Position numbers and translations under genes: made by a program. Positions 1-64,000 of a stretch of 64,000 bases of DNA are shown piece after piece. The number at the start of each line of letters is the position of its first letter. Within the stretch, counting starts at the first letter, position 1. Below the pieces are notes generated by a model, which saw only the letters and a list, made by a program, of their open reading frames with translations, was not told where the DNA came from and did no database searches. Source of the DNA: Anaeramoeba ignava BMAN (lineage: Eukaryota > Protista > Anaeramoebae). Where the stretch lies: positions 310,001 through 374,000 of the forward strand of contig JAPDFW010000076.1 of NCBI GenBank assembly GCA_028826165.1. Reading direction: 5' to 3'.

Positions 1-2950
1 TATAATTAAAATATTTATAATTAAAATTATTTATAATTAAAATTATTTAGAATTAAATTATTTATAATTAAATTATTTATAATTAAATTATTTTTATAAT
101 TAAAATATTTATAATTAAAATATTTATAATTAAAATATTTAGAATTAAAATATTTATAATTAAAAATATTTATAATTAAATTATTTATAATTAAAAATGT
201 TTAGAATTGAATTATTTATAATTAAATTATTTATAATTAAATTATTTATAATTAAAATATTTTATAATTAAATTATTTATAATTAAATTATTTTGAATTA
301 AATTATTTTATAATTAAATTATTTATTTAAATTTAAATTATTATTTAGAATTAAATTATTTAGAATTAAATTATTTAGGGGAATTAAATTATTTATAATT
401 AAATTATTTAGAATTAAATTATTTAGAATTAAATTATTTTATAATTAAATTATTTAGAATTAAAATTATTTATAATTAATTAAATTATTTATAATTAAAT
501 TATTTATAATTAAATTATTTATAATTAAATTATTTATAATTAAAATATTTATAATTAAATTGTTTAGAAATTAAATTATTTAGAATTAAATTATTTATAA
601 TTAAATTATTTATAATTAAATTATTTAGAATTAAATTATTTATAATTAAATTGTTTAGAATTAAATTATTTATAATTAAAATATTTATAATTAAATTATT
701 TAGAATTAAAATATTTATAATTAAATTTATTTATAATTAAATTATTTATAATTAAATTATTTTGAATTAAATTATTTATATTTAAAATGTTTAGAATTAA
801 AATATTTATAATTAAATTATTTATAATTAAATTATTTATAATTAAATTATTTTAGAATTAAATTATTTAGAATTAAATTATTTATAATTAAAAATATTTA
901 TAATTAAAATATTTATATTTAAAATGTTTAGAATTAAATTATTTATAATTAAAATATTTAGAATTAAATTATTTTGAATTAAATTATTTATATTTAAAAT
1001 ATTTATAATTAAATTATTTTGAATTAAATTATTTAGAATTAAAATGTTTATAATTAAAATGTTTTAGAATTAAATTATTTATAATTAAATTATTTATAAA
1101 TAAATTATTTATAATTAAATTATTTATAAATAAATTATTTATAAATAAATTATTTATAATTATATTATTTATAATTAAAATGTTTATAATTAAATTATTT
1201 TGAATTAAAAATATTTTATAACTAAATTATTTATAATTAAATTATTTATAATTAAAATATTTATAATTAAATTATTTATAATTAAATTATTTTGAATTAA
1301 ATTATTTATAATTAAAATGTTTATAATTAAATTATTTAGAATTAAAATATTTATAATTAAATTATTTATAATTAAATTATTTATAATTAAATTATTTATA
1401 ATTAAATTATTTATAATTAAATTATTTTTAATTAAATTATTCTTGAATTAAAATATTTATAATTAAATTATTTAGAATTAAATTATTTATAATTAAATTA
1501 TTTAGAATTAAAATATTTATAATTAAATTATTTATAATTAAAATGTTTATAATTAAATTATTTAGAATTAAATTATTTATAATTAAATTATTTATAATTA
1601 AAATGTTTATAATTAAATTATTTATAATTAAATTATTTATAATTAAATTATTTAGAATTAAAATATTTATAATTAAATTATTTATAATTAAAATGTTTAG
1701 AATTAAATTATTTATAATTAAATTATTTTGAATTAAATTATTTATAATTAAATTATTTTGAATTAAATTATTTATAATTAAATTATTTATAATTAAAATG
1801 TTTATAATTAAATTATTTTGAATTAAAAATATTTATAACTAAATTATTTATAATTAAAATGTTTAGAATTAAATTATTTATAATTAAATTATTTTGAATT
1901 AAATTATTTATAATTAAATTATTTTGAATTAAATTATTTATAATTAAAATGTTTATAATTAAATTATTTTGAATTAAAATATTTATAACTAAATTATTTA
2001 TAGTTAAAATATTTATAATTAAATTATTTAGAATTAAATTATTTAGAATTAAATTATTTATAATTAAATTATTTAGAATTAAATTATTTATAATTAAATT
2101 ATTTAGAATTAAATTATTTATAATTAAATTATTTATAATTAAATTATTTTATAAATAAATTATTTAGAATTAAATTATTTTGAATTATATTATTTATAAC
2201 TAAATTATTTAGAATTAAATTATTTATAATTAAAATATTTATAATTAAATTATTTAGAATTAAATTATTTATAATTAAATTGTTTTTAATTAAAAATATT
2301 TATAATTAAATTATTTATAGTTAAATTGTTTTTGAATTAAATTGTTTTGAATTAAATTATTTATAATTAAATTGTTTAGAATTAAATTATTTAGAATTAA
2401 AATATTTATAATTAAATTATTTTGAATTAAATTATTTATAATTAAATTATTTTGAATTAAATTATTTATAATTAAATTATTTTGAATTAAATTATTTATA
2501 ATTAAATTATTTATAGTTAAAATATTTATAATTAAAATATTTATAATTAAATTGTTTATAATTAAATTATTTATAATTAAATTATTTATAATTAAATTAT
2601 TTTAATTTAAATTAAATTATTTAGAATTAAATTGTTTTAGAATTAAATTATTTAGAATTAAAATTGTTTAGAATTAAATTATTTAGAATTAAATTATTTA
2701 GAATTAAATTATTTAGAATTAAATTATTTAGAATTAAATTATTTAGAATTAAATTATTTAGAATTAAATTATTTAGAATTAAATTATTTAGAATTAAATT
2801 GTTTAGAATTAAAATATTTATAATTAAAATGTTTAGAATTAAATTATTTATAATTAAATTATTTATAATTAAATTATTTAGAATTAAATTATTTATAATT
2901 AAATTATTTAGAATTAAATTATTTATAATTAAATTATTTATATTTAAATT
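1..2950. repeat. 15-bp intronic satellite (TTTATAATTAAATTA / TTTAGAATTAAATTA)
   Basis: Continuous tandem 15-mers from the window start to a TTTTAG acceptor at 2951-2956. It explains the spurious FIIKL/FRIKL ORFs. Confidence 0.95.
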
Positions 2951-2956
2951 TTTTAG

Positions 2957-3371
2957 ATGTCCCTTTTGCCAAAAACCTTTTTTCCAAGTTGGTTTTCTTG
3001 GAAATCGTTCTAGAGAAGAAATTGAACAAGAAGACCAAGAAATAAAACATAATAATGAATTAAGTTTAGAATCACAAAAAAAAGAACAAGAGGAATTTAA
3101 CAAACATAGAGAAGATATTTGGAAAAAAATAAAGAAAGACGAACAAGAAATAAAACAATTTGAAGCAACAATTACAAATTTAAATAATGTGACAAAACTT
3201 CCAAATAACGATCAAGATCAAATAAATATCTTTAAACAAACAGAAAATGAACAATATCAACCATTTGAAGATATAACAGAATTCCAAGATATTAATTTCG
3301 ATCAAAATCAAGATCAAAATCAAACTCAAGATCTTCCTGAAATTATTGAATTGGTTTCTTATCAAAAATAA
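2957..3371 (+). CDS. Last exon of a probable RING-finger protein (upstream exons outside window)
   Basis: After AG at 2955-2956 it reads (x)CPFCQKPF, the typical final CxxC of a RING, then an acidic/coiled tail ending in TAA at 3371. Confidence 0.65.
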
Positions 3372-3425
3372 TCTTTTTAATTTGTATTTTGCAATTCAAG
3401 ACTTTTTGTATTTATAACAAAAATG

Positions 3426-5433
3426 TCAATTAATTGATTTCTTGATTTCTTGATTTGATTTGATTTCTTGATTTTTTGATTTGATTTGTTTTTTTTTTAT
3501 AAGAAATGTTATTTGAATTCTGTTAATTTTTTTGAAAAACAAAATAATAAGAATTGGATTATTGATAAAAATTCCCAAAAGATTAATCAAAAAAAAATTT
3601 CTTTACATTTTCATTTCGTTTCCCAAATCCTAAAAAATTTAAATAATTTTTCTTTTAAATTTAAGGAGAATTCTTACAAAAAGTTCAATTTCTTCCTATT
3701 ATTTTTTGTTAGAAAAAAAAGGAAAATTAAATTTTAAATTTTAAATAAAAAATTAAAAAGAAAAACAATTTTACATTTTTTTGATCTTCTTTTTTCTTTT
3801 CGAAATTAATCCAAATATTATTATCATAAGTTAAATTAGGATTTTTAAATATTCCAAGATTTGTTTTTGTTGAAATAGATTTTTTGAAAAGAAGTGGAAA
3901 TTTTTGAAAAATTTCAAACATTTCTAAAACAAGAGCAAAAGGTTTTTGAATAAATTGTTGGAATAATTGAGTTGTTTTAACTTGAAAAATAAATGATTCT
4001 TTTTCAAATTGATTTTGATTTTCATAAATTTGAGTGATTTGAGTTGGAAAATCAAAAAAATCTAAAGTAAAAAAAATTCCACTTTTTAAATTCTTATTGA
4101 ATTCTATATTTATGATCTTCATTTCAATTAATTCCACTCTTTCCAAAATAAAAGGAGAATTTAAAGGAATTGAAATTGATTCATTTTCTTGATCATTTTT
4201 TAAATCTGGATTAATTTTTTCTAAAAGATCTATTAATCTTTCATTAATATCCTTTGCTTCAAATAATTGAAATCTTTTTTCATTCATTTTCATTTCAAAT
4301 TCTTTTTGAGAAGATGAAATAAATTGATTGAGTTCAAGAATTTGTTCGTTTAATTGAAGAAAATTGTTTTCTTTGGTTTTTAATTTTGAGTTGATTTGTA
4401 AAAGTTCATTTTGAGATTGTTGTTTTAAAAGGAAAAAAGATTTTTGGAAATGTTCATTTTTTTGATTTAAATCTGAAATTTTGTTTTGTTTCTCATCATT
4501 TTCTTTTTCCAATTCAAGAATTTTCCTTTTTAATTCTTCTAATTGAGTTTGATTAGTAATTTTTAATTGATCCAAATTAGTTTTTGATTTTTTTTCTTTT
4601 TCTTTTTCTTGAATCTCTTTGGAAAGAATTTCATTCTGTTTTAATAAAATTTTGTTTTGATTTTTGGATTGATTAAAATTGGAATTAATTTGATCAAATT
4701 GAGAAATCCAAATTTTTTTTTCTTTTTCTAAATTGAGGATTTTTCTTTTTTGAGACACATTAATAAAGGAAATATTCTTGTTTTTTTCTTTTAATTCCAT
4801 CATTTCATTTTTCAATTCCTGATTTTTTTCTTGAAATTGATTGATAGAATTTTGTGTAATTTGATTTATTTTTTGTAATAAGATTTTTTTGGAAAGTTTT
4901 TCTTTTTGAAGATTTTGAACAAGTTTTTGATTTTTGATTTTGAGTTTTTGGTTAATTTTTTGAATTAAATCCATTTTTTGATTCAAAATTTCCATTTCTT
5001 GAAAATTTTGATTTAAATCATTTTCAAATTTAGGGAAATCAAAAGAAAAAGATAATTGAAGATTATTTTGATTTTTTTGATTTTGATTTTGATTTTGATT
5101 TTGATTTTGATTTTGATTTTGATTTTGATTTTGATTTTGATTTTGATTTTGATTTTGATTTTGATTTTTTTGATTTTGATTTTTTTGATTTTGATTTTTT
5201 TGATTTTGATTTTTTTGATTTTGATTTTTTTGATTTTGATTTTTTTGATTTTGATTTTGATTTTGATTTTTATTTTGATTTTGATTTTGATTTTGATTTT
5301 GATTTTGATTTTGATTTTTAGTTAGAAAATTAAGTTGATTTTCCATGTTTTTGAGTTGATTTTTTTGTTTTTGAATTTTTTTAGAAAGAATAAATTGTTC
5401 TTGTTTTTGAAATTGATCAAAAAAATTTTTCAT
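3426..5433 (-). CDS. Coiled-coil plus C2-domain protein, RPGRIP1L/RPGRIP1 (fantom/MKS5)-like
   Basis: Long coiled coil with an NQ tract, then IFFTLDFFDFPTQITQI...FQVKTTQLFQQFIQK...LVLEMF, resembling the first RPGRIP1L C2 domain. Proposed GT-AG exons 5433-3775, 3695-3678, 3629-3607, 3519-3426 stay in frame; the 3' micro-exons are tentative. Confidence 0.6.
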
Positions 5434-5618
5434 TTAGATCTTTTTTTTTTTTAATTTGAAGAAAGAAAGAAAAAAAATGATTTGATCAAAAAATTGGAAA
5501 GAAAGAAAAAGAAAAAAAAAAAAAAGACAAAATGACATTTAAAATTTGGACTTAAAAAACTTGGAAAACAAATGAAATTTAATTTTATTGATAAAAAAAA
5601 AATTAACTAGTTAATTAA

Positions 5619-7965
5619 TTAATTAAGATAAATAGTGCGAAAAAATTCAGCATTTAATTTATCAACTTCTTTAGAAATATTAGAAATATTCAAGTTTTGA
5701 TTTTCAACAAGCATTAAAATCAATCTTGAACCAGCTCTTTTCATTACAATCCAAAGAGAATTATTGATATTTGTTGTAACTTCAATTAAATTTTGGTCCA
5801 AATTGACATATTTTTCGGTTTGAGTTTGTTTTTGAGAATCAAGATTGTTTTCGATTGGATCTTTGTTATTTTCTTGGTTTTGAGCCTTTGTTTGTTGTTC
5901 GATATTTTTCAGTTGAAAATAACGTTTTTCTTGATTAATAAATAAACGTTCTGAATTATAAAAGGAATCAACAATACTTGATAAATACATCAAGAACTGA
6001 TGGCGCAGTTCGAATTCCTTGCACATACTGAGGGTTTCTTTAAGAGCAAGGTTCATTTCGTTGAAATAAAGGAATTTATAAAGAAGTTCGTTTTGCGAAG
6101 AAATTTGCAGAATATGTTCTGATTTAAACAAGTTATTAACAATTGTTTCAATTTCCGTTTCAATTCTTTTCTTCATTTGATTGTAAAAAGACATTGTTTG
6201 TAGTTTTTCATCGGGCTCAACTAGCAAACAGAAAATGACTTTGTTTGCTTTATAAATAAGTAAAACATGTTGTTTTTTTTCTTCGTTTCCAACAAAAATT
6301 TTGGGAAGAAAAAAATTCTTTTTGGAATCCAATTTGGGACCTGTTATGAAGTCAGAGAAGTTACTTCTTGCTTTTGCGATTGTTTGTGTGATGTGGAACA
6401 CTAATTCTGGATAGTTAAAAAGATCTGGGTTTTGTGGCAATTTGGAAATGTCTTCTAAAGACCAATTAAAATAGTTTTTTGGTTGAGGCAATTGAGGTGA
6501 TGCTGTTTTGCCAATAAAAAATTCCTCAATCCCAACAAGATATTCATTTTCCACTGCTGGTTTTGGATTGATATATCCACACAAGAAATTGTATAGTGAA
6601 TTTGTATCTGATAAATTGAGTGAACTCCAAATTAAGTTGGATCCATATAAGAAAATTGAATGTTTGATTTTTGAAAATGAACTCTCAATCATATTGACAA
6701 AACAATAAACTTTTAAAAACATGTTTTTGTCTAAAGGATAATACCGAATCCCTAATTGTTTTATTTTGTCGTCCGTTATGTTGATTGAATATTAAGGAAA
6801 TTCTTGTTTGCGTTATTTTTGTTTTCGTTTTTTTACCCTGAAATAATGAAAGTAATCTTTTTTTCAATGATGTTTGAATAAAATCAACTGTTGGAATGAA
6901 AAAGCTGAAGAATTGATTCACTTTATTTCTTAATTCTTCGAGTGAATAGTTTGTTATTAAGTGGTTGAATGAGTGATAAAATAATGAAAACATATAATAT
7001 CCTTTTCTCAATGCTTGAAACAAGCAATTATCGTTAGTGAATTCATATTTAAATTTCTCGTTTTTTTTTGATTCTTTAGCCTGTGTGTTTGATGCGTTTT
7101 TAATCAACTAAAATTTTAATTTTAATTTTAATTTTATAAATGAATTTTATAAATTGGTTTTTAATTTTAATTTTAATTTTAATTTTAATTTTAATTTTAT
7201 AAATGAATTTTATAAATTGATTTTAATTTTAATTTTAATTTTAATTTTAATTTTAAATTTTAATTTTAATTTTAATTTTATAAATGAATTTTATAAATTG
7301 ATTTTGATTTTAATTTTAATTTGAATTTGAATTTTATAAATTGATTTTTAATTTTATAAATTGATTTTAATTTTATAAATTGATTTTGATTTTGAATTTT
7401 AATTTTAATTTGAATTTGAAATTGAATTTTGATTTTAATTTTAATTTTAATTTTAATTTGAATTTGAATTTTAATTGATTTTGAAATTGCTTTAAATTCG
7501 AATTAATTGAAGACTTCAGTTTTTTAAAAGTAAAATTATAAAAGTAATAAATACAAAAACCATCCAATAATTAGGTTCAGGTTCAAAAAAAACCCATCTA
7601 TATTTCTCAGTATGTAAAGAAGCTTGAGGAAATGAAGAAGAAAATGTTCTAAATTATGAAATAAAAATAAATGAAATGAAATTAAATTAAATTAAATTAA
7701 ATAAAATTAAATTAAATTAAAATAAAATAAAAATAAATTAAATTAAATTAAAATAAATTAAATTAAATGAAATTAAATTAAATTAAATTAAATTAAACCT
7801 TGAAAAAGCAATTGTTGCTTGTGCAAATCCTATATTTAAAAGTTGTTTATCAATAGGTATTTTATTTGGAAGATAAAGTATAATTTTATCTGCTTCATTT
7901 TTTAAATTGATTACTCTCCTAAAAATAAAAAAAGAATCAAATCTTGGAATTTGGAAAATATTCAT
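5619..7965 (-). CDS. CCZ1: Vacuolar fusion protein CCZ1 (Mon1-Ccz1 Rab7 GEF subunit)
   Basis: Exons 7965-7799, 7648-7555, 7107-6837, 6751-5619, all GT-AG and in frame. Motifs: KIILYLP..QLLNIGFAQA..FSR, FFEPEPNYWMV, GIRYYPLDKNMFLKV, YKFLYFNEMNLA. Confidence 0.9.
7110..7500 (-). repeat. (AAAATT)n microsatellite in CCZ1 intron 2
   Basis: TTTTAA/TTTGAA hexamers on +, with interspersed TTTTATAAATGAA units. Confidence 0.9.
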
Positions 7966-8459
7966 AATTTAAATTAAATTAAATTTTTTAATTTAAGGAA
8001 AAAAAAATGAAAAAAAAAAAATGAAATAATAAAAATTACTAATTTTGAGATTAAAAAATTTTTTCTTTTTGTTTTTCTTTTTTAATTTCCCTTTTTTCTT
8101 ATCTTTTTTTAAATTGATTTTAATTTTAATCTCTTTTTTATTTCTTTTATTTCTTTTATTTTAATTATCTTTTTTTAATCGATCTCCTTTAAATTTTTAT
8201 TTTATTGGTTTCAAAAAAATGAGATGAAAGAAAAAAAAATAATTTTTTTTTTAATCTTAAAAAAAAAGAAAAAATAACAATAAAAAAACAATAAAATAAG
8301 ATAAAATAATTTATAAATAAATATTCAGAAGTAAATTATTAGAAAATTACATAAATTCGCAGAAAGAAAAAAAAAAATTTTTTAAAAAGAAAAAAAAAAA
8401 AAAAAAAAAAGAAATTTTAATTTTTCATTTTTTTCATTTTTTTTTTGGATTTTTTTTTA

Positions 8460-10000
8460 ATGGAAGATAAGTGTAAGATTGTTATAGTTGGAGGAGGTTC
8501 AGGTAAATAAATAAAAAGGAAATGATTTAAAAAAGTGTTTTCATTTCCAATTAAATTTTTAATTGAATTTTTAATTGAATTTTTTAAATTAAATTTTTTA
8601 AATTAAATTTTCTAATTGAATTTTTAATTGAATTTTTTAAATTAATTAATAGTTGGCAAAACTTGTATTACTTTGCGTTATTTAAACAATAAATTTATAA
8701 CTCATTATGATCCAACAATCGGTAAAAAAAAAACAACAAAAAGAAAAATTCTTCTTCTTCTTCTTTTTTTTTTTCCTTAATTTTGATTTAACTCTTTTTT
8801 TTAATCCAAAAAATTTGATTTAATTTGAATTTAAAATGATTATTAATTAAAATTAAATTGAAATTTTTTTTGATTTAATTTGAATTTAAAATGATTATTA
8901 ATTAAAATTTTTTTTGATTTAATTTGAACTTAAAATGATTATTAATTGAAATTTTTTTGATTTAATTTGAACTTAAAATGATTATTAATTGAAATTTTTT
9001 TTGATTTAATTTGAACTTAAAATGATTATTAATTAAAATTTTTTTGATTTAAAAATTAATTGAAATGATTATTAATTAAAATTTTTTTTGATTTAATTTG
9101 AATTTAAAATGATTATTAATTAAAATTTTTTTGATTTAATTTGAACTTGAAATGATTATTAATTAAAATTAAATTGAAATTTTTTTTATTAATTTCTCTT
9201 TTGAAAAATTAAGAGGAAAGTTATAGAAAAATGACAATACTTGATGGTAAACCAATTTTACTTGAAATTCTTGATACAGCAGGTCAAGATGAATTTAGAT
9301 CCGTTCGAGATAAGGTTTGTTAAATAAAAAACATAAACGGATTAAATAAGTAAATAATTGAACTAACCAAAAAAAATTAGTATTTAAGAACTGGTGAAGG
9401 TTTTGTTATTGTTTACAGTATAACTTCAGCTGATAGCCTTTGGGAGGCTCAATCCTTCCATGAAGCAATAGAAAAAGTAAAAGATACAACAGATACACCC
9501 TCATTAACTGTTGGAAACAAATCTGGTATTTTATTTAAAAAAATTATTGATTTAAAAAAATTTTGATTTAAAAAAATTATTTAACTTAAATTATTTTAAA
9601 ATAGATCTTGAATCTCAAAGACAAGTATCAACTAGTGAAGGTCAAGAACTCGCACAAAAATTTAGATCTCAATTTCTAGAAGTGTAAATAGTTTATTTTT
9701 TTTCGAATTTGATCTTAATTAATTTTTTTAATTAATTTTTTTATTTAATTTTTTTATTTAATTTTTTTATTTAATTTTTTTATTTAATTTTTTTATTTAA
9801 TTTTTTTATTTAATTTTTTTATTTAATTTTTATTTAATTTTTTTAGTTCTGCAAAATCTGGCAAAAATATTGAGCAAGTTTTTGAAACTATAGCAAGAGA
9901 TGTAAGGAATTGGAAAGCTAAAAAATCAGGGAAAAATCAATCAAACAAAAGAAATTCTTCAGCAATTTCAAAAAAGAAAAAAAACTGCGAAATCATTTGA
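8460..10000 (+). CDS. Ras-family small GTPase (196 aa, 6 exons)
   Basis: Exons 8460-8502, 8653-8721, 9214-9314, 9381-9525, 9605-9683, 9847-10000. Motifs: GGGSVGKT, YDPTIEESY, LDTAGQDEF, VGNKSDL, EVSAK and a C-terminal CaaX (KKKKNCEII). Confidence 0.95.
8817..9190. repeat. About 43-bp minisatellite (about 8 copies) in Ras intron 2
   Basis: GATTTAATTTGAAYTTAAAATGATTATTAATTAAAATTTTTT units start near 8817, 8872, 8916, 8959, 9003, 9046, 9090 and 9133. Confidence 0.85.
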
Positions 10001-10384
10001 ATACTTTTTTTTTTCTTTTTAATTCCTTTTTTCTTTTTTCTTTTTTCTTTTTTTTTCTTTTCAATTTTTCTTTTCTTTTCAATTCAATTTCTTTCTCATT
10101 TTTTTTTCTTATTTCTTTCTTTTTCTGTTTAATATTGCAATAAAAAATTGCTGTTATTTTTGTTTGTTGATTTGAAGATTTAATGGATTTGTTTTGTTTC
10201 CATTAATTTCTTTAAAACAAAAAAAAAAAAAAAAGAAAGAAGATAAAAAATTAGAAAAAAAGTGGAACAAATAAAAGGAATTTAACTCAAAAAAAAAATT
10301 TTTTTTGTTGTTTTTTTTTTTAAATTTATTCAAAAAACAATAACAAAAATAAAGTTTTGATAAAAGGAAAAATTTCTTCGAATC

Positions 10385-10845
10385 CAATTTAATTTAATCT
10401 AATTTAATTTAATTTAATTTCATTTAATTTAATCCAATTTAATTTAATCCAATTTAATCTAATTTAATTTAATCCAATTTAATTTAATTTAATTTAATCT
10501 AATTTAATTCAATTTAATCTAATTTAATTTCATTTAATTTAATTTAATCCAATTTAATTTCATTTAATTTAATTTAATTTAATTTAATTTAATCCAATTT
10601 AATCCAATTTAATTTAATTTCATTTAATTCAATCTAATTTAATTTAATCCAATTTAATTTAATTTAATTTAATTTAATCTAATCTAATTTAATTTCATTT
10701 CATTTAATTTCATTTAATTTAATTTCATTTAATTTCATTTTAATCTAATTTAATTTAATTTAATTTAATTTAATTTAATTTAATTTAATCCAATTTAATT
10801 TAATTTAATTTCATTTAATTTAATTTCATTTAATTTCATTTAATT
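10385..10845. repeat. (AATTT/AATCC/CATTT)n pentamer satellite between convergent Ras and ATG9
   Basis: Directly visible tandem pentamers. Confidence 0.9.
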
Positions 10846-10969
10846 ATCAGAAGAATTTCTCTTTTTTTTATTTGATTGAGAATTTTGAAGATCTTTTTGA
10901 TAATGCTAAAAAAGATAAATTTAAAAAATAGAAATTTAATAAATATTATAAATTAAATTTGTTTTTTTT

Positions 10970-13900
10970 TTAAAAATTATTTACAGATTCAACAATATCA
11001 AAAACAATATCACTGAAAGGAATCTTCATTTCATTAATATTTTTATGTAAACTTGGGATTAAGCTGTCATTATCACCATCATCGTCATCATCATCATCAT
11101 CGCTATCATCAAAATCACTATCATTATCATTATCATTATCATTATCATTATCATTATCATTATCATTATCATTATCATTATCATCAAAATCACTATCAAA
11201 ATCTGATTGGGAATTTTGATCATTTTCAATAAGTAAATTTTCATTTTGATTTTCTTTTTGATTTTGATTTTCTTTTTGATTTTGATTTTGATTTTGATTT
11301 TCTTTTTCTTTTTTATTTTCTTTTTGATTTTCTTTTTGATTTTCTTTTTGATTTTGATTTAATTTTGAGTTTGAATTTTGATTTTGATTTAATTTTGAAT
11401 TTTCATTTTCATTATTTAATTTCTTCATTTCTGAAATATATATAGAATTTGTAGCAGGATCATAACCCCTAATATTAATATCATTGAAAGAATTGGTTAA
11501 TTTCAAATTTTGGAACAATTGCAAAACAGGAATATTTTGATTTGGAAACCAAAGAGGATGATTAGTTTTAAAATTGACAATTGCTTTTTCAATTTTTCCA
11601 TCAGAAGGAATATTATTAGTATCTTTTCCAGAACAAGGAGAACCATATTTTGGGTTTCCATGAAGAGTTAAATCAAACAAACCCCAAGAACAAAGATCAC
11701 CAAGAATATTATCAGTTACTGTTAGTTCTTTAAATTTCTTTTGGAATAAAAGTGAACGTTGAGGAAAATGAAAAATAAAGAAGAATGGAGCATAAAAAGC
11801 AGATGAAATTTCAAGAAATAATGAATAAAGTTTGAGTTGAAATAGATTGACTAATTCTTTTCTTGTTTGGGGCATATGCTCCTTATTTCTCCAGTTGTCT
11901 GGTCTGTAATGTGTATGTTTTGATAAAATTCGCATGGCTTTTACTGGTTCATATACTGCTATTTTTTCTGACATGCTTATATGTGTTGATGTGTAAATTA
12001 TTGTTAATATTCCAATAAACCATGCTAAACTTCTATCCCCAAATATTTCCATTTGAAGTAAAAATTCTATGTCAAATATAACACTCATTATTCCAAAAAC
12101 TACCAAGAATGATCCAGATACAAATGAAACAAAGCTTTTGCCAAAATATAATTTTAATTTTAATTTTATAAATTTAATTTTAATTTTATAAATGAATTTT
12201 ATAAATGAATTTTAATTTACTTTAATAAAGGAACAACTTCACCTGGTGGAAATTGTTTTAAATAATCATTTGAAGGTTGATTAGATAATTTTATTCTTTT
12301 ATCAAATATATGAGGAAGTTCATTTGGTTCTCTAAATAACCATTTAGCTTTATAAGACCATTCTCGAGATGAAGCAACAGAAAAATCTGAATGAATCTGT
12401 TTTTATTTTTTTAAATTTAAATTTTTAATTTTTTTCCGATTTTTATTTTTTTGAATTTTTTTACTTCTTCTCCATATTTGAAAAACCAATAAATAACCAT
12501 AAAAAATGCAACAAAAGGTGAAATAACTAAGAACAAAATTCCAATCCAAAAAGATCTTTTTTTCATTCTAAATAATTTTTTTTCAGAAAAATTTCAAAAT
12601 AAATAATTTAATTTTTTAAATTTGATATTAATAAATACTCTTCAATTTTCCAAGTTCCAATAAGATATGTTTTGTTCACATGATTATGTTTATCAAAAAA
12701 AGGACGAAAAACAATTCTTTCTAATAGAAAATCAAATAATTTTGTTTTTGGAAATTTAAAACCGAAAATTTTTTCTTCGTTTATCATTGCCATTTTGTAA
12801 TTATCTCTTCTCATAATTTGAGAAACTATATAGAATTCATCAATAGATTTAGATTTAAAAAAACTTAAATTAGAAAGTTTATGAACAACTTCTGACCAAT
12901 AAATTGTTGATAATTGATCCTTTTTATAAAAAAAAAATGGAATAAGTTAATTGAAATGAATAACAATTCTTTTTTTCATTCTGAATTTAACAAACTTCAG
13001 TAATTTTAAGTGTTTTGTTATAAAATCTTTTCATTTCTTTAAGATGTGGATAAATTTTAAAAATTTCGTAAATTTGAAATATTAAATATATAATTAATCC
13101 AAGAAGAAATATAGCCAAGAACCAAGATAAGCTTTAAATGTTTAAATTAATTTTTAATTATTAATTTTTTTCCGATTTTAATTATAAATTATTTTTAATT
13201 TTTAATTTTAAATTATTTACTGTGCTATTCCTTGCCAAAAAGTTCGAAGTGATGTATGAAATCTTTGATTTTTAAAACGTTCCCAATCAACCATTCCACC
13301 AAGAAAGAAAATTATACAAATCATAAAGAAAAACGTTCTTTTTTTTTTTAAAATGTAAAAAAAAATTATTTTCAATTATTTTTTAAAAAGAAATAATAAA
13401 AACTATACAAGCAATCAATTATTTTTGCTGTTAAAATTCTAAGAAAACCTGTTCCATAAAAATAATTATAAATGTAAAGTGAAGTCAAAGGAAAACAAAT
13501 TTTACATTTTACATTTTATAAATGAATTTTAATTTATATTTTAATTTTAATTTTAATTTGAATTTGAATTTGAATTTTATAAATGAATTTAAATTTTAAT
13601 TTTATAAATGAATTTGAATTTAATTTTAATTTTAATTTTATAAATGAATTTAAATTTTAATTTTATAAATGAATTTTAATTTTAATTTTAATTTTAATTT
13701 TATTTTTAATTTTAATTTTAATTTTATTTTGATTTGAATTTTACATTTTATAAATGAATTTTAATTTATATTTTAATTTTAATTTTAATTTGAATTTTAT
13801 AAATGAATTTTAATTTTAATTTTATAAATGAATTTTTAAAGGATATTCTTTGATAAACATTTGCTTCTTGAAAATGTGAATTTATTTCATGATTCAAATT

Positions 13901-13996
13901 TAAAATTGGCATCAGATAAAGTGTTTCACTTTCATCTTCTGAAGATTCTTCATGATTTAAATTAGGTTCAAATTCAAGTTCAATTTCTTGTGACAT
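10970..13996 (-). CDS. ATG9: Autophagy protein ATG9 (about 730 aa, 8 exons; intron 1 is U12-type AT-AC)
   Basis: Exons 13996-13847, 13473-13409, 13337-13221, 13131-12996, 12919-12639, 12567-12465, 12396-12221, 12134-10970 splice in frame. ATG9 motifs: RIYNYFYGTGF, QIMRRDNYKMAMIN, SREWSYKAKWLFREPNELPHIF, HTHYRPDNW, LGDLCSWGLFD..HGNPKY, DGKIEKAIVNF. Confidence 0.93.
13474..13846 (-). other. U12-type (minor spliceosome) AT-AC intron, 373 nt
   Basis: 5' end AGA|ATATCCTTTAAA; branch sequence TTTTCCTTTGAC with the A at 13485; 3' end TTTAC|ATT. Splicing joins VYQR to IYNYFYGTGF in phase 0. Confidence 0.92.
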
Positions 13997-14203
13997 TGAA
14001 ATAAAAAAAAGAATAAAAAGGAAAAAAAATTGAAAGAAAAAAGAGAAAAATGAAAAAGAAAAAAATGAAAAAAAAATAAAATGTTTTTTTTGTTGTTCTG
14101 ACTTTTAATTTTACTTTTAATTTTAATTTTAATTTTAATTTTAATTTTAATTTTAATTTTTTTTTTTTAATTTTTTTTTTCATTTTTCATTTTTTTTTAT
14201 TTA

Positions 14204-14611
14204 ATGGATGATTTTGAAAATTTACAACAAGAAAATCATTTAGAAAATGAAACAGGAAAAATTCAACAAATGGAACAAGAACTTGATAAAATACTTTCCA
14301 AATTTGAAAATGGAGAATTAAATTGTTTTGGGAAAGAACAATCAAAAATATTTTCAGAAATGGATAAATTTCAACAAGAACACATTCAATTTGCAACAGA
14401 TCATTTAACACTAATTAAAAAAATTGAGTTCGATGAAGATTTTGAACCAGAAAAAGAAGATTTAAAATCAACAACTTTTCAATTTGAAAAAATTTCAAAA
14501 TCTTTTACACAAAAAGAAAAAGTTATTGATAAATTTACAATTAGAATGGAAAAGTTATTTAGAGATTTTGAAAGAATTCATCATATGATTGAATCATCTA
14601 AAAAAGATTAA
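14204..14611 (+). CDS. CCDC28 (DUF4061)-like coiled-coil protein
   Basis: Intronless 135-aa ORF. MEQELDKILSKFENGELNCFGKE...MDKFQQEHIQFATDH resembles the CCDC28 core (LL..F.SG.L.AFG.E...M......L...H). Confidence 0.6.
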   Translation: MDDFENLQQENHLENETGKIQQMEQELDKILSKFENGELNCFGKEQSKIFSEMDKFQQEHIQFATDHLTLIKKIEFDEDFEPEKEDLKSTTFQFEKISKSFTQKEKVIDKFTIRMEKLFRDFERIHHMIESSKKD

Positions 14612-14789
14612 ATTTAATTTAAATTAAAATTAAAATAAAAATTGTTTTTAAATTCAAATTGATTAAAGTTTTTTATTTGAAAAAAAAGAGTCACAAAATT
14701 TTTCAGTTAAAAAAAAAAAACAAGAATAAACAAAATTTAGAAAGAAAAAAAAAACTGAAATAGATAATAATAGTGATTGAAAATGTAAT

Positions 14790-15925
14790 TTTTTTGATAA
14801 AGAATTTGATAAATATTTTAATAAAGAATTTAATAAAGAATTTGATAAAGAATTTAATAAATAATTTTATAAAGAATTTAATAAAGAATTTAATAAAGAA
14901 TTTAATAAAGAATTTGATAAAGAATTTAATAAAGAATTTAATAAAGAATTTAATAAAGAATTTGATAAAGAATTTAATAAAGAATTTGATATATAATTTG
15001 ATAAATAATTTAATAAAGAATTTAATAAATATTTTAATAAAGAATTTAATAAATATTTTAATAAATAATTTTATAAAAGAATTTGATAAAGAATTTGATA
15101 AAGAATTTGATAAAGAATTTGATAAAAGAAATTAATAAAGAATTTAATAAAGAATTTAATAAAGAATTTAATAAAAAGAATTTAATAAAGAATTTAATAA
15201 AGAATTTAATAAAGAATTTAATAAAGAATTTAATAAAGAATTTAATAAAGAATTTAATAAAGAATTTAATAAAGAATTTAATAAAAGAATTTAATAAAGA
15301 ATTTAATAAAGAATTTGATAAAGAATTTAATAAAGAATTTAATAAAGAATTTAATAAAGAATTTGATATATAATTTAATAAAGAATTTAATAAAGAATTT
15401 AATAAATATTTTAATAAAAGAATTTAATAAATATTTTAATAAAGAATTTAATAAATATTTTTAATAAAGAATTTAATAAATATTTTAATAAAGAATTTAA
15501 TAAAGAATTTAATAAAGAATTTGATAAAGAATTTGATAAATAATTTGATAAAGAATTTAATAAAGAATTTAATAAAGAATTTAATAAAGAATTTAATAAA
15601 GAATTTAATAAAGAATTTGATAAAGAATTTAATAAAGAATTTAATAAAGAATTTAATAAAGAATTTGATAAAGAATTTAATAAAGAATTTGATAAAGAAT
15701 TTAATAAAGAATTTAATAAAGAATTTGATAAAGAATTTAATAAAGAATTTAATAAAGAATTTAATAAAGAATTTGATAAATATTTTAATAAAGAATTTAA
15801 TAAAGAATTTGATAAATATTTTAATAAAGAATTTAATAAAGAATTTGATAAAGAATTTGATAAATAATTTGATAAATAATTTGATAAATATTTTAATAAA
15901 TATTTTAATAAAGAATTTGATAAAG
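14790..15925. repeat. 12-bp intergenic satellite (ATAAAGAATTTA / ATAAAGAATTTG)
   Basis: Tandem 12-mers between convergent genes; source of the spurious IKNL/KEFN ORFs. Confidence 0.95.
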
Positions 15926-16026
15926 AATCACTAAAATTATCTTAAAAAAATCAATATAAATTAATAGAAAAATTTTCTTTTCTTTTCAAACAATTTAAAT
16001 CGATTTGTTTCTTTGTTTTTCTAAAA

Positions 16027-19000
16027 TTAAAGAAGAAAATCAAAGGATTCTCTTTTTTCAAGATAATTTTTCCAAAGAGCAAATAAACAAGGAAACCAAA
16101 AACGTTTTTCTTCCAAAGAATTAAACATAAAATAAATTGTTTTTTCTTTTGATTGAATAGAAAAAAACAAATTAAGTTCAAATTTTTTCAATTTTGAAAA
16201 TTTTTTGGAACTTGTATGATCAAGTTCTTCAGAAATGGATTCTATAGAAAACATATCGATTTTTTTGACCTTTTTCTTTAGAAGATTTAAATGCGACCAA
16301 CAAAGTGATTTTCCTTCACTTGAAACCCAGAATTTTTTGGGTTTGAATTTAGCATTTCTTTGAATTTTTTCAAGTGAGATTCCTTTTGAAATGTATCTTT
16401 TCAATTCCAAAAGATATTTGTATTCATCCCACATAATTTCTTCAATAGTCATATTTGTATTTTCATTTGTATTCATTTGCTGAAGAATATTTTCAAATGC
16501 TTCTCGAATTTGAAGAGAAAAAAGTAAGTTTTTGTCAACTAAATACTGAAAGTGTTCGTGAATTTTTTGTGTTTCTTCCTCTGTTAATTGAGGTGGGTCA
16601 ATAGGTGGTTGGGGAATAATTGTTGTATATCGTGCAGGTTTCTTGAATTTATGCGCGTTTTCTTTCATGTCTATTTGTGGAGACTCAGCGACAAAGAGGG
16701 GTTGTATTGTTCTTTTTGCTGCTTTTAAAAATTGTTTTTGTTGATCCATTTTTTGTTCTATTATTGTGATCCATTTTTGTGTTTGTGGTTCGTTTTGAAA
16801 GAGTATAACAAAATCTCCAAAATTGTTTGTTTCTGTTAAAATTCCTGGTGTTTTGTCAAGTAATTGAAAAAATGATATTTTCTTGATATTTGACAATTCT
16901 ATTCTTTTGTCTGGAAATTTTTCCTTTTGATTTCAATTTAATTTATAAATTAATTTATAATTTTATTTATAATTTAATTTATAATTTAATTTTATAATTT
17001 AATTTATAATTTTATTTATAATTTAATTTATAATTTAATTTATAATTTAATTTATAATTTAATTTATTATTTTATTTATAATTTTATTTATAATTTTATT
17101 TATAATTTTATTTATAATTTAATTTATAATTTAATTTATAATTTAATTTATAAATTAATTTATAATTTTATTTATAATTTTATTTATATTTTAATTTATA
17201 ATTTAATTTATAATTTTATTTATAATTTAATTTATAATTTAATTTATTATTTTATTTATAATTTTATTTATAATTTTATTTATAATTTAATTTATAATTT
17301 TATTTATAATTTTATTTATAATTTTATTTATAATTTAATTTATATTTTCAATACCATTTTTTGATTTGGATAAAAATCGAGAAAAAATTGATGTTGTTGT
17401 TGTGTATCTTGGATTAAAACTAAATAAAAATTCTGATTTGAATGTGAATATTGCATTGTGAAAACTTTCATTAATTTAACTCTTCCAACGATTAAAGGTT
17501 CAAGATAAGGATTTGATTTTGCAATTCTTTCTTTTACTTCTCTTAAATTCTTATTTATAATTTTATTTATAATTTTATTTATAATTTTATTTATAATTTA
17601 ATTTATAATTTTATTTATAATTTTATTTATAATTTTATTTATAATTTTATTTATATTTTTATTTATAATTTAATTTATAATTTTATTTATAATTTTATTT
17701 ATAATTTTATTTATAATTTTATTTATAATTTTATTTATAATTTAATTTATATTTTTATTTATAATTTTATTTATAATTTTATTTATAATTTAATTTATAA
17801 TTTTATTTATAATTTTTATTTATAATTTTATTTATAATTTATTTAAAATTTTATTTATAATTTAATTTATAATTTAATTTATATTTTTATTTATAATTTA
17901 TTTTATAATTTAATTTATAATTTAATTTATATTTTAATTTATAATTTTATTTATAATTTTATTTATAATTTAATTTATAATTTTTATTTATAATTTAATT
18001 TATAATTTTATTTATAATTTAATTTATAATTTAATTTATTATTTTTATTTATAATTTAATTTATAATTTATTTTATAATTTAATTATAATTTTATTTATA
18101 ATTTATTTATAATTTAATTTATTATTTTTATTTATAATTTAATTTATAATTTTATTTATAATTTTATTAATAATTTTATTTATAATTTTATTAATAATTT
18201 TTATTTATAATTTTATTTATAATTTTATTTATAATTTTATTTATATTTTTTATTTTTATATTTTTATTTATAATTTTATTTTATAATTTTATTTATAATT
18301 TTATTTATAATTTTTATTTATAATTTTATTTATAATTTTAATTTATAATTTTATTTATAATTTTATTTATAATTTAATTTATAATTTTATTTATAATTTA
18401 TTTATAATTTTATTTATAATTTTATTTATAATTTAATTTATAATTTTATTTATAATTTAATTTATAATTTTATTTATAATTTAATTTATAATTTAATTTA
18501 TTATTTTATTTATTTATAATTTTAATTTATAATTTATTTTATAATTTAATTTATAATTTTATTTATAATTTATTTTATAATTTTATTTATAATTTAATTT
18601 ATATTTTTAATTTATAATTTAATTTATATTTTTATTTATAATTTAATTTATAATTTAATTTATAATTTTATTTATAATTTTATTTATATTTTAATTTATA
18701 ATTTTATTTATAATTTAATTTATAATTTTATTTTATAATTTTATTTATAATTTAATTTATAATTTTATTTATATTTTTAATTTATAATTTAATTTATAAT
18801 TAATTTATTATTTAATTTATAATTTTATTTATAATTTAATTTATAATTTTATTTATAATTTAATTTATAATTTAATTTATATTTTTATTTATAATTTAAT
18901 TTATAATTTAATTTATATTTTTATTTATAATTTAATTTATAATTTAATTTATAATTTTTATTTATAATTTTATTTATATTTTAATTTATAATTTTATTTA

Positions 19001-19775
19001 TAATTTTATTTATAATTTTATTCCAATTTTATTTATAATTTAATTTATAATTTTATTTATAATTTTATTTATAATTTTTATTTATAATTTTATTTATAAT
19101 TTTATTTATAATTTTATTTATAATTTTATTTATAATTTTATTTATAATTTTATTTATAATTTAATTTATAATTTATTTTATATTTTAGTTTATAATTTAA
19201 TTAATAATCTAATTTATATTTTAATTTATAATTTTATTTATAATTTAATTTATAATTTAATTTATAATTTTATTTATAAATTTATTTATAATTTTATTTA
19301 TAATTTAATTTATAATTTAATTTATAATTTATTTTATAATTTTATTTATAATTTAATTTATATTTTAATTTATAATTTATAAAATACAGGAAGCTTTTTG
19401 ATTTTAACAATTTCTTTGATCCATTCATCCATTAAACTTTCAGAATCAAATTTTATAAAAATAGGTGATTTTGATTCATCAGATATAATTGTAATCACAG
19501 AAAATTTTTCATTTGGTTGAAAAGAAATTTCACAAGTTTTCATTTTAATTTCTCCTTTAAGATTTTTATTCTATTTGAAGAAAAAAACTTTTTAAATTGA
19601 TTTTTTTTTTTGACTTTTTTTGCGTTAATAAAAAAAAAACCTTTTTAACAAAATATCTTAAAGTTTGTTTTGTTAAAACAAAATAATGTTTTTTCCAATG
19701 ACTTTGTTTTAAAGAAATTTCATTTTGTTTAATTATTTGTAATTCAAGATAACCTTCAATTAAAATATCTGACAT
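16027..19775 (-). CDS. Protein with three PH-like domains
   Basis: Exons 19775-19641, 19570-19388, 17549-17355, 16923-16027, all phase 0. PH1: IEGYL..WKKHYFVL..LRYF..LKGEI..DEWIKEI. PH2 ends QKWITII. The C-terminal PH is PLC-delta/Num1-like: KGISLEK..FWVS..LCWS..LFFSI..EKRFW. Confidence 0.85.
16935..19380. repeat. 12-bp satellite (TTTATAATTTWA) filling PH-gene introns 2 and 3, interrupted by exon 17355-17549
   Basis: Directly visible; nearly pure A/T. Confidence 0.95.
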
Positions 19776-20194
19776 TTATTTAATTGAATAAAGAAAAAGA
19801 AAAATGAAAAAAATGGAAAAAATGAAAATTAAAATTTTTGGAAAAACATTTTTAATTAGATTTTTATTTGAATTTAATTAGATTTAATTAGATTTTTATT
19901 TGAAATTTTATTTGAATTTTTAATTAAATTTTTATTTAGAATCAATAATCCAAATCAAATTTGTAAAAAAAAAAAATTTTTTTCTTATTGAATTGAAATG
20001 GAAAAGAAATCAAAAAAATACAACAAAAAAGTAAAAAGAAAAACAAAGATTTTTTTTGTTTGAAATGATCTAAAAGAAATTGAATGAGTAATTTCTAAAT
20101 GATTTGTAAATTATATTTAATTAAAAAAGAAAAAAAAAAAAGAGGGAAAAAAAATTTTTTTCTCCTTTCTTTGAATTTTCTTTTTTAGATTAAA

Positions 20195-21418
20195 TTACAA
20201 ATTGATTGAAGGTTGTGGATTTTTTGGTTTTTCAAAAGTTATTTTGCCATGTTGATGAGAAGTAATATTAATCATTTTCATTGTGCGACTAAAAAAACCA
20301 ACAATTCCTCTTCTTGTATTACGCCAATGTTTTGTTTTTACAATTTTAGAATTACCACGTGGCGCTTTACTTTTTTTTTCACCTTTTTTGCCTTGGATTT
20401 GAAGTAAAATTTTAATAACATCGTTATGGATTTCAACGTGATCTGGAACAATCCCTTTTTTCACAAACATTTTGTATGTTTTGCTTTCCCATCCATTGAA
20501 TAAAGAGGGGTGATGTTTGGCTAGTTTGTCGAGTCTTTCACCAATTTTTGTAACTGGTTTGCGAAGAAATTCTTCTAATTCTTGAAGATCATTTGAGTTT
20601 GGATTTTGATTTGGATTTGTTTTTGATTTGTTTGATTTTTGCTTTTTGTTTTTTCTTTTTTTTCTTGATGGTTTGCTTGGCAAACTAGGATTGACGGTTA
20701 ATTTTTTTTGATTATTTGATTTATTTGGATTATTTGATTTATTTGGATTATTTGGATTATTTGGATTATTTGGATTATTTAGATTATTTTGATTTATTTG
20801 ATTTATTTGATTTAATTCATCAAATTGATTTATTTGATTCAATTCATTCAATTCATTAAATTGATTAAATTGATTTATTTGATTTATTTGATTTAATTGA
20901 TTAAATTCACTAAATTGATTTAATTCATCAAATTGATTTAATTGATTTAATTGATTTAATTGATTTAATAAACTAAATTCATTCATTTCATCATATTCCA
21001 TTTCACCGATCTCATAGTCCTCAAATTTTTCACCATCTCCATCTTCTTCTCTGTCGTTTTTCTCAACACTCATCCATCTAGAACTTCGTGTTTTCTCATT
21101 TCTCTTTTCATAACTATCATTTTGCAAATATCTTTGACAGCTACGCATTTCCTTTTTGTTTTGACAACCAAAATTTTCAAAATATTGATGACAGCTAGTT
21201 TGTCCATTTTGGATTTGACAGCTATCCAAGTTTTGTTTCATTTGAAAAGCAGTTTCATTTGGATCTTTTTCATGGGCAATAGTTCGAATTTGTGGTGTTT
21301 CCAAGTCACGATAAAAAAGATGAACTTGTTCTTGATATCCACGTGGTTCAAGTTCTTCAGCAAATAGTAATTCTGGGTGTAAAATGATATGATCTTTTTG
21401 GCAAAGTGGGTTAATCAT
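20195..21418 (-). CDS. Hypothetical protein with an N/Q-rich linker, a basic NLS-like stretch and a C-terminal basic globular domain
   Basis: Intronless 407-aa ORF with higher GC and natural composition; RKKRKNKKQK precedes a domain of about 120 aa. No family recognised. Confidence 0.75.
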   Translation of the reverse strand: MINPLCQKDHIILHPELLFAEELEPRGYQEQVHLFYRDLETPQIRTIAHEKDPNETAFQMKQNLDSCQIQNGQTSCHQYFENFGCQNKKEMRSCQRYLQNDSYEKRNEKTRSSRWMSVEKNDREEDGDGEKFEDYEIGEMEYDEMNEFSLLNQLNQLNQLNQFDELNQFSEFNQLNQINQINQFNQFNELNELNQINQFDELNQINQINQNNLNNPNNPNNPNNPNKSNNPNKSNNQKKLTVNPSLPSKPSRKKRKNKKQKSNKSKTNPNQNPNSNDLQELEEFLRKPVTKIGERLDKLAKHHPSLFNGWESKTYKMFVKKGIVPDHVEIHNDVIKILLQIQGKKGEKKSKAPRGNSKIVKTKHWRNTRRGIVGFFSRTMKMINITSHQHGKITFEKPKNPQPSINL

Positions 21419-23716
21419 GTTTTGGATCGCTAATTTAAGTATTAATTTAGATTATTTTTTTTTTTAAGATTAAATTAATTTATGATTATTTTTTAATTTT
21501 TATTTTTTTTTGATGATCGAGAAAAAAAAATGAATTTGAAAAAAAATTGTAAAAAAAAATGTGAGTTAGTCAATAATAATAATTTTTAATTCGATTTATT
21601 TTGATTTGATTATTTTTAGGTTTTTTTATTTAAAAAAATTTTTTTTTTTTTTGAATTGAAAATTTAATTTAAAAAAATTTTTTTTAAATAAAGATATTTA
21701 AAAATAAAAGCAAAAAAAAAAAATAAGTAAATTTTTATAAAATTGTAAAATAATTAAAAAAAATAATAAAATAAAAAGGATTTAATAAAGAATTTGTTTT
21801 CAAAATTAAATTAATAAATATTTACTTTTTTAAAAAAGAAAAATTTTAACAGTAAAAAATAGAAAAAAAAACAACAACAAAAAAAAACAAAATTTGGAAA
21901 GGAAAGAAAAGAAAGAGAGAAATGAGAAAATAAAAATAAAAAAATTTTTTAAAATAAAAAAAAAAAACAAAAATAAAAATAAAAAAAATTAAATAAAATT
22001 AACAGATTTTGTGACAAATTGAATTGAAATGAATTGAAATCAAATTAAATTTTGAATTAAACTTTAATTTAAAAAAGAAAAAAAAAAAAGATCAAACAAA
22101 ACAAAAAAGAAAGAAAAAAAAAATTTTTTTGTTCTGTTTTTTCTTTTTAATAAAGAAATCATTCATTTGGAATCAAATTTGTTACAATATCGATCAATTA
22201 AATTATTTATTTTATCTTTTTATTTTATATTTTATTAATTAAAATCGTTTAAAATGAGTTGGAAAAGTCAAAAAAAATTTTTTTTTTATTTTAATTAATT
22301 TTAAATTAAAAAAATTAAAAAAAAAAAAAAATTTTTAAATTAATTAAATTTTTGGATAATGATTTCTTTTAATAAAAAAAATTAAATTAAATTAATAAAA
22401 TAAATAAGTTTTTAAATAGAAGTTGAAATTTTTTAATTGATATTCTTAATTTAATAGTTAAAAATTAAAAGTAAGTAAATAAATTAATTAATTTTTAAAT
22501 AAAAGATCAATATAATAAGAGTCTATCTTTATTAATAAACTATAGATTCTCAGTTTAAAAATTGATCAAAATTATTAATTAAATTAAAAATTTTTTGCCT
22601 GTTTTCTCTCTTTTTTTTTTTATTTAAATTCTTTATTAAATTTAATTAAACATAATTTGGAAAAGGGGTCTTTTAATAATTAATCTGTTTTAAAATTGTT
22701 TCTAAATTTATTTTTAAAACTGTTTTTATTAAATTTGTTTTTCTTTTTTTTTTTTTTACTATATTTTTTTAAGTCAAATTACTTATTTATTAATTTGGAA
22801 TAAAAAAAAGCAAAAAATTATTTTTATTCCTTTTAAATAAAATAAGGTTATTTTAATGGAAACTTTTTATTAAATTAATTTAATTTTAAACTTATTTAGA
22901 AGAATCAATTACTGATCGCCATTTATTTTTATTTTCCTTTTTTTTAAATAAGAAACAATTTATTTTTAATTTTAAAAATGCGATCGGTTAATATTTTAGT
23001 ATTTATTTTTTAATTTTCGCCTTGAAAAATTTTAAATTTAAATTAAAAATAAAAATTTATAATTAATTTATAAAGATTTATTCTTCATAATTTATTTAAT
23101 TACAATTACAATTTTATTTATAAAAAAAATTTTTTTCTTTTTGTTTTCTTTTTTTGTTTTCTTTTTGGAAAATAAAATTGTCCAAATATAATCTTTTAGA
23201 TTAAAATTATCCCCCTCTTTTCTTTTGTAAAATTTAAATTTAAAAATATCTTTTTTTTTAATACCTTTTCTATTAAAAATAAGTATTAATTTTTATTTAA
23301 AATTTTTCAAAGTTTTTATTTTATTGTTTATCTTAATATTTTACTTTAAAATTTTTCAATAAAAAAAAAAAATTTTTTTGATCAATTTTTTTATTTGTTT
23401 ATTTATAAAATTAAAATTAAAATTAAATTTAAAATTAAAATTAAAATTAAAATTAAATTTAAAATTAAAATTAAAATTAAAATTAAATTTAAAATTAAAA
23501 TTAAAATTAAAATTTTTTTCTTTTTTTAAAAAGGAAGATCCTTTCCAAAAAGATAAAGAAGGAAAAAAAAGAAACGTTTCAAGATCTTTAAATAAAAAAA
23601 AAAAATTTAAAATTAAAAAAGAGAATTAAAAAAGAATTCATTTGAAAGAAAGAAAGAAAGAAAGAAAGAAAGAAAAAGGAAAATCAAACAATTAAAAAAA
23701 AGAAAAGAAAATAAAA

Positions 23717-26700
23717 TTAATTTCGATCATTTTTTGATTCTTTTTGATTTTGATTTTGATTATTATGATTATTATTAATTTGAGAAGAATTCCAGAAAAT
23801 AAAATCGCAATTTTCAGCAATAGTCACTAAAACAATAGTATTTGATTTAATTTCAGGATCAATATCTGCATAAGCTTTTTCGAGAGATTCAGCAGCTTGA
23901 GAGTTAATTGCCCAAATGTGAAGAATTTGTTTTTTGAATTTAGGTTTTATTGCTAATTTTGTTGAAGCAATTACTCCTTCTAATTTTTTTTTCAAAAGTC
24001 GCTTTGCATCTTCTTCAGTGTAAGGTGAATTTGGTGGATATTTCATTGCTCGTGTCACACTCACTCCAAAATTTGTATCATGAATTTTAACTGCATAATC
24101 GGTGATTTTTCCTGTTGGGTAATAGATAATTTCCTATTTACAATTTAATATTTAATATATATTTAATTTATATTTAATTTATATTTAATTTATATTTAAT
24201 TAATATTTAATATTTAATTTATATTTAATTAATATTTAATTTATATTTAATTTATAATTAATATTTAATATATATTTAATTTATATTTAATTTATATTTA
24301 ATATTTAATTTATATTTAATTTATATTTAATATTTAATTTATATTTAATTTATATTTAATTTATATTTAATTTATATTTAATTAATATTTAATTTATATT
24401 TAATATTTAATTTATATTTAATATTTAATTTATATTTAATATATATATATTTAATATTTAATTTATATTTAATTTTATATTTAATTTATATTTAATATTT
24501 AATTTATATTTAATATTTAATTTAATATTTAATTTTTATATTTAATATTTAATTTATATTTAATATTTAATTAATATTTAATTTAATTAATATTTAATTT
24601 AATATTTAATTTATATTTAATTAATATTTAATTTATATTTAATATTTAATTTATATTTAATATTTAATTTATATTTAATATTTAATTTATATTTAATATT
24701 TAATTTATATTTAATATTTAATTTATATTTAATTTATATTTAATTTATATTTAATTAATTTATATTTAATTTATATTTAATTTATTTATATTTAATATTT
24801 AATTTATATTTAATTTATATTTAATTTATATTTAATTTTATATTTAATTTATATTTAATTTATATTTAATTTATATTTAATTTATATTTAATTTATATTT
24901 TAATTTTATATTTAATTTATATTTAATTTATATTTAATTTATATTTAATTTATATTTAATTTATATTTGTTTTTATATTTAATTTATATATTTAATTTAT
25001 ATTTAATATTTTTAATTTTATTTAATTTATATTTAATTTATATTTAATTTTATTTAATTTATATTTAATTTATATTTAATTTATATTTAATTTATATTTA
25101 ATTTATATTTAATTTATATTTAATTTATATTTTAATTTTATATTTAATTTTATATTTAATTTATATTTAATTTATATTTAATATTTAATTTTATTTATTT
25201 AATATTTAATATTTAATTTATATTTAATTTATATTTAATATTTTAATTTATATTTTAATTTATATTTAATATTTAATTTATATTTAATATTTAATATTTA
25301 ATTTTAATTTATATTTAATATTTTAATTTATATTTTATTTTTAATATTTAATTTTATTTTGAATTATATTTAATTAATATTTAATATTTAATTTATATTT
25401 AATTTTTAATATTTATTTATTTAATATTTAATTTATATTTAATTTATATTTAATTTATATTTATATTTAATATTTAATTTATATTTAATTTTATTTATTT
25501 TTATTTTATTTAATATTTAATTTTATATTTAATTAATATTTAATTTATTTAATTTTGGTTTATATTTGGTTTATATTTATATTTTAATATTTAATTTATA
25601 TTTATTTAATTTATATTTAATTTTATATTTAATTAATTTATATTTAATTTATATTTAATATTTAATTTATATTTAATTTATATTTAATTTATATTTAATT
25701 TTATATTTAATTTATATTTGTATTTAATTAATATTTAATTTATATTTAATTAATATTTAATTAATATTTAATATTTATATTTAATATTTAATATTTAATA
25801 TTTAATTAATATTTAATTAATATTTAATTTATATTTAATATTTAATTTAATATTTAATATTTAATTTTATTTTAATATTTATTTTAATATTTAATATTTA
25901 ATTTATATTTAATATTTAATTAATATTTAATATTTAATTTATATTTAATTTATATTTAATATATATTTAATTTATATTTAATATTTAATATATTTAATTT
26001 ATATTTAATTTATATTTAATATTTAATTTATATTTAATTTATATTTAATATTTAATATTTAATTAATATTTAATTTATAATTAATATTTAATATTTAATA
26101 TTTAATTTATATTTAATATTTAATATTTAATTTATATTTAATATTTAATATTTAATTAATATTTAATATTTAATATTTAATTTATATTTAATTTATATTT
26201 AATATTTAATTTATATTTAATATTTAATTTATATTTATATTTTATATTTTAATATTTAATTTTATTTATATATTTAATATTTAATTTATATTTATATTTA
26301 TATTTTATATTTAATTTATATTTTAATATTTAATATTTAATTTATATTTAATTTATATTTAATATTTAATTTATATTTAATTAATTAATATTTAATTAAT
26401 ATTTAATTTTTAATTAATATTTATTTAATTTATATTTAATATTTAATAATTAATTTATATTTAATTTATATTTAATATATATATTTAGTTTATATTTAGT
26501 TTATATTTAATATATATATTTAATTTATATTTAATTAATATTTAATTTATATTTAGTTTATATTTAATTTATATTTAATATTTAATTTATATTTAATATT
26601 TAATTTATATTTAATTTATATTTAATTTATATTTAATTACCATTTCAGTTGCGAGTAATTTTGAATTAAATGATCGAAATAAAATTTCATTTGATAAAGT

Positions 26701-27075
26701 TTCACTGATAATTGAATTTCCACCTGCATTTGGAGTATTTAAAATTTTGAGAGAACTAATTAATTAAAAAAAAAAGGAAAAATAAAAATAAAAAAGAATT
26801 CTCATTATTTTAAGAATAACGTTATTATAATTTTTTTAAAGAATAAATATTTACTCAGAACATAAATTCATGTCTTGAAATGAAACATTTGTTTGAAAAG
26901 AATGAATAAAAAATGCAGGAGAATTTTTGTTAAGTAAAGCTTTTGAAAATTCAGGTTCAAGTTCATCATTTAAAATAAAATCTGTTTGAAACTTTTCTTT
27001 CTCTTGTAAAGAAGAAGAAGTAGAAGAAAAAAAAGAAAGAAAAGCTTTTGCTAATTCGTACTATCCAGTTTTCAT
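23717..27075 (-). CDS. AAC4-like protein (Dictyostelium 'AAC-rich mRNA clone AAC4' family)
   Basis: Exons about 27075-26855 (5' end problematic), 26755-26641, 24133-23717. They give LNTPNAGGNSIISE.LS.EIL..LLATEMEIIYYP.GKITDY..GVSVTRAMKY..AKRLL.KKL.GV..S..KQILHIW..NTIVLVT. Confidence 0.75.
24140..26638. repeat. 2.5-kb (TATATTTAATT / TATTTAA)n satellite filling an intron
   Basis: Almost G/C-free; bounded by GT at 26640 and AG at 24134 on the minus strand. Confidence 0.95.
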
Positions 27076-27427
27076 AATAATAAAAAAAAAGAAAAATGAA
27101 AAATTAAAAAAATTAAATAAAAAATAAAATAATTAAAAAAGGAGAAAAAAAAAAGAGGAAAAATTATTTTAATTATTTTTTTTTTATTTTTATTTTTTGG
27201 ATTTTAATTTTCATTTTTTTTTAATTTTTTAATCTTTCATTTTTTTTCTTTTTACTTGCTTTTATAATTTTTTTTTTTCTTTCTTTCTTTCTTTGTTAAA
27301 TTTTTTGCTTTTAACTTTTTTTAAATTTTTTTTTTGCTTCTCTTTCTTTTTGTCTATTAAAAAAAAAAATAAAAAAATCATTTAAAGGAAACTAAAACGA
27401 TTCTAAACAGAAGAGATTAATAAAGGA

Positions 27428-30278
27428 ATGAGTTTAAACAACGCAATGGAAGATGAAAAAATGATAAAAGATGAAAAAGAAATTGATAAAATAATAATAA
27501 AAAAACAAAAACCAAAAATTCAAGTTGAAAATTTAAATGAATCAAATAAAAATCAGAAAAATCGAATTTTTCTAAATGAATCACAAATGAATCAAATTTT
27601 AATGGATCCAAAACCAAATCAAAATCAAAATCAAAATCAAAATGAAAATCAAAATCAAAATCAAAATCAAAATCAAATTCAAAATCAAAATGAAAATGAA
27701 AATGAAAATCAAAATCAAAATCAAATTCAAAATCAAAATCAAAATGAAAATCAAAATCAAATTCAAAATCAAATTCAAAATCAAAATCAAAATCAAAATC
27801 AAAATCAAATTCAAAATCAAAACCAAAATCAAAACCAAAATCAAAATCAAATTCAATATCAAAATCAAAATCAATATCAAAATCAAAATCAATATCAAAA
27901 TCAAAATCAAATTCAATATCAAAATCAAAATCAATATCAAAATCAAAATCAAAATCAATATCAAAATCAAAACCAATATCATCATCCAAATGCAATCAAA
28001 ATTCAAGATCAAAATCAAAAAGGGATTTTTTTTCAACATAAAGAAACTGATGATTCAAGAGCACAAATGCAAAATTTAAGCTTTTTCGATAACATTTCAT
28101 CCAGATTAGCGAAATCACTAAGTCCAAACAGCATGTATTCACAATTTAAATTATCACAATCACTTGAAGACAAACTCAAATTATACACATCAAGAAATAT
28201 TGAAATGAAAACACCACAAAATACACAAAGTTTCCCACGTTCAGGAAGTTTAGGAAGTTTTGGGACAATTCAAAATCATTTGAGGACACAAGAACCACAA
28301 TATTTCCAAACAACACTTAAAAACGAACCAAGATCAGTTCCCAATTTGAATATGTTATGGACAGAACAAAAAATGATGAATCGAAAAGAAAATGAAAATT
28401 TAAAAATGAATATGAATGTAAATATGAATCCGAATATGAATCCAAATATGAATCCAAATATTAATCCAAATATGAATCCAAATATTAATCCAAATATTAA
28501 TCCAAATATGAATCCAAATATGAATCCAAATATGAATCAAAATATGAATCAAAATATGAATCAAAATATGAATCAAAATATTAATCAAAATATGAATCCA
28601 AATATGAATCCAAATATTAATCCAAATATGAATCCAAATATGAACCCAAATATGAACCCAAATATTAATCCAAATATTAATCAAAGACAAGCTTTTATGT
28701 CTTATGAATTCCCCCAAAATCGTCATCAACCAATCACATCTTCTTCACTTCCCTATTTCTCAAATCTTCGGAATGAAAAATTTTCACATTTATCAGAATC
28801 ACTTCCAAAAGAAACATTCATGACATCACCAAACCAACAATCATATTTTCGGACATTTTCACCAATAACAAACGGACAAAAAACATATCCAAACTTGAGC
28901 AACATGAACATAGGGGTGAATATACAAGCACCACAAGCAATGAAACCATTCAAAACAAGGAATTCACAACAAAAATTTTCATATTCAACAGAAGATGATT
29001 TGAATCTTGAAGAAATTCAAGAGAAAAACGAGCCGAATATTGAGTACAATTTCCAGAACTCTGATTGGTATCAAGTTGAGTTTAAATCTGGACGGCGTGA
29101 TTTATATTATTGTCACCGTTCAATGAAGATGGTAAATAATGATTTTGTGATTGTCGAAGCAGATCGCGGTCACGATTTGGGAAGAGTCGCTTCCTTTGTC
29201 TCTTTCGAAGAACTTGAGGCTGGTTTGGATTCTGATGTTGATGATTCTTTGTTTGATGATAAGATGAGAATCATTAGAAAGGCCACTGATGCTGAAATTA
29301 ATCAATTGAAATCAAAAATGGAGGATGAAAAAAATGCTTTGATTGTTTGTCGAAATAAAGTTACTCAACGTAATTTACCAATGAAGGTAATTTTGATATT
29401 TGAGTTGAAATTTAAAATAATTCAAATCAAATCAAAATAATTCAAATCAAAATAATTTAAATTAAATAATTTCAAATTAAATTAAATAATTCAAAATAAT
29501 TCAAATAAAATCCAAAAATAATTTCAAATCAAAATAATCCAAATTAAATAATTCAAAATAATTTAAATTAAATTAAATAATTCAATCCAATTCAAAATAA
29601 TTTAAATTAAATAATTTAAATTAAATAATTCAATCCAATTCAAAATAATTTAAATTAAATAATTCAAATAAAATCCAAAAATAATTCAATCCAAATCAAA
29701 ATAATTCAAATTAAATAATTCAAAATAATTTAAATTAAATTAAATAATTCAATCCAATTCAATCCAATTCAATCCAATTCAAAATAAATTAAATTAAATA
29801 ATTCAAATAAAATAATTCAATCCAAATCAAAATAATCCAAATTAAATAATTCAATCCAATTCAATCCAATTCAAATTAAATAATTCAAATAAAATAATTC
29901 AATCCAAATCAAAATAATTTAAATAAAATAATTCAATCCAAATCAAAATAATTCAAATTAAATAATTCAAAATAATTCAAATAAAATAATCCAAAAATAA
30001 ATTAAATAATTCAAATAATTAAATTGAAAAAAATCCAAAAAAAAACTCAATAATTCAAATTAAATTGAAAAAAATTCAATCCAATCCAAATTAATTAATA
30101 CTTCAAAATATTTTGATTTGTTTAGGTTTTTGATGCAGAATTTCAATTTGATCGAAAGAAATTAACCTTTTATTTCTCTGCAAACTCAAGAATTGACTTT
30201 AGAGAGCTTGTTAGAGATTTGTTTAAAATTCATAAAACAAGAATATGGATGAAACAAATAGAAACAAAAGATAATTAA
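27428..30278 (+). CDS. PSP1 C-terminal domain protein with NQ and NPNM low-complexity tracts
   Basis: Exons 27428-29386 and 30126-30278. Motifs: [70 protein letters not shown]. Confidence 0.93.
29410..30090. repeat. AAATAATTC / AATCC composite satellite in the PSP1 intron
   Basis: Directly visible. Confidence 0.85.
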
Positions 30279-30509
30279 TTCAAAATGTGAACCAAACAAT
30301 TTAATCTTTTTTTCAATTTGATTTTTTTTACTTTTTTTACTTTTTTTACTTTTCCATTGTTTTTGTTTTTTTTTTGGAAAAGCTAAAAATTTTTTGCATT
30401 CTTTTTTTTTTTCTTTTAAATTCCTTTTTGAATTCAATTAAAATTGTTTGAGTTCCAAAAAGAACAATTTTATGAGGAGACTGTATTAACGAAATAAAAG
30501 AAGGAACTA

Positions 30510-30940
30510 AAAATTTTAATTTTAATTTTAATTTAAAAAAAAAAGTGGAACAAAATTTTTAATTTATTCTAAATTTTAATTTTAATTTTAATTTTAATTT
30601 TAAAAAAAAAAGTGGAACAAAAATTTAATTTTAATTTATTCTAAATTTTAATTTTAACTTATTCTAAATTTTAATTTAAAAAAAAAGTGGAACAAAATTT
30701 AATTTTAACTTATTCTAAATTTTAATTTTAATTTATTCTAAAATTTAATTTTAACTTAAAAAAAAAAGTGGAACAAAAATTTTAATTTATTTTAATTTTA
30801 ATTTATTTTAATTTTATTTTAATTTATTTTAAAAAAAAAAGTGGAACAAAATTTAATTTTAATTTTAATTTTAATTTTAAATTTAATTTTAACTTATTCT
30901 AAATTTTAATTTTAATTAATTTTAATTAATTTTAATTTAT
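30510..30940. repeat. About 70-80-bp degenerate tandem repeat with core AAAAAGTGGAACAAAA (5 copies)
   Basis: GTGGAAC cores at 30545, 30612, 30687, 30768 and 30841. Confidence 0.85.
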
Positions 30941-30951
30941 TTTTATTTTTA

Positions 30952-31962
30952 TTAAACTTTCGAAATATCAATTTGAGCACGAAGTAAAACACGAATAGCA
31001 GCTTTAACAACAGGAACATCAGCAGAAATACCATGGAAATCAAGAACGCCTTTGTTATTAGCCTCAAACTTACGGAGAAGTTCTATAGCGTTATCAATTT
31101 CACTTTTACTTGGAGAAAAAATATTCTGGACAATTTGGATCTGCTTTGGATGAATAATAGATTTTCCAGTAAAACCAAGATTGACAGCATCCAAACTTTC
31201 CGAAATCAGCTTTGAATCATCCTTGAAATGTATATTGACCATATCAATAGACTCCAAACCATAAGCAGCTGCGTGCAAAACAATTGAACTTCGTGCAAAT
31301 AGCAATTCATTCCCACTTGGAGTCCTTTTACATCCAATTGACGCACTATAATCTTCAGCTCCAAACACTAAACCCCTTAACATCTCATGTCGAGCTCCGT
31401 TTGACTCAAGGATCTCCTTGATATTCACGATCCCTTTCGCCGTTTCAAATGTCGCGTAAATTTTCAATTTTTTTTTGCATTCTTTGATTTTTTTTTCAAT
31501 AAGAAAAATATCTTCAAAATTTTCCACTTTTGGAAGTAAAATTCCACTGAATTGATTTTGAGATAATATTTCGGGTCGAAGAAATGCTTCGATGTCTTTT
31601 TTTCCTTCTTTTTTTTGCACTTCGTTAAAACGTATGATTAATTGATTTGGATTTTCGAATTTTATGTCACTTTTTTTGGAAACAATTTCTAAAACGTTTT
31701 TTCTTGCTATTGATCGTTGTTCTGGAATAACCGCATCTTCCAAATCAAATGCTATCAAATCACACTTGAATTGTGTTGATTTTTGCAGTTTTTTTTTGGA
31801 ATCGCCTGGAACATAAAGAAGTGTTCTTGGCGGTAAATTTTTGGATAAACTGTTTATGTAATCGGGAAATTGCTCGTGAATTTTAAGTGTTCGAGCAATT
31901 ATTGGTAAATTTATTTTAGCGCTGATTTTAAATGTTGTGTTAATTAATTTATTTCCAATCAT
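30952..31962 (-). CDS. citE: CitE/CLYBL-family CoA lyase (citrate lyase beta-like; malyl/citramalyl-CoA lyase) with putative organellar presequence
   Basis: Motifs: RTLLYVPG, AFDLEDAV, ILLPKVE, FETAKGI, LVFGAEDYSASIG, GFTGKSIIHPKQI. Likely ATG at 31962; intronless. Confidence 0.9.
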   Translation of the reverse strand: MIGNKLINTTFKISAKINLPIIARTLKIHEQFPDYINSLSKNLPPRTLLYVPGDSKKKLQKSTQFKCDLIAFDLEDAVIPEQRSIARKNVLEIVSKKSDIKFENPNQLIIRFNEVQKKEGKKDIEAFLRPEILSQNQFSGILLPKVENFEDIFLIEKKIKECKKKLKIYATFETAKGIVNIKEILESNGARHEMLRGLVFGAEDYSASIGCKRTPSGNELLFARSSIVLHAAAYGLESIDMVNIHFKDDSKLISESLDAVNLGFTGKSIIHPKQIQIVQNIFSPSKSEIDNAIELLRKFEANNKGVLDFHGISADVPVVKAAIRVLLRAQIDISKV

Positions 31963-32060
31963 TTTTTTAACATTGAAAGAAAAAAATGAAAATTCAAAAT
32001 TCAAATAAAAAATTTCATTTTTTTCTTTCTTATTCTTTTTCATTTTTGATTTATTCTCCA

Positions 32061-34910
32061 ATGATTTTTGTTAAAAATATTCTTCAAGATAAAATTTCTG
32101 TTATTTTTCATTGCATAAATTTTGTATTTAATAAAATATTTAATAAAATATTCAATAAAACATTCAATAAAATATTCAATAAAAAATTCAATAAAATATT
32201 TAATAAAATATTTAATAAAACATTCAATAAAATATTTAATAAAATATTTAATAAAATATTCAATAAAATATTCAATAAAATATTCAATAAAATATTTAAT
32301 AAAATATTTAATAAAATATTTAATAAAATATTTAATAAAATATTCAATAAAATATTTAATAAAATATTTAATAAAATATTTAATAAAATATTCAATAAAA
32401 TATTTAATAAAATATTTAATAAAATATTTAATAAAATATTCAATAAAATATTTAATAAAATATTTAATAAAATAGGTTTCTTTTGTTATTGCAATGGCAG
32501 GATTAGGTTTGATATCAAAAAAACAAAACGAAAAAACTTTATTTTAAAAATGAATTTAATTTAGAAATGAATTTAATTTGGAAATGAATTTAAATTTTGG
32601 AAATGAATTTAATTTAGAAATGAATTTAATTTTGGAAATGAATTTAATTTTGGAAATGAATTTAATTTAGGAAATGAATTTAATTTAGGAAATGAATTTA
32701 ATTTAGGAAATGAATTTAATTTTAAAAATGAATTTAATTTTAAAAATGAATTTAAATTTTGGAAATCAATTTAATTTTGGAAATGAATTTAATTTTAAAA
32801 ATGAATTTAATTTTAAAATGATTTTAATTTTGGAATCAATTTGGAATGAAATTGAAAAACTTAAAATATGAAAATTTTAATTATACAAAATATATTTATA
32901 TTTTGATAGGTTCTTTAGATTCAACATTTACAAAGTATTTTGTTCTTTATTTTTTTGCATCTATTTTTGCAGTGGGAATTTCTATTGGAATGATAATATT
33001 AAGAGCTCTTGATAAATTTAAACAAGTTGGGAGGGATTTAGTTAATTATTCTATAATTATTGTTCTTTCTTGGAATTTACTTGGTGCAAATGATGTTTAT
33101 TCAAGTTTATGCATTTCTTTGGGTTCTCAATGCAAAAAATCTACAAAAGCTTATGTTTTGGGTGTTTGTTTACATTTTTTTTCCTTGGTAATGCTAATAT
33201 AACTATTTTTTTACTTGAAAATTCCAAAATTTTCTTAATTGTGAATACTTAAAATATTTTAAGAATTTTGTCAAAATTAAATCCAAATCCAAATCTAAAT
33301 TCAAATCTAAATATAAATCTAAATATAAATCTAAATATAAATATAAATATAAATCTAAATATAAATATAAATATAAATCTAAATATAAATATAAATATAA
33401 ATATAAATATAAATATAATTATTAATATAAATATAAATATAAATCTAAATATAAATATAAATATAAATCCAAATCCAAATCCAAATCCAAATCTAAATCT
33501 AAATCCAAATCTAAATCTAAATCTAAATCTAAATCTAAATATAAATCTAAATCTAAATCTAAATATAAATCTAAATCTAAATATAAATCTAAATCTAAAT
33601 CTAAATATAAATCTAAATCTAAATCCAAATCCAAATCCAAATACAAATACAAATACAAATCCAAATCCAAATATAAATATAAATCCAAATCCAAATCCAA
33701 ATCTAAATCTAAATCTAAATCCAAATACAAATACAAATACAAATCCAAATACAAATACAAATCCAAATATAAATATAAACCCAATTTTATACCCTATTCC
33801 CAATTCAATTTTATAATTGATTTTATAATTGATTTTATAATTGATTTTATAATAAATTTTGTAATTGATTTTATAATTGATTTTATAATTGATTTTATAA
33901 TTAATTTTATAATTGATTTTATAATTAATTTTATAATTGATTTTATAATTAATTTTATAATTGATTTTATAATTAATTTTATAATAAATTTTATAATTGA
34001 TTTTGTAATAAATTTTGTAATTGATTTTATAATTGATTTTATAATTGATTTTATAATTAATTTTATAATTGATTTTATAATTGATTTTATAATTGATTTT
34101 ATAATTGATTTTATAATTAATTATAATTGATTTTATAATTGATTTTGTAATAAATTTTGTAATTGATCTTATAATTGATTTTGTAATTGATTTTGTAATA
34201 AATTTTATAATTAATTTTGTAATTGATTTTTATAATAAATTTTATAATTAATTTTGTAATTGATCTTATGATCAAATTTAATAATTAATTTTATAATTAA
34301 TTTTATGATCAAATTTAATAATTAATTTTATAATTGATTTTATAATTGATTTTATAATAAATTTTATAATTGATTTTATAATTAATTTTATAATTAATAA
34401 TCCTATTATATTTTAATTAACCAAAAAATGATTCATCAAATTTTTTTAAATAAACAAATTGATCAAGAAAATAAGAGAATTGGATTGTATTTATTTATAA
34501 ATTAAAATTAAAATTAAAATTAAAATTAAAAATTAAATTAAAATTATATTTGACTAGTTGAATTAAATTAAAAAAATTTTTTTTTTGGTTTTTCCAAAAG
34601 AAAAAGAAAAAGAAAAAGCAAAAATAAAAATAAAAAAAATAAGATCAACAAAATAAAACAAAACAAAACATAAATGAACAAAGTTAAACAACAAAACAAA
34701 TTCAACTTATTAAACAAAATCAACTTATAAACAAAAAAAAACTTTTTTTAAATAAAAAAGGTTTCTTTATTTTTAGTTAACCTTTATAATCAAAAATTAC
34801 CATCACAAGGATTTGAGATTTTAGAATCTAATATTACAGATCAAAAGGAGACTAAAAGATCAACGGATCCATCTGTGCCATACCAATTGCCAACAGATCA
34901 AAATTTCTAA
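32061..34910 (+). CDS. Small multi-pass (about 4 TM) membrane protein, loosely Sho1-TM-like
   Basis: Exons 32061-32123, 32476-32506 and 32910-33187 splice in frame and give hydrophobic helices. The 3' exons 34468-34486 and 34777-34910 are phase-compatible but tentative. Confidence 0.6.
32125..34395. repeat. Four different satellites in the introns of one gene
   Basis: AATAAAATATTY (32125-32472), GAAATGAATTTAATTTT (32546-32845), AAATMT/AAATCC (33280-33780), TTTTATAATTGA (33810-34395). Confidence 0.9.
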
Positions 34911-36255
34911 ATAACTTGATAAATAAAATTTTTTTTTTTTCCGTTTATTTTTTTTTTTAAAAAAGAAAATCCAACATTTTGAATTACAATCGAACTTGTT
35001 CCCCCTATTTTTAAACAATTTAATCTGGGGCTTATTTACTTTCCAAAATTTTATTTCATTGAAATTTTTTTTTTTTTTTTTTTAATTGATAATTAAAATA
35101 AAATTCAAACAGTTCCAAATTAAATTAAATTAAATTAAAAAAATTTTTAGTTTAAAAAATTCCTTTAAAAAAAAAATAATAAAAAATAAAAATTTGAATT
35201 GGAATCAAAATAGAAAATGATTTATTACAAATTAATTTATGTGGAATTAAAATTTAAAACAATCCAAATGAAAAAAAAAATTTTTTTATCTTTTTTTTTT
35301 TTTCATTCTTTTTTCTATTTTTTTTTTTTTAGTTTTAATTTTCCGTTTTGAATTCTTGTTATCAAAAGTAACCCTCTTTCTTTTAATTTACCAAAAAATT
35401 TGCATAAAATCAATTATTAAACATTTGAAAACAACGGAACAAAAGCAAGTAAAAAATATCAATTAACTTTGACTAGTTAATCTTAATTTCATTTTCTTTT
35501 TCATTTTATTTTAAATTTTCATTTAAAATCAATTTAATTTAAAAATATAATTATATTTAATAATAATAATTAAATTTTCAACATAAATTAAAAGGCAAGA
35601 AAATGAGATCAAAAAAAAAAAACACAAACAAAACAAATAAAATATTCAAACAATAAAATAAAATAATTAATTAAATAAATTATTATTAAAATTATTAATA
35701 AATTGGTTATTTAAAAATAAAAATAAAAGAAAAAAAAATCTCAAATAAATTTAAATAAGAAAAAGAATTAAAAAAAGATAAAAGAAGATCAGTTAAAATT
35801 TGATCAAAAAATAAACTTATTTTAATTAATTCAATAAAGAAAAAAAAAAAATCTCAAATAAAAAAAAATTAAATAAGCAAATATACTTTTGACTAAATCA
35901 AATTAATAAAAAAAACTTTTAAATTAAATTATAAATTAAATAATCCATTTGGAAAAAGGAAATTAAAATAAATTAAAATAAATAAAAAATAATAAAAAAA
36001 AAATCCAATAAAATAAAAAGAATAAGAAGAATAAAAGCTAGAATCATTTTGCCTTTTAAAATTTTGAATTAATTAAAAATTAAAACGTTTTTTATTTTTT
36101 GCCTTTTTTAATTGCGAAAATTAAAAATAAATAAAATTAAATTAAAAAAAAATTAACTAAATCAATTTAAACAAAAAAAAATCAAAAAAAAATTTTTTCT
36201 TTTTATTTTTATTCTTAAAGTTTCCAAAACAAACCCAAAATCAAAATAAAACAAA

Positions 36256-38744
36256 ATGAAACCAAATAATCCACAAATACCATTTAAAAATTTTGTACTT
36301 CCATTACCAAGAAATAAAATGGAAAAATTAATTTCGAATAACCAAACATTTCAAACTTGTGATTTAATGAATTTTGATCAAGATGAATTAGCCAATTTGG
36401 ATCCAAAACAATTTTATAATTTTCAACAGTTCAACAATTACCCCCAATTTAATTATCAAACAAACTTACAACAAACTAAAACAAATAAAAATTTAAATAA
36501 AAATTTAAATAAAAACTTAAATAAAAAACATCATTCAAAAAACAATTCAAAAAACAACTCAAAAAACAACTCAAATTCATTTCCTCAACAAAATTTTAAT
36601 TCTGATTTTAACTCTTATTTGAATTCTGCTGAAAATTTTAATCAAAATCAACCATTTCATTCTGATCAAAATCTTATGCAAAATCAAATGGATTATGAAT
36701 CAATTCAACAACAACAAGAAATGTGGTTGAATTTAGAAAAACATAAAGCATTTCAAAATTTAAGTAGCGCAATGAATACAGAAGATAAAACAGACAAGAA
36801 AGAAGAAGAAGAAGATGAAAAAGAAGGATATCAATATCAATTTCAATATCAAAATCAATTCCCAAATCAATTCCCAAGTCAATATCAAAATCAATTTCCA
36901 AATCAATTTCCAAATCAATATCAAATCAATTTCCAAATCAATTTCCAAATCAATATCAAAATCAATTTCAAAATCAATATCAAAATCAATTCCCAAATCA
37001 ATTTCCAAATCAATTTCCAAATCAATTTCCAAATCAATTTCCAAATCAATTCCCAAATCAATATCAAAATCAATTTCCAAATCAATTCCCAAATCAATTT
37101 CCAAATCAATATCAAAATCAATTCCCAAATCAATATCAAAATCAATTCCCAAATCAATTTCCAAATCAAAATCAATTCCCAAATCAAATGAAAAAAAAAC
37201 GAGAAAATCAATTTGAAAATCAAAAAGAGTTGCAAAAACGAATAAAAAAAGCAAATCACTCAACATCAAAAGAAGAAGGGAATGATTATTTAAGAGAAAA
37301 ATCATTTGAAATTCCAAGTCAACAAATAAGTGAAGAATCAACAGATTTATCAAATGAAAACTTGACAGAATCTGAATTAAAAGAACGAAAAGAAGAGCAA
37401 ATTTGTAGATTCTTCTTACAAAAACCTCTTGATTTCAATCATAAATCTCAAAGAGGAAATCCTTCTTTTGGAACTGTTATTTATTCTTATATTAGAAAAA
37501 CTATTGCAACTCATCAAAAAAAATCAAATCAAGATCAAAAATATCTTCATTTTGTTGATGAAACAGAAGGAATGATAAATTCTGGAAAATGTGATGCAAA
37601 ACTGGCAAAATGGATTGTGAAAAGAAGGTTTTTAGCGAGAAAAAAGAAAAGAAGGCAAATAAAAAGAAGAAAAAATAAGCAAAAATCAAAACCAAAATCA
37701 ACTCAAACTCAAAATCAAATTCAAAATCAAAATCAAATTCAAAATCAAATTCAAAATATAAATCAAAATCAAATTCAAAATGAAAATGAAAATCAAATTC
37801 AAAATATAAATCAAAATCAAAATCAAAATCAAAATATAAATCAAAATCAAAATATAAATCAAAATCAAAATATAAATCAAAATCAAATTCAAAATCTAAA
37901 TAAAAATCAAAATAAAAATGAAAATCAAAATCAAAATCAAAATCAAAATATAAATCAAAATCAAATTCAAAATATAAATCAAAATCAAAATCAAAATGAA
38001 AATGAAAATCAAAATGAAAATGAAAATCAAAATATAAATATAAATGAAAATCAAAATATAAATGAAAATCAAAATCAAATTCAAAATATAAATATAAATG
38101 AAATTGAAAATCAAAATCAAAATCAAAATCAAAATGAAAATCAAAATGAAAATGAAAATCAAAATCAAATTCAAAATCAAAATCAAAATCAAAATCAAAA
38201 TCAAAATCAAAATCAAAATCAAAATCAAAATCAAATTGAAATTCAAAATATAAATCAAAATCAAAATGAAAATCAAAATCAAAATCAAAATCAAAATGAA
38301 AATCAAAATCAAAATCAAAATCAAAATCAAAATCAAAATCAAAATCAAAATAAAAATCAAATTCAAAATATAATTGAAAATCAAAATCAAAATCAAAATC
38401 AAAATCAAAATCAAAATGAAAATCAAAATCAAAATCAAAATATAAATCAAAATATAAATATAAATGAAAATCAAAATCAAAATGAAAATCAAAATCAAAT
38501 TCAAAATCAAAATCAAAATCAATCAAAATCTTTTGATCAAAAATTCTTTGATCAAAAATCAATTGAACCAAAATCAAATGAAACCAAATCAATTGAACCA
38601 AAATCAAACGATCAAAAATCAAACGATCAAAAATTAAATAATCATAAATTAATTGAACAGAAACTAAATGAATATAATTTAAATCAAAAAGAATTCCAAC
38701 AAAAATCAATTGACCAAAAATCAATTGATCAAAATACAAATTAA
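36256..38744 (+). CDS. Hypothetical N/Q-rich protein with a small basic domain; one -1 frameshift near 36923
   Basis: ORFs 36256-37191 and 37188-38744 fuse if one A is restored in CAA(A)ATCAA of the QNQFP repeat. Globular part ICRFFLQKP..RGNPSFG..LAKWIVKRRFLARKKKRR. Confidence 0.7.
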
Positions 38745-38937
38745 ATGAAAATTCAAAATAAACAAAAGTGGAACAAAATTATATCTTCTTATTAGTTCTT
38801 TTTAGCATAATAATCAATGACTGTAAAAGTCTTTTTGATTAATTTTCTTTTTTGTTTTTGTTTTGGTTTTTTTTAATTAAATTTTAAACAGAAAATTTTT
38901 TTTCATTTTTTTCATTTTTTCATTTTTTCATTTCAAA

Positions 38938-40439
38938 ATGGAAAAAACTCAAAAAATTTGTGTAAAATGTAAAAGAAAAGCTTATACAAAAAGTAGAGAT
39001 ATTTTATTTTGTCGGTAAAATTATTTTTTTTCTTATTTTTCTTTTTCTGAAACGATTTTAATATAAAAAAAAATTTTTGATAAATAAAATTTTCAGAGAG
39101 TGTTATATCAAAAATATTCAAGAGAAAATCCGCAAGGAATTCAATTCAAAGCAAATTATTAGAGGAGGAGATAAAGTTCTTTTAACTTTTTCTGGAGGAT
39201 CTTCATCACTTGTTTTACTTGATTTTCTACTTGAATTCCATAAAATAAAAAAAGGCAAAAAAAAATTTGATTTGGATATTTTGGTTATTGACGAGACTTT
39301 AATAGAAGAAACATTAGGGATTAATAGACCAAAAGCATTTATAGAAGAAATAACGGATCTTGTTGGAAATTACAAAGAAAAATTAATTGTCAAAAAATAT
39401 CCGAATTTATTAAAAAATTTATTGGAATCAATAAAAAAAATTTCTGTCAAAGAAGACTTGTTAGAAATCATAAAGACAAGAATAATCATAGAAACTTTTT
39501 TGCAAGGAAATTACACTCGTGTTTTATTGGGTGATTGTGCAGAAAGATTAGGCATAAGAACTATTTCAATGATCTCCAAAGGTAGAGGTTTTGCATTAAC
39601 AGAAAAACTTCAAAGCGACACTCGATTGCAAAGAGGAAAAAGTGGATTAAGGTTATTTCCTCATGAAGAGAAAAATCATCGCGAAAATGATGATTCAAAT
39701 TCAAACGAAAAAGAAAAAACAAACGAAAAAGAAAATGTCGAAATTATTTCTGAAGAAAATAACAATAACAACAACAATAACAATAATAATAATAATAATT
39801 CCAACCAAAGTGAGTTGAATGAAAATATTCCACAAGACTCAAACGAGAAGATCCATGAATTCACGGACACCGATATTAATCGGTATTATGAATCTATTTA
39901 TTATCCAATGAAATCTATTCTTCGGATGGATTTATTGAAATATTTAGTTTATCGCAATTTGCAACCAGTTCATGTGCCGCGGTTAAGCACTTTAAAGCCT
40001 CCTAGGTCTTCGATGGATCAGGTTTGTTTTGATTTTATTCAAGCTGTTTCTTTAGAAAATATATCGAATTTATTTGGAATTTTACGGTGTGTTGATAAAT
40101 TACGACCATTAGAAATTTCATCGAAAAGATGCTCTATTTGCTATGAGTAAGTTTTTCTAATTTTCTTTTATAATTTTATAATAATTTTATAATAATTTTA
40201 TCTATTTATTTCTTTTATAATTTTATAATAATTTTATCTATTTATTTCTTTTATAATTTTATAATAATTTTCTTTTATAATTTTATAATAATTTTATCTA
40301 TTTATTTCTTAGTCTTGTTCCGATTGATAAAATAGAAAATGTATTACCTTTTGGTAATTGTTGTGTTTATTGCAAAAATTATATTTTATCCGTTTGCGAT
40401 TCTGATTTATTCTCGAAAATATTATTTTTGGAGAAATAA
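38938..40439 (+). CDS. CTU2: Cytoplasmic tRNA 2-thiolation protein 2
   Basis: Exons 38938-39014, 39097-40146, 40313-40439. N-terminal CVKC..FCREC, VLLTFSGGSSSLVLL, LLGDCAERLG..ISKGRGF, YPMK, C-terminal CSIC..CVYC. Confidence 0.92.
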
Positions 40440-40499
40440 GGATTTACATTTAGATTTACATTTATTCCAGAAAATTATTTATGATTTAAATAAAATTCA

Positions 40500-42245
40500 A
40501 ATATAAATTAAATTAAATCTAATTAAATCAAATCAATTTAAATCAAATCAAATCAATTTAAATCAAATCAAATCAATTTAAATCAAATCAAATCAATTTA
40601 AATCAAATCAAATCAAATTAAATCAATTTAAATCCAAAAATATTTAAATCCAAAAATATTTAAATCCAAAAATATTTAAATCAAATTAAATCAAATCAAT
40701 TTAAATCAAATTAAATCAAATTAAATCAAATCAAATTAAATCAATTTAAATTAAATTAAATCCAAAAATATTTAAATCAAATTAAATCAAATTAAATCAA
40801 ATCAATTTAAATCAAATTAAATCAAATTAAATTAAATTAAATCCAAAAATATTTAAATCAAATTAAATCAAATTAAATCAAATCAATTTAAATCAAATTA
40901 AATCAAATTAAATCAAATTAAATCCAAAAATATTTAAATCAAATCAAATCCAAAAATAATTAAATCAAATTAAATCAATTTAAATCAAATTAAATCAAAT
41001 CAAATCAAATTAAATCAAATTAAATCCAAAAATAATTAAATCCAAAAATATTTAAATCCAAAAATAATTAAATTTAAATTAAATTAAATTAAATTAAATT
41101 AAATTAAATCAAATCAAATTAAATCAAATTAAATCCAAAAATAATTAAATCTAAATTAAATCAAATTAAATTAAATCAAAATTCAATTTAAATCAAAATC
41201 AAATTAAATTAAATCCAAAATCAAATTAAATCAAAAATTTAAATCCAAAAAATTAAATTAAATTTAAATCCAAAAAATTTAAATTAAAATCAAATCAATT
41301 TATATTTAAATTAAATAAATTAAATTAAATCCAAAATATTTAAATCCAAAAATAAATTAAATAAACTAAAAATAATTTTAAAATAAATTAAATTAAATTA
41401 AATTCCAAAATTTAAATCAAATTAAATCCAAAATTTAAATCAAAAATCGAATTAAATTCCAAAAATAAAATCAATTTTAAATCAAAAAATTTAAATCAAA
41501 TCAAAAAATCAAATTAAATCAAATTAAATCAAATTAAATCAAATTAAATCAAATTTAAATCCAAAAAATTTAAATCCAAAAATATTTAAATCAAATTAAA
41601 TCAAATTAAATTAAATTAAATTAAATCAAATTAAATCAAAAATATTTAAATCAAATCAAATCCAAAAATAATTAAATCAAATTAAATCAAATTAAATCAA
41701 ATTAAATTAAATTAAATTAAATCAAATTAAATCCAAAAATATTTAAATCAAATCAAATTAAATCAAATTAAATCAAATCAAAAAAATCAAATTAAATCAA
41801 AAAAATCCAAAAAATCAAATTAAATCAAAATCAAATTAAATCAAATTAAATTAAATTAAATTAAATTAAATTAAATTAAATTAAATTAAATCAAAAAAAT
41901 TAAATCCAAAATTAAATCAAATTAAATCAAATTAATTCCAAAAAATCAAATCAAAAAATTTAAATCAATTTAAATCCAAAAATATTTAAATCCAAAAATA
42001 TTTAAATCAAATTAAATCAAATTAAATCAAATTAAATCCAAAAATATTTAAATCAAATTAAATTAAATTAAATCAATTTAAATCCAAAAATATTTAAATC
42101 AAATTAAATTAAATTAAATTAAATCAAATTAAATTAAATCAAATTAAATTAAATCAAATTAAATTAAATTAAATTAAATCAAATTAAATCAAATCCAAAA
42201 ATATTTAAATCAAATTAAATCCAAAAATAATTAAATTTAAATTAA
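40500..42245. repeat. 1.7-kb intergenic (AAATC/AAATT)n satellite with AAATCCAAAAATATTT units
   Basis: Directly visible. Confidence 0.93.
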
Positions 42246-42456
42246 AAGGAGAATTGATTGAAGATAAAAAATTGTTTTAAATTTTTCTTCTTTAAATTTA
42301 TTTTTCTTCTTTTTTTTTTTTTTTTTAATAAAAATAAAAACAAAAAAAAATTTTTTTAATTAAAAAAATTTAAATTAACTACAGCTGGAAATATAAATAA
42401 AAAAAAAAAAAAAATAAAAAAATAAAAATAAAAAATCATTTTTCTTTTTACAAAAA

Positions 42457-45400
42457 ATGTCTTTAGGAACAGTTTTTGCAAAACAAATAATAAGCAACTA
42501 CGATCATAAGTACACAACTATGGCGAGCCCAAAAGACAAAGGTAACTTAACAACAGTGCAAGGCTTATTAGCAGGAGGACTTGCAGGCGCAGTAGCACGA
42601 ACAGCAACATCTCCATTAGATGTAATCAAGATTCTGTTCCAAGTGCAAAAAGGTCCAAGTCATGAAGCAAAATATAAAGGTTTGGGTGATGCTTTTGCTA
42701 CTATTTATCGTGAAGAAGGTTTAGGTGGTTTCTGGAAAGGAAATTGGGCTGGTTGCCTCAGAATTGCTCCTTATAGTGCTATCAAATTCGCTACGTTCGT
42801 TTTTTTTCTTATTTTTTTAACGTTTATTTAATAATTTAATTAATAATTTATTTAATAATTTATTTAATAATTTAATTAATAATTTATTTAATAATTTATT
42901 TAATAATTTAATTAATAATTTATTTAATAATTTATATAATAATTTATATAATAATTTATTTAATAATTTATATAATAATTTATATAATAATTTATATAAT
43001 AATTTATATAATAATTTATATAATAATTTATAAAATAATTTATTTTTTATAATTTAATTTAATAATTTATATAATAATTTATATAATAATTTATATAATA
43101 ATTTATATAATAATTTATATAATAATTTATTTAATAATTTTAATTAATAATTTATTTTAATAATTTATTAATAATTTATATAATAATTTTTTTAATAATT
43201 TTAATTTTATTTTTAATTAATAATTTTATTTAATAATTTAATTAATAATTTAATTTAATTAATTTAATAATTTAATTAATAATTTTATTTAATAATTTTA
43301 ATTAATAATTTAATTTAATAAATTTTATTTAATAATTTATTTTAATAATTTAATTAATAATTTATTTAATAATTTAATTTAATAATTTAATTAATAATTT
43401 TAATTAATAATTTAATTAATAACTTATTTAATAATTTATAAAAATAATTTAATTAATAATTTAATTAATAATTTATTTAATAATTTATAAAATAATTTAA
43501 TTAATAATTTATTTTAATAATTTATATAATAATTTTATATAATAATTTATATAATAATTTAATTAATAATTTATTTAATAATTTTATATAATAATTTTAT
43601 ATAATATTTTTATATAATAATTTATTTAATAATTTATATAATAATTTTATAATAATTTATATAATAATTTTATATAATAATTTATATAATAATTTATTTA
43701 ATAATTTATTTTAATAATTTATTTAATAATTTTTAATTAATAATTTATTTAATAATTTTATTTAATAATTTAATTAATAATTTAATTAATAATTTAATTA
43801 ATAATTTATAAAAAATTTATATAATAATTTATTTAATAATTTAATTAATAATTTAATTAATAATTTATTTAATAATTTATTTAATAATTTATTTAATAAT
43901 TTATTTAATAATTTATTTAATAATTTAATTAATAATTTATAAAATAATTTATATAATAATTTATTTAATAATTTAATTAATAATTTATTTAATAATTTAT
44001 TTAATAATTTAATAATTTATATAATAATTTATAAAAATTTATTTAATAATTTAATTAATAATTTAATTAATAATTTATATAATAATTTATAAAATAATTT
44101 ATTTAATAATTTATATAATAATTTATTTAATAATTTAATTAATAATTTAATTAATAATTTTAATTTAATAATTTATATAATAATTTATTTAATAATTTAT
44201 TTAATAATTTTATATAATAATTTTAATAATAATTTATATAATAATTTATATAATAATTTATTTTAATAATTTATTTAATAATTTATAAAATAATTTATAT
44301 AATAATTTAATAATTTATTTAATAATTTTATAAAATAATTTATAAAATGGTTTATTTATTAATTTAATTAATAATTTATTTAATAATTTAATTAATAATT
44401 TATTTAATAATTTATTTAATAATTTAATTAATAATTTATTTAATAATTTATTTAATAATTTATTTAATAATTTATATAATAATTTATATAATAATTTATT
44501 TAATAATTTATTTAATAATTTATATAATAATTTATTTAATAATTTATTTAATAATTTATTTAATAATTTATATAATAATTTAAATAATAATTTATATAAT
44601 ATAGCTTTGAAAGACTTCGTAAAGTTGTTGGAAAAGGACAACCACTTTCAAGTGTTCAAAGATTAATTTGTGGATCACTTGCAGGAACTATTGGATTAAT
44701 TTTCACTTATCCATTTGATGTTGTTAAAACTCGAATGACTGTTGATTCAAGATATACAGGAATTACAGATACTTTTGCAAAAATTATTCAAGAAGAAGGA
44801 ATTGGTGGTTTATTTGGTGGAATTATTCCTTCTGTTGTTGGTGTTATTCCTTATGAAGGTGGACAATTCTTTGCTTATGGAGCAATCAAAAGTTTCTGGG
44901 AAGGTCCTGAAAAAAGAGTAAATTTTATAAAAATTAAAATTAAAATTCATTTATAAAATCAAAATTAAAATTAAAATTAAAATTAAAATTTAAATTTAAA
45001 TTAAAATTAAAATTAAAATTAAAATTAAAATTAAAATTAAAATTAAAATTAAAAATTAAAATTAAAATTCATTTATAAAATCAAAATTAAAATTAAAATT
45101 AAAATTAAAATTAAAATTAAAATTAAAATTAAATTTAAAATTAAAATTCATTTATAAAATTAAAATTAAAATTAAAATTAAAATTAAAATTAAAATTCAT
45201 TTATAAAATAAAAATTAAAATTTAAATTCATTTATAAAATTAAAATTAAAATTAAAATTAAAATTAAAATTAAAATTCATTTATAAAATAAAAAATAAAA
45301 TTAGCAATTAAGTGTTATTGAAAATTTACTTGTTGGATCATTAGCTGGAGCATTTGGACAAACAATTAGTTATCCATTTGATGTTATTAGAAAAAGATTA

Positions 45401-46161
45401 CAAATACAAAGAAAATCAGGAAAACAAGAATATAGTGGAATGATTGATTGTGCTGTAAAAATTGTTAAAGATGAAGGATTCACAGGATTATATAAAGGAA
45501 ATGTACCTAATTTAATTAAAGTTCTTCCTTATGCCGCATTAACTTTCACAACGTAAAAAATATAAAATTAAAATTAAAATTAAAATCAAAATTAAAATTA
45601 AAATTAAAATTAAAATTAAAATTTAAAATTAAAATTAAAAATTAAAATTAAAATTAAAATTAAAATAAAAATTAAAATTAAAATTAAAATTAAAATTAAA
45701 TTTAAAATTAAAATTCATTTAAAATTATAAAAATAAAATTAAAATTAAAATTAAAATTCATATTAAAATTAAAATTAAAATTTAAAATTAAAATTAAAAT
45801 TAAAATTAAAATTATAAAATTTAAAATTAAAATTAAATTTAAAATTAAAATTAAATTTAAAATTAAAATTAAAATTAAAATTAAAATTAAAATTAAAATT
45901 AAAATTAAAATTAAAATTAAAATTAAAATTAAAATTAAAATTAAAATTAAAATTAAAATTAAAATTTAAAATTAAAAATTAAATTTAAATTAAAATTAAA
46001 ATTAAAATTAAAATTAAAATTAAAATTAAATTAAAATTCATATTAAAATTAAAATTAAAATTAAAATTAAAATTAAAATTAGTTATGAACAAGTCAAGAA
46101 ATTCTTTGAAAACTATAATAATAAACGTAAAGCTCAAGCAACTCAACCTAAAAAGAAATGA
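42457..46161 (+). CDS. Mitochondrial/hydrogenosomal carrier (SLC25; nucleotide/CoA-carrier-like)
   Basis: Exons 42457-42794, 44605-44917, 45305-45552, 46083-46161. Three Px[DE]xx[KR] signatures (SPLDVIK, YPFDVVKTR, YPFDVIRKR); also GFWKGN..RIAPYSAIKF. Confidence 0.95.
42825..44600. repeat. 12-bp satellite (TAATAATTTATW) filling carrier intron 1
   Basis: Directly visible. Confidence 0.95.
44925..46080 (+). repeat. (AAAATT)n in carrier introns 2 and 3
   Basis: Directly visible; interrupted by exon 45305-45552. Confidence 0.93.
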
Positions 46162-46591
46162 AACTTCTTGAAATTTTTAATTAACTAATTAACTAATTAA
46201 ATCATCTTCTCCAAAAAAAAGAACTAATAATATTTTTTCCAAAATTCGTTTTCATTTTAATTTTCTTTTTCTTTTTCTTTTTCTTTCTTTTCATTCTTTT
46301 CATTCATTTTCCTTTTTTTTTTTTTTCAAAAACAAAACCAACTTATTTTTTGGTTGAGAATCAAAAGAATAAAAAAAACTTTCAATTAAATTTTGATTTT
46401 GATTTTAATTTTAATTTTAATTTTAATTAGTTATTTCTTCTTTTTTCTTTTTTAAAATAATTAAAATAAAATAATAAATTTGTTTTTGTTTTTGTTTTTG
46501 TTGATTTTGATTTTTATTGAATTAGAAAAGAAATTTGAATTGAAAAAAGAAAAAGGAAAAGAAATTTGAATTGAAAAATTGGAAATTGGAA

Positions 46592-49339
46592 TTAAATATC
46601 TAAATCATCTTGAAGTTCTTTTTCTTCTTGTTTTTTTTCTTGTTTTCTTCTTTGTTTTTTTGTTCTTGTTTTTTTCTTATATAAAAGAATTGCAATAATA
46701 ACTATTAAAATAATAAGAATTGGAATAAATATTCCAATAGTTATTGCTGTTGTGTTGGAATTGTTTGAATCAGTTGATTGAGTTGGTTCATAAGGAGATA
46801 ATATTGTAATTGATGTTGTTGAATTAATTCCTGAATATTCATTATTTGAACAATTTAAATCAGATGATGAATAAACTGAAATTTCATAATATTCTCCTCC
46901 TTGTAATCCTGAAGTAATTGAATAATAAGCTGCTAGTAAATTTGTTAAACAAATTGATGTTGAGTTATAAGTAAATGAATATGCTTTTAATCCACTTGAT
47001 AAAATTAATGAATTCCAAGTACAAATAAATCCATTAATTAATGAATAACAATTTAATGAAGTAATATCTCCTAATTTAGCTCTTGTTGAAATAATTGAAC
47101 TAGGTAATCCTAAATATGGTGTTTCACAATTTAAATCAATACATCCTCGAATTGAAATATTATATTCAATATTTCCTGATATTTCACTTATTATTCCAAT
47201 AACTTCATTTCCACTTAAATTAAGAGATGTGAATTTTTGCCAATTTGTTCCATTATCAAGTGAAATTGAATAATTATTTGCATTTGTTAATTTTGTAAAA
47301 TTAAATTCAATTTCTTCAATTTTGGAAATTGTTTCATAAATTGTTGGAGATGTTAAATTATCAGTTGTAATTGAAATTGATGAAATATATCCACATTTTC
47401 CATTTGAATTACATGCTGATATATTGATTTGATATTCTTGATTTGGGAATTGAGCTGTAAATTGTTGATTTGTTGAAATTGGTTGATAATTTCCTGAATA
47501 ATTTTGAGAAATTGATTGATAAGTAAAATTATAATAAAATGGAATTGAACAATTAATTGGTTGATTCCAATTACAATTAATATCGATTAAATTTGAAATT
47601 GAACATGTTAAATTTGTAATTTCACCAAAAATTAATGAAATTGATGATTCAACAATTTCTCCTTTATCATCTCCTTCACATTCTTGTGTTCTACATCCAC
47701 AAATTGAAATATTATAATCATTTTCACATTCTAAATTATTCCAAAAATAATCAAGTGAAGAATTATCAACTGAAATGAAAGATATTAAATCAGGTTGAGA
47801 TTGATTGAAATAAGAAAGATTATAATGATCAATATGAGCAATTCCTTCATTGATTTGAACATTTGGATAATTCCAAGTAACATTAATTGAATTATTTGAA
47901 GGATTTGATAATTGGAAATCTTTTACAGAATCAATTTTTGTTGTTAAATTAATGAAAGAAGAAGATTCACCACATATCATTGATACATGATTACAAGCTT
48001 GAATTTGAATTGAATAATATTCATTTCCAGTAATATTATCATAAATTGAAGAATTAAATAATTGATAATAAACATTCTCATCTTCAAGAATTGGAGAATC
48101 AATATCAATCCAATCATATCCATAATTAATTTGATATTTCAAATTTGGAAATTCAATTTTATTCCAATAACAATCAAATGATGAAAACAAAGATGAACAA
48201 TTAACAATATTAACTTGAGGTAATTTAGCTTCATAAACAAATGCTTTATTTGCATCAGGAGCACCAACAACAATAAAATTCTCATAAATTGAAACAGAAC
48301 TTCCAAAATTTGAAGCTGAAGGTCCATTCAAAATTTGTTCTTCATTCCAAATTGATTCATTATATCTATAAATAAATGCTTGATTTGCACCAGGAGCATC
48401 AACAACAATAACATCTTCATAAATTGAAACAGAAAATCCAAAATTTGAAGCTGATTCATTCAAAGTTTGTTCAAGTTCAAAATTTGATTCATTATATCTG
48501 TAAATAAATGCTTGATTTGCATAAGTCCCAATAACAATAACATCTTTATAAATTGAAACACTTCCTCCAAAAGCTGAAGGTCCATTCAAAGTTTGTTCTT
48601 GATTCCAAAATGTTCCATTATATCTGTAAACAAATGCTTTGTTTGCCATATCAGTTCCAATAACAGTAACATTTTCATAAATTGAAAGAGAAATTCCAAA
48701 ATATAAAACTGATGATTCATACAACATTTGTTCTTGATTCCAAATTGATCCATTATATCTGTAAATAAATACTTGATTTGCATCATAATCAGTTCCAATA
48801 ACAGTAACATTCTCATAAATTGAAACAGAATATCCAAAATCTGTAACTGAAGATTGATATAAAATTTGTTCTTGATTCCAAATTGATCCATTATATCTGT
48901 AAATAAATGCTTTATTTGGAACAGGAGCACCAACAACAATAACATCTTCATAAATTGAAACAGAAAATCCAAAATTTGAAACAGAAGATTCATTCAAAGT
49001 TTGTTCAAGTTCAAAATTTGTTCCATTATATCTGTAAATAAATACTTGTTTTGCCATATAAGCCCCAATAACAAGAACATCTTTATAAACTGAAACAGAA
49101 CGTCCAAAATATCCTGAACCTGAAAATTGATCTAATAAATTCCAAATCCAAGCTTCATTGAAAGAAGAATAATATCTTGTTGTTTCTGTTAATGTTTCTA
49201 TTTCTGTTAATATTGGTGATATTAATGATGATGAAATTGATTTTTGATTTTGATTTTGATTTTGATTTTGATTTGATTGAATTAAGAAAATATTGATAAT
49301 TAAGAAAAAGAAAAAGGAAAAGAAAAGATTTAATTTCAT
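46592..49339 (-). CDS. Type I surface glycoprotein: signal peptide, FG-GAP beta-propeller, FN3 repeats, TM helix, short tail (integrin-alpha-like architecture)
   Basis: Hydrophobic N-terminus; about 7 repeats FGxSVSIYxxxxVxGA..AFIYRYN; FN3-like W..P/Y..SI.AC units; TM ITIGIFIPILIILIVIIAILLY; many NxS/T sites. Confidence 0.88.
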   Translation of the reverse strand: MKLNLFFSFFFFLIINIFLIQSNQNQNQNQNQKSISSSLISPILTEIETLTETTRYYSSFNEAWIWNLLDQFSGSGYFGRSVSVYKDVLVIGAYMAKQVFIYRYNGTNFELEQTLNESSVSNFGFSVSIYEDVIVVGAPVPNKAFIYRYNGSIWNQEQILYQSSVTDFGYSVSIYENVTVIGTDYDANQVFIYRYNGSIWNQEQMLYESSVLYFGISLSIYENVTVIGTDMANKAFVYRYNGTFWNQEQTLNGPSAFGGSVSIYKDVIVIGTYANQAFIYRYNESNFELEQTLNESASNFGFSVSIYEDVIVVDAPGANQAFIYRYNESIWNEEQILNGPSASNFGSSVSIYENFIVVGAPDANKAFVYEAKLPQVNIVNCSSLFSSFDCYWNKIEFPNLKYQINYGYDWIDIDSPILEDENVYYQLFNSSIYDNITGNEYYSIQIQACNHVSMICGESSSFINLTTKIDSVKDFQLSNPSNNSINVTWNYPNVQINEGIAHIDHYNLSYFNQSQPDLISFISVDNSSLDYFWNNLECENDYNISICGCRTQECEGDDKGEIVESSISLIFGEITNLTCSISNLIDINCNWNQPINCSIPFYYNFTYQSISQNYSGNYQPISTNQQFTAQFPNQEYQINISACNSNGKCGYISSISITTDNLTSPTIYETISKIEEIEFNFTKLTNANNYSISLDNGTNWQKFTSLNLSGNEVIGIISEISGNIEYNISIRGCIDLNCETPYLGLPSSIISTRAKLGDITSLNCYSLINGFICTWNSLILSSGLKAYSFTYNSTSICLTNLLAAYYSITSGLQGGEYYEISVYSSSDLNCSNNEYSGINSTTSITILSPYEPTQSTDSNNSNTTAITIGIFIPILIILIVIIAILLYKKKTRTKKQRRKQEKKQEEKELQDDLDI

Positions 49340-50085
49340 TTTTTGTTTTGCTATTTTTTCTTTAAATAAAAAACATAAAAATATAAATAAGTAAAAATAA
49401 ATGAAATTGTATGTTTTTGTGTTTTTTTTATATTTTTTTCTTACTTTGTGTTTTTTGGATTTTTTTGTTGTTTTTTTTTTTGCTTTTTTTTTTTAAATAA
49501 AATTAAAAATAAAATTAATATAAAAATTAAAATATTTATTTGTGTTTTTGTTTTTTGTGTTATTTTTATGTTTTTTCTTACTTTTTTTGTTTTTTTAAAA
49601 AGAGAAAGAAAAAGAAAAAATGATCTTTTGTTTTTTAATTTTAAATTAATTTTAAAAAAAAATTTTTTTTCTTGTTTTCTTTTTAATTTTAATTTAAATT
49701 TTAATTTAAAATATTTTTGGAATATTTATCTGTTTTATCTTTTTTTCTTTGTTTCTTTTTCAATAATTTCTCTTTAAATTGTTTTTCTTTTTGTTAATTT
49801 TAATTAATAAAATAAAATAAATAAAATTTTTGGATTTTTATTTAATTGGAAATAATCAATTTCTATTTAGTTTTATTAATTATTTCTTGTTTAAATTTTG
49901 ATTTTGAATTTAATTAATTATTTCTTCTTTTTCTTTTTTAAAATAATTAAATCAAAATCAAAATCAAAAAATAATAAATTTGTTTTTGTTTTTGTTGTTT
50001 TTGATTTTGATTTTTATTGAATTAGAAAAGAAATTTGAATGGAAAAAGAAAAAGGAAAGAAATTGGAATTGAAATAGAATTGGAA

Positions 50086-52010
50086 TTAAAGATCTAAATC
50101 ATCTTGAAGTTCTTTTTCTTCTTGTTTTTTTTCTTGTTTTCTTCTTTGTTTTTTTCTTGTTTTTTTCTGATATAAAAGAATTGCAATAATAACTAGTAAA
50201 ATAATAATAATTGGAATAAATATTCCAATAGTTATTGCTGTTGTGTTGGAATTGCTTGAATCAGTTGATTGAGTTGGTTCATAAGGAGATAATATTGTAA
50301 TTGATGTTGTTGAATTAATTCCTGAATATTCATTAGATAAACAATTTAATGTAGCTGATTGATAAACTGAAATTTCATAATATTCTCCTCCTTGTAATCC
50401 TGGAATTAAATAATAATTGAATAAATTTGTTAAACAAATTGTAGTTGAGTTAAAATTGAATGAATATGCTTTTAATCCTGTTGATAAAATTAATGAATAC
50501 CAACTACATTCAAATCCATTAATTAATGATATGCAATTTAATGAAGTAATATCTCCTAATTTAGCTCTTGTTGAAATAATTGAACTAGGTAATCCTAAAT
50601 ATGGTGTTTCACAATTTAAATCAATACATCCTCGAATTGAAATATTATATTCAATATTTCCTGATATTTCACTTATTATTCCAATAACTTCATTTTCATT
50701 TAAATCAAGAGATGTGAATTTTTGCCAATTTGTTCCATTATTAAGTGAAATTGAATAATTATTTGCATTTGTTAATTTTGTGAAATTAAATTCAATTTCT
50801 TCAATTTTGGAAATTGTTTCATAAATTGTTGGAGATGTTAAATTATCAGTTGTAATTAAAATTGATGAAATATATCCACATTTTCCATTTGAATTACATG
50901 CTGATATATTGATTTGATATTCTTGATTTGGTAATTGAACTTTAAATTGTTGATTTGTTGAAATTGGTTGATAATTTCCTGAATAATTTTGAGAAATTGA
51001 TTGATAAGTAAAATTATAATAAAATGGAATTGAACAATTAATTGGTTGATTCCAATTACAATTAATATCTATTAAATTTGAAATTGAACATGTTAAATTT
51101 GTAATTTCACCAAATATTAATGAAATTGATGATTCAACAATTTCTCCTTTATCATCTTCTTCACATTCTTGTGTTCTACATCCACAAATTGAAATATTAT
51201 AATCATTTTCACATTCTAAATTATTCCAAAAATAATCAAGTGAAGAATTATCAACTGAAATGAAAGATATTAAATCAGGTTGAGATTGATTGAGATAAGA
51301 AAGATTATAATGATCAATATGAGCAATTCCTTCATTGATTTGAACATTTGGATAATTCCAAGTAACATTAATTGATTTATTTGAAGTATTTAATAATTGG
51401 AAATCTTTTACAGAATCAATTTTTGATGTTAAATTAATGAAAGAAGAAGATTCACCACATTTCGTTGATGCATTATCACAAGCTTGAATTTGAATTGAAT
51501 AATATTCATTTCCAGTAATATTATCATAAATTGAAGAATTAAATAATTGATAATAAACATTCTCATCTTCAAGAATTGGAGAATCAATATCAATCCAATC
51601 ATATCCATAATTAATTTGATATTTCAAATTTGGAAATTCAATTTTATTCCAATAACAATCAAATGATGAAAACAAAGATGAACAATTAAGAATATTAACT
51701 TGAGGAATTAATTTAGCTTCATAAACAAATGCTTGATTTACAACATAAGCTCCCATAACAGTAAAATTATCATAAATTGAAACAGAAATTCCAAAATATA
51801 AAACTGAAGATTCATTCAAAATTTGTTTTTGATTTCAAATTGATCCATTATATCTGTAAATAAATGCTTGTTTTTCATTATAAGCGCCAATAATAATATC
51901 TTTATAAATTGAAACCCAAAATCCAATATATCCTGAATGTGAGAATTGATCTAATAAATTCCAAACTCAATTTCATTGAAAGAAGAATAATATCTTGTTG
52001 TTTGTTAGTT
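50086..52010 (-). pseudogene. Decayed tandem paralogue of the FG-GAP/FN3 gene
   Basis: The C-terminal 577 codons are intact and near-identical to the neighbour. The 5' part lacks ATG and signal peptide, keeps about 2 propeller repeats, and has a frameshift plus two TGG-to-TGA changes (about 51968 and 51836). Confidence 0.8.
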
Positions 52011-52199
52011 TTAATAATTAGTATTAAATTAATAAATAATTAATCACTATTTCATGTTTATTTTGTTTGTATTTGATTTATTTATTATTATTTACTGAAT
52101 AAAAAAGTTTGTTTTTAAAAATAAAAATAAAAATAAAAAAATGAATTTAATTTTTTTCATTTTTTTTTATTTCAATTTTTCGATTTTTGATTTATTAAA

Positions 52200-54097
52200 A
52201 TGTTACCAAATAATCTTCAAAGTAGAATTTGTCAAATTTGTTTTGAAAAATTTTCAACTGAAAGAAAACCAATGATAATATGTAGTTATGGACATAATGT
52301 TTGTTCTTATTGCGCAAGTTTTTTAGAAGAATGTCCCTTTTGTAGATCACCAAAAAGCAAAAAACCAACTATAAATTTGCTAGTTTTAGAAATGATTGAA
52401 GAAATTGAAAAACGGGAAAAAATCAAAATTCCCGAAATCAATTCAAAAGAGTTATTTATTGAAAATTCACCATTTAGTTTTGGAGCAGTTGCTGATTTAT
52501 ATAAAGCAAATTGGGGTAATCAATTTGTGGCTGTGAAAAAATTAAGAATGAACCCAAGCAAAACGGATAAAAAAATCCTCAAAAACGAAGTTGAAATTGC
52601 ATCCAATCTTCCTCATCCAAACATTATAAGGGTTTTTGGGATTACAAAGATTAATAAACAACTAGGAATTGTTATGGAATATCTTGAGCCAGGATCACTT
52701 GAAAAAATTATTCCAACTTTATCTTTTATTGAATGCGTGAATATTTGTCTTGGAATTATTGATGGATTGAAATATCTTCATTCCAAAAATGTTATTCATC
52801 GAGATTTAAAACCAGCAAATCTTCTTCTTGATGGGAAAGTCCCAAAAATTTCGGATTTTGGTCAATCAATTATTCATCAAAAAATTTTCCAAAATGCAAA
52901 TATTAAAGGTTCAATTGAATATACTGCTCCAGAAATTTTGAAAAATGAAACAGTGAGTGATCGAACTGTTGATATTTACAGTTTTTCAATGATAATTTTC
53001 CATTTATTTTCTAAAAAGAAGCCTTTTGATGATTTGAATTTGTTCCAGATTATCACTTATTTGCAGAAAGGAATTCGTCCAGAAATTTCTCAGAATTTGA
53101 TTCCAGAATCACTTTCGAGATTAATCATACGCGGATGGTCAGGAAATCCAACAGAAAGACCAAGTCTTGATGAATTTCGAAAAGTTTTTCAAGAATTAAA
53201 ATTGTTTTTTGAAAATGAAAATTCCAATTCCAATGAAAATTTAAATCAAAATGAAAATTTAAATCAAAATGAAAATTTAAATCAAAATGAAAAATTTGAT
53301 GAACTTTCAATACAACTTCAACAATTTCTCCAAATTTCTCCTTTAAAATCAAACCAAAACCAAAAGAATAAAAATCAAATTAATTTCTCAAAACTTGAAG
53401 TTGAACAATGTATTGAATTGTTAAGTAAATCTGAAAATGAACAAAAAATTCAAGAAAAAGGAATTGAACGTTTATCAAATTTATCAATAATAAGAGGTAA
53501 TCAATATTTTTTTTCCCTAAATTGATTTATTGGATTAACAAAAAATAAAATGAACCATTTTTTATTTTTAGAAAATCGAACAAAAATTTCAAATTTAAAT
53601 GGATTTCAAGTAACTTTTTCAATTATGAAAAAATTTCCTGATAATTTAAATATTCAATTAAATGGTTCAACAATTTTAGCAAATTTGATGACTAAAAACA
53701 AAGGTAAATTGAATTTTAAAAACAAAAAAAAAATTTGATTAATTTATTGATCTTCTTTTGATTTAAAAAGAAAATCAATCAATATTTGCAAATTTATCAG
53801 GAGTTCAAATAATAATTGGTTTAATGAATAAATATCCTGATAATGAATCAGTTCAACAAAAAGCCTGTTTAATATTGAAAAAAGCCGCAGAAAATGCAGG
53901 TAATTAAATTACAAAAATCAATTTAAATTTAATTAATTAATTAATTAATTGTTTTATTTTTTATTTTTTATTTAGAAAATCGTTTTGAAATGATAAATTG
54001 GGGATTTTCTTTTTTTATTGCAGAATTGATTCATAAATTCCCAAATAATAAAGAAATTAAAATGATTGGGCAATCTTTAATAAATCAATTAAAATAA
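52200..54097 (+). CDS. RING finger, TKL-type protein kinase, armadillo-repeat protein
   Basis: Exons 52200-53496, 53572-53703, 53771-53899, 53976-54097. CQIC..CSYGHNVCSYC..CPFCR; VAVK, HRDLKPAN, DFG, APE; ARM units (MKKFPDN..IQ, MNKYPDN..VQ). Confidence 0.9.
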
Positions 54098-54190
54098 AAA
54101 CAAAAACAAAATATTCAAAAAATTCCACTTTTTTAACTCATTTTTATTTTCATCCTTTTTCTTTCTTTTTTTCAATAAAAAGTAATCAAT

Positions 54191-57100
54191 CTATATTTTT
54201 ATTCCTTTTTTATTTTGATTAAATAGAACACTAAATTTTTTCCAATCAAAAAGAGAATTTCCTAAAGGAAAAAATTCTCTTTTAGCTTCAATATTAATCA
54301 TTAAAGCCAGTGAAGTATAAGAACTGAGAATTGAAGCCATTAAACAAGGAATTCCAACCAAAATGGAATTAAATTTATAAGCAAAATCAAGAATCAAAAA
54401 GAAAATTGCAATATCCATCCAAAATAAAAGCCAAAATTGAACTTTTGTGAGTTGTAAAGCAAATAAAGTGAAGAACATCATAAAAAAAAAGATTGCAAAC
54501 AGAAAAGATGCAAAAACTCTTTCTTCTGGTTCAATATTTTTTTTGGATGAATTCCATAATCCTTTTATCCAAGAAACAGCTAAAGAGAAAAAGAGTAAAG
54601 TAATTAACTAAAAATCAATTTTTTGAATATTTTTCTTTTCTGTTGTTTATTTTTTTTTAATTTTGATAAGAATAATTTTTTACAAAAAAAAAGCTTGCTC
54701 CGAAATTGTGTTTAACTCTAAAATCCAGAATAGCAGCAATCAAAGTTAATAAAGCAGGAAAGAATAAGAAAAAACTAAGTTTCGGAACTAATTCATTTAA
54801 GATTATTAAAATTATTTATAAAATCAAAATTAAAATCAAAATTAAAATCAAAATTAAAATCAAAATTAAAATTTATCTCGAGATTCAAAACAAAATGTTG
54901 ATGTTTTATTGAAATGGATTTATTTTGGAAAAGTTTTAATTTCAAATTTATCAATTTTTGAAGAATGGAAAAAAAAATTATCAAATATTTCAAAAGTTAA
55001 AATAAAAATAGGAATCAATCCACTTTTAGATGATTTGAAAAGATTAATGAATGAAGAAGAAACCAAAGATTTCCAAATAATTTCAAATAATCAAAAAATC
55101 AAAATTCATAAAATAATTTTGATTGCAAGAAGTGAGTTATTTAGAGGAATGTTTATAAGTGTAACTGAAGATAAATCAAATTCAGTTCATGAATACAGTA
55201 ACAAAAAAACAAAAACAATCCAAAATCTAGTTAATTTCTTTTATACAGATGAAATTCCAAAAATCAAAAACAAAACAATACTTAAAGAATTAAAAGAATG
55301 TGTTGATTATTTCCAATTAAATTCAAAAAGATTAAATCAACTAATTAAAAAAATTATTGGTGAAATTCCTCAACAACAACAACAACAACAACAAAATTCA
55401 AAAAAGAAATGTTTAATTTTTTGAATTTTTATTTTCTTGATCAAAGAATTTTCAAATTTTGATTTAATTTAATTCTTTTCAAAAAAATAATTATTTTTTT
55501 TTGAATTATTTTTTCCAAATTTCATTTTTCAATTTTCAATTTTCAATTTTCATTTTTCATTTTAAACGAAATCAATGAAACAACAAAACAAAAAAGATTA
55601 TGATTTACTTTTGAAAATTATTCTTGAAGGAGATTCTGGAACTCAAAAAAATAAGATTATACAAAAATTTATGCAGGAAATAGTTACACAATCAAATGAC
55701 AGATGGATTGATTTAGGTCCCTTATGCAAAGTGATTGAAATTCAAGGAAAAACAGTTTTACTTCAAATAAACAACATTAATAAATATGGTTTGTCTTGGA
55801 AAATTAAAAGAAAAACCAAAATATTTTTTGGAGAATTAATCGGAAAAAAAAATTTTAATTTAATTTTAATTGGTTTTTTTATGATAATGATTTATGAGGA
55901 GGGTATAAGTCAGCATATAAAAGTATTTCTTTTTGTTATTAAAAAAAATTCAAAAATCAAATTCTAATTATATTTTTATTTTTATTTAGGTTTTTATAGC
56001 AAAGCTTATGGAGCAATGATAGTTTATGATATTACTAATAAAAAATCATTCGAAAATGTTGAAAAAATTTGGAAGTACCGAATCAGAATGCATGCAAAGG
56101 AAAATATTCAAATGATGTTAATTGGAAGTAAATGTGATTTGGAAAATGAAAGAAAAATATCAAAAAAAAGTGGAAAAAAACTTGCTGATAAATTGGGAAT
56201 TCCTTTTTATGAAGTTTCAGTCAAAGAAAATATCAATATTGAGGATGCTTTCACAGAATTAACAATGAATATTTTGGATAATCTTGATGAAAATAATCAA
56301 CTTAAACCAAAACCAAAATCAAAACCAATAATTTATTCAATTCAAGAAGATATGAAGCAATTATTTGAAAGAAAAGAATTATGTGATTTTGAAATTGAAT
56401 GTAAAGATGATCAAAATCCACTTTCAAAATTCAAAATTCCAGTTCATAAATTAATTATTCAAAATCGATTAAGGATTGATGAAAATCAACTTGAAAACCA
56501 ATTCTATTCAATTTTATCTCGAGATTCAAAACAAAATGTTGATGTTTTATTGAAATGGATTTATTTTGGGAAAGTTTTACTTTCAAATTTATCAATTTTT
56601 GAAGAATGGAAAAAAAAATTATCAAATATTTCAAAAGTTAAAATAAAAATAGGAATCAATCCACTTTTAGATGATTTGAAAAGATTAATGAATGAAGAAG
56701 AAACCAAAGATTTCCAAATAATTTCAAATAATCAAAAAATCAAAATTCATAAAATAATTTTGATTGCAAGAAGTGAGTTATTTAGAGGAATGTTTATAAG
56801 TGTAACTGAAGATAAATCAAATTCAGTTCATGAATACAGTAACAAAAAAACAAAAACAATCCAAAATCTAATTAATTTCTTTTATACAGATGAAATTCCA
56901 AAAATCAAAAACAAAACAATACTTAAAGAATTAAAAGAATGTGTTGATTATTTCCAATTAAATTCAAAAAGATTAAATCAACTAATTAAAAAAATTATTG
57001 GTGAAATTCCTCAACAACAACAACAACAACAAAATTCAAAAAAGAAATGTTTAATTTTTTGAATTTTTATTTTCTTGATCAAAGAATTTTCAAATTTTGA

Positions 57101-57556
57101 TTTAATTTAACTCTTTCAAAAAATAATTATTTTTTTCAAATTGAACAACATGAAAAATATACAAGAGTGAATAAGAAAAACAAAATAACAAAAAGAAACC
57201 ACCAAACTCAATTCGATTCAAATTCAAAATCATTTATAAAATCATTTATAAAATTTAAATTAAATATTTTCACTTAATTTACCTTCTTGATCAGTTATTC
57301 CAAAACTAGACATTGCTAAAGCTAAATATCCAAAAGAAGATCCAATTAAACCAAGTGAAGTTGCTTCAAGTTTTCCTTGTTTTTTTGGTTTTTTTGGTTT
57401 TTTTAATTTCACAACTTTTTTGGTTTCTTCAAATTGATTTGTTTGTTCTGAAATTGTTTGTTTTGTGGAATTTAACCCCTCAGTTTCAACTGTTTCAAAA
57501 TTTGTATCAGATTCAGAAACAAAATCATCTGTTTCAATAATTAATTTGTTTTTCAT
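54191..57556 (-). CDS. Gpr1/Fun34/YaaH (SatP/Ato) acetate transporter, split by a 2.5-kb intron containing other genes
   Basis: Exons 57556-57283, 54787-54684, 54607-54191 join in frame (phase 1, then phase 0). Product: EATSLGLIG..GITDQEVPKLSFFLFFPALLTLIAAILDFRVKHNFGASFF..SYTSLALMIN..KREFFPLG. Confidence 0.8.
54872..55424 (+). pseudogene. 5'-truncated duplicate of the Rab-BTB gene (second BTB plus CaaX only)
   Basis: Near-identical to 56513-57062, and the match continues into the 3' flank. No ATG; a few substitutions and Q8 versus Q7. Confidence 0.8.
55575..57062 (+). CDS. Degenerate Rab-like GTPase fused to two BTB domains with C-terminal CaaX
   Basis: Exons 55575-55788, 55899-55922, 55990-57062. 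Rab8/Rab1-like YDLLLKIIL, GAMIVYDIT, LIGSKCDL, FYEVSVK; BTB segments IPVHKLII and IHKIILIARSELFRGMF; ends KKKCLIF. Confidence 0.85.
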
Positions 57557-57789
57557 TTTAATTTTATTTTTTATTTTTTTATTTTATTTTTTTATTTTTT
57601 ATTTTTTTAAGTTTAAGAATTTTGAAAAAGAAAAGTGAAATAATCGATAAAAAAAATTTTTTTTGTGATCTTTTATGATTATTTCCACGTCTTAAAAATT
57701 ACTCAAAAAAAAAAAACCAAATAAAAAAAATAATTTGTGTTAATTTTTAATAACGATAAGAATTCAAACAAACACTTTCATCTCCCAAT

Positions 57790-58240
57790 TTAAATATTTA
57801 ATTAAATATTGAATTGAATATTGAATTGAATATTAAATATTGAATTGAATTGAATTAAATATTAAATATTTAATTGAATTGAATATTGAATATTAAATAT
57901 TGAATTAAATATTGAATTAAATATTGAATATTAAATATTGAATTAAATATTGAATTAAATATTGAATTGAATATTGAATTGAATATTGAATTAAATATTG
58001 AATTGAATATTGAATTAAATATTAAATATTAAATATTAAATATTAAATATTGAATTGAATTGAATATTAAATATTGAATTAAATATTGAATTGAATATTG
58101 AATTGAATATTGAATTGAATTGAATATTAAATTGAATTGAATATTGAATTGAATATTGAATATTAAATATTGAATTGAATATTGAATTAAATATTGAATT
58201 AAATATTGAATATTGAATATTGAATTGAATATTGAATTGG
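57790..58240. repeat. (ATATTGAATTRA)n satellite in a divergent intergenic region
   Basis: Directly visible. Confidence 0.9.
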
Positions 58241-58332
58241 GATTGGATTTGGATTTAATTGGAAAAAAGAAAAAAATTAAATTTCATTTTTTTTTTCATT
58301 TTTTTTTTCATTTTTTTTATTTTTTTTAATAA

Positions 58333-61300
58333 ATGACTTCACCAAGTGAGCGAGAAAAAAGAAAGAAAGAATTAGAAGCAAAAAGATTGAGGTTAGCAAA
58401 AGTTAGAAATGAAAGATTAAAATTATCACAAGGGAATGTAACGAAAAGAAAAATTAAAAAGAAAAATTAAAAAGAAAAATTAAAAAGAAAAATTAATTAA
58501 AAAAAAATTTTTTTGTTTACAAATTAAATAGAAAACCTCACCATCCAAAACAAAAAAACCAAAAGATGAAGAAGTTGATAATTTAGTTTCTTCACTTTTA
58601 AATAAAAAAAAAAGTGACAAAACACCAACAAAAAAAATAGTTAAAGTTAAAAAGAAAGTTACAAAAACAAATGAAAAAAAACAACCAACAAAACTTCCTG
58701 AAGTTCCAAAAAAAGAACTGAAGTTACAAAAATCTATTATTCATGTTGATATTAGACCTAAAATTATTGAAAAATATCAAAAAGAAACTCAAACAACTTT
58801 AGTTTTTACTTCTACAAATACTGAAGATGATTCTAATGATGAAGATGCTAATCAAAATGAAAGTATTGATTCAACTCAAATTATTAATGAAGCTAAAATT
58901 GAAAGAGAACAAAATGAGAAAAAATTTAATGCTGAAAGTACATTTTTTTTTAAAATTAAATTAAAATTAAAATTAAAATTAAAATTAAAATTAAAATTAA
59001 AATTAAAAATAAAAATTAAAATTAAAATTAAAATTAAAATTAAAAATTAAAATTAAATTAAAATTAAAATTAAAATTAGAATTAAAATTAAAATTAAAAT
59101 TAAAATTAAAATTAAAATTAAAATTAAAATTAGAATTAAAATTAAAATTAAAATTAAAATTAAATTTAAAATTAAAATTAAAATTAAAATTAAAATTAAA
59201 ATTAAAATTAAAATCAATTTAAATCAAAATTAAAATTAAAATTAAAATTGAAATTAATTAAAATTAAAAATTGTAATTAAAATTAATATTAAAAATTATT
59301 TAAAATTAATATTAAAATTAAAATTAAAATTAAAATTAAAATTAATATTAAAATTAAAATTAATATTAAAATTAAAATTAGAATTAAAATTAAAATTAAA
59401 ATTAAAATTAAAATTAAAATTAAAATTAATATTAAAAATTAAAATTAAAATTTAAAATCAAAATTAAAATTAAAATCAAAAATTAAAATTAAAATTAAAA
59501 TTAAAATTAAAATTAAAATTAAAATCAAAAATTGAAATCAAAATCAAAATTAAAATTAAAATTAAAATCAAAATTAAAATCAAAATCAAAATTAAAATTA
59601 AAAATTAAAATTAAAATTATAATTAAAATTAAAATTAAAATTAAAATTAAAATTAAAATTAAAATCAAAATTAAAAATTAAAAATTAAAATTAAAATCAA
59701 AATCAAAATTAAAATTAAAATTAAAATTAAAATTAAAATTAATATTAAAAATTAAAATTAAAATTAAAATTAAAATTAAAATTAAAATTAAAATTAAAAT
59801 TAAAATTAAAATTAAAATTAAAATTAATATTAAAATTAAAATTAGAATTAAAATTAAAATTAATATTAAAATTAAAATTAAAATTAAAATTAATATTAAA
59901 ATTAAAATTAAAATTTAAAATCAAAATTAAAATTAAAATCAAAATTAAAATTAAAATCAAAATTAAAATTAAAATTAAAATTAAAATTAAAATTAAAATC
60001 AAAATTAAAAATTAAAATTAAAATTATAATTAAAAATTGAAATTAAAATTAAAATTATAATTAAAATCAAAATTTAATATTAAAATTAAAATTAAAATTA
60101 AAATCAAAATTAAAATTAAAATTAAAATTAAAATTAAAATTAAAATTAAAATCAAAATTAAAATTAAAATTAAAATTAAAATTAAAATTAAAATTAAAAT
60201 TAAAATTAGTTTTATCTGCTGTTGAAAGACAACAAGAAATGACTTCTTCAAATTTTCAAGATTTTTTTGCTTTTTCTAGTAAAATTATTGAAAAAGCACA
60301 AAATGAACCTTATGATATTTTAAGAGATTATATTGGACATTCAAATGATGAATACGAGTAAAAAAAACAATAAGAAAATGGATTTTTTATCATTTTTATT
60401 GAAATAATTTAACTTTTATTTCTTTTCTTAATTACAATTTTTCTTTTTTTTAAGTGTTCAACAACCTACTATTTCAGATAATCGTCAATTAAAAGATGAA
60501 AAAATAACAAGTTATCGAGCAGTTACAGATTTACAATGGTCTCCAAAAGTAATTATTTTTATGATTTAAAATTAAAATTAAAATTAAAATCAAATTTAAA
60601 ATTAAAATTAAAATTAAAATTAAAATTAAAAATTTAAAATTAAAATTAAAATTAAAATTAAAATTAAAATTAAAATTAAAATTAAAATTAAAATTAAAAT
60701 CAAATTTAAAATTAAAATTTAAAATTAAAATTAAAATTAAAATTAAAATTAAAATTAAAATCAAAATTAAAATTAAAATCAAATTTAAAATTAAAATTAA
60801 AATTAAAATTAAAATTAAAATTAAAATTAAAATTAAAATTAAAAATAAATTAAAAATCAAATTTAAAATTAAAATCATAATTAAAATTAAAATTAAAATT
60901 AAAATTAAAATTAAAATTAAAATTTAAATTAAAATTAATATTTAAATTAAAATTAAAATTAAAATTAAAATTAAAATTAAAATTAAAATTTAAATTAAAA
61001 TTAATATTTAAATTAAAATTAAAATTAAAATTAAAATTAAAAATAAATTTAAAATTAAAAATTAAATTTAAAATTAAAATTAAAAATAAATTTAAAATTA
61101 AAAATTAAACAGTATCCCGAGTTATTATTAGCATCATACAGCATGAAACGAGAGATGCGAAGAGCACAAGAAGCTGATGGATTAGTATTATTATGGTCAT
61201 TAGCATTACCGACCCGACCCGAATCAACATTAACATGTCAATCACCAGTAACGAGTGCGATGTTTTCAACATTTTCACCATCAGTAGTAATAGGAGGAAC

Positions 61301-63270
61301 ATTTTCAGGACAAATAGTTGTATGGGATACTCGAGCAAAATCAACGCCTGTTAACAGATCTCTTCTTTCATCAAGTGGTCATACTCATCCTATTTTTGGA
61401 ATGCAAGTCGTTGGCTCAAAAAATGCTCATTCTCTTGTCTCTTTGAGTAATGATGGTAGAATTTGTGTTTGGTCTCTTGATATGCTTAAAACTCCTGAAG
61501 ACGTTATTGATCTTAATTCTGGTCAAAATCGTTTGTCTCCTACTTCTCTTGTTTTCCCTCAAGATGAGGTTAATTTGTTTTATGTTGGTTCAGAACATGG
61601 TTCTGTTTATTCAGGTTTGAGAATGGGAAAGTAATTATTTATATTAAAAATTAAAATTAAAATTAAAATTAAAATTAATATTAAAATTAAAATCAAAATT
61701 AATATTAAATATTAAAAATTAAAATTAAAATTAAAATTAATATTAAAATTAAATTAAAAATTAAAATTAAAATTAATATTAAAATTAAAACTAAAATTAA
61801 AATTAAAATTGAAATAAAAATTATAATTAAAATTAAATTAAAATTAAAATTAAATTTAAAATTAAAATTAAAATTAAAATTAAAATTAAAATTAAAATTC
61901 ATTTTAAAATTAAAATTAAAATTAAAATTAAAATTAAAATTAAAATTAAAATTAAAATTAAAATTAAAAATTAAAATTAAAATTAAAATTAAAATTAAAA
62001 TTAAAATAGCAATATTGGAATTGATAAGGAATATACAGGACATAGTGGTCCAATTACAGGAATTGATTTCCATAATTCAGCAGGAAATTCAAGCTTTCTT
62101 GATCTTTTTGTGACTTCATCTATGGATTGGACAGTAAAATTATGGAGCAAAAATTATCAAACACCTCTTTTATCATTTGAAGAATCGAATGAATATGTTT
62201 ATGATGTTCAATGGTCTCCTATTCATCCTTCTTTATTTGCTTCTGTTGATGGTGCTGGTTATCTTTTCTTATGGAATCCTAATATTAATGTTGAAGAACC
62301 TGTTATTAAAACTCAAGTTTCTCAACATGCTATTAATAAATTAAGATTTTCAACTGATGGAAAGAAAATTATTACTGGTGATTCAGATGGTGTTTTAACT
62401 GTTCTTGAAATTAATTCTGATGTGAATTTTTCATTTTTTTAGCAATTACATCAAATTTAATTTAATTATTTATTTATTAACATCAAATTTAATTTATTTA
62501 TTTACATGAAATTTAATTAATTTATTTCAAATTTAATTTATTTATTAACATCAAATTTAATTTATTTATTTACATGAAATTTAATTTATTTATTTGATTT
62601 AATTTATTTACTTCAAATTTAATTTAATTATTAACATGAAATTTAATTTATTTATTTACATGTAATTTAATTTATTTATTTACATGAAATTTAATTTATT
62701 TATTTACTTTAAATTTAATTTATTTATTTATTTATCAAATTTAATTTAATTATTTACATCAAATTTAATTATTTACATCAAATTTAATTATTTCTTGAAT
62801 TTAATTTATTTATTAACATCAAATTTAATTTATTTATTTACATGAAATTTAATTTATTTATTTACATGAAATTTAATTTATTTATTAACATCAAATTTAA
62901 TTTATTTATTTATTAACATGAAATTTAATTTATTTACATCAAATTTAATTTATTTACGCCAAATTTAATTTAATTATTTACATGAAATTTTAATTTATTT
63001 TTATTCAAATTCAAATTTAATTATTAAAATCAAATTTAATTTATTTATTACATGAAATTTAATTTATTTAATTTAATCAAATTTAATTTAATTTATTTAA
63101 CAAATCAAATTATTTACATCAAATTTAATTTATTAACATGAAATTTAATTTATTTATTTACTTTAAATTAGATTTCAATTCCAAAAGAAGAAACAAAAGC
63201 TTTTCAACAAAAAGTTATTAATTTGTATCCAAAAAAAAGAACTTCAAAAAGTGACAGTTATGTTTTTTGA
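58333..63270 (+). CDS. DYNC1I: Cytoplasmic dynein 1 intermediate chain (WD40)
   Basis: Exons 58333-58437, 58532-58937, 60210-60357, 60455-60548, 61113-61630, 62010-62421, 63172-63270. Motifs: RKKELEAKRLRL, KYQKETQT, SKIIEKA, WSPKYPELLLASY, GGTFSGQIVVWDTR, TSSMDWTVKLW, VYDVQWSPIHPSLFA. Confidence 0.95.
58950..63168 (+). repeat. (AAAATT)n in dynein IC introns 2, 4 and 5; ACATGAAATTTAATTTATTT-type repeat in intron 6
   Basis: Blocks at 58950-60205, 60560-61105, 61640-62005 and 62450-63168. Confidence 0.92.
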
Positions 63271-63473
63271 TTCAAAAGAAATTTTAAAAGAAAGTTAAAA
63301 GCAAAATTAACTTACAAAATCAACAGAAATTCTTTTTTTTTTTCAATTTTTTTTTTTTTTGATTTTTAAAATAAAAAAAAAACACAACAATTACTAATTT
63401 TTTTAAATAATTATTTTTATTATTTTATTTTTTTTCATTTTTTTTTTTCATTTTTTTTTTTGCTTTTTTTTTA

Positions 63474-63699
63474 ATGGCAAATCAAACAATTGAAACAGAA
63501 ATTAAAAGTTTTCAAGGATTAAGAAGTGAATATACAGGACCAAATATTATCCCAAAAGAAATCAAACCAACTAGAAGTGAAAAAAAAATTAAAAAGAAAT
63601 TTCCAGTATTTGTTGATCCTCAAGGAAATCTTTATGATATAAATTTTCTTCCTATTGAAGATAAAGAATCTTTACTTAAAGAATATGATGATATTGATA
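63474..63699 (+). CDS. First exon of an unidentified gene that continues beyond the window
   Basis: ATG after a T-rich leader, natural amino-acid composition, GTAAAT donor at 63700 followed by a repeat-filled intron. Confidence 0.6.
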
Positions 63700-64000
63700 G
63701 TAAATAAAATCAAAACAAAACAAAACAAAACAAACAAAAATAATAACGTTTCAAATTTATTTATAAATTAAAATATAAATTAAAATATAAATTAAAATAT
63801 AAATTTATTTATAAATTAAAATATAAATTTATTTATAAATTAAAATATAAATTTATTTATAAATTAAAATATAAATTAAAATATAAATTAAAATATAAAT
63901 TATTTCCTTTATAAACAAAATAAATTTATTTATAAATGAATTAAGAAAATATAAATTAAAATAAAAATTAAAATAGAATTTATTTATAAATTAAAATTAA

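Follow-up and report, generated by a model that had tools for sequence, protein, structure and literature searches.

A spliced U12-type AT-AC intron in ATG9 of Anaeramoeba ignava and candidate components of a minor spliceosome

The first intron of an ATG9 gene in Anaeramoeba ignava BMAN starts with AT and ends in AC, which raises the question of whether a U12-type intron is spliced at this locus, and by which machinery. The gene lies on the minus strand of the 64,000-nt stretch of DNA that was analysed as a whole (hereafter the window; Table 1). A first-pass annotation, made from the letters of the window, had proposed a U12-type intron in an Anaeramoeba-like metamonad, and the source is indeed A. 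ignava BMAN. Homology searches were run exon by exon; the last exon matched the ATG9 domain (PF04109, E 5e-29), and a word-index homologue search with the same exon returned no match, probably because of a length limit and the low-complexity tail. A second ATG9 gene, with a 629-aa open frame and fewer introns in its 3′ part, was located at C110:155373-156704 (-), and A. flamelloides carries two ATG9 copies per strain. On the opposite strand, the neighbouring gene at 14204-15135 (+) begins some 210 nt away from the start of ATG9, with a TTTTAA repeat between the two, and is covered by a contig of run X1 (see below). Elsewhere, the window encodes an Inturned/CCZ1-like longin-domain protein (5619-6722, -), longin domains being also present in MON1-CCZ1, and a protein with an RPGRIP1-type C2 domain (3727-5433, -), both of cilium-associated families and here in an amoeba, as well as an FG-GAP/fn3 membrane protein (46592-49339, -), a RING-finger protein kinase (52200-53525, +), a Ras-BTB fusion (56016-57062, +) and a PSP1-domain protein (27428-29440, +).

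Table 1. Features of the ATG9 locus and candidate minor-splicing loci of A. ignava BMAN. Locations without a prefix are window positions; a slash marks the intron position in a protein motif.
Feature	Location	Strand	Details
ATG9 gene	10970..13996	-	8 exons, ~730 codons
ATG9 exon 1	13847..13996	-	150 nt, 50 codons, ends ...ANVYQR; under X1 record 3
ATG9 intron 1, U12-type AT-AC	13474..13846	-	373 nt, phase 0 (R/I); sequence and spliced contig
U12-type 5′ splice site	13838..13846	-	ATATCCTTT; exact fit to [GA]TATCCTT
Low-complexity interior of intron 1	13498..13836		AATTTT x53, higher-order periods 25 and 61, 5.4% GC
Candidate branch-point motif	13484..13495	-	TTTTCCTTTGAC; predicted branch A = 13485, position -12, 11 nt after
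3′ splice site TAC	13474..13476	-	ends CTTTAC; no polypyrimidine tract or AG
ATG9 exon 2	13409..13473	-	starts IYNYFYGTGF; under X1 record 3
ATG9 GT-AG introns, six	13408-13338, 13220-13132, 12995-12920, 12638-12568, 12464-12397, 12220-12135	-
Further U12-like intron	C64:391784-391863		80 nt, seen end to end; branch TTTTCCTTGAC, A at -13
U12-like intron	C1:503403 (L025:4904-5163)	+	260 nt; donor GTATCCTTT, branch TTTTTCCTTGAC, A at -12
U6atac candidate	C71:58882-58994		intergenic; 29.9 bits (Rfam cut-off 33), E 2.7e-4
U11 candidate	C1:50977-51083		26 bits, E 0.2, z -1.6; below Rfam cut-off
Major U6 gene	C70:323272-323305	-	exact 34-nt match; separate from the U6atac candidate
Major U4 gene	C95:129935-130074 (L009:1509-1648)		39.7 bits, below cut-off
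SNRNP25 domain (PF18036)	C116:13470-13739		E 6e-14; 166-aa open frame without stops
CENATAC domain (PF14968; N-terminal region, positions 1-71)	C64:1364446-1364661		E 4e-8; open frame without stops

Read along the minus strand from 13846 to 13474, the intron starts with ATATCCTTTAAA and ends with TTTTCCTTTGACTTCACTTTAC, and the sequence together with a spliced contig confirmed the coordinates that the first-pass annotation had given it. Translation continued into the intron ran into stop codons, and its removal, as had been claimed, restores the R-I-Y motif in frame: the joined QR/IYNYFYGTGF matches RVYSYY and RIYKYYY in the homologues, which read ERVYSYYTGKG, ERVYNYYCEKG and PRIYKYYYSKG at this site. 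The GT-AG type claimed for the other introns applies, within ATG9, to all six.

Splicing was assessed with contigs of X1, a run that bears no RNA label on its record and may stem from the genome's own study. X1 behaves as spliced RNA, since one of its contigs (record 2) skips ATG9 introns 5-7, all three of which are GT-AG. Another contig (record 3; 205 nt at a depth of 17.1, with 63 nt on its shorter side) joined 13471 to 13845 and skipped exactly 373 nt, at the 13847-13473 junction that had been proposed for checking. The junction has a 2-nt ambiguity, with the registers AT..AT, TA..CA and AT..AC on the gene strand and GT-AG in none of them, and the only canonical register of the skip is AT-AC, at 13846..13474. 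This support comes from one contig of one run, and contigs are silent on the level of retention. ATG9 intron 1 of A. ignava is a genuine, spliced minor-class (U12-type) intron, ordinary for its class. The culture is a consortium and the junction was seen in a single contig, as would also fit contamination by another eukaryote or a misread GT-AG intron. However, the composition of the window and the style of its introns are those of BMAN, the 373-nt skip fits no GT-AG register, the best protein matches of ATG9 are just 33-36% identical, and seven of seven intron phases agree with those of an orthologous gene. Such an artefact is already largely refuted and was given next to no credence.

The three-part U12 signature described by the first-pass annotation held for the donor, for the AC terminus and for the position of the branch A (A13485, at -12), but the branch motif carries one U beyond the consensus TTCCTTRAC. 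The donor fits the U12 consensus as stated in an earlier report (10.1101/2020.10.12.336362), and its complementarity extends over 8 nt with UUAAAGGA, the 5′ terminus of the U11 candidate, and over 6 bp with the AAAGGA box of the U6atac candidate. The distance of the branch motif from the 3′ end falls within the ~10-20 nt window, and A13485 would, judged from the motif, be the branch nucleotide. The extra-U form TCCTTTGAC followed by YAC was found twice genome-wide, the second copy being exonic; with n=2, a Physarum-like TTTGA branch consensus for BMAN was rejected.

Between these signals, the repeat-filled interior is real, as had been described. BMAN introns average 8.1% GC, a 14-mer of the interior recurs in ATG9 intron 7 and at two further places in the window, and an interior of AAAATT repeats is nothing unusual in this genome. 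Since AT-rich low-complexity interiors are usual here, the repeats add nothing on selection, and the argument that intact signals around a supposedly replaced interior reveal selection on them does not stand.

The age of the intron position was assessed by mapping the proteins of nine ATG9 genes exactly onto the genomes. A phase-0 intron was found at the site of ATG9 intron 1 in two fungi, Basidiobolus (FFER/VYSYY) and Gaertneriomyces (FLQK/MYQFF), and is GT-AG and U2-type in both, so that the comparison with orthologues proposed by the first-pass annotation did find the same site occupied. Further, the phases of the A. ignava ATG9 introns (0,2,2,0,2,0,2) equal those of the first seven introns of the Basidiobolus gene, with codon spacings of 21, 39, 46, 93, 35 and 58 in A. 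ignava and 21, 38, 46, 111, 34 and 59 in Basidiobolus. As the position is common to a metamonad and fungi, it is old, and by this sequence comparison it predates the split from fungi. In the same mapping, no intron occupied the site in either A. flamelloides copy or in Aristolochia, Bifiguratus, Neoconidiobolus or Planoprotostelium, and no second species with a U12-type intron at this site was found among the mapped genes; the Tritrichomonas ATG9 is intronless. On the mapped sequences, A. flamelloides lost the intron. Conversion of introns from U12 to U2 is one-way. From this direction of change, intron 1 would be ancestrally U12-type, and the fungal U2-type intron at the site is most likely a converted one. 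In Gaertneriomyces, the orthologous GT-AG intron (L035:1948-2007) opens with GTACTT and carries GCCTTAC close to its end, which might be left over from U12 signals. ATG9 has another U12 site, absent in A. ignava, which holds an AT-AC phase-1 intron in Basidiobolus (L039:2459-2530) and a GT-AG intron in Planoprotostelium (L038:2051-2101).

Other minor introns were then considered genome-wide. RTATCCTTT occurred 1550 times vs. 259 for its reversed control, and sampled sites were nearly all exonic; a count of 31 vs. 6 likewise amounts to no enrichment, since the reversed control word is simply rarer. A massive U12 expansion was therefore rejected, also in view of the published count of 32. The combination of ATATCCTTT, TTCCTTRAY and YAC within 6-13 nt was found at five further loci vs. 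0 in the control, with a rough chance estimate of ~2, and on inspection all five had AT-rich, intron-like interiors, as compared with 4 of 28 sampled donor motifs. One of the five could be seen end to end on C64 (Table 1), and about eight additional candidate introns combine an exact branch motif with an AT-rich interior. The intron at C1:503403 interrupts the potassium-channel pore motif YFIVI/SISTVGYGD, and the sole end that keeps the frame is AT, so that it reads, from its sequence alone, as a GT-AT intron, a type with no entry in the published Table S3B (PMC11550330). Similar U12-like introns occur in pairs at C93:515892 and 518731 (-), C105:68332 (+) and 188531 (-), and C79:162235 and 166609 (+), and probably sit in duplicated genes. 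The presence of TTCCTTRAY branch points in BMAN contradicts the remark in the published supplement that no branch point resembling a known motif was seen.

In the search for minor snRNAs, which the first-pass annotation had suggested, candidates were obtained for U6atac and U11, both scoring below the Rfam cut-offs, and no convincing gene was found for U12 or U4atac. The U6atac candidate begins with GUGU, contains the AAAGGAGAGA box and GGUUAGCA, and can fold into an internal stem-loop with a bulge (z -2.1). Downstream on its 3′ side (L003:1589-1657) lies a 12-bp stem around a 10-bp hairpin (z -2.8) without the usual 65K-binding loop. The candidate gene has internal T runs, and such runs stop Pol III in most eukaryotes. 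Four matches to U6atac relatives in metagenomes were judged to be due to chance. The U11 candidate folds freely into a four-way junction, with GGUUAUCAAUAC in the SLIII loop followed by an Sm-like site; on these features it is likely a U11 gene.

The Rfam search of the genome, in which scoring covered the best ~42-50 out of thousands of candidates, gave no match for U12, and its best match for U4atac was the major U4. The gene on C95 was rejected as a U4atac and taken as the major U4, given 39.7 bits as U4 vs. 35.2 as U4atac and its complementarity to major U6; stem II of major U6 is complementary to it, and stem I appears imperfect (UGCUUUUU vs. AUUAGCA). Three sequence patterns for U12 gave matches at control level only (for both U6 and U12, the patterns followed the consensus), and complement searches for U4atac gave stem II-like matches without stem I, pattern matches being again at control level. 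One U12 candidate (C58:345203-345228) keeps the branch-binding 14-mer ATGAGTAAGGAAAA and an AACCA complementary to UGGUU of U6atac, but the control also gave one match, two follow-up tests were negative, and the stretch is readable as possible coding sequence. Missed snRNAs are to be expected, since the search scores the top few dozen candidates, the genome is 81% AT and U11 itself barely registered.

The search for minor-specific proteins, likewise suggested earlier, detected an SNRNP25 domain and did not find the SNRNP48 zinc finger. The SNRNP25 domain and a CENATAC domain were identified as domain matches without a reciprocal test, and these two loci, like those of U12, U4atac, U6 and the second ATG9, are known from family or pattern searches. 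CENATAC serves AT-AN minor introns (PMC8280824). Six-frame searches gave no match for zf-U11-48K (PF05253) or zf-SCNM1 (PF15803), a weak test as the domains are short (25-27 positions), and a genome family search found one DIM1-family gene only, with no TXNL4B seen. The first-pass claim that U12 splicing is retained is supported by the AT-AC excision together with the U6atac and U11 candidates and the SNRNP25 and CENATAC domains; the genome was found to hold minor snRNA candidates, minor-specific protein domains and other introns of this kind.

If intron 1 were instead a relic AT-AC intron now spliced by the major spliceosome, the apparent minor machinery would consist of pseudogenes or chance matches. 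U2-type AT-AC introns do exist (PMC8280824), the ATG9 branch site is off consensus, and the snRNA candidates lie below their cut-offs. However, a perfect U12 donor is present in 27 of 33 BMAN AT-AC introns (PMC11550330), neither a polypyrimidine tract nor an AG is found at ATG9 intron 1, the frames of the SNRNP25 and CENATAC domains are open, and the U6atac candidate keeps the catalytic motifs and the stem-loop. A relic was accordingly rated very improbable.

A reduced or hybrid minor spliceosome, in which U11 and U6atac were kept and the role of U4atac (perhaps also of U12 and TXNL4B) passed to the major counterpart, on the way towards the hybrids of Giardia, was rated unlikely. It would account for U4atac and U12 not being found, for the single DIM1 gene and for a sole U4 that scores under both the U4 and the U4atac models; the 5′ end of this U4 forms a duplex of -14.4 kcal/mol with the U6atac candidate, and hybrid snRNAs have a precedent in Giardia (PMC6679479). 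However, snRNA misses are expected under the search conditions above, the U4 5′ end is much better matched to major U6 (13 bp), and the U4-U6atac duplex is not clearly above background, with 6.5% of random 32-mers binding the U6atac stem-loop alone equally well. By extension, a hybrid A. ignava machine specialised on AT-AC introns could be an intermediate to the loss in parabasalids and fornicates, A. flamelloides having kept only GT-type minor introns, a scenario that we hold to be just as doubtful.

ATG9 intron 1 is thus very probably an ancient U12-type AT-AC intron that is removed by a working, vertically inherited minor spliceosome. From the known mechanism, its removal would depend on minor snRNAs as follows. 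U11 would pair through its 5′ end with donor positions +4 to +11, and concurrently U12 would pair with the pyrimidine-rich branch site, leaving A13485 bulged; the extra U could be tolerated as a bulge or in a wobble-shifted register. U6atac would then displace U11 by means of the AAAGGAGAGA box, and both branching and the ligation at the AC, 12 nt further downstream, would be catalysed by the AGC triad and the internal stem-loop of U6atac. CENATAC may assist this AT-AC subtype (PMC8280824).

The inference of a minor spliceosome in A. ignava is already known, having been published in 2024 in Supplementary Note 1 of Jerlstrom-Hultqvist et al. (PMC11550330). That study counted 33 AT-AC introns in BMAN and 32 introns starting with (G/A)TATCCTTT (27 with A and 5 with G) among 32,108 (Supplementary Note 1, Table S3B); of the 32 RTATCCTTT introns, 27 are AT-AC, and the two A. 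flamelloides strains have 8 and 10 such introns, of GT type (PMC11550330). The Note reports no branch point resembling a known motif, describes no snRNA or protein search and leaves the host genes unnamed, and U12 is absent from the main text (PMC11550330). In the literature searched, no main text pairing Anaeramoeba with U12 or the minor spliceosome was found. The present analysis adds component candidates, a correction on branch points and the age of an intron position, which is useful but incremental.

Anaeramoebae are the sister group of Parabasalia (10.64898/2026.04.11.717937), surveys report no minor introns in Discoba (PMC10639083), and minor introns were not found in the diplomonads studied. 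A. ignava shows that metamonads possessed the minor system, with several losses. Further, the 27 AT-AC donors of A. ignava vs. 0 in A. flamelloides offer a testable case for the subtype role of CENATAC.

Compared with known U12 AT-AC introns, ATG9 intron 1 is alike in its RTATCCTTT donor, a TCCTT-rich putative branch site (A at -12), a YAC terminus and the lack of a polypyrimidine tract, and, as in known cases, it is a single minor intron among major ones at an old, conserved position; in contrast to known branch sites, its own has an extra U. It shares genome, intron class and inference with the published BMAN introns (PMC11550330). The low share of minor introns in BMAN (32/32,108, 0.1%) resembles that of known U12 systems, whereas 27 of its 32 minor-type donors are AT-AC vs. 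~24% in general (PMC8280824). As in Physarum polycephalum, the ATG9 branch site contains TTTGA, and its A at -12 is within the Physarum window of 9-12 nt; however, Physarum uses TTTGA as a rule, its U12 has co-evolved and its minor introns number ~20,000 (10.1101/2020.10.12.336362), while in BMAN TCCTTTGAC is rare, TTCCTTRAY is present and minor introns number ~30. Giardia is likewise a metamonad with minor-like splicing features, but its snRNAs form a single set and its introns are U2-like (PMC6679479), whereas in A. ignava the U6 and U6atac-like genes are separate and the introns fall into two classes.
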